A stretch of 64,000 nt of DNA. Source: Felis catus. Lineage: Eukaryota. Both the position numbers and the translations under genes were made by a program. Of this stretch, positions 1 to 64,000 are shown piece after piece (positions within the stretch are counted from its first letter, which is position 1; each line of letters starts with the position of its first letter). The notes beneath the pieces were generated by a model, which saw nothing but the letters and a program-made list of their open reading frames with translations, was not told the origin of the DNA and made no database searches. Location of the stretch: assembly GCF_018350175.1 (NCBI RefSeq), contig NC_058373.1, forward strand, positions 59,644,001-59,708,000. The letters are read 5' to 3'.

Positions 1-887
1 GGGATGTATGGATGTACCCTTTGGGGGGGGTGGAGTATAATTTAATTTGGCAAATCATCTAGAGTTTTAGCAAAAGTATCAATACTTAATATGCTAGTTT
101 GAATATGGGCTGACCTATAACAAGACAGATCTAGTGAGGCGTATTAAGAAGAAGGAAAACAACTCTTATCTATTTAACCACTTACTCTAAAGTAGGTTAT
201 GCATTAGGCACTTTGCATATGTTATTTCATTTACTCTTCACAAGACCTGAGGTATGGTCCCAATAACATAAACTGAGGTTTAAAAGTAATGTGTCCATAG
301 TAACACAGGCTATAGCCACATAAGACAGGAATTAAATCATGACTCAACTTTTTTCCCCCTATGGCAAATTGCCATAGAAACATCAGGATCAAAAGCAATT
401 TCCAAAAACAGTTGTATATATGCATGAACTATTTATTTGAGACTGGCCAAGATGTGAGCTTTTACAGTGCAGCAACTATGGGTTTGCTGTAATAATGGCC
501 AAACTCTAGAAGCATTATTTTGATTGCAAAAGCAAATACCGAGTTTATAGCTGACCAGTTAAATACTTATAGCACCTTGTCATTTTCCTATTCCAGTCAC
601 TGTGAATATCATAAGGTAGTTTAGGGAACTCATTTATTTAATAATTTTTCTGTAACCTTGACTACTATATTTTACTTTCTATATTTGCCCCTTAAGTCTT
701 ATTTACCATATACTTTACTTCTTATGCCAGTAATTCCCTTAGTTTCACTACTTTTAATCTTTTAAAACCAAAATTAATACAATAGTTGTGTATTTGCCCA
801 GAAACTAGTGTTCTCTCTTCTTAGCACCTAAGAGTAAAGAAAATAAATGTTAATTTTATAAACTATTATTTAAAATAATTAATTTTC

Positions 888-1106
888 GGGGCACCTGGGT
901 GGCGCAGTCGGTTAAGCGTCCGACTTCAGCCAGGTCACGATCTCGCGGTCCGTGAGTTCGAGCCCCACGTCAGGCTCTGGGCTGATGGCTCGGAGCCTGG
1001 AGCCTGTTTCCGATTCTGTGTCTCCCTCTCTCTCTGCCCCTCCCCCGTTCATGCTCTGTCTCTCTCTGTCCCAAAAATAAATAAACGTTGAAAAAAAAAT
1101 TTTTTT
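888..1106 (+). mobile_element. Young felid Can-SINE (SINEC_Fc-type)
   Basis: tRNA-derived head, (CT)n, A tail; 14-nt TSD AATAATTAATTTTC (874-887 / 1107-1120). Confidence 0.95.
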
Positions 1107-1148
1107 AATAATTAATTTTCTTTTAATGAAGAATCTGTCTATACTCAC

Positions 1149-1227
1149 CTTTGCTAATGGGACTATTCCTTTTAATCTGGTTGCTGCAGCTTCATACTCA
1201 GGGGCAAGCCTCTTGCAGTGTCCACAC
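1149..1227 (-). CDS. PDIA3: PDIA3 exon 2
   Basis: Acceptor TATAG, donor GTGAGT; encodes [26 protein letters not shown]. Confidence 0.96.
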
Positions 1228-4200
1228 CTATATAAATATAACAAAAAAACAAAACAAAAACCCAAATTCTTAGTTTAATCCTTCAAGATTGTCAACATTT
1301 CTCTAGGAAAAATCTCAAACTATAATACTACTTTTGAACTAGTAGCTTCCAAAAGCGAAAATATCACCTGAACAACATTCATTACTGATAGAGTAACCAG
1401 AGTTCTCACAAGGTAAAGGTACGATCCCTAACCTGAGTTTGACTCTGTAGGACTGGCTCAGCTCAGAGCAGCCATCTATTTTCTTCTCAATTAAAAGTAT
1501 AACTGAGGGGCACCTGGGTGGCTCAGTCAGTTAAGTATCCGACTCTTTATTCTGGCTTAGGTCATGATCCCAGGGTCATGGGATTGAGCCATACATTGGG
1601 CTCCACACTGAGCACGGAGCCTGCTTGCCTGCTTAACATTCTCTCTCCGTCTGCCCCTCTCCCCTGCTCATGTGTGCTCTCTCTTTAAAAAAAAAAAAAA
1701 AAAAAAGAGAGCCCTGAAAACTACAGTCAGAATTACAACCCACATTAAAGTGGGAAAGAAAGGGCTCAAGCCTTTCAAAGTAATTAATGAAGATAAAATG
1801 ACGGGCAAGACATGAGCAATTCCATCCCTGGTAGTATTTCCCAAAGGAAGGTACATTTTTTTCTCCCTTGGGAAATCAGCACAGTGGTTCTTAAAAATAG
1901 AGTGATTGAAAACTTGTATATAAGGTTTCAAGTATGGTATTAACTCTTTAAGAATCACCATCAAGTACTTTTTCTCCATTCCTTCAACAGGAATCCCTTT
2001 GTCCAGAAACCCAGTTTGAGGGGGTAGCAGAATGAGGCCCAAAAGGCACTCATTTTCTATAAATAGATACTTCAGCAGCTGTTGGGGAGCCTCTTTTTCT
2101 TATCAACCAAGTTTCAACACAGCATTAGAATGACATACTTAAGATGCCAAGTCCCATTTTTACAGCTATACAATTCATCTGACTGTAAGAACTGATGAGG
2201 ATAAAGCACTGTCAGAATATTTTCTCAGAGGGCCATCAGAAACACCTGCTCCTATGCCTGGGAAGTCCTAACAGTCCCTCGGGCACACTGTATATGCAAC
2301 AGGGGGAGAGGGAGACATTTCTCCTCAGGGTGTAGCTAGTACCAACTATAAATCATCTCTTCAAAACCCAGTGGGCTGCACAGGCCCTTTGAGAAGGTAC
2401 AGTAGTTCTGTAACCTCCCCATAGACAGCAAAAACAGAATTAGAAAACAGAAGGAAACGTGGAAAACACTTAACCTGATAGATTTCAGAGCCAATACTCT
2501 AAAAATTTATTTTATTAATTGATGGATAAATAACTTGGAAGCATTTTACCCCTAAAACTTGTTTAAAACATCTGACTTTGGCTCGGGTCATGAGCTCATG
2601 GTTCATGGGTTCAAGCCCTGCATTGGGCTCTGTACTGCCAGTGCTTGGGATTCTCTCTCTCCTTCTCTCGCTCTTAAAAATAAATAAACTTAGAAGAAAA
2701 AAAAGACTGTAATATTAGATGTTGCTTAGTGTCACATATTTACTAAAAGTATGATAAATGATAAACACCAAAGTTAGGATAGGGAGTACATAAGATGGGG
2801 AAGGGATGTACCAGAGGCTTTGACTATACTGGCTTTAATTTTTAGACTGGGTGATGAATAAATGGTATTCCCTATATTTCATGGATGCATATTTTACTGT
2901 ATCTGAAATTGGCATGTGCCCTGCAATCATTGTCATAATTTCAATGGTAGCATTTCCTTCTTTGTGAGACATAAAATAAAGATTCCTCTCACAATCAGTG
3001 GCATCTTAGATGTGTCTGAAATATGGTATTACTCATTACATTTTCTGTATTCCTTTTATTTATTAAAAAAAATTTTTTTAACATTTATTCATTTTTGGAG
3101 AGACAGACAGAGCATGAGCGGGAAAGGGGCAGAGAGAGGGAGACACAGAATCCAAAGCAGGCTCCAGGCTCTGAGCTGTCAGCACAGAGCCAGACGCAGG
3201 GCTCGAACTCACGAACTGTGAAATCATGACCTGAGCTGAAGTCGGATGGTCAACCTACTGAGCCACCTAGGCGCTCCTCTGTATTCCTTTTATATTGCAT
3301 AATTCACGTACCTGGACTGTAATGAAAATATATAAATTCTAACTAATCTAATAAAATAAACAATTTATCTGAGAAATTCAGGCTTTTGGGAACATAGCAA
3401 GAGTTTCAAGATGGGAAAAAAAATTGTTAAAGGGAGCGAGAATTGGATCTGGGCCTTTAAGGATTTAATGCTTCAGCTAGGACCTGTCCTGGGGTATTTT
3501 AGATAAGGGGAATAGTAGAGCAAAGGTAAAACTACTAGGGAAAATGATACATTTAGAGAACTGCAAGGTTTTTTGTTGTTGTTGTTGAGATAATGTGTTA
3601 TTTGTATTAAGAATACATCAGTCAGCAATATATAGAAAGAAAGGGGGAAAGTACAGATAAGAATAAAAGCCACCTAGAAGATAATATATTTCACATGACA
3701 GACACTGAAACTTGGACCAGAGTGACAGCAATGAGAATATAAAAAAGAGAAGAGAGATTTCTGTTGAATATGCAATTATCAAGAAGGCTGAGGCAACAGA
3801 TTTAGGAATAGTTTCACCTCAACCATCTGAAAACATTTGAAGAGAAAAAATAGCATGAAATAATTAGACCAGACCGGTGGGTCTCAACACACAAACTCAC
3901 GAACACAGATGCATATAAAAAATATCCATGGGGGGTACATTAGAAAAATTGTATGCTTGGGCCCCACCCTGGGACTCAACTGAATGATTCCTCCAGCAAT
4001 CTGGGAGGAAACCAGGGGTATGGGGAGGTATGTAAGTGGCAAGGCTGCAACTGAAACCCACTGCCCTTAGTATTGGCTGCATCCATAAGGTCATCAAATG
4101 CCCCCAAGGAAGGACCTGTTTAACGAATTCCAAAGAGACTGGAGGAGACTGCCTTCTTCAAATTCACGAGGAATGGAATTCAGGTGGAGTTTGAAGGTGA

Positions 4201-6911
4201 ACATCAAGATTAACCACTACTTCTTTCACCCAACCCTAGACAGTATTAAAACACAAACAATTCCATCACCTTCAGGGATGGTATCTAGCAGTTAATAATA
4301 AATCCCCACATATATTCACTCAGCAATCATTACTTCATTTGATAAAGGTCTCTGACAGAAAAACTGATGTAGTCCTTTCCCTGTCTGGAAGGGGTGATAT
4401 TAGGTGTATTATTAGGTCCCAAGAGAAAGGCAGGAGCAACCAGTTAGTTGTTCAAGGAAAAAGTAACTTTTGAGCTAAATCTTTTTGAAAAGACCAATTT
4501 GGGGTGGGCAGGTATACCAGGAATTCCAAATAAAGGAATCGGCATGTACAAAAAAATATTCCATTTTATGCTATCCATATGGGCTTTTTCTGTATGTACT
4601 CCAGAAATGCTGTATATCAAATATCATTGAATGCTACCGTCCTAGATGGCAAGGCACAAATCTTGCCATAAGTAGATGTTGAGGACTTAAAACTTAATGC
4701 TGATCAGTAAGTTTTCAGAAATCATCAATAAATTTTCAGATATTATCACATTTAAATAGTGCTATTTATTTCCCCAGAGAAATCTGGATACTCCCATTCT
4801 TACAAACTACAGACAATTAACTCCACAATGGAATTATCAGTCTATAAACTCAACCGCAAAGAAATCTTTCACTTTCACTACAAAATGAAAGTGCAAAAAA
4901 TACCCAAAAACAAAGGAGATGAAAAACTTGCTCAAAATAGGTCAATTTAGTTTCAATAAGGATTCTTTAACTGTTCCTGTCTAACTTGTGAGCTAGCTCT
5001 CTTGATCTGTACACAGGAATACAGCAGTCAGAAAATATTTCCAGCTGAAGTATTAATAAATAAAAAGTTGAATGTGAAGAAATAAGGACATGATCAACAA
5101 GAGACTTCCTTGATTCCAAATTAGTCATTCAGAAAACTGATCCTTCCTGCCAGCATTGTGGAGGATGACCTTACCTTCTAGACCAATTAAAAGCAAACAC
5201 CACAGCAGAGATCCACCCAATTTGGGGGATAGTTTAGTGCATGACAGGATATGCAGTTTTTAGGGAAGCAGATACAACAATTTAAATTAGGAAAGAATAC
5301 CTTCAATCAAAAAAAAAAACAAAAACAAAATCTGCTTTAAACTAATAGTCTCATAGCCCACTATTCTGCAGTAATTCACTCTATGTTGACCCCTGTAGTC
5401 ACAGAAGCACCACCCAGTTCTGATTACAACCCCATCCTGTCACTCTAAGTACAGTTACACCCCTTCAAAGTTAACCGCATGGTTAATTGATTGTGAAGAG
5501 CTGTTTCTAAGGGAGAATGTGACTTCTGGAGATGCATAAAGAGCACATATGATTTGTAATCAGTACTACCAGTTAACCACACGGATGTACTGGACACAAA
5601 ATCTGTTGCCTCTAACACATCTTTCTGATTCAGGTGGTCTTCCTTACAGGACTTTACCCTTAGCAGGTCAGCCGAGTCCTTGCTGAGTGAAGAACCAGTC
5701 AGAAGTTACACACCAACTTTGTTTTACTGACACTTTTGAATACAATTCGTTTTTAACTAACGGTATTGTGGCAGGAGGAGATAAAAAATCAAGTACTGTA
5801 ATTAGTATGGATATATTGAGCCATCCCAAGTTTTAATCATGGCTCTCTGTGGGAAAGATCTGGGAGTTTAAAAACAAACGAAAACATTCCGGTCTACTTG
5901 GCCAGAAATCCTATTTGCTGTCTCTCCCTACCCCCAACTTTTTGAGTTAGTTGTATCCTAAGGAATTTACACCCTTGTTCAGTTATATCACCCTCAAGTG
6001 GACTATTTCTCCCCACAGTGGTTACTTTCTCACTGGAGTCTTTCACGGCATTTTTCAGAAATTCTAATTAAAATTAACACTTCAGACAGATTCTGATGAA
6101 ATGATTCTTTTTACCTATTTTTTTTTTTTTTGGATGGGATTCTGCTGGTGCTGAGATGTGATCAGCTTAATGAAGAAAGTGTGCACCATGCAATGGGACA
6201 AAATAACTGCCTGCCTCAAGAAAGCACTTATGACCATTCTGCAGCCACTGAGTGACCTTGGCTAGAAACCAATGGCTGCGGGGCGTGGGGCAAGAAGAAA
6301 GGAAGTGCTCTGGGGGCCCAGGGCCTCTGCACTTGGTGAAACGTTCGTTTCCAGCATAAGGCCCTGGGATGCCTCATTTGTAGGACGCAGAGCATTAACA
6401 CTGACTCACCCAGAAACTGTAAAGATACCAATCTAAGCGGGGTAGGAGGTGGTTAAACCTTCTGCAAATAGGAAGTGCCGCAAGAGCACGGAGGTAAGGA
6501 TGTGGCCCTGCGTGAATGGGGCCTTCGGGTTTCCTTCCCGGATCTTGCTCCTAGGCGATCAGCACCGACTTCTCTCTCGGCAAGGCAGCGCGGCCCCCCG
6601 GGGTGGGAAATTTGCCGGCTGCAGCGAGGCCTGCTGGAATGGTGGGAGGGCGCCGGCGCTGCGTAGGCCCAACCGTTCCCGCGCCTTCGCCCCCGGCCCA
6701 GCCCGGCTCTCCCTCCCATCCACGCCCCGGCTTAGTGGCCTCACCAAGGGGCGAAGAACTCGACGAGCATGAGGCCCGCAGAACCCGTGTCCGAGATGCG
6801 ACTCTCGAAGTTGTCGTCAGTGAGTTCCAGCACGTCGGAGGCGGCGGCGAGACGGGCCGTGGCGAATAGCAGCGCCACGCCCGGGAACAGGGCTCGGCAG
6901 CGGGGGCGCAT
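1149..6911 (-). CDS. PDIA3: Protein disulfide-isomerase A3 (ERp57), 5' part; exons 6745-6911 and 1149-1227; gene continues beyond the left edge
   Basis: Spliced translation [56 protein letters not shown]|[26 protein letters not shown] has a signal peptide and thioredoxin WCGHC site. GT-AG borders; 167+79 nt = 82 codons. Confidence 0.97.
1507..1706 (+). mobile_element. Can-SINE (older type)
   Basis: GGGGCACCTGGGTGGCTCAG head, CT tract, poly-A. Confidence 0.9.
2561..2703 (+). mobile_element. 5'-truncated Can-SINE
   Basis: CTGACTTTGGCTCGGGTCATGA...CT tract, A-rich tail. Confidence 0.8.
3060..3277 (-). mobile_element. Can-SINE
   Basis: 16-nt TSD TCTGTATTCCTTTTAT. Confidence 0.93.
6745..6911 (-). 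CDS. PDIA3: PDIA3 exon 1 (coding part)
   Basis: ATG at 6911, donor GTGAGG at 6744; signal peptide plus [11 protein letters not shown]. Confidence 0.96.
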
Positions 6912-7069
6912 GGCGACGAGGTGAGGTTGGGGGCGGCCGGGAGGGTCGGGGCTCGGCGGGGACTGCAAAGGCCGGCCGCGACCACGCACCTTCTGCTTGC
7001 GCTCGCGCGTCTGGCCCAGGCGGACCTGCAGCCGGAGGTCCCAACCCCCCAGCCCGGCTCGGGCCGCAG

Positions 7070-7088
7070 TGTGGCAGCCTCCGATTGG
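7070..7088 (-). promoter_or_regulatory. ERSE-like element CCAAT-N9-CCACA
   Basis: Minus strand reads CCAAT CGGAGGCTG CCACA, with an exact 9-nt spacer; consensus is CCAAT-N9-CCACG. Confidence 0.65.
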
Positions 7089-7910
7089 CTGCGTGGCGCC
7101 TGCGTCGGGCGGGCGGGACCAGCTGGTAACCGCCGAGTGGCCGGAGCGCGGGGCGGGGCTGAGGCGGCGGGTTCCCCGGCTGACCGGGCTGGCCGGGGGC
7201 CTGGGCTGGGGGCCGGGGTCCGGGGGCTGGGCCTGGGCCTGGGCCTGCGGCGAGCCAGACCTTAGGGAGCAAGTGGGGGTAGAGTGGGACGGGGCAGGGC
7301 CGAGCTGGAAATGGGGCGCTGCAGGGCTGGGAACGGACCCTGAGCTCGTCTTGCGTGGGGAGAGCCGAGTTCAGAGGGCGCGGGAGGCGGAGACGTGAAG
7401 TCAGGGCTGAGTGGGCGGAAAAGAGCCTGGGCTGAGGTGAGGCCCAGAAGCGGGTATTGACAGATGGAGCTGGCATCCGAGGAACACACTTGGGACGGAA
7501 CACATTTTCGTAATGTCAGGCTGCTGCAACTTGTCCAATTCCTCTTGGTTTGTCTTTCGGAGGCAGCCCTGAGTCCCTCACTGCCTCACCACATTGCATT
7601 GCCTGATTACCTCAGGTCCCGGTGGTGCTCCGATTTCCTCTTTGTCCAGCCCTGGGACTCCTTCCCTGTGGCTGCTACTCTTAATGAGAAACGATGTGAC
7701 ACAAGTAAAGGTGCCTGGCCACTTGGTCTACCGTGCAATGTCTCTATTAGGACTCTCAGCTCCTTTTGTTTAAAAAAAACCTTGAGTCTTAGTACAATGT
7801 GTTTGACTTCTTAAGGGCAAAGAAGGTGGGAGAAGGGGAAGGAAACTTCTAATCTTTGCTGCAACTCCAATAATGAAATGACTCTTGGTTTTTCCTTTAT
7901 TTTAACAGAC

Positions 7911-8055
7911 ATGGCCACCAGTCACCCAGCAGGACACGTGCAACTGCCCCGAGCTGATGCCATACGTTCACGTCTCATTGATACTTTCTCTCTCATTGAG
8001 CATCTGCAAGGCTTGAGCCAAGCTGTGCCACGACACACTATCCGAGAGATACTTG
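7911..8055 (+). CDS. CATSPER2: CATSPER2 first coding exon
   Basis: Acceptor TTAACAG at 7908, ATG at 7911, MATSHPAGHVQLPRADAIRSR, donor GTCAGC. Confidence 0.93.
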
Positions 8056-11000
8056 GTCAGCATTTGTTTCTTAACTAGCATAAATTTAAAACTCCCCTTC
8101 ACACCCTCAAAAGAGTAGGAAGCAGAAAGACAATTTTAAGGACGAAAAATTCAGGGATGATTGGTGTGGTTGCTAGTTTGTAAATGATACCAAACTTGAT
8201 AAATTAAGGGCTTTATAAGTAAAGCTCTTTGAACCCAGGAGATAGGACCCATGTTGCTCACTTTTAGGCCTAGGATAACTATTAGCTCTGGCTGATTTGG
8301 AAGTTTCTACCAAAGACCCTGAAAACTTTGACGGTTGAATCTGTGCCTTTTCTCTTGGGCATTGACAGTGTTGGTCATAAGCAATGTATTAGCTCTTACT
8401 TCAAACTAATGTCAGTTGCTGTAAGAACAGCAAGGCAATCCCCTGCATTACAGGACCCGTTATGTAACCAGTATTCCTGCCCCGGTCCTACCTGCTCTCC
8501 ATATCACTGAGAGACTTCTCTTTATGTTTATCCACTGTGCCCTTTATTTTCTGGTATAGATCCTTCCGGTCAGAAGAAGCTTATGTTGGGAGATCAACAC
8601 CAGCTTGTGCGCTTCTCCATAAAGCCTCGACATGTAGAACGTATTACACGTGGCCGGAGACTGATGAGCAGGCTTCATGTGCGCTACAGTCAGAGGCCAC
8701 CTCTTTCCTTGTGGGCTGGATGGGTCCTTGAGTGTATCCTTTCATGCCCCTCACTTTTATCCCATGCCTTTACTGTCTCTCTTGCCTCGTCATCTGCCCG
8801 ATGACTGACTTTCCCTTTTCCAAACTCCATTTTCTTCTCATCCTCACTGGTTCTATTCTTACCCTTATTATTTCACCTGTATAAAAAAGAATTCCACTCT
8901 GGATGTTTCCTTAAGAGAAAACAGGCCCTCTCTTCACAAACTTCATCATCTTTCTCATCTTTTTGAATACAATCGTACTGATGGTTGAAATAGGTGAGAA
9001 CTGACATTAAATGAAAGAGGAAGTGGCTATGAGTCATTTTTCCTATAAATTGATCATTTTTCATTTCTCAATGTTACTTGAATTGTGATAAGGACACCTA
9101 TATTGAGTCTCCTGGAGTATGATTTGTGCAACTGTTAAGACCTGGAAACATTTGGAGGGCTTTCAAAGAGTATGGTAGATACAAAGCAAGCTATACACTG
9201 AAGAATATAATAGAGTTACACGAAACCGAAGATGGGAAGACCAGTTATATTTCTTGTGTCAGTTTAGTTTAATATTTGTTTGAATTAGCCTTTTGTATTA
9301 GAGGTATTGGTTGGTGCCTGTCAGTAACTGATATCACATTTACATTTTTTACAAGTATGTCAAATATTAAGTACAAATAAGAAAGCTCACAAAGTGTGTA
9401 AAGTTAGACACAACTAAAATATTGGATGAGACAAAACATGACTTAAGAGTAAATGACTCTAAAATCAGTCCTAAATTATATGAAATGTATTAGAAGTAAA
9501 AGAACATCTGGAAAATCAGCTCATTTGATTATCACCTCAAACAGATTGCTCAGAAATGAAAAGGACAGTACTTACTTCCTTGCTTCATCCTCACTGTTTT
9601 GAGGAACTTTCCCATTTAAAAATCCTTTAATGTAGGGGCACCTGGGTGGCTCAGTCAGTTGAGCATCCGACTTCAGCTCAGGTCATGATCTTGAGATTAG
9701 TGAGTTTGAGCCCTACATCAGGCTCTATGCTGACAGCTCAGAGCCTGGAGCCTGCTTCTGATTCTGTCTCCTCCTCTCTGTGCTCCTCTGCTGCTCATGC
9801 TTTGTGTCTCTTGCTCTCTCAAAAAAAAAAAAAAAAAAATATTTAAAAAAAATTTTTAAGTATTTTAATGCAACCAGCTCAAAGATACTTAAATATACAA
9901 TACTTGATGTCATTGATCCACTACAGTATACTATATACTTTGAAGTATTTTATTTTCTCCCCATTGTGGTAAGGATTTTGAACTAAGTCACCCACATTTC
10001 CAATTTCTTTTACGATAACTGGCATGTATTTGCCTTGAGGGGTTAGGGATGTAGTCTTAAGCCTTGGAATAAAGTAAACAGCAATAAATGTACGGGATTT
10101 CCTAGATCTAATGGACAAATCAAAATAGAATACCCCTCTAGTTGGTAAAACAGCTGGATATGAAACATGATCACTGTGCCATAGGATAGTAGGTTGCCTG
10201 AGTGGGAATTATCTGACAAGTTCAGGAAAATTGTATTAAGTACGTTCTCATGGTAGAAAAGCAGGAGGGATTTTGCAAAGGGAAAGAATTTGTGACTAAC
10301 AGATTTCTTTAAACAGGCTAATTCATATGATAAACGTTAAGACTGTTTAGGCTTTAAAAAATTTTTTTCCAGATCACAGAGAATGTTGTTACAGATGGGG
10401 GAAAAATCATAATTAGCAAGCAGTTCTCTAGATGAAAGCTCCCCAATCTTTTTTGTCTTGTGATTTTGTCTCCCAGTTAGCTCTAAACTTGAAAATCTCC
10501 CTAGGACTTTTAATCATTCCATTATTTGTATGTGATGTAAAATTTTTTTTTAATATTTATTTCTTATTTTTGAAATCATGAGTGAGGGAGGGGCAGAGAG
10601 AGAGGGAGACACAGAATCTGAAACAGGCTCCAGGCTCCAAGCTGTCAGCACAGAGCCTGACCCAGGGCTCAAACTCAAGAACCGTGAGCAAACTCACAAA
10701 CCGTGAGATGACCTGAGCTGAAGTCAGACGCCTAACCGACTGAGCCACCCAGGCGCCCCTCAACTTGCTTCTTTTTATCACATGCAAATTGGGGCACCTG
10801 GGTGGCTCAGTCGGTTGGTTAAGCATCTGACTTCAGCTCAGGTCATTGTCTCATTTGGCTCTGTGCTGACTGCTTGGGGCCTGGAGCCTGTTTTGGATTC
10901 TGTGTCTGCCACTCTCCAGCTCATGTGCGTAAGCTCTCAAAAGTAAAAACTTAAAAAAAAAAAAGGAAGTTGAAGTAAAAATAATGCTTTAGAGTAGCAT

Positions 11001-14000
11001 ATTATTCAATATTGTATTTTAATGTATATTATATAATGTAAAAAATTATGTTAGCTTATTTTCATTTTTGCCATTTTATAAGTGATTCGTGCTGTTTTTA
11101 AAGTAAATGTATGATTTCTTCATAAATGAATTTTTAAAGGCCATTATATATTGTTTGGTCCTGAATCAAATATGTTTATTTTACGTATTATGTTTTTAAA
11201 TGTGATTTTTTGTTCCTTTTTAAAAATTGAGATATACTTGACGTATTTCATTATATTAATTGCATAATAATAATTATGTATTATATGTTAAGTACATGTT
11301 AAGGTGTAGGTGTAAATTTAATTACAAATTAGGGTGTAAAAATTAGAAAAAAATCTACTTTCACAGTGATATTGGTAATTCTACTTTTCATTTTAAACAT
11401 CAATTTGGCTTATTTTTTTAATTTTCACATTTTGTTTCCAAATGATGAGAGGGAGAAAAGTAAGAAGATTTGACTCATTTGCAATCCGTTTTCTGAAAAT
11501 AACACATTGCAAGTGTGAATAGTCTATTTCTAACAAAAAAAAATTTGTGTATAATGTCATTATAATGTTTTACATTGAGTTTGAAGTTCTAGAGATATCT
11601 TGTACTATATATAAGAATAATTCTGCAAGTTTATCTCAACATGATCTTCATCAGTTTCTATAAACTGCATTCATCTGATCAAAAACTTTATATAGCATTA
11701 GTGTTCCTTGCTTCATTGTGGATATAATGAGCCAAATCTTCTTTCTTTCCTGCCCCCATCATTTTTTAAAGAAAATATATAAGGGGCCCCTGGGTGTCTC
11801 AGTTGGTTAAGCATCTGACTCGTGGTTTCAGGTCAGGTCATGATCTCATGTGTTCATGAGCTCGAGCCCCTCATTGGGCTCTTTGCTGACAGTGTGGAGC
11901 CTGCTTGGAATTTTCTCTCTCTTCCTCTTTTTCTGCTCCTCCCCAACTTGTGCTCTCTCTCTCTCCTTCTCAAAATAAGTAAACATTTTTTAAAAATTTT
12001 TAATAAAACACATGATTTGTCCACAAATGAATTCATTTAGTTATTTTAAAAAATTTTTAATGTTTGTATTTATTTTTGAAAGCAAGAGAGTGAGCAGGGG
12101 TGAGGTGGAGAGAGGGGGACAGGGTGTCTGAAGCAGACTCTGTGCTGATAACAGAGAGCCTGATGGGGGGCTAAAATTCCCAGACCATGAGATCATGACC
12201 TGAGCCAAAGTTGAAGTTGGATGCTTAACTGACTAAGCCATATCAGTTATTTTGGCATGGGAATGAAATATATTTTATGTATTATATGTTTTTAAATTTA
12301 ATATTATGGATATAACCAGACAAAAAAACAGTAGCAATTTCAAATTGTTTAAGTGTCAAAATCTACACAGCAGTTTATGTTGTTCAGAGTGACTAAGTAT
12401 GTTCTTCTAATCTCCATTAACAGCCATGATATCAGTCATAGTGTATTTGGAGGCTCTTAGATTGTTCCATTTCAAAGGGAAATGTATCAAATTATTATTT
12501 AGCTTTTTTTTAAGTTTATTATTTTGAGAGGGAGAGAGCATGTGCACGCAAGTGGGGGAGGGGCAGAGAGAGAAAGTGAGAGAGAGACTCTCAAGCAGGC
12601 TCCCCACTGTCATTGCAGAGCCCAATGTAGGGCTCGAACTCATGAACCATGAGATCATGACCTAGGCCAAAATCAGAGTCAGACACTTAACCAACTGAGC
12701 CACCCATGCGCCTCCCAAATTATTATTTAGCTTTTAAGCCTATTTTTATTTCATTGTGTTTTTTTTTTTCCTACAGCATGGTATACATCTATTAAATACA
12801 TAAAAAAAAATAAAGAGGCTGAAAGATAAAGGTGATGTTGAAGTATAGCAATTAGCAAACAGGATTCTAGAGAGAAAGTATAGGATTTAATTTGCTTTGC
12901 TGAACAAAATCAGTTTTAGAGAAGAATGGGAAAGTTTTAAAAGCTAACAAATATAGAACCAAAAATTTTCTTATTATAAAGTATTTTTTAATGTTTATCT
13001 ATTGTGAGAGAGAGAGTGAGTGAGTGAGTGAGTGAGGGAAAGGCAGAGAGAGAGAGAATCCCAAGCAGCCTCTGAGCTGCCAGCACAGAGCCCAATGTGG
13101 GACTTGATCTCACAGATTATGACCTGAGCAGAAACCAAGAGTCAGACACTTAACCAACTGAGCCACCCAGGTGCCCCTCAAATTTTTTTTTTAACATAAC
13201 TCAGTATGTCCTATGGATCTGGCTTCTTGTTTCTACTTCCCTTACCAAGCGCTTTACATATCATGGCCCTACATTTTCATTCTATTCTCAAGACCCATTG
13301 CTTCTTTGTGAAGTTTGGGACCGGGGTACCAGTACAGCAGACAGTGTTGGTGGTAGTGAAAAAAGTAATCCCTTGGTGTCTCTGTGACCCCAGAGTGGGA
13401 AGGTAGTGACTTGCAGCTGTTAGACATATCAATACCAGCAGGAGATGAGTTGTAGCTATTTTTCACGGTCAATTCTGACCTCCCCTATATTTCACAGGTT
13501 GAAAAAATACTGGTGTTAAGAAGAGAAACAAAGTGGCTCAGTTGGTTTAGTGTCCAACTTTTGATTTTGGCTCACATCATGATCCCAGAGTCATGGGACT
13601 GAGCCCTGTGTCAGCCTCTGCACTGAGTGTGGAGGTGTGGAGCCTGCTTACGATTCTCTCTCTTACCCTGCCCTTCTCCCTCACCTGCACACTCTCTCTA
13701 AAAAAAAAAAAAAGAAAAAAAAAGAAAAATGAAAAATAAAACAGCAGTGGGCACAACTGTAGTTTATAATAGTTTCTGATCTGATCATTCTATATTATTC
13801 AGCCTCCCAGTTCCTTAACCTTTATTTGTCTTTCACTCTACTCTCACAGAATTGCTTGAATCCTCAAATACCAAACTGTGGTCACTGAAGCTGAGTCTGG
13901 AGGTGGCAGCTTGGTTCATCTTGCTTATTTTCATCTTGGAGATCCTTCTTATGTGGATATCCAGCTTTTTCCTCTTCTGGAAGAATGCTTGGAATGTGTT

Positions 14001-17000
14001 TGACTTTGTTGTCACCATATTGGTAAGGATAGGTATCCTGAGGAATAGTGTGGTGGGTTGAGGAATAAGCCTAGGTCAATCAAAATGACAAGAAAAGTTA
14101 ATTAGATCACAAGACGAATTTCATTATTTTGATTTTTTTTCTAAAACTAAAGTCAGTCATTGCAGAAGTTGTTGGTATTAGAAGCAAGACAGAATCAAAC
14201 CGCAACATTAACCCCAACAATAACATCTGCCTGTTACTAAGCACTTATCAAGTGCCAGGCACTGTTGTGTTTTATATGTATTTTCTCAGTTGAGCTCCAC
14301 AGCAACCCAATGAGATAAACATTATATTAATCCCCTTTTTTATGTTTGAGCAAATTGAAGTGCAGAGTTTAAGTAATTTAGTACAAGAAGGCTGAATAGG
14401 AAACAGTCCCCAGAAAATGCTATTCAAGGGATAATGCCCAAGGAAATATGAAGAAGATGAGATAAAGAAGGGGTAACTGTGCATGGGTGCTTTGGGGTAT
14501 ATTGTACTCATAATCTATGTATTTCCTACAGTCCCTGCTTCCTGAGGTTGTGGTGCTGGTAGGGGTAACAGGCCAGTCTGTGTGGCTCCAGTTGCTAAGG
14601 ATATGCCGGGTGCTAAGATCTCTCAAACTCTTTGCACGATTCCGTCAAATTCGAGTCATTATTTTGGCCCTGATGAGGGCCCTCAAGGTGATTTGAGTGT
14701 TGCAGCTAAACCAAGTGGGCAGGGTGGGTAAACATGGGAGTTTTAACATAAAACAAGTCTGGGTGTGTCAGAGAAGGCAATGAAAGACCCTATGAAATAC
14801 CATTGGGTGAGAAAGGGCTGGGGAAAGCTGCTGTGGGCTAGAGATAACTGGGCTTGGGAGTGGAAGTGAGGGTTTTGGTGGGAGTTTGCCAGGGTGGGCT
14901 TGACTCTGCTGTAGGTAGAATCAGCCTAGTCTGGCTCGGTGCTGACTTGGGGTCATGGCCTCTAGAGTATGACCTTCCTCTTGATGTTGCTGCTCATCTT
15001 CTTCTACATTTTTGCTGTGACTGGTGTCTACTTCTTTGAGGACTACACCCGTTCAACTCGCCAGGACCTGGAGTACCACATGTTCTTCTCGTAGGCAGGA
15101 CTGGGGGAATCCCGGGTGGGGGGAGAGAATTTGGGCAAGAAACTGGGAACCTAGTCCAAAGTAAGTAATACAAAAAATATAGTCTATTTTAAGAAACTGG
15201 AATAGATCATAGTAAGGAGAAGGAAAGAGACAGCAAAAGAACAGTGAGTGGTATTAGCTCTGATTTTGAGGATAGGGTGACTAGTTCCAGGTTTGCTCTG
15301 GGTTTTGAAATTTAAACATACCCTCATCAGCCATCTTTAAATAGCAGTATATTTTAGTGATTAAGCTCTGGTTTCTATGCCTCAGTTACCTCTTCTGAAA
15401 AATGAGAATAATTGTAGCACTACCTTATAGCATAAGACTGAAGGATAAAAGTAATGCATCTTTGCACTTAGAATGGATTTTAACACAATAAGTGATCAAC
15501 ACCTGTTACTATGACCCTCAAACATGTCACTGGTTTTACCCCAAAGTCTCAGTATGGGCATTACACATGCACACACCTATACACATTCAAAAGTAAAATC
15601 CTGACAAGATCTTTGTCTAGAGAACACTGACTGCTAGTAGAAAATCAACTGGATTTAGATGAGATAGTTACGTATGAACCGGAATCCAATCTTGCCAGCA
15701 CCTCTTAGGTCTCAGGCTAATAGGTAGCTTTGTAAGAGTATTAAGTTAGGGAAGTCCTAAATATTCATCCTATTTAGGCCCTGATATTTTCAATAAGTTG
15801 TATTATGGAGAACTAGGAAGGAAAGAAGGAAAATTTATATACCTTCCTGAGACCTTTTATGACATATTCATTATTATTAATTATTTGGGATCACGTGTTT
15901 ATGTCACATATCTGTCTGTTTACCTAAGAATCACTTCATACCAGAGAACTAAATAGGAATGATGTTTGCCAAATTTTGAAGTGATCTTTTAGGTGAAGGC
16001 CATAGAAGAGTGAAAAACGATGTTACAAAAGAGATATGTAGTTGGTGATTTATTCAATTTTTTAAAATTCAGCCAGTACCTATTTATTGAGCACCTACTA
16101 TGTTGTAGGCACTAATGGAATAGTGAGAGATATTCTTGGATTATTTATGATAAAGGAAAACCTAATAAAACAACCCTGACTGAAGAATGATTCGCTAAAA
16201 AATTGATAGAAAAGAAGCTGAAGTCAGAGCAAACTACAAAGAAATGTTATGTTGCTTTAAGAGTAGGAAAGATACCATATCTGAGAGATTTAGATCTCTG
16301 TTCTGTCTGTACCCACAACTCCTTTTTCTTTAGGGACCTTCTGAATTCCCTGGTGACAGTATTCATCCTCTTCACCATGGACCATTGGTATGCATTGCTT
16401 CAGGATACCTGGAAGGTGCCTGAAGTCAGCCGTACCTTCAGCAGCATCTATGTCATCCTTTGGTTGTTACTTGGTTCCATTATCTTTCGAAATATCATAG
16501 TAGCCATGATGGGTAAGCACAAAAGAGGTGAAACTTGGTTGAGAGGGGTAGTTGGGAATAAATTAGGGTGAAAACTAGAATTAGTAAATTATGTATAGAG
16601 AGAACCTGAGGTAGCAGGAAGGCTTGGGGCCTGGAATGGATATTTCACTTGGTTTCTCCCCACCCAAGCCCTCTCCTCAGGTCTATTCACCGCTGTCTCC
16701 CAACTCCTAATGGCCCTTTCGGGCAGTTACTAACTTCCAGAATATCAGGAATGAGCTGAACGAGGAGATGACACATTTGGAGGTTCAACATAAAGCTGAC
16801 ATATTCAAGCGGCAGATTATCCAGAGGTCTGCTTCCCCATTTTCAAACCCAAGTTTAGTTCTGAAGAGTATCCTGACCTCATTCTCTGTTTCTACTCCTT
16901 GGCTTTGACCCCATTTTTCCCTTTGTGACAGAAAATTTACCCCAGGGTTAGAATTCCCCGCCTCTAGAACATTGCCTGATTCTTTATTCACCATTGGGAC

Positions 17001-20000
17001 TTCCCCATTCATTTTTACCTTTTTACTACAATCTGTTCTCCTCACTCAGTTTTCTTCACTTTATGATCTGAATTCTTTTCTTTTTTCCATACTATGCTCC
17101 TGCACCAGTATAATTCTCTTCACTGTTCTGTGTTTTTTTGCTCTGCAGGAGACAAAACCTGTCCCCTGAGGCACTGAGGTCAAGCCTTAGCAAAATGGAT
17201 GCCAGGTTAGGAGAGTTTGTGTGAACTGAGATGGACACACAAGCAGGGAGAGGGTAGAAAATCAAAGATAAAGATTGACTTTGAGAGATAATCCATTTAT
17301 TCAATAACTACTTATTGTAGTGAGTTGAATGGTAGTCCCCAAAAAGAAATTCCCATGGCCTANNNNNNNNNNNNNNNNNNNNNNNNNNNNNNNNNNNNNN
17401 NNNNNNNNNNNNNNNNNNNNNNNNNNNNNNNNNNNNNNNNNNNNNNNNNNNNNNNNNNNNNNNNNNNNNNNNNNNNNNNNNNNNNNNNNNNNNNNNNNNN
17501 NNNNNNNNNNNNNNNNNNNNNNNNNNNGAAGATGGAGATGGAAATCAGAGTGATGCAACACAAGCCAAAGGAAGCCAGTGAATGCCAGGCAACTGCCAGA
17601 AGCTAGAGCAAGCAATGAGCCTTCTCCCCTAGAGCTTCCAGAGGGAGTATGGCCCTGCAGACACCTTAATTTCAGACTTCTGGCTTCCAGAATTGTGAGA
17701 TAATACATATCTGTTATTTTAAGCTGCCAAGTTTATAGTAATTTGTTGCAGCAGCCATAGGAAACTTACACAAGTACCTTCTGTGAAACAGATCTTATTC
17801 TAGACTGTGAGTGTTCAGCAGTGGACAAGAGAGCAGAAGGAGAAATAAGAGACTCATTCATCCATTCAAGACATAATTATTGATGTAAACATTTTTTTTA
17901 TTAAGTAATCTCTGGATCCAACATGTGTCTTGAACTCACAACCCCGATATCAAGAGCCATGGGCTCTACTGACTGAGCCAGCCAGGTGCCCCAAGAAATA
18001 ATTATTGAATATTTATTAGGTGTTTGGGATATATCAGTGAACAAAATAGACAATAATGCCTGTTCTCATGGAGCTTACATATGAGCAGGGGGAAAGATAA
18101 TAAACAATGAATATATAAAATAAGTAGACTACTATATTAAAATATAAGCATTGTGAAAAAATAAAATTAGAATAGGTTAAGGGAGATTGGAATATAGAGT
18201 GGAGGTTGCATATGGGTTATAATTTTAAACAAGGTAGTCATGATGGCCTCATTGAAAAAGTAATGACTGAACAAAGACTTGGAGACGAGGGGATTACTGT
18301 ATGGATATCTATGGAAAGAATGTTATAGGCAGAAAGAACAGCTAGTACAAAGGCCCTAAGCCAGAAGCATTCCCAGTGTGTTTGAGAAACAGCAAAGAAA
18401 CCACTGTGACCAGGGGGGATATTGATAGATTATGAGGTCAGAGAGATCACGGAGACCTGATCCTGTAGGGCTGTGAGGGCCATTGCAGGGACTTAGGCTT
18501 TGACTCTAAGTGAAATGGGGAGCAGAGCCATGACATGAAATGACATTTAAGAAGGATCATTCTGGTTGCTGTGTTGATGATATGCTATAGGAGAACAAGG
18601 GCAGGAGCAGTGACAAGTTAGAAGGCTGTGAAGCTATCCAGGCAAAAGGTGATGATGGCTCAGACCAGAGTGCTACCAATGAGAAAAGGTATATTTTTAA
18701 GGTAGAATCAACAGGATTTCTTGATGGATTGGATGGGGTATAAGAGGAGTGTTAAGAAAGACTCCAAAGTTTTGGCCAGAGCAGCCAGAAGGATGGATTA
18801 GCTGAGATGAGGAAGGCTGTGAGTGGAAGAGGTTTGATGGGCAAAGAGTTCAGTTTGGGTTGAACTTGAGATGTCTGTTAGACTTGCAAGTGATGATATG
18901 TGAGTAAAAGTTGTACATACAAGTCTGGATCAAGGAGTGAAGTCTGGACTAGAGGTTTAAATTCACATTTAGAAGACATTTAAACTCAGGAGAAGAGAGC
19001 ACTAAAGGAGTGACTGTAGATGAGGAAGATAAAAAGGCCAAGAGCTGGGGCGTCTGGGTGGCTCAGTCGGTTGGGCGGCCGACTTCGGCTCAGGTCATGA
19101 TCTCACGGTCCGTGGGTTTGAGCCCCGCGTCGGGCTCTGTGCTGACAGCTCAGAGCCTGGAGCCTGTTTCAGATTCTGTGTCTCCCTCTCTCTGACCCTC
19201 CCCCATTCATGCTCTGTCTCTCTCTGTCTCAAAAAAATAAATAAACGTTAAAAAAAAAATTGAAAAAAAAAAAAAAAGGCCAAGAGCTGAACCTTGGGAC
19301 CTCTCAAGAGATAGGATTGAGGGGGCAAAGCTACAGTTGTGGTGTAACAGGCATAGAACTATAGAGTGAGGAGCTAAAATGTGGCAAAATAAGGTGGGAC
19401 GTGAAATGTAGAAACCTGAGTAAAATGGAGCACAGAAGCTATGTGGTGAGGGGCAGTAATAGGGATATACCACATGGAATAATTGAAGTTGGAAGTGCTT
19501 ACAAGCTCAAATTTTGGGAGCAATTTGGACTTCATTGCCTTAAATCCCACCTTTAGGGGATGGCAAGGTCCAAGGCCAGAATAATGATTCAACTTGCTGT
19601 ATCTCATAAAGGTATTTAAAGCAATAAAATTTCTCCTTTCACTTATAGAGATGCCAGTCAACAAAGGGAATCTTTGGAGTTATCAACAGCTTTTGAAGAA
19701 GAGTCTAAACACAGTGCTGATGAAGAGGGTTCAAGGGCATCTGTATCGAAAACAAAAGAGTCCTTGTCAAAAATGAAAAAGTCTGCCTCTTCTTCCTCCT
19801 CTTCCTCCTCCTCTTCCTCTTATTCTTCCTCCTCGTCTTCATCTTCCCTCAATTCCTCCTCTTCTTCTGACTCCAGATATTTAGACTCCATTGGTAAGCA
19901 GAGAGTTTCTTCCATTTGAATTCAGACTTCTCCAGAGACATGCCATTCTTAATAGGACCTCTCCCACTATATCTACTTCCCAGTTTTCTCCACCAGTCTG

Positions 20001-21600
20001 ACTTTGTGGTCTTAATTGCTTTCTTTGTGCTTTCTTTCATTTCCCCTGTACTTCTGCTTCACTTTGGACAAGTGTGACTGTGGCTGTCTTTGCTTATTGT
20101 AAAAAGTGGTCTCTTAGGGATGTACTCTTTTCCCTCTTTGCTTCCTGTTTACTCTTTCATCCCTGCGTTTTCCCCCACACCATAGGATCTTTTAGCTCTT
20201 ACCCAACTTCCACAGACCTATATTTGTTTTTAAGAACCATTCCTCCCTCCAGGTCAGTTGGACTGGGAGACTCATGTGCACCAGAATCTGCCTGGGTTAA
20301 TGGAAATGGATCAGGATGATCGTGTTGTTTGGCCTAGAGATTCACTCTTCCGATATTTTGAGTTGCTAGAAAAGCTTCAGTACAACCTAGAGGAGCGTAA
20401 ACGGTTGCAGGAGTTTGCAGGTATGGATTTAGGGCAGTCATGGGGACCAGGGGTTAAGTACATTGGAGTAGCATATATAACTGGGGAGAAGGAGGAGGAT
20501 GTGCACTATTTTGGCATTTCAGCCTCTGAATTTCCACCTCAGACTTAAAAAGGCAAATCCTTGGTTTGGAGTGTCACATCCTTATGTCCTTATTTCTTAG
20601 AATCCAGAGAGAATCTGAGAGCTCTGCTTCACCAGTAGGGAAAATCTAAATCCTATAAGGTCTGACAGCTTGTTTCCCAAGAGGAACATGTCTAAATGCA
20701 GTTGTTGGGTATTAGGATAAGGTGGGCTCTTGCTCGATTTGTGCAGTCCACTCCTTTTTGCAAGCATTTCTTCTCTTTGAAGGGCATGTTTCAGACCTAA
20801 GCAGTAGGGCCTCAGACTCAAGTTGGATAGCTGTGGGGATTAGAGAGCAGAAAGCTCACAAGTACCCCACTCTCCCCAACCCCCAAAAGAGGTTTATGAA
20901 TTACAGGCTTTTCCTTTCAGCTTGTTCTAGTGTCAGCCCAGGCAGAGAGAAGTATGTATGTTAAACAGCAGAATTAATTTAAGCAGAAAATTGCTTGCTC
21001 AAAATTATTTTCCCTAAATTTCTTCCTTGCAATTTTACCACATAGAGATGAATTTTGAGTTAATAAATTCTCCTTCTAAAAATACAAAAACTGGAAGAGT
21101 TAGGGGCCATTTTTTACCATTTGATATGGATTAGTGGTGTCTTCCTTATACCATTGAGTTGAAATCAACTCAATGTGAAAATAACAATGAGGGAAGAGGA
21201 ATGGGTTTGTGGTGGGTACACAAGGGCAATAAGAGGAATTTATTACATTGGAACATGGAATTTAGAGCAGGATGTCAAAGACAGGCTTTGCCTAGTTCAA
21301 AATGTTGCCTAGGGTTAATCCTGCTCTTTCGAGTTGTCCTCAGCCCTGCCTTCCCACTTGTTCTCTTGTTCTCTGGGAAAAGGAGAAGAAGGAGCAAGGT
21401 AGCTTCTTTAATCTGGGTTAATTCATCTATGGCAAAGAGTACAGACTCATAGGGCTTACTATAGGTAAAGATTAGTGAAGATTTGTGTGGGAAAAGCAGG
21501 GTCTTCAAACATTTGCATGTCCTGAATATTTTTAAAACTTTTCAGCCTCACAGTCTCTTTCTTTACAGTGCAGGCACTGATGAACTTTGAAGACAAATAA
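7911..21600 (+). CDS. CATSPER2: Cation channel sperm-associated protein 2, 540 aa; coding exons 7911-8055, 8560-8733, 8925-8993, 13850-14022, 14532-14687, 14966-15090, 16334-16512, 16727-16826, 17149-17205, 19649-19893, 20253-20420, 21569-21600
   Basis: Exons sum to 1623 nt with consistent phases. The product has QLPRADAIRSRLIDTFSLIEHLQ, six TM segments, S4 LRICRVLRSLKLFARFR, pore TMDHW and C-terminus VQALMNFEDK*. Confidence 0.96.
8560..8733 (+). CDS. CATSPER2: CATSPER2 coding exon 2
   Basis: DPSGQKKLMLGDQHQLVRFSIKP...WAGWVLE; donor GTATCCTTT (U12 type). Confidence 0.94.
8925..8993 (+). CDS. CATSPER2: CATSPER2 coding exon 3 (S1 helix)
   Basis: PLFTNFIIFLIFLNTIVLMVEI; 69 nt, phase 1/1. Confidence 0.93.
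9635..13740. mobile_element. Cluster of 8 Can-SINEs in the CATSPER2 intron 8994-13849: +9635-9855, -10541-10759, +10791-10964, +11783-12005, -12046-12243, -12508-12715, -12980-13177, +13533-13740
   Basis: Each has the SINE head/CT/A-tail architecture; the 12508 copy has TSD CAAATTATTATTTAGC. Confidence 0.9.
13850..14022 (+). CDS. CATSPER2: CATSPER2 coding exon 4 (S2-S3)
   Basis: LLESSNTKLWSLKLSLEVAAWFILLIFILEI...NAWNVFDFVVTIL. Confidence 0.95.
14532..14687 (+). CDS. CATSPER2: CATSPER2 coding exon 5 (S4)
   Basis: SLLPEVVVLVGVTGQSVWLQLLRICRVLRSLKLFARFRQIRVIILALMRALK. Confidence 0.95.
14966..15090 (+). CDS. CATSPER2: CATSPER2 coding exon 6 (S5)
   Basis: SMTFLLMLLLIFFYIFAVTGVYFFEDYTRSTRQDLEYHMFF. 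Confidence 0.95.
16334..16512 (+). CDS. CATSPER2: CATSPER2 coding exon 7 (pore, S6)
   Basis: DLLNSLVTVFILFTMDHWYALLQD...RNIIVAMM. Confidence 0.95.
16727..16826 (+). CDS. CATSPER2: CATSPER2 coding exon 8
   Basis: TNFQNIRNELNEEMTHLEVQHKADIFKRQIIQ. Confidence 0.93.
17149..17205 (+). CDS. CATSPER2: CATSPER2 coding exon 9
   Basis: 57-nt exon RQNLSPEALRSSLSKMDA with a strong pyrimidine tract and AG. Confidence 0.85.
17316..17772 (+). mobile_element. MLT1 (MaLR) solo LTR, partly in an N gap
   Basis: TGTAGTGAGTTGAATGG start; GGAAGCCA...CCCCTAGAGC...GGCCCTGCAGACACCTT...TTCTGGCTTCCAGAATTGTGAG; ends GGAAAC..ACA. Confidence 0.8.
17830..19560 (-). mobile_element. Degenerate L2 LINE, interrupted by Can-SINEs at 17893-17992 (-) and 19047-19272 (+)
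   Basis: CATTCATCCATTCAA end motif and L2-like purine-rich body; the 19047 SINE has TSD AAAAAGGCCAAGAGCT. Confidence 0.7.
19649..19893 (+). CDS. CATSPER2: CATSPER2 coding exon 10 (Ser-rich)
   Basis: DASQQRESLELS...SSSS...DSRYLDSI; donor GTAAGC. Confidence 0.9.
19782..19874 (+). repeat. Coding (TCY)n poly-serine tract
   Basis: 26 Ser in 31 codons: S-A-S11-Y-S8-L-N-S5-D-S. Confidence 0.95.
20253..20420 (+). CDS. CATSPER2: CATSPER2 coding exon 11
   Basis: QLDWETHVHQNLPGLMEMDQDDRVVWPRDSLFRYFELLEKLQYNLEERKRLQEFA. Confidence 0.95.
21569..21600 (+). CDS. CATSPER2: CATSPER2 last coding exon
   Basis: VQALMNFEDK-TAA. Confidence 0.93.
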
Positions 21601-21685
21601 AGCTGACAATGGATGGCTTCGATTTCTTTGGCAAAAGTTAATGAAAGAAATAGTTGGGAATGGAGAATTCTGAGTACAAATGTCT

Positions 21686-21691
21686 AATAAA
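21686..21691 (+). terminator. CATSPER2 polyadenylation signal AATAAA
   Basis: AATAAA 86 nt after the stop codon, followed by GT/T-rich sequence. Confidence 0.75.
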
Positions 21692-21814
21692 CACTGTTGA
21701 TAACTGCTTAGTGGTCTGTCTCTGAGACACTGGGAATACTGAAAGGTATAAAGTTAGGTGGGGCCCATGGTCCTTGGCTTTTTACTCGTTCCATAGCTCC
21801 CTGAATCTCATGTT

Positions 21815-22085
21815 TTTCCTTTTCTTTTTAAAATTAAATTTAAAAAATTATAAATGATTATTTTGAGAGCAAGAGAGACAGAGAGAGAGAGAGAGAGAGA
21901 AAATACACATGCACATGGGTGCATGTATGAGCAGGAGAGGGGCAGAGAGAGAATCCCAAGCAGGCTCCACCCTGTCAGCACAGAGTCCCACATGGGGCTT
22001 GATGTCATGAACTGGGAGATCATGACCTGAGCCAAAATCAACAGTTGGACCCTTAACCAACTGAGCCACCAGGCACCTCGATCTC

Positions 22086-22127
<42 letters not shown>

Positions 22128-22358
22128 GTCATTGCAGCCCACACCATTCCTGCAACCTTTACTTCCTGATAGAGTCCTAATTTTACCCTCTCCCTCCCTA
22201 ATGTGTACAGGCCTCTGGGAGTAGAAGGGTAAAGAGATCCCAGAAGCTGTAGTGTAACTGAGAACTATTTTTTCATTGCCTGTTCTATGAACATTGCTTC
22301 TCCTATGCAACATTAAATTTTTTTGAAATAGTTCTCTAATTTTTTTAATGTTTATTTT

Positions 22359-22390
<32 letters not shown>

Positions 22391-22558
22391 GCAGAGTGCA
22401 AGCAAGGGAGGGGCAAGGAGACGGGGAGACACAGAATCTGAAGCAGGATCCAGGTTCTGAACTGTCAGCACAGAACTCAACACAGGGCTTGAACTCATGA
22501 ACCATGAGATCATGACCTGAGCCGAAATAAGATGCTCAACTGACCTAGACCACCCCCC
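21815..22558 (-). mobile_element. Two Can-SINEs (21815-22078, 22325-22558) flanking a T35 run (22088-22122)
   Basis: Reverse-complement SINE heads; (GA)/(TG) tails. Confidence 0.88.
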
Positions 22559-22559
22559 T

Positions 22560-24480
22560 TTTTAAAATTTAAATCCAAGTTAGTCAACATATAGTGTAAT
22601 AATAATTTCAGGAATAGAATTTAGTGATTCATCACTTACATGTGATGATTCCAGTGCTCATTCCAACAAGTGTCCTCCTTAATGCCCCTTACCTCTTTAG
22701 TCTTTCCCTGCACCCAACACCCTGCCAGCAACCCTCAGTTGGTTCTCTGTATTTAAGAGTTTCCTATGGGTTGTCTCCCTCTCTGTACTATTTTTGCTTC
22801 CCTTTCCTTATATTCATGTTTTATATCTTAAATTCCACATATGAGTGAAATCCTATGATATTTGTCTTTTTCTGACTTATTCGCNNNNNNNNNNNNNNNN
22901 NNNNNNNNNNNNNNNNNNNNNNNNNNNNNNNNNNNNNNNNNNNNNNNNNNNNNNNNNNNNNNNNNNNNNNNNNNNNNNNNNNNNNNNNNNNNNNNNNNNN
23001 NNNNNNNNNNNNNNNNNNNNNNNNNNNNNNNNNNNNNNNNNNNNNNNNNNNNNNGTGATCCATTCATCTGCTGATGAATATTTGGGCTCTTTCCATACTT
23101 TGGCTATGGTCAATAGTGATGCTATAAACATTGGGATGCATGTGCCCCTTTGAATCAGCATTTCTCTATCCTTTGGATAAATACCTAGTAGTGCAATTGC
23201 TGGTTCATAGGGTAGTTCTATTTTTAATTTTTTAAAAGTATTTTTAGTATTTTAAGTTTATTTATTTTGAGAGAGACAGGGTGATTGGAGGAGGGACAGA
23301 GAGAGAGGGAGACAAAGAGGCTCCCAAGCAGGCTCTGTGCCACAAGCATAGAGCCCAATGTGGGGCTTGAACCCATAAACTGTGAAGTCATGACCTGAGC
23401 CAAAACCAAGAGTTGGACACTTAACCTCCTGAGCCACCTAGGCGCCCCTCTATTTTTAATTTTTTGAGGAACCTCCATACTGTTTTCCAGAGTGGCTTTT
23501 CCATCAGAGTGGTGTTTCCCACCAGCAGTGCAAAAGGATTCCTCTTACTCCACATCCTCACCAACATCTGTTGTTGCCTGNNNNNNNNNNNNNNNNNNNN
23601 NNNNNNNNNNNNNNNNNNNNNNNNNNNNNNNNNNNNNNNNNNNNNNNNNNNNNNNNNNNNNNNNNNNNNNNNNNNNNNNNNNNNNNNNNNNNNNNNNNNN
23701 NNNNNNNNNNNNNNNNNNNNNNNNNNNNNNNNNNNNNNNNNNNNTTCACTGGATTATTTGTTTTTTGGGTGTTGAGTTTGATAAGTTCTTTATAGGTTTT
23801 GTATACTAACCCTTTATTTGATACATCATTTGCAAAAATCTCCCATTCCGTTGGTTGCCTTTTAGTTTTGTTGATTGTTTCCTTTGCTGTGCAGAAGATT
23901 TTTATCTTGATGAGGTCTCACTAATTCATTTTTGCTTTTGTTTCCCTTGCCTCTGGAGACATGTCAAGTAAGAATTTGCTGTGGCCAAGTTCAAAGAAGT
24001 TGTTGCCTATTTTCTCTAAGATTTTGATGGCTTCCTGTCTTAGGTTTATGTCTTTCATCCATTTTGAGTTTATTTTTGTGTATGGTATAAGAAAGTGGTC
24101 CAGGTTCATTCTTCTGCAGGTCACAGTCCAGTTTTCCCAGCACCATTTGCTGAAGAGACTTTCCTTTTTCTATTGGATATTCTTTCCTGCTTTGTCAAAG
24201 ATTAGTTGGCCATATGTTTGTGGGTCCATTTCTGGGTTGTCTATTCTGTTCATTGATCCATGTGTCTGTTCTTGTGCCAGTACCATACTGTCTTGATGAT
24301 TAAAGCTTTATAACACATCTTGAAGTCTGGAATTGTGCTGCTTCCAGCTTTGGTCTTCTTTTTAAGAAAGCAAATAGCTTTGGCTATTCGAGGTCTTTTC
24401 TGGTTCCATACAAGTTTTAGGATTGTTTGTTCTAGCTCTGTGAAGGATGATGGTGTTATTTTAATAGGGGTTGTTGCACC
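22560..24480 (-). mobile_element. Carnivore L1, 5'-truncated (ORF2 C-terminus + 3'UTR), with a Can-SINE inserted at 23234-23448
   Basis: Minus-strand peptides [43 protein letters not shown]; the inserted SINE has 17-nt TSD TCTATTTTTAATTTTTT. Confidence 0.92.
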
Positions 24481-24665
24481 ATTAATTTTAATCAAACATC
24501 ATTTTCACCTGTTTCTGAGCCAAAGGGGGGGTCCTTTTATTCCATGTCATTCTATTTCCTTGCCATTGCTCCGGGCAGTGATTCCACTCCACTAAGTGTC
24601 CCGTAGGTTTTTTTGTATTAGAAGAGACCTCACAAGTAATTTATGTTCCATCAAAGCAGGAACAC

Positions 24666-25830
24666 CTTTTCTTTTTTTTTTTTTAAGTTTTATTTATTTT
24701 TGACAGAGAAAGTGTGAGCATGGGAGGGGCAGAGTGAGAGGGAGACAGAGAGAGGTTCCACACCAGGCTCTGTGCTGACAGCAGAGAGCCCATGCGGGCT
24801 CAAACTCATGAACTGTGAGATCATGACCTGAGCCAAAGTCAGACACTCAGCCACTACTAAGCCACCCAGGTGCCCCAAAGCAGGAACACTATTTAGAACA
24901 TCACTGAAAGGGGGATATCCAACTGATGCTTAATGTTTCTAGTTATTGGGGATTTATTATCTAGAAGGAATCCCATGCCACTGTAGGATGACTTAAGCCT
25001 TCAGAAATGTTTGTTACTAAAAATTCTATCATTTATTGAGTGTTTAATATGTATGAGGATATATATTTATACATAAACACTGACTTGTACACTTTAAAAT
25101 GATGAATTTTATGTGGATTAGACCTCATTTTTTTAAACGTTTATTTATTTTGGAGAGAGAATGCATGAGTAAGGAGGGGCAGAGAGAGACGGGGACAGAA
25201 GATCCAAAGCGAGCTGCTGACAGCAGACAGCCCAATGCAGGCTCAAACTCACAAACCATGAATTCATGGCCTGAGCAGAGATCAAGAGTCAGACGCTTAA
25301 CTGACTGAGCCATCCAGGCACCCCATGCCCTATTTCTTATGATAGCAATTTTATTACAATATTATATATTGAAATTTATCTTAACATTTTGGGGGCACTG
25401 GGTGGCTTAATCAGTTAAGTGTCTGACTCTTGATCTCCGCTCAGGCCATGATCTTACCTGAGATTGAGTCTTGCATCAGGCTCTGCACTGAGTATGGAGC
25501 CTGCTTGAAATTCTCTTCCTTCCTCTCCCTCTGCCCCTCCCCTGCTTGCACACTCTCTCTCAAAAAACAAAATAAAAAATAAATTTAAAAAATAATAAAA
25601 TAGGGGTGCCTGGGTGGCTCAGTCGGTTGAGCGTCCTACTTCAGCTCAGGTCATGATCTCACGGTCTGTGAGTTTGAGCCCCATGTTGGGCTCTGTGCTG
25701 ACAGCTCAGAGCCTGGAGCCTGCTTTGGATTCTGTGTCTCCATCTCCCTCTGTCCCTGCCCCGCTCATGCTCTGTCTCTCTCTGTGTCAAAAATAAACAT
25801 TAAAAAAATAACTTAAAAAATAATAAAATA
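24666..25830. mobile_element. Can-SINE cluster: -24666-24876 (TSD AAAGCAGGAACAC), -25127-25324, +25391-25601, +25602-25830
   Basis: SINE heads/tails; the last two are in tandem. Confidence 0.9.
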
Positions 25831-26449
25831 TTTTTTTATTTAAAAAAATTTTTAAAGAACTAGGGCATAAATATTTGGAAAGAAGAGAGGGATGGGTGAA
25901 AGAAGTGAAGGGAATTAAGAGTACACTTATGATGCACACTGAGTAATGTATAGAAGTTGAATCATATACTGTACACCTGAACTAATATAACACTGTATGT
26001 TTATTATACTTGAACCAAAAAACCCAAAAATATAAAGCAACAATTATAAAAAAACAAAAATATATTTGGAAAGAAAAACTAAAAACACTATTTTTAGACA
26101 CCACTATATACCTAGAAACCCTAAAACTATCAACTAGAATTAGAGATAACAAAGGATTTCCATTAGGTACAAACAGAAGAGGGTTTGAGACAGAAACCTG
26201 GGAAACAGGAACATATAAGGGATAGAAGGAGGAAAAGAAGTCAGAAAGGAGCCTGAGAGGGAAGAGATGAAGAGACAGAAGGATAATCATTCCAGAGTAA
26301 AGTCCTTAGAGCCAACATAGAATTTGAAGAAAGGAATGGTGCAGTCAGATCCCAATCAAAGCATCCATTGAGCCTGGCAGTCAGAATTTAATAAGCCTAA
26401 TAAAAGGGAGTAAGGAAATATTATTTAAGAAAACAGCATCTTTGTGTAG

Positions 26450-26590
26450 CTTTGCTCAAATTGGGTCTGAGGACCAGTGGAATTAGCTTCACCTGGTAAC
26501 TTGTTGGAAGTGCAGAATCACGGGTCCCATCCTCAGCACCTATTGAATCAGGTGTTACATATGCACGTTAAAGTTTCAAAAGCGCTGTTT
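26450..26590. mobile_element. MER5A-like hAT-Charlie DNA transposon remnant
   Basis: GGACCAG...TCACCTGG.AACTTGTT.GAA.TGCAGAAT...GGGTCCCA...TGCACGTTAAAGTTT pattern. Confidence 0.6.
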
Positions 26591-27462
26591 TATAGGTATT
26601 TGATGAATGATCTCTTGGCTTTCTATAGCTTTTTCAAATGAGTGATCTATGCAGGTCACCTCATTCTTTAACTCCTTAATGAAAATGATCTGATTTCAAT
26701 TCTATTGAAACAGAGTTTATTCAACAAATATTTGTTGAGTTCTATGTTCCAGACACCATTCTAGGCATTAGGATACATCAGTGAATGAACAGGACAGAAA
26801 TCCTTGCTCCATCCTAACTAGTTCTTCATAAGATCACCAAATAAGAAATGATGTTTTCCATGAAGGCTGATTTTACCTCCTCCATTTTCCCCCTGAATTA
26901 TCCTTCTAGCAGCCTAGAGTCATGTAATAACAACTTTTCAAAAACAAAAGCAAGCAAAACCTTTTCTGACTAAACACAAATATTCTAAGGTTGAAAAGTC
27001 AAGCCCCACTGGCAATTAATCTATTATTCCTCTTCCTTCCTTCTTATCCTTGCCCTGAGTATCCCCATAGGGATACCATAGGGTACCATAGGGTACCCCA
27101 TAGGGATACCTCACTATTCATAAGGAAGAGATTAAACTCTATGCCAGGTAATGGTGAGGGTTCTTCAGGAACATTTTGGAAGTGAAATTATCACTTAGAT
27201 ATTATTGTGATATAACAAACTTAAAATTTTTTCATATATGGTTTGTGTTGAGCTTTTATTTTGGAACATAGTTTCCCCCTTTGATCTCCAGTTATTACTT
27301 ACATCGTCAAATATCATACTGAAATGTAAACCAATGTGTTCCCACTTGGAAGCAGAAAATTTTATATCTGTTTTATTATAGCACAGTGTATGTAAAAGGT
27401 AAGAATGAAAGAAAAATTTTATAATAACAGTATAGCTTCTACTTACTGTATTATAGTAACTT

Positions 27463-27683
27463 TTAATTTTTTATTTTTTTAAAATTTTAATGTTTATTTT
27501 AGAGACAGAGAGACAGAGCACAAGTGGGAGAGGGTCAGAGAGAGAGGGAGACACAGAATCTGAAGCAGACTCCAGGTTCTGAGCTGTCAGCACAGAGCTT
27601 GATGCAGGGCTCGAACCCACGAACTGTGATATCATGACCTGAGCCAAAGTTGGACACTTAACTGACTGAGCCACCAGGTGCCC
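27463..27683 (-). mobile_element. Can-SINE
   Basis: Full-length reverse-complement SINE. Confidence 0.9.
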
Positions 27684-27951
27684 CTAATTTTTATTTTTTT
27701 AATATTCAACATGGATTATTGGTTATGAATCTATACTATTTTTGCCTTATAATTTTTCCATATATTGTCACTGTGTCTCAAACTTAATATAAAAGTTTTA
27801 AATTTTTAAANNNNNNNNNNNNNNNNNNNNNNNNNNNNNNNNNNNNNNNNNNNNNNNNNNNNNNNNNNNNNNNNNNNNNNNNNNNNNNNNNNNNNNNNNN
27901 NNNNNNNNNNNNNNNNNNNNNNNNNNNNNNNNNNNNNNNNNNNNNNNNNNN

Positions 27952-28628
27952 GGCTAAAATGAACAAATCAGGAGACTATAGATGCTGGAGAGGATGTGGA
28001 GAAACGGGAACCCTCTTGCACTTTTGGTGGGAATGCAAACTGGTGCAGCCACTCTGGAAAACAGTGTGGAGGTTCCTCAAAACATAAAAAATAGATCTAC
28101 CCTATGACCCAGCAATAGCACTGCTAGGAATTTATCCAAGGGATACAGGAGTGCTGATGCACAGGGGCACCTGTACCCCAATGTTTATAGCAGCGCTTTC
28201 AACAAGAGCCAAATTATGGAAAAAGCCTAAATGGATAAAGAAGTTGTGGTTTATATATACAATGGAATACTACTTGGCAATGAGAAAGAATGAAATATGG
28301 CCTTTTGTAGCAATGTGGATGGAACTGGACAGTGTTATGCTAAGTGAAATAAGTCATACAGAGAAAGACAGATACCATATGTTTTCACTCTTTTGTGGAT
28401 CCTAAGAAACTTAACAGAAGACCATGGGGGAGGGGAAGGGAAAAAAAAAGTTAGAGAGGGAGCGAGGCAAACCATAAGAGACTCTCAAAAACTGAGAATA
28501 AACTGAGGGTTGATGGGGGGGTGGGAGGGAGGGGAAAGTGGGTGATGGGCATTGAAGAGGTCACTTGTTGGGATGAGCACTGGGTGTTGTATGGAAAGCA
28601 ATTTGACAATAAACTTCATATTTAAAAA
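27952..28628 (+). mobile_element. Felid L1 3' fragment (ORF2 end + 3'UTR + polyA signal)
   Basis: MHRGTCTPMFIAALST...SEISHTEKDRYHMFSLFCGS, G-rich 3'UTR, AATAAA then A tail. Confidence 0.92.
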
Positions 28629-28846
28629 AACTTATTATACTTCCAAAGGTTTAAAACCTCAGAGAATTGGTAGGTCTCAATCCATCTCATTTCTTGAGAC
28701 TTTGAGGTAGTTGGTCAGACTCCTAATGTTCAAAAAGGGGTTCATTTCTTCTTTCAACAAAACTTCTGATGCCTTTTATGTCCCAGCCATGCTGTTCAGT
28801 TTTGAGGATAGAAAAACTGTTCAGTGTATGAATGCAAGCCTTTTTA

Positions 28847-29070
28847 TTTATTTAAAAAAATTTTTTTAATGTTTATTTATTTTTGAGAGAGACAGAGACA
28901 GAATGCAAGTGGGTTAGGGGCAAAGAGATAGAGAGACACAGAATCCCAAGCAGGCTCCAGGCTCTGAGCTGTCAGCACAGAGCCCGACGCAGGGCTCGAA
29001 CCCACGAGCCGTGAGATCATGACCCGAGCGGAAGTTGGTTGCTCAACCGATTGAGCCACCCAGGCGCCCC
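28847..29070 (-). mobile_element. Can-SINE
   Basis: 14-nt TSD TGCAAGCCTTTTTA. Confidence 0.93.
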
Positions 29071-29219
29071 TGCAAGCCTTTTTAAATACTACTTTTAGAG
29101 AGGTTTCTGTTTTTTTACCATAACAAGCAGAAATCTTCATGTTTATATTTGTATTTTTCCTATTCAGCGACTTAGGGTGGGATGAACATTTTCAACATTT
29201 TAGTTTAAAGTAATTTGAG

Positions 29220-29463
29220 GGGCGCCTGGGTGGCGCAGTCGGTTAAGCGTCCGACTTCAGCCAGGTCACGATCTCGCGGTCCGTGAGTTCGAGCCCAGCG
29301 TCAGGCTCTGGGCTGATGGCTCAGAGCCTGGAGCCTGTTTCCAATTCTGTGTCTCCCTCTCTCTCTGCCCCTCGCCCGTTCATGCTCTGTCTCTCTCTGT
29401 CCCAAAAATAAATAAACGTTGAAAAAAAAATTTTTTTTTAATAAAAAAAAAAAAGAAAAAAAT
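29220..29463 (+). mobile_element. Young felid Can-SINE (SINEC_Fc-type)
   Basis: Near-identical to the 888 copy; TSD AAAGTAATTTGAG. Confidence 0.95.
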
Positions 29464-29479
29464 AAAGTAATTTGAGACT

Positions 29480-30520
29480 CACAGAAGATATGCAAAAGTA
29501 GTTCCTATGTACCTACCACCCAGCTTTCTCTAATATTAGCATCCCACATAACCAGGATATAATGACCAAATCAATAAATTAACACTGGTAATATGGTATT
29601 AATTTAGGTATAGGCCTTACCAGAATTTCACCAGTTTTTCCACTAATGTCCTTTTTTTCTCTTTCAGTTTCCAGACCAATATTCAACATTGCATTCAGCG
29701 TTCATATCTTCTTACTTAATCTCCTCTGGTTGTAACAGTTGCCTTAGCCTCTCCCTATCTTTCAAAACCTTGATATATTTGAGGAGTTCTGCTCAGGTAT
29801 TTTGCAGAATGTCCTTCAGTTTGGGCTTATCTGATGTTTTCTCATGATTATATTGAGGTTATGCATTTTCAGAAAAATACCACTGAGTTGAAGTGCCCTT
29901 CTTAGCACATCGTATCAGGAGGAATACCATAGTGATATATGTTATAACTGGTGATGTTAACTTTGATCCCTTAGTTAAGGTGATGTCAACTAGGTTTCTC
30001 TGCTGTGAAGCTAACTATTTTTCCCCTTTATAGTTAATAAATACTTGGAAGGAGATACTGAAAGCTTATGCAAATACTTTGGTTCTTCTTAAACTTTTCT
30101 CTACTAATTTTAACATTCATCAGTAGATCCTGTTTGTAGCAATCACTAGCAGCCATTGTTGCTTCATTCTTTACAAACTCTCACTAACTAGTTTTGTCCA
30201 CTTTTATGGTTTCAACTACTATTTGTATGCTGATGACTTCCAATTCCATTTTCAATCCAGACCTCTCCTAGAAACTCCAAGAAAAATATTTAGTTGTCTA
30301 TCCTCAGGAATTTCATTTGTCTATTCTTAAGTACTTCATTTCTAATATGTCCAAAACTGAATTATTACCATTCCTTCAAACCTGTTCTTCCTCTTCTAGT
30401 CCCAATAAGGGCTGCCAAGCAATTTCCCTAGATTGGGGGAGTCCTCAATGATCCCCTCCCTACTTTACTCAACTAGTTCCATGTTTTTTTCTGAAAACCT
30501 TTCACTTAAAACACTACTTC
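29480..30520. mobile_element. Old L1M (antisense 3' end) and L2 remnants
   Basis: Degenerate L1M 3'UTR-like sequence to about 30120, then the L2 motif GCTGATGACTTCCAA...CCAGACCTCTCC. Confidence 0.55.
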
Positions 30521-30522
30521 TT

Positions 30523-31863
30523 GGGGTGCCTGAGTGGCTCAGTTGGTTAAACGTCCAACTCTTGGTTTCAGCTCAGGTCATGATCTCACAGTTCATGAGT
30601 TTGAGCTCTGCATTGGGCTCTGCACTTTGGGGTTTCTCTCTCCCTGTCTCTTTGCCCTCCCTAGCTCACTCTTTCTCTCCCTCCCTCTCTCTGTCAAAAA
30701 AAAAAAAATAAATAAACATTTAAAAATCTAAAAAAAGAGAGATTCAAAAACACTGAATTAGCAAGTATTAAACCATTGCTCCTAGGGGAAGTATGGGGTT
30801 AGCCTCTGGTCACAACAGGTGGATACAAAACCTTGTTTTATGCATTGTGTTTTATGTAAGTTATTTCTGTTTGAAGACTCCTTATTTAATATATGTTGTT
30901 GATTTATTAGCAGTAACCTCTCTGTCAACAGCACTACAACTCATGCCTAAATAAAGTTTATCTAACGCATATTTTCTCTCTAAGGCACATCATAGCCTTC
31001 CTGTGCTTAGGAACACTGGAAGGAACTTTAGCACTAAGCATGAGGGCTACTTTAAATAGCAAAATCATGAACAAAAATAACAAAAATGTTAAACTTCTGG
31101 CACTAAATAGATCATGAAAAGGACACAAATTTATATTATGAGAAGGCAGTGAAATATTGCCTTGTTTAAGGCAATGTAGACAACGTAGACACCAGGTGAC
31201 TCAAATTTTTCACCACTCTGTATATGCCTGTGAGTGATTATGAAAAAAAAAAAACAAGTATAGGGGCGTCTGGGTGGCTTATTTGCTTATGTGTCTGGCT
31301 CTTGATTTTGGCTCACGTCATGATTTCATGGTTGTGAGATCAAGCTCCACCCACGCTCGGTGGTGAACCTGGGTGGAGCCACCTGGGTGGCTCAATCGGT
31401 TAAGTGTCCGACTTCCGCCCAGGTCATGATTTCGAGGTTCCTGAGTTGGAGCCCCGCATCGGGCTCTGTGCTGACAGCTCAGAGCCTGGAGCCTGCTTTG
31501 GATTCTGTGTCTCCCCATCTCTTGGCCCCTCCCATGCCCATGATCTGCCTCTCTCTGTCTCTCAATAATAAATAAACGTTAAAAAAAATTAAGAAAAAAA
31601 GATTCTCTATCCCTTGGGGCGCCTGGGTGTCTCAGTCAGTTAAATGTCCAACTCTTGGTTTCAGATCAAGTCATGATCTCATGGTTTGGTTTGTGGGTTC
31701 AAGCCCCACATCCGGCTCTGTGCTGACAGCATGGAGCCTACTTGGGATTCTCTCTCTCCCTCTCTCTCTGCCCCTCCCCTCCTTCTCTCTCTCAAAGTAA
31801 ATATTTGAAAAAAAAGATTTTCTCTCCCTCCTTCTCTCTCTCTGCCCTTCCCCCTCTCACCTG
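30523..31863 (+). mobile_element. Can-SINE 30523-30740, Tigger-like DNA transposon remnant about 30750-31250, and nested triple Can-SINE 31263-31863
   Basis: SINE architecture; the Tigger call rests on GGCACTAAATAG..GAAAAGGACAC..GGTGACTCAAATTTTTC similarity (family uncertain). Confidence 0.75.
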
Positions 31864-32269
31864 NNNNNNNNNNNNNNNNNNNNNNNNNNNNNNNNNNNNN
31901 NNNNNNNNNNNNNNNNNNNNNNNNNNNNNNNNNNNNNNNNNNNNNNNNNNNNNNNNNNNNNNNNNNNNNNNNNNNNNNNNNNNNNNNNNNNNNNNNNNNN
32001 NNNNNNNNNNNNNNNNNNNNNNNNNNNNNNNNNNNNNNNNNNNNNNNNNNNNNNNNNNNNNNNNNNNNNNNNNNNNNNNNNNNNNNNNNNNNNNNNNNNN
32101 NNNNNNNNNNNNGGGATCACAGATTTTAGTGATTTTAAATTTTAGTAGGCTAATTCACAAATACAGAACTCATAAATAATGAGAATGATTGTAAATGTTG
32201 TGGGATAATTTGGAGCTTGAGACTACTTGGCTTTGTGAAATTGCCATCTCAACTTGTGGTTTCTTTTCT

Positions 32270-35200
32270 TTGTCTTTTTTCTTTTTTTTTTTAATATAAT
32301 TTATTGTCAAATTGGTTTACATACAACACCCAGTGCTCATCCCAACAAGTGCCCTCCTCAATGCCCCTCACCCACTTTCCCCTCTTCTCCAGCCCCCATA
32401 AACTTTCAGTTTGTCCTCTGTATTTAAGAGTCTCTTATGGTTTTCTTCCCTCCCTCTCTGTAACTGTTTTTTTTCCCCTTCCCTTCCCCCATGGTCTTCT
32501 GTTAAGTTTCTCAAGATCCATATATGAGTGAAAGCATATGATATCTGTCTTTCTCTGACTGACTTATTTCACTTAGCATAAAAGCCTCCAGTTCCATCCA
32601 GGTTGCCGCAAATGGCTTGATTTTATTCTTTCTCATTGACAAGTAGTATTCTATTGTATATATAAACCACACCTTCTGTATCTATTCATCAGGTGATGGA
32701 CATTTAGGCGCTTTCCACAATTTGGCTCTTGTTGAAAGCGCTGCTATAAACATTGGGGTACATGTGCCTCTATGCATCAGCACTCCTGTATCCCTTGGGN
32801 NNNNNNNNNNNNNNNNNNNNNNNNNNNNNNNNNNNNNNNNNNNNNNNNNNNNNNNNNNNNNNNNNNNNNNNNNNNNNNNNNNNNNNNNNNNNNNNNNNNN
32901 NNNNNNNNNNNNNNNNNNNNNNNNNNNNNNNNNNNNNNNNNNNNNNNNNNNNNNNNNNNNNNNNNNNACTGGAGGGAGAGGCAGAAAGAGAGGGAGAGAG
33001 AGAATCCCAAGCAGGCTCCTCATTATGAGCCCAGAGCATGATATGGGGTCAGTCTCACAAACCTTGATATCATGACCTGAGGCAAAATTGAGTTGGACAC
33101 TTAACAACTGAGCCACTCAGGTGCCCTTTTATTCTTTTCTTTTTCTTTTTTAAGTTTATTTATTTTTGAAAGAGAGAGACAGAGACAAAGAGAGAGAGCA
33201 AGTGGGGGGTGCAGAGAGAGAGGGAGACCAGGAATCCCAAGCAGGCTCCGTGCTGTTAGTGCAGAGCCAGATGTGAGCTTGAACTCATGAACTGTGAGAT
33301 CATGACCTGAGCCGGAATTAAGAGTTGGATACTTAACCAACGTAGCCACCCAGGCACGCTTTTTTTCTTTTTATACTAATTTATTTTACATTTTAAAGAA
33401 TAATACAATTTATTTATTTATTAATTTTTGCTTCTTGTATAAGATTTTTTAATTTTTACTTAAATCAAAATTAGTTAACATATAGTGTAATAATGATTTC
33501 AGGAGTAGAATTTAGTGATTCATCACTTACATATAATACCCAGTGTTCTCCTAACAAGTGCCCTCCTTAATGACCATCACCCATTCAGCTCATCCTCCCA
33601 CCCAATACCCCTCCAGCAACCCTCAGTTTGTTCTCTGTATTTAAGAGTCTCTGACGGTTTGCCTCCCTCTGTGTTTTTGTCTTATTTTTCCTTCCCTTCT
33701 CCTATGTTCCTCTGTTTTGTTTCTTAAATTCCGCACATGAGTGAAATCATATGATATTTATCTTTCTTTGACTGACAGTAATATTTTTGACTGTCAAGTA
33801 ATATTCCATTGTATGTATATGAGTATGTAGATAGATAGATAGATATACATGGACACACACCACATCGTCTTTATCCATTTGTCAGTCAATGGACATTTGG
33901 ACTCTTTCCATAATTTGGCTATTGTTGATAGTGCTGCTATAAACATTGGGGTGCATGTGCCCCTTCAAATTAGCATTTTTGTATAAATAACTAGTATATA
34001 TAGGTATTTGGATAAATAGTTGGTAGTGCAATTGCTGGGTTGTAGGGTAGTTCTATTTTTAATTTTTTGAGGAACTTCCATACTGTTTTCCAGATTGGCT
34101 GCACCAGTTTGCATTCCCACCAGCAGTGCAAAAGAGATCCTCTCTCTCTGCATCCTCGCCAAATCTGTTGTTGCCTGAGTTGTTAATGTTAGCCATTCTG
34201 ACAGGTGTGAGGTGGTATCTCATTGTGGTTTTGATTTGTAGGAATAATACAATTTAAAGCAAGAGTTAAAGTACAATACCTAGGTACAACTAAGTAATTC
34301 ACTGAATTAAGTAATTTGACTATTCTCAATAATTGAACTTCCAGTTTCTTAGTCATACATCTGATACCCTTTTTTATTTATTCATGCAAATTAACTTTAC
34401 TTATTTTACATTCTAAATCTGAAAAATTAAACACTTTTAGTCTTTCAAGTCTGATTATGTTATTTATTATTTCTGCTAACTCTCATTCATGATAGCTTGT
34501 TTTCTCACATGTTTTGTATTTTCTGATTGTGAGTTACTTGTTGTAAATTTCTCTTGTTATTCTTTGAAGTCTGTGTTGTTTTTTTTAAAAGATTTTTTCT
34601 ATATTTATTTTTGAGGGAGGTAGGGGCAAAGAGAGAGGGATAGAGATAATCCCAATCTGACAGCACAGAGACTCATGCAGGGTTTGAACTCACTACCCAT
34701 GAGATCATGACCTGAGCTGAGATCAAGAGTTGGATGCTTAACTGACTGAGTCACCCAGGCACCCTTGAAGTCCGTATTTTAAGTTGGATTCCTCCAGAAT
34801 GGACTTACATTTTTTTTTCTTTCAGGTACCTAAGGACACATAGGTAGCATGAATTTGTGCCTTAAACCTGTAAGAGGACCTACTTGGTCCTTTTTTTTTC
34901 CTTTACAAATTTTTATTTAAATTCTTCTTAGTTAACAAATAGTGTAATATTGTTTTCAGGAGTAGAATTTAGTGATTCATCACTTACATATAACACTCAG
35001 GGCTCAACACAACAAGTACCTTCCTTAATACCCATCACCCATCTAGTCTATCCCCTGCCCACCTCCCTCCATCAACCCTCAGTTTGTTCTCTATTGTAAG
35101 GAGTCTCTTATGGTTTATTTCCCTCTCTCTATTTTCCCCCTTCCTATATGTTCATCTGCTTTGTTTCTTAAATCCCACATAAGAGTGTAATCGTGGTATT

Positions 35201-35925
35201 TGTCTTTCTCTGCCTGACATATTTCACTAACCATAATATACTCTAGCTCCATTCACATTGGTGTAAATAGCAAAATTTAATTCCTTTTATTTTATTTTTT
35301 AAGACAGTGTGTGTGCATGCATGCAAGTGGGGGAGGGGCAGAGGCAGAGAAGGGGAGACACAGAATGTGAAACAGGCTCCAGGCTCTGAGCTGTCAGCAC
35401 AGAGCCTGATGCCAGGCTCGAACTCATGAACTCCAAGATCATGACCTGAGCTGAAGTCAGATGCTTAACTGACTGAGCCACCCAGGAACCCCAAGAGAGA
35501 GAGAATCTTAAGCAGGCTCCACACTCAGCACAAAGCCCAGTGTGGGCTCAATCTCACAACCATGAGATCATGACCTGAGCTGAAAGCAAGAGTCAGACGC
35601 TTAACGCAGAGCCACCCAGGCTCCCCAAGATTTCGTTCCTTTTGATGGCTGAATAATATTCCATTGTATATGTATACCATATCTTCTTTATCCACTCATC
35701 AGTCGATGGACATTTGGGCTCTTTCCATAGTTTGGCTATTGTTGATAGTGCTGCTATAAACATTAGAGTACATGTACCCGTTTGAAACTGTACTTTTGTA
35801 TCCTTTGGGTAAATACCTACTAGTACAATTGCTGGATCATAGGTTAGTTCTTTTAACTTTCTGAGGAAACTCCATGTTGTTTTCCAACATGGTTGCACCA
35901 GTTTGCATTCCCACCAACAGTATCA
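32270..35925 (-). mobile_element. Three antisense L1 3' fragments (about 32270-32800, 33440-34240, 34900-35925) interleaved with antisense Can-SINEs (32968-33126, 33127-33358, 34583-34764, 35287-35490, 35491-35625)
   Basis: L1 ORF2 peptides CTPMFIAALSTRAKLWK and KEPKCPSTDEWIKK; SINE heads. Confidence 0.88.
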
Positions 35926-36448
35926 GCTTGTGGTTTCTAGGTTACTTCAACGGAGAAGACATTACTGGAGCATCATTCACTAGCTCTTAAATTCTTGGTC
36001 ACTTATTATTCATTGGTTAGAACTAATCACTTGCCCCTACCTAGCTGAAAAAGATATGGAAAATGTGGGGATTTCTTGGATATCTAGTGAGCAATACATA
36101 TTTCAGTTACAAAAGGCAAATCAAAAAGGGAAAAAGGGAGAAAAATAATTATAATTTATAAGGGAGGAATGTGTTCTTGTCAGAAGGAGTACCTGTCTGA
36201 CAGGTTTGAGGCAGTGAGGATGTTTCAGATTTCTCAACTTCTTCAGCCCCTCCTAGGTATCTCCCTTTAAATTGCCAGATTACAGAGCATTCTGGTCATC
36301 CCACCAATCTTCTCTATTTCACTTTAGCAAGACACATGATTAATTTCTTATTCTGTACTCCTGTAATTTGTCTGTTGTTTCTGTTTTTCTCTATTTGATC
36401 ACTCATGGATTGAAACTCTTCTCATTTTTGTTGGACTTTACCAAACTG

Positions 36449-36797
36449 CAGTTGAGCCTTGAACACCACGGGTTTGAACTGTGCAGATGCACCTACACAC
36501 AGTTATTTACTTATTTTTTTTTNNNNNNNNNNNNNNNNNNNNNNNNNNNNNNNNNNNNNNNNNNNNNNNNNNNNNNNNNNNNNNNNNNNNNNNNNNNNNN
36601 NNNNNNNNNNNNNNNNNNNNNNNNNNNNNNNNNNNNNNNNNNNNNNNNNNNNNNNGATGGCTTATGTTGTTGGTAAGGTTTCTAGTTAACAAAGGCTCTT
36701 AGTTAATTTTGGGGTAGCTAAGATTTTTGACTGTGCAGTGGAGGTTGGGGGTGGAGGGTGGTGCCCCTAATCACCTGCATTGTTCAAGGGTCAACTG
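36449..36797 (+). mobile_element. Tigger2a-like non-autonomous TcMar transposon
   Basis: TIRs CAGTTGAGCCTTGAACA / TGTTCAAGGGTCAACTG, followed by TA. Confidence 0.85.
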
Positions 36798-37494
36798 TAT
36801 AAGCAGTAACCTGCTTATATCAGATAGATTGATATATTAGCTATAAACCCTAAACACTTTACCCTTAGTTGGCACATACTCTGAAGCTTTGGTGGCAACA
36901 GGATTGCTTAACCAACTGCTTGCTCCATCATCATATGTACTGCCAAGAATTTCCTAGCCTGGGTTGAGGGAGTACTCATTGTTTCCCTCTCTGTTTGAGT
37001 CTACTAGTTTCAAACTTGTTCTAAAGATCTTTCACTCAAGACACTACTTCTTGGTAAAAATTTCTGTATTAATTAGGACTCTTTAGTTTCAAATAAATAA
37101 TTCACATTGAGCTAAATAACTCAATACTAAAGGACTCTTTAGTTTCAAATAAATAACTCGTATTGAGTCTAATAACAATAGTAGTAATATTTAGTGAAAG
37201 TTTATTTTGTAGCAGTGCCTGGCACATGATAGGTACTTACCCTGTTGGATGAATGCCACACTGTGCTAAGTACTTTAAGTGCATTATCTAATTTAATCCT
37301 CAAAATAACTCTATACTAGTATTTCTCCTTTTTATAAAAAAGAACATTGTGACACAAAATGGTTTAGAAACTGCCCAAGATGCCCAGCTAGTAAGCATTG
37401 GAGCCAGGATTTGAACCCAAGCCATCTCATTTTTTTTTTTTTTTTGTACACTATTAGCCAAAAAGGATAATTTATTATAAGAGGGTTGTTACAG

Positions 37495-37722
37495 GGGCGC
37501 CTGGGTGGCGCAGTCGGTTAAGCGTCCGACTTCAGCCAGGTCACGATCTTGCGGTCCGTGAGTTCGAGCCCCACGTCAGGCTCTGGGCTGATGGCTCAGA
37601 GCCTGGAGCCTGTTTCCGTTTCTGTGTCTCCCTCTCTCTCTGCCCCTCGCCCGTTCATGCTCTGTCTCTCTCTCTGTCCCAAAAATAAAATAAAAAACGT
37701 TGAAAAAAAATTAAAAAAAAAA
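37495..37722 (+). mobile_element. Young felid Can-SINE (SINEC_Fc-type)
   Basis: Near-identical to the 888 and 29220 copies; 18-nt TSD ATAAGAGGG(T/C)TGTTACAG with one mismatch. Confidence 0.95.
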
Positions 37723-39185
37723 ATAAGAGGGCTGTTACAGAACCAAGGGAAGAAATTCAAATGGATTGCAGGATGGGCTGGAACAAGGAGATAGAAAACT
37801 ATTGGGAATACAGGCCATACTCTTTCTTTGATTCTCCTCTCTGCTTTTCAGACTAGATGTGGTAACTGTGATAGGCAAAGGGAAAATATTGGCAAAGGGA
37901 TGCAGTAGATCATTTCACTGATCCCAACTTCTGATTTGCCTTGGAAAATCCTAGCAGTGTCCTCAACTTTGGTGGCCTGGCCAAGTCATTCCATTTTGGG
38001 GGACCTCTATTTCCTCATTTATAAAATGAGAAGTTTCTTTACCACAGGATTCCTCAGGTCTCTTCCAGTTCTAAAATTCTATGATCCTAAGTGAACTTTC
38101 TGGGACAGAAGCTCATTAATAATAGATTTGAATGTGTGGGTTTGAGGGGATAGAATAGAGGAGGATTTTAAGGAAAGAGGGACAGAATAATAGTTTGAGT
38201 GGAGTCAGTGTTGAATTACTATTTAGAGCTGGTGTCAGGTAAAGGCCTTTGGGGATATATAAATGGAGGACAGAAAATACTTCTCACCTTGACCAGACCA
38301 GAGTATTTTTTATGGGATCTCTCTGATCTGTGAGCAGTACTCCCTTTCTCTCTTTATATATGCATGAATACATGCACATGTGGGCATGCGTGTGTGTGTC
38401 CATGTGGGAAGTAGCCCCCTTGCACAGTGATTTAATCTGGCTTATCTCTTTTCTCAGCTCAGAATTTTCTACAGAGCATTCACCTAGGCCACAGGAAGAG
38501 GACCACAGGGCAAACACAAATATTTGAATGGCCCAATGAGCAAGTTGTTCATCCATAAAATGAGAGGTTTGGTCTCTGTAACCTCTGAAGTCCTCTCCCA
38601 TTCTTAGCATTTTGTGGTTCTAGGTACTGAGTCAAAAGTGGCTCTCCTCTTCCTGAATGCTCTGTCATTGGACCAGACATTTGTCTTCGTTTCTCTTCTC
38701 TGTTCATACCTGGCTGCTCAGTTCCTTTCTCTGGGCCCCCTTTGTTCCTTGATTCCTTCAAATCCTACTTGCTTTTAACTCCTTTGTACCCTCTATACTT
38801 TCTTACATTTTTCTGCAGCCCCCCTCCCTACCACATTATACCCTGGTCTCCAGGTCTCCACCTCTATTTCTGCCCACTGCTATCTGCATCCTGGCTCTTA
38901 ACTGAAGTTATTTCCCTGGGCTCCTCCGAGCCCCCCCCCCCACCCCGGGATCCCCTATCACTGGTCCCTCTCACAGAAGCACACCTTTCTCCAAAGCCAA
39001 AGGATCAGGTATTCAGTGGCTCAGGTGACAAACCTGCTGTCAGGTTACAGATATTGTTCCCTGAAAGACCACACTACAGTGTCAGTGGCAACTCAGGCTG
39101 CCTGCAGTGCTCTGCCCTCACCTGGCTATTGCATACAAGGTGAGAATAACCAGAATTCACCTCTTACCAGTGCTCACCTGGAAAC

Positions 39186-55054
<15,869 letters not shown>

Positions 55055-55100
55055 ACCTGTCTCCACAGTTAAAGAGAAAGATTGTTGGGAAAGAAACTTT

Positions 55101-55106
55101 AATAAA
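55101..55106 (+). terminator. STRC polyadenylation signal AATAAA
   Basis: AATAAA 47 nt after the TGA. Confidence 0.8.
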
Positions 55107-55333
55107 GTGCAAATGGAAATGCATTCTAATTATCCTCAGGAAGCCGGTGAGGAATATGGGTAAAATGCTAATGCTTTCCACCCACCTGAGAATCAGTGTT
55201 CCTGGCATGCCATATCTGGAGTCTTCTTTCCATCATAAATAACCCCACTGCTTCTTTTCCTTTCCTGAAAGCTAGTCCCTCCTCATCCCAACCATTAGAA
55301 ATAACACAGACAGCTAGAGCATAGCAAGGAGTC

Positions 55334-55339
55334 TTTACT
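55334..55339 (-). terminator. Probable CKMT1 polyadenylation signal (variant AGTAAA)
   Basis: AGTAAA about 105 nt after the stop; no minus-strand AATAAA between the CKMT1 stop and the STRC end. Confidence 0.55.
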
Positions 55340-55442
55340 AGGACAGAAGGGAGTTGGAGGGGCATCCAGGGCAAGTAGAATGGGCCACATTAGAATGGGC
55401 AGAAGTCCTGGGGATCTTGAGTCATCTCCTGAGGATGGGGAA

Positions 55443-60261
<4,819 letters not shown>

Positions 60262-60651
60262 GGCTTGAGGGTCCGGCTGTGGAATCCCGGGGTGGGAGCT
60301 GGAGCAGGGCAGGAACAGGGAGGGAGGATGCAACCAGAAGGACTGAGGACTGGAACTGGGTGCGAGGCTGGAGCCGAAATGGGGGCCGGATTGGAAGCTG
60401 GAGCAGGAGAGGAAGACGGTAGCAACCAGACTGCAGGAGAGGCGCAATGAGGTAGCGGCTGGCTGGCGGAGGAGGGAGGTCCCAGCCGCAGTCTCCAGGG
60501 GTGGGGCTCACGCAGGCCCCGCCTTTCCGCCTGCCACCGCGCTAGGTATGCGGGGGCAGAGGTGGGAAGCACCGCCAGGTAGATTAGGGGACCCGAGCTT
60601 CGCAACCTTTGGCCGGGGATGCCGGCCCACCTGGGTTGAGGTCGCCCAGAT

Positions 60652-60677
60652 TTCAGCACCACGTAGAGGACAGCACC
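60652..60677 (+). promoter_or_regulatory. Non-canonical (7-nt spacer) RE1/NRSE-like REST site
   Basis: TTCAGCACC-acgtaga-GGACAGCACC: both RE1 half-sites in the correct order and orientation. Confidence 0.6.
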
Positions 60678-63281
60678 CGACGGGCAGGACCCGCAAAGCC
60701 TAATACCCTTCCCCCAAGCCTCTCGGTTTAATCGGAAACCCGATTCGTCACTCTGTGTGGGTGTGAAAGGGTGACATTGCCCAACCTCTCTAGTTTTCGG
60801 CCTTCCCCAGCAACCTCTCCATATTCCCAGGGGAGGCGGCAGCGGGAGAAACCGTGGCATAAATACAGATAACAGAGAAAGAAATGGAGAAATCACACAG
60901 AGGCATACACTGGAAAAGACACCCGGTGGCTCAAGGTCACCTTTGCTTTAGAACCAGGAAGAGGACCAAGGTGCCCTCCGGCCACACCTGTGCTATTCTT
61001 ACAAGGTTGTGGAAGGACTCCCTGAGACCAACCAGGGGAACATTAACTCTTATCCCATTTATGCTGTGTTCCCTGCTCCCGATCCGCTCCCACATAGCCC
61101 TGCTATGTCCTGCCCCCGCTTCTCATGATCCCCAACTTTTTTCACCTCCACCCTCCTCCCCATTTTCTACTTCACCTTTGATCTTTTACTTCCTCGTGTT
61201 TTATCCAGGTTCAGGACTCTTTTCTGCTCACAGGACTCCCTCTGAGTATTCTCTGCAAGCTTGCCCACCTGTTGGTTGTACTGGGTGTAGACCTGGGACT
61301 GGGCAGGGAATTGTTAGTTTCCTCTTCCTCCTCTCCCTTCTCTCCCCTCTTTGTAGTTTCCAGTTCCTGGGCTGGAGGGGAGTGTAAGGTGAGGTAAAGG
61401 GTGTGGTAAGATGACGGTGGGTAGGAACAGAACAGGCAGGCACAGGTTTCCAACCACCACAAGTGTTTCCTCTCTTGGCTCCCTAATGCTGTTTATTCCA
61501 GAGTGTAAAGGGGAGTGGTGTTCAAGGCCAGGGAATCTGTACATTCCTACTGGTCTTCTGTCCTTTATCCTCCCAAGATATGTATTCAGATTTGAGAGGG
61601 TGTGTTCCCACAGCTCAAAGTGTGACTTAGGTGTGACTTGACCTTTGTCCTGGCAGTAAAGAGAATGAATGCTAGAGCCAAAATAGAGATGCAGGGGCTT
61701 CATATGGAAAGTCATTTAAGCTTGGGTACACATGGTGGTGTTAGTCCCTTCTCTGAGCCATCTTGGTGATAGTAAGATACTTGGAAATCTTATCTGAGAA
61801 AGAGAAATTCCCTTCATATTGTCCTCCGGCCCCACTGATGAGATACCATTCTACTCCTATACTCTCGTTCCCTTCATTACTCTCAGGCTTCCTTTGTGTT
61901 CCTTTTCCTCCCTTCTTCATTTGTATCCTTAGAAGCTATCCACCTCTCTTCTGTGTCCATCACTTAATTCCTTCTTCTGGCAAGAGAGCAATGATCAGAG
62001 AATTGATAGAATTCTGTACTTAGAGTCACTTTTGGAGAGATGGAAAATGTTACCTGTGTTGTGGGGGCTCATTGTCTAGGTTAAGGAGTAGTTATGAATA
62101 AGCAAATATAATTACTTGCAATGGTGTATATTTACCCAGATAAAGAAGGGAGATAATCTTCCAACGAAGGAGAGTTGTTATTTGATTGAGAGGGTGGTTA
62201 CTAAGATTAAAGAGGTAGGGAACAAGAAGAGAGAATTAGAGAAGGAAAAATAAGACAGCCTGAGAAATCACTCAAGTTTGGAGACTAGTTGTCCAAATTT
62301 GAGTAATAGCTCCTCGGAGAAAAGATGTGTATTTGTGTACTTTTCTTGTTCCCTGTGAGTCACTGACAGCCACATAATGTATTAATGCTCATTTTATAAA
62401 ATTATCCTATGGCATACAGGAAGTAATTGATATGTATATGTATTTTATTTATTTAATGATAATAATAACCAAGACTAACATTTATAAAGCACTTTATAAT
62501 TATAAGAAACTCTTGTATGTGTTATTTCATTTAATTGGATTGTTCCAATGGTTGACCAGGGACTGAGTCTACATTTTTCTGGGGGGCGTGAAGATAAGTT
62601 AATTACCTAGATGATGTTTTAATAACTTGTTTGAAGGGCTGGAGTGGTGGAGAGGACATGAGCCTGAGCACGAACTAGGGAAGTATCTATTTCCCTTAGG
62701 GACAACCCTTAGAATCATCCCTATCTCATTCAGGGTTAGTATAATGAGGCACCTGACTGAAAAAAATGGTAAGCTCCTTAAGGTTGCAGAGAAGAAACAG
62801 GGCAATTGGGATTGTCTTGACTAGGGAAACCTAAGTAAGGATGAAAAGATAATAATAAAAATGGAAACATATACAAAATGCTTTCATATAACCAGTACCA
62901 TATGATTAGATTTTTAAAACACTCTCTTACAGATGAGGGAATGGAGGCTGAGGGAAGTTCAGTGACTTGCCCAAAGCTGCACAGCTATGAAAGGTAAGAC
63001 CAGGACTCAAATCCAGGTTTGTCTGGTTCCAAGGCTGGAGGGGTAAAGAACAAACCAGTGTGGATATGGGAATCATATTGCCCAGTGTTCCATGTACATC
63101 CATTTTCTTGTCTTCTCCATAAAAAAGTCTTTGTTCTTTCCCTTAACTTTCTGATTTGTTTCTCTCTGTCTCTTTTTGTCTCCAGTCTACCTATCACTCC
63201 TCTACATCTGTTAACATTTCAACCAACATTTATTGGTTCTCTAAGTATATCATACCTCTTATGTTTTAAAAATCAAACAGA

Positions 63282-63515
63282 GGGGCGCCTGAGTGGCTCA
63301 GGGTGTTAAGCATCCGACTTTGGCTCAGGTCATGATCTCCCCTGTTCCTGGGTTCAAGCCTTGCGTTGGGCTCTGTGCCGACAGCTCAAAGCCTGGAGCC
63401 TGCTTCACATTCCGTGTCTACCTCTCTCTCTCTCTGCCCCCCCCCTCCCCCGCTCGCACTCTGTCTCTATCTCTCACAAAAATAAACATTAAGAAAATTT
63501 TAAAAATAAAAAAAT
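63282..63515 (+). mobile_element. Can-SINE
   Basis: 14-nt TSD AAAAATCAAACAGA. Confidence 0.94.
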
Positions 63516-63599
63516 AAAAATCAAACAGAAAACCTGGTTTGTCTCAGGACGTGCAATGGCACAAATTGTGCCTCTTTTCTGCATCTTGCTTCCTCTCTG

Positions 63600-64000
63600 C
63601 TCTTCGTCTCAGTGGAAAGTCTCTGTCTAGACCAAGCCTCTGGGCTGTGGCGACACAGAAATCAGAGGAAGGCGAGCATCAGGTTGCATTCCCTCCCCAC
63701 AGCCACTAGGGGCCACCCTCCTCCACGCAGAAGTGCGGGCCAACGCAGCCTGACTTTGTTGCCGGTGCGCGCCTTCCGCTGATTGGTGACACCGCAGGGA
63801 AGCCGCGCTTTGATTGGGCTGCTGTCAGGTGTCGCTGCCGGCAGGTTCGGCTGCGCGAGCGCAGGGAGGCGGGTGAGCGAGGGCCGGGGGCGGTGGGGGA
63901 GTGGCTGGGGGCTGGGGGCGGTATCTGAGGGGGTGGGCTGAATAGAGTGGGCTTGCTAGGTGCTGAGGGCCATGGTTAGTACTGGCTGGGGGCGGCTTCG
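63600..64000 (+). promoter_or_regulatory. PPIP5K1: CpG island with two inverted CCAAT boxes and a probable non-coding first exon ending at 63872 (donor GTGAGC); likely PPIP5K1 promoter
   Basis: CpG-dense; ATTGG at 63782 and 63813; GC boxes. Gene identity comes only from conserved synteny (PPIP5K1 lies head-to-head with CKMT1); no coding sequence is in the window. Confidence 0.55.

What the first reader, a model, noticed from the sequence alone, without database searches (positions are those of the whole stretch)
8734..8924. U12-type (minor spliceosome) intron immediately before the S1 helix of CATSPER2
Seen: this 191-nt intron starts GTATCCTTTC, a perfect U12 5' consensus. It has TTTCCTTAAG at 8906-8915, about 10 nt from the terminal CAG, and no polypyrimidine tract (AGAAAACAG). 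All three hallmarks are present, and it is the only such intron among about 48 in the window. Known: Nav/Cav alpha-1 genes carry conserved minor introns near the start of domain I S1 (Wu and Krainer's AT-AC work). Inference: this may be a relic of the same ancient intron (my alignment puts it about 4 nt from the SCN position, so strict homology is unproven). It would make CatSper assembly sensitive to U11/U12/ZRSR2 activity in spermatids. The branch site ends in G rather than the consensus C, so it may be slow.
Basis: partly seen in the sequence, partly recalled or inferred. Interest (0 to 1): 0.7.

Follow-up and report, generated by a model that had tools for sequence, protein, structure and literature searches.

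The report
Known minor intron in CATSPER2
This is a genuine rare-class ("minor", U12-type) intron in the sperm calcium-channel gene CATSPER2 that is already catalogued in human and mouse; it lies four bases away from the well-known minor intron of sodium and calcium channel genes and is likely a separate ancient intron rather than the same one.

Summary
Window 8734-8924 is a 191-nt GT-AG intron of CATSPER2 with a 9/9 U12 donor, an 8/9 branch site 10 nt from the end and no pyrimidine tract. It is already catalogued: Olthof 2019 lists the human (175 nt) and mouse (170 nt) orthologues, with human signals nearly identical, and lists CATSPER1 too. Mouse testis retention is only 2.8%, so "slow" is unsupported. 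The Nav/Cav homology idea fails as strict homology. In this genome five Nav/Cav domain-I introns end 4 nt before the S1 Phe (phase 2), CATSPER2's 8 nt before (phase 1). CATSPER1/3/4, TPC1/2 and the other domains examined have no intron there. A coral-like and one other metagenome locus carry the intron at the mammalian site, so any slide predates the cnidarian-bilaterian split. Near-misses within 4 nt are not enriched (11 of 20, expected 8.4); the U12-only coincidence has p≈0.05. New lead: the next acceptor carries a perfect U12 branch motif (13811-13819; 1 of 74 U2 acceptors), which might let the minor donor skip the S1 exon. No earlier scan note covers this intron. Low interest.

The parts
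8560..8733 (+). CATSPER2 coding exon before the minor intron (ends in W-V-L-E plus the first base of the Cys codon)
8734..8924 (+). 191-nt GT-AG U12-type intron, phase 1, 8 nt before the conserved S1 Phe codon (8933)
   Evidence: orthologues catalogued
8734..8743 (+). U12 5' splice site GTATCCTTTC (9/9 to consensus)
   Evidence: human row AGT|GTATCCTTT
8802..8804 (+). In-frame stop reached if the intron is retained, before any transmembrane helix
   Evidence: reading frame 8511-8804
8906..8915 (+). Proximal U12 branch site TTTCCTTAAG (8/9), branch A 10 nt from the 3' end
   Evidence: human row ATTTCCTTAAGA
8916..8924 (+). Purine-rich 3' end without pyrimidine tract, ending CAG
8925..8993 (+). 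69-nt exon encoding helix S1, flanked by phase-1 introns on both sides
8994..13849 (+). Next intron: U2-type donor and pyrimidine tract
13811..13819 (+). Perfect U12 branch motif TTCCTTAAC, 31 nt before the next acceptor; use by the minor spliceosome is untested

Best explanation
This is an ordinary GT-AG U12-type intron of CATSPER2, orthologous to the catalogued human and mouse introns, which is likely removed constitutively and efficiently by the minor spliceosome and is likely a CatSper2-specific ancient intron rather than the Nav/Cav domain-I intron. Mechanism, from established minor-spliceosome biology and inferred for this intron: U11 reads the donor at 8734, U12 pairs with the branch site at 8906-8915, and the CAG 10 nt further on is used without a pyrimidine tract, joining the Cys codon just before helix S1. 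Retention would give a stop at 8802-8804 before any membrane helix, so failed minor splicing would lower CatSper2 output (inferred, decay presumed). Shown: signals, junction, phase, offset from Nav/Cav, conserved position in a coral-like locus. Inferred: spliceosome use in this species, efficiency (taken from mouse) and independent origin.
For: Signals and junction. Catalogued in human and mouse with near-identical signals. Mouse testis mis-splicing index 0.028 at 240 TPM, about 7th lowest of roughly 31 testis values counted by eye. Read-through protein records from primates, bats, carnivores and artiodactyls begin C/R-I-L, i.e. the same donor. Gap-free register with Cav2.2 and Cav3.2 domain I and with many homologues. 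All 5 Nav/Cav domain-I acceptors read lie 4 nt before the S1 Phe (4 with both ends read, phase 2), CATSPER2's 8 nt before (phase 1). No intron at the S1 start in CATSPER1, 3, 4, in either domain of TPC1 and TPC2, in SCN4A and CACNA1F domains II-IV, or in CACNA1G domains II-III. CATSPER1's own minor intron is in S5, at a site with no Nav/Cav counterpart within 10 nt. Of 7 intron-bearing metagenome CatSper2-like loci covering the S1 start, 2 have the intron at the mammalian site and 0 at the Nav/Cav site. CatSper introns within 4 nt of a Nav/Cav intron: 11 of 20, expected 8.4, p=0.17.
Against: New U12 introns arise very rarely (PMC3584512 and PMC10639083, passages), which favours common descent of two nearby U12 introns. 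The chance that either CatSper U12 intron falls within 4 nt of either Nav/Cav U12 site is about 0.05. CatSper2 has 3 of 6 introns within 4 nt of a domain-I intron (expected 0.74, p=0.03 uncorrected, best of 16 comparisons). CatSper genes share 4 of 20 exact positions with Nav/Cav domains (expected 1.15, p=0.02; one lies in a loosely aligned loop), so some shared ancestry of gene structure is plausible. Transcript-derived protein records with the upstream intron removed and this one read through exist (P0001, clusters of P0036 and P0054), so retention occurs at some unmeasured level. No RNA reads of this species were examined.
Confidence: 0.7

Rival explanations
1. The intron is the Nav/Cav domain-I S1 minor intron, slid 4 nt upstream by a compensated pair of boundary shifts in a pre-cnidarian ancestor.
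For: Same class, 4 nt apart, p about 0.05. De novo U12 introns are very rare. NALCN has a U2 intron 3 nt before the same residue, 1 nt from the Nav/Cav site, so the region holds a cluster of old introns at -8, -4 and -3. Four exact CatSper-Nav/Cav position matches.
Against: Different phase in a gap-free alignment. The -8 site is fixed from a coral-like locus to mammals. Three CatSper paralogues lack it. CatSper2's one exact match is to Cav1 domain IV, which has no S1 intron. Near-misses overall are at chance. Sliding is reported as at most very rare (PMC10639083 and PMC7730772, passages).
Confidence: 0.2
2. The minor donor has two competing U12 branch sites: a weaker proximal one that includes the S1 exon and a perfect distal one (13811-13819) that would skip it, giving a minor-spliceosome-tuned off switch (a stop in this species, an S1-less frame in deer and bats). 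This is compatible with either origin.
For: The only TCCTTAAC on the + strand of the window lies 31 nt before the next acceptor; 1 of 74 U2 acceptors examined has such a motif. The human CATSPER2P1 entry has the same donor, a 7,386-nt intron and branch GCTTCCTTAACT, score 92; I infer that this is the skipping intron but could not see the human sequence. Four stored proteins lack the S1 exon, three of them with the residue expected from this donor. The skip junction reads as a stop here.
Against: 31 nt is far from the 11-13 nt optimum (PMC3584512). The motif also fits the U2 branch consensus and is followed by a normal pyrimidine tract. The alternative-splicing table of Olthof 2019 has no CatSper row. 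The skipped proteins may be gene-model errors at an unusual intron. The motif was not seen in this spacing in L105 or L123.
Confidence: 0.15
3. The intron is really processed by the major spliceosome or is a hybrid, for example from the GT 2 nt upstream.
For: A GT lies 2 nt upstream of the donor. The coral-like orthologue at the same site is U2-type.
Against: 9/9 donor, branch site at the right distance and no pyrimidine tract. Only the 8734/8924 pair gives the conserved protein. Classified minor in human and mouse.
Confidence: 0.03

Closest known systems
Human and mouse CATSPER2 minor intron (Olthof et al. 2019, PMC6717393, supplementary tables: human chr15:43647119-43647293, 175 nt; mouse chr2:121410207-121410376, 170 nt)
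   Same: Same gene, GT-AG class, same donor as human including three exon bases, branch core TTTCCTTAAGA as in human, similar length.
   Different: Only the species and the length (191 nt).
Domain-I S1 U12 intron of Nav and Cav alpha-1 genes (described in PMC6259924 section 7; Wu and Krainer 1999 not held)
   Same: U12 class; just before helix S1 of a homologous 6-TM domain.
   Different: 4 nt further downstream and phase 2 instead of phase 1; AT-AC in SCN4A and Cav3, GT-AG or GC-AG in Cav1.
CATSPER1 minor intron (same tables)
   Same: GT-AG, phase 1, short, in a testis-expressed CatSper pore subunit.
   Different: Lies in helix S5, not before S1; weaker branch site.
Nested U12/U2 introns such as SRSF10 and Drosophila prospero (PMC8329584, passages)
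   Same: A U2 intron and an exon could lie inside a longer U12 intron, and skipping would depend on the minor spliceosome.
   Different: Here one U12 donor would choose between two U12 branch sites; not demonstrated. CatSper is not named in the main text of the vertebrate twintron paper PMC3564746.

Membership tests
U12-type (minor) spliceosomal intron, GT-AG subtype | 5' splice site RTATCCTTT | tested here: met
   9/9 at 8734-8742
U12-type (minor) spliceosomal intron, GT-AG subtype | Branch site TTCCTTRAC-like | tested here: met
   8/9 at 8907-8915; the same core in human scores 77 in the published table
U12-type (minor) spliceosomal intron, GT-AG subtype | Short branch-to-acceptor distance (optimum 11-13 nt) and no polypyrimidine tract | tested here: met
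   10 nt; pyrimidine fraction 0.1 at -13..-4
U12-type (minor) spliceosomal intron, GT-AG subtype | Boundaries coincide with a real exon junction | tested here: met
   Orthologous proteins read across it; at least 90 of 120 listed homologues carry the spliced S1 form; no RNA reads of this species examined
U12-type (minor) spliceosomal intron, GT-AG subtype | Splicing depends on U11/U12/U4atac/U6atac | not testable with these tools
   U11-knockout testis paper PMC12956336: RNA-seq at P14, not among the hits for CatSper+U12, supplement unreadable; Zrsr1 testis paper not held
Nav/Cav domain-I S1 minor intron (strict positional homologue) | Same aligned codon and phase (4 nt before the S1 Phe, phase 2) | tested here: not met
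   CATSPER2 is 8 nt before, phase 1
Nav/Cav domain-I S1 minor intron (strict positional homologue) | U12 class | tested here: met
Nav/Cav domain-I S1 minor intron (slid homologue) | Ancestral or intermediate state at the Nav/Cav site in other CatSper genes, or excess of near-coincident introns | tested here: inconclusive
   0 of 7 intron-bearing metagenome loci and 0 of 3 paralogues at the -4 site; near-misses at chance, U12-only p about 0.05; sampling outside animals lacking
Nested U12/U2 intron (twintron-like) arrangement | Second U12 branch site and acceptor usable by the same donor | tested here: inconclusive
   Perfect motif present but 31 nt from the acceptor; human pseudogene entry suggestive
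Nested U12/U2 intron (twintron-like) arrangement | Both splice routes seen in RNA | not tested
   No reads examined; only four protein records lacking the S1 exon; no CatSper row in the published alternative-splicing table

The most novel reading that the evidence does not exclude
CATSPER2's minor donor chooses between two U12 branch sites, a weak near one that keeps the S1 exon and a perfect far one, apparently also present in human, that drops it. Minor-spliceosome supply in germ cells would then set how much functional CatSper2 is made. The intron itself would be a 4-nt-slid copy of the Nav/Cav domain-I intron, frozen since before cnidarians (that part alone about 0.2).
Probability: 0.12. 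Interest if true: 0.5.

Novelty: already known. Interest (0 to 1): 0.2.

Why it matters
As it stands it matters little: the intron is catalogued, and the testis enrichment of Catsper1/2 among minor-intron genes is tabulated. It does mean that two of the four CatSper pore subunits depend on the minor spliceosome, a testable contributor to sperm-motility defects when minor splicing fails. If the distal branch site is used, it would be a rare case of U12-to-U12 exon skipping in a fertility gene. If sliding were shown, it would be a rare ancient U12 slide and a marker tying CatSper to four-domain channels.

Tried and rejected
Literature: 'CatSper2'+'minor intron' 0 papers; 'CatSper'+'U12' 13 papers by listing, three opened at passages, none discussing this intron; CatSper+intron+evolution+voltage-gated+exon-intron 3, 'CATSPER2'+'intron retention' 1, 'CATSPER2'+'exon 4'+'splice variant' 3, all judged off-topic from the listing. 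So the positional comparison and the distal branch motif were not found in print in these searches; subscription journals are not covered. Horiuchi 2018 and Wu and Krainer 1999 were not held. The supplement of PMC12956336 was unreadable and may bear on CatSper2 retention. A Pfam Ion_trans search of the genome did not list the window's CatSper2 exons. An HVCN1 pattern found nothing, so HVCN1 is untested. Rejected: realigning by one codon to merge the two introns (the phases differ and the alignment is gap-free); 'slow because of the G' (mouse 2.8% retention; catalogued Cav branch sites score as low or lower); reading the three CatSper2-domain-I near-misses as support (best of 16 comparisons; overall rate at chance). 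Dropped before counts: 3 non-core Nav/Cav introns, the turret introns of domains I and III, CACNA1S, Cav3 domain IV, TPC and NALCN. In the metagenome set, 33 of 40 loci were set aside (no introns anywhere, S1 start not covered, or not CatSper2-like by eye).

Full report
1. Observation. The intron is as described: 8734-8924, 191 nt, GTATCCTTTC at the start, TTTCCTTAAG at 8906-8915, AGAAAACAG at the end. The upstream exon matches mouse CatSper2 in PDB 7eeb_B and 177 proteins, the named ones among the 120 listed nearly all CatSper2. tblastn puts the exon break at these bases, in phase 1 of the Cys codon in W-V-L-E-C-P-L-F. Against the consensus quoted in PMC6259924 the donor is 9/9 and the branch site 8/9. 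The pyrimidine fraction at -13..-4 is 0.1. A donor and branch/acceptor pair 50-250 nt apart arose in 5 of 200 simulated windows. Retention runs into a stop at 8802-8804. Uniqueness in the window was checked only in part.

2. It is already catalogued. In Olthof et al. 2019 (PMC6717393; I saw passages, section 10, supplement 4 whole and search rows of supplements 1, 2, 3, 5, 6 and 8) Catsper2/CATSPER2 is a minor-intron gene in both species. The human donor is AGT|GTATCCTTT and the branch ATTTCCTTAAGA (score 77.0); the mouse branch is GCTTCCTTAAAA (74.8); lengths are 175 and 170 nt. CATSPER1 and the pseudogene CATSPER2P1 are listed too, and Catsper1/2 appear in the testis-enriched 'cilium' set. 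Mouse testis mis-splicing index is 0.028, about 7th lowest of roughly 31 testis values counted by eye, at 240 TPM. A non-C branch ending is therefore shared with human and mouse and goes with low steady-state retention. Against this, some transcript-derived protein records have the upstream intron removed and this one read through (P0001; clusters of P0036 and P0054); they give no level. Read-through records from several mammalian orders start C/R-I-L, which shows the donor is conserved.

3. Relation to the Nav/Cav domain-I intron. PMC6259924 (section 7 read) describes a U12 intron at D1S1 of Nav and Cav but not NALCN. I read the paralogues in the window's own genome. Their names are assigned from recalled sequences, except CATSPER1, whose donor and branch match the published human row. 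SCN4A, CACNA1S, CACNA1F and CACNA1G introns end 4 nt before the conserved S1 Phe in phase 2; the CACNA1H acceptor is at the same place. CATSPER2's ends 8 nt before, in phase 1. The register is gap-free: phmmer aligns ECPLF with EWPPF of Cav2.2 and CPLF with NPWF of Cav3.2, and many homologues agree. CATSPER1, 3, 4, both domains of TPC1 and TPC2, domains II-IV of SCN4A and CACNA1F and domains II-III of CACNA1G are uninterrupted there. CATSPER1's minor intron is in S5. NALCN has a U2 intron 3 nt before the equivalent residue.

4. Is 4 nt closer than chance? I mapped the introns of 15 domains on one alignment (226 core columns, 37 distinct Nav/Cav positions). Of 20 CatSper introns, 4 match a Nav/Cav position exactly (expected 1.15, p=0.02; the null ignores proto-splice-site bias and one match is in a loop) and 11 lie within 4 nt (expected 8.4, p=0.17). 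CatSper2's exact match is to Cav1 domain IV. Its 3 of 6 near-misses with domain I give p=0.03, the best of 16 comparisons. For U12 introns alone, the chance that either CatSper one is within 4 nt of either Nav/Cav one is about 0.05. This is suggestive but not persuasive.

5. Age of the site. A metagenome scan with a CatSper2 alignment gave 40 loci. Seven are intron-bearing and cover the S1 start. L105 (71% identical to a Pocillopora protein) has the intron at exactly the mammalian site but with a U2 donor, and shares the next two intron positions. L123 has it at the same site with a U12-like donor (GTATCCAG) and branch (GTCCTTCAC). L100, L102, L103 and L118 lack it; their nearest named relative among my stored proteins is from Allacma fusca. 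L101 has an intron inside S1 instead. None has the Nav/Cav site. So the -8 site predates the cnidarian-bilaterian split (inference), with conversion to U2 in the coral-like locus, a known fate (PMC3584512 passages). CatSper2-like proteins also occur in fungi, a malawimonad and Rhodelphis. An unchecked earlier scan note reports the D1S1 intron at the human position in a non-animal eukaryote. Any slide would thus be very old, and sliding is described as at most very rare (PMC10639083 and PMC7730772, passages). Because new U12 introns are also very rare, I leave sliding at about 0.2.

6. The next intron (8994-13849) has a U2 donor and a pyrimidine tract, but also a perfect TTCCTTAAC at 13811-13819, 31 nt before its acceptor. 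It is the only TCCTTAAC on the + strand of the window, and 1 of 74 U2 acceptors examined (script-called, first pass) carries such a motif. The published CATSPER2P1 entry has the same donor, a 7,386-nt intron and branch GCTTCCTTAACT, which I infer to be this skipping intron. The S1 exon is 69 nt, phase 1 on both sides; skipping gives a stop in this species, and four stored proteins lack the exon. Against: the spacing is far from the 11-13 nt optimum, the motif also fits a U2 branch site, the published alternative-splicing table has no CatSper row, and the proteins may be model errors. Known relatives are nested U12/U2 introns such as SRSF10 and prospero (PMC8329584 passages).

7. Physiology. 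U11 loss impairs mouse spermatogenesis (PMC12956336; abstract and section 31 read), but its RNA-seq is at P14, the paper was not among the hits for CatSper+U12 and its supplement could not be read. Zrsr1-mutant spermatogenesis defects I know only as summarised in Olthof 2019. Sensitivity of CatSper assembly to minor splicing is therefore a reasonable inference, shared with about 700 genes, and not shown.

8. Verdict. Real, correctly classified, already known; not a strict homologue of the Nav/Cav intron; not evidently slow. Interest 0.2. The two open leads, ancient sliding and a second U12 branch site, are each testable and each more likely wrong than right.

Noticed in passing
window 13811-13819: Perfect U12 branch motif 31 nt before a U2-type acceptor of CATSPER2; it may pair with the minor donor to skip the S1 exon. 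The human CATSPER2P1 entry has a matching motif.
   Followed up: partly
G000:C47, CACNA1F domain-I intron (loci L035-L038): The 630-nt D1S1 minor intron starts GCATCCTTGG, a GC-AG U12 variant; the mouse row in Olthof 2019 has GT.
   Followed up: no
G000:C1 NALCN (L082, L084-L085): A U2 intron lies 1 nt downstream of the Nav/Cav D1S1 minor-intron site, a candidate one-base slide with conversion.
   Followed up: partly
CATSPER1 (L055-L056), CATSPER3 (L057-L061), window 14688-14965: Exact intron-position matches: CatSper1 after S4 with Cav1 domain II, CatSper3 with Nav and Cav1 domain III, CatSper2 with Cav1 domain IV. Each subunit matches a different domain.
   Followed up: partly
L105:4118-4446 and L123:1474-1603 (approximate): Non-vertebrate CatSper2 loci with the intron at the mammalian site: U2-type in the coral-like L105, U12-like in L123.
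   Followed up: yes
window 8745-8883: The body of the minor intron is 76% pyrimidine while its 3' end is purine-rich.
   Followed up: no
window 6741-7370 (-) and 7464-7911 (+): A PDIA3-like first exon (name recalled) lies head to head with CATSPER2 in a GC-rich island. A lynx model extends CatSper2 by 82 residues from 7464-7709, probably untranslated sequence.
   Followed up: no
window 39524-54000 (+) and 55400-60400 (-): STRC-like and CKMT1-like exons (names recalled), the usual neighbours of CATSPER2; neither gene is in the published minor-intron lists.
   Followed up: partly
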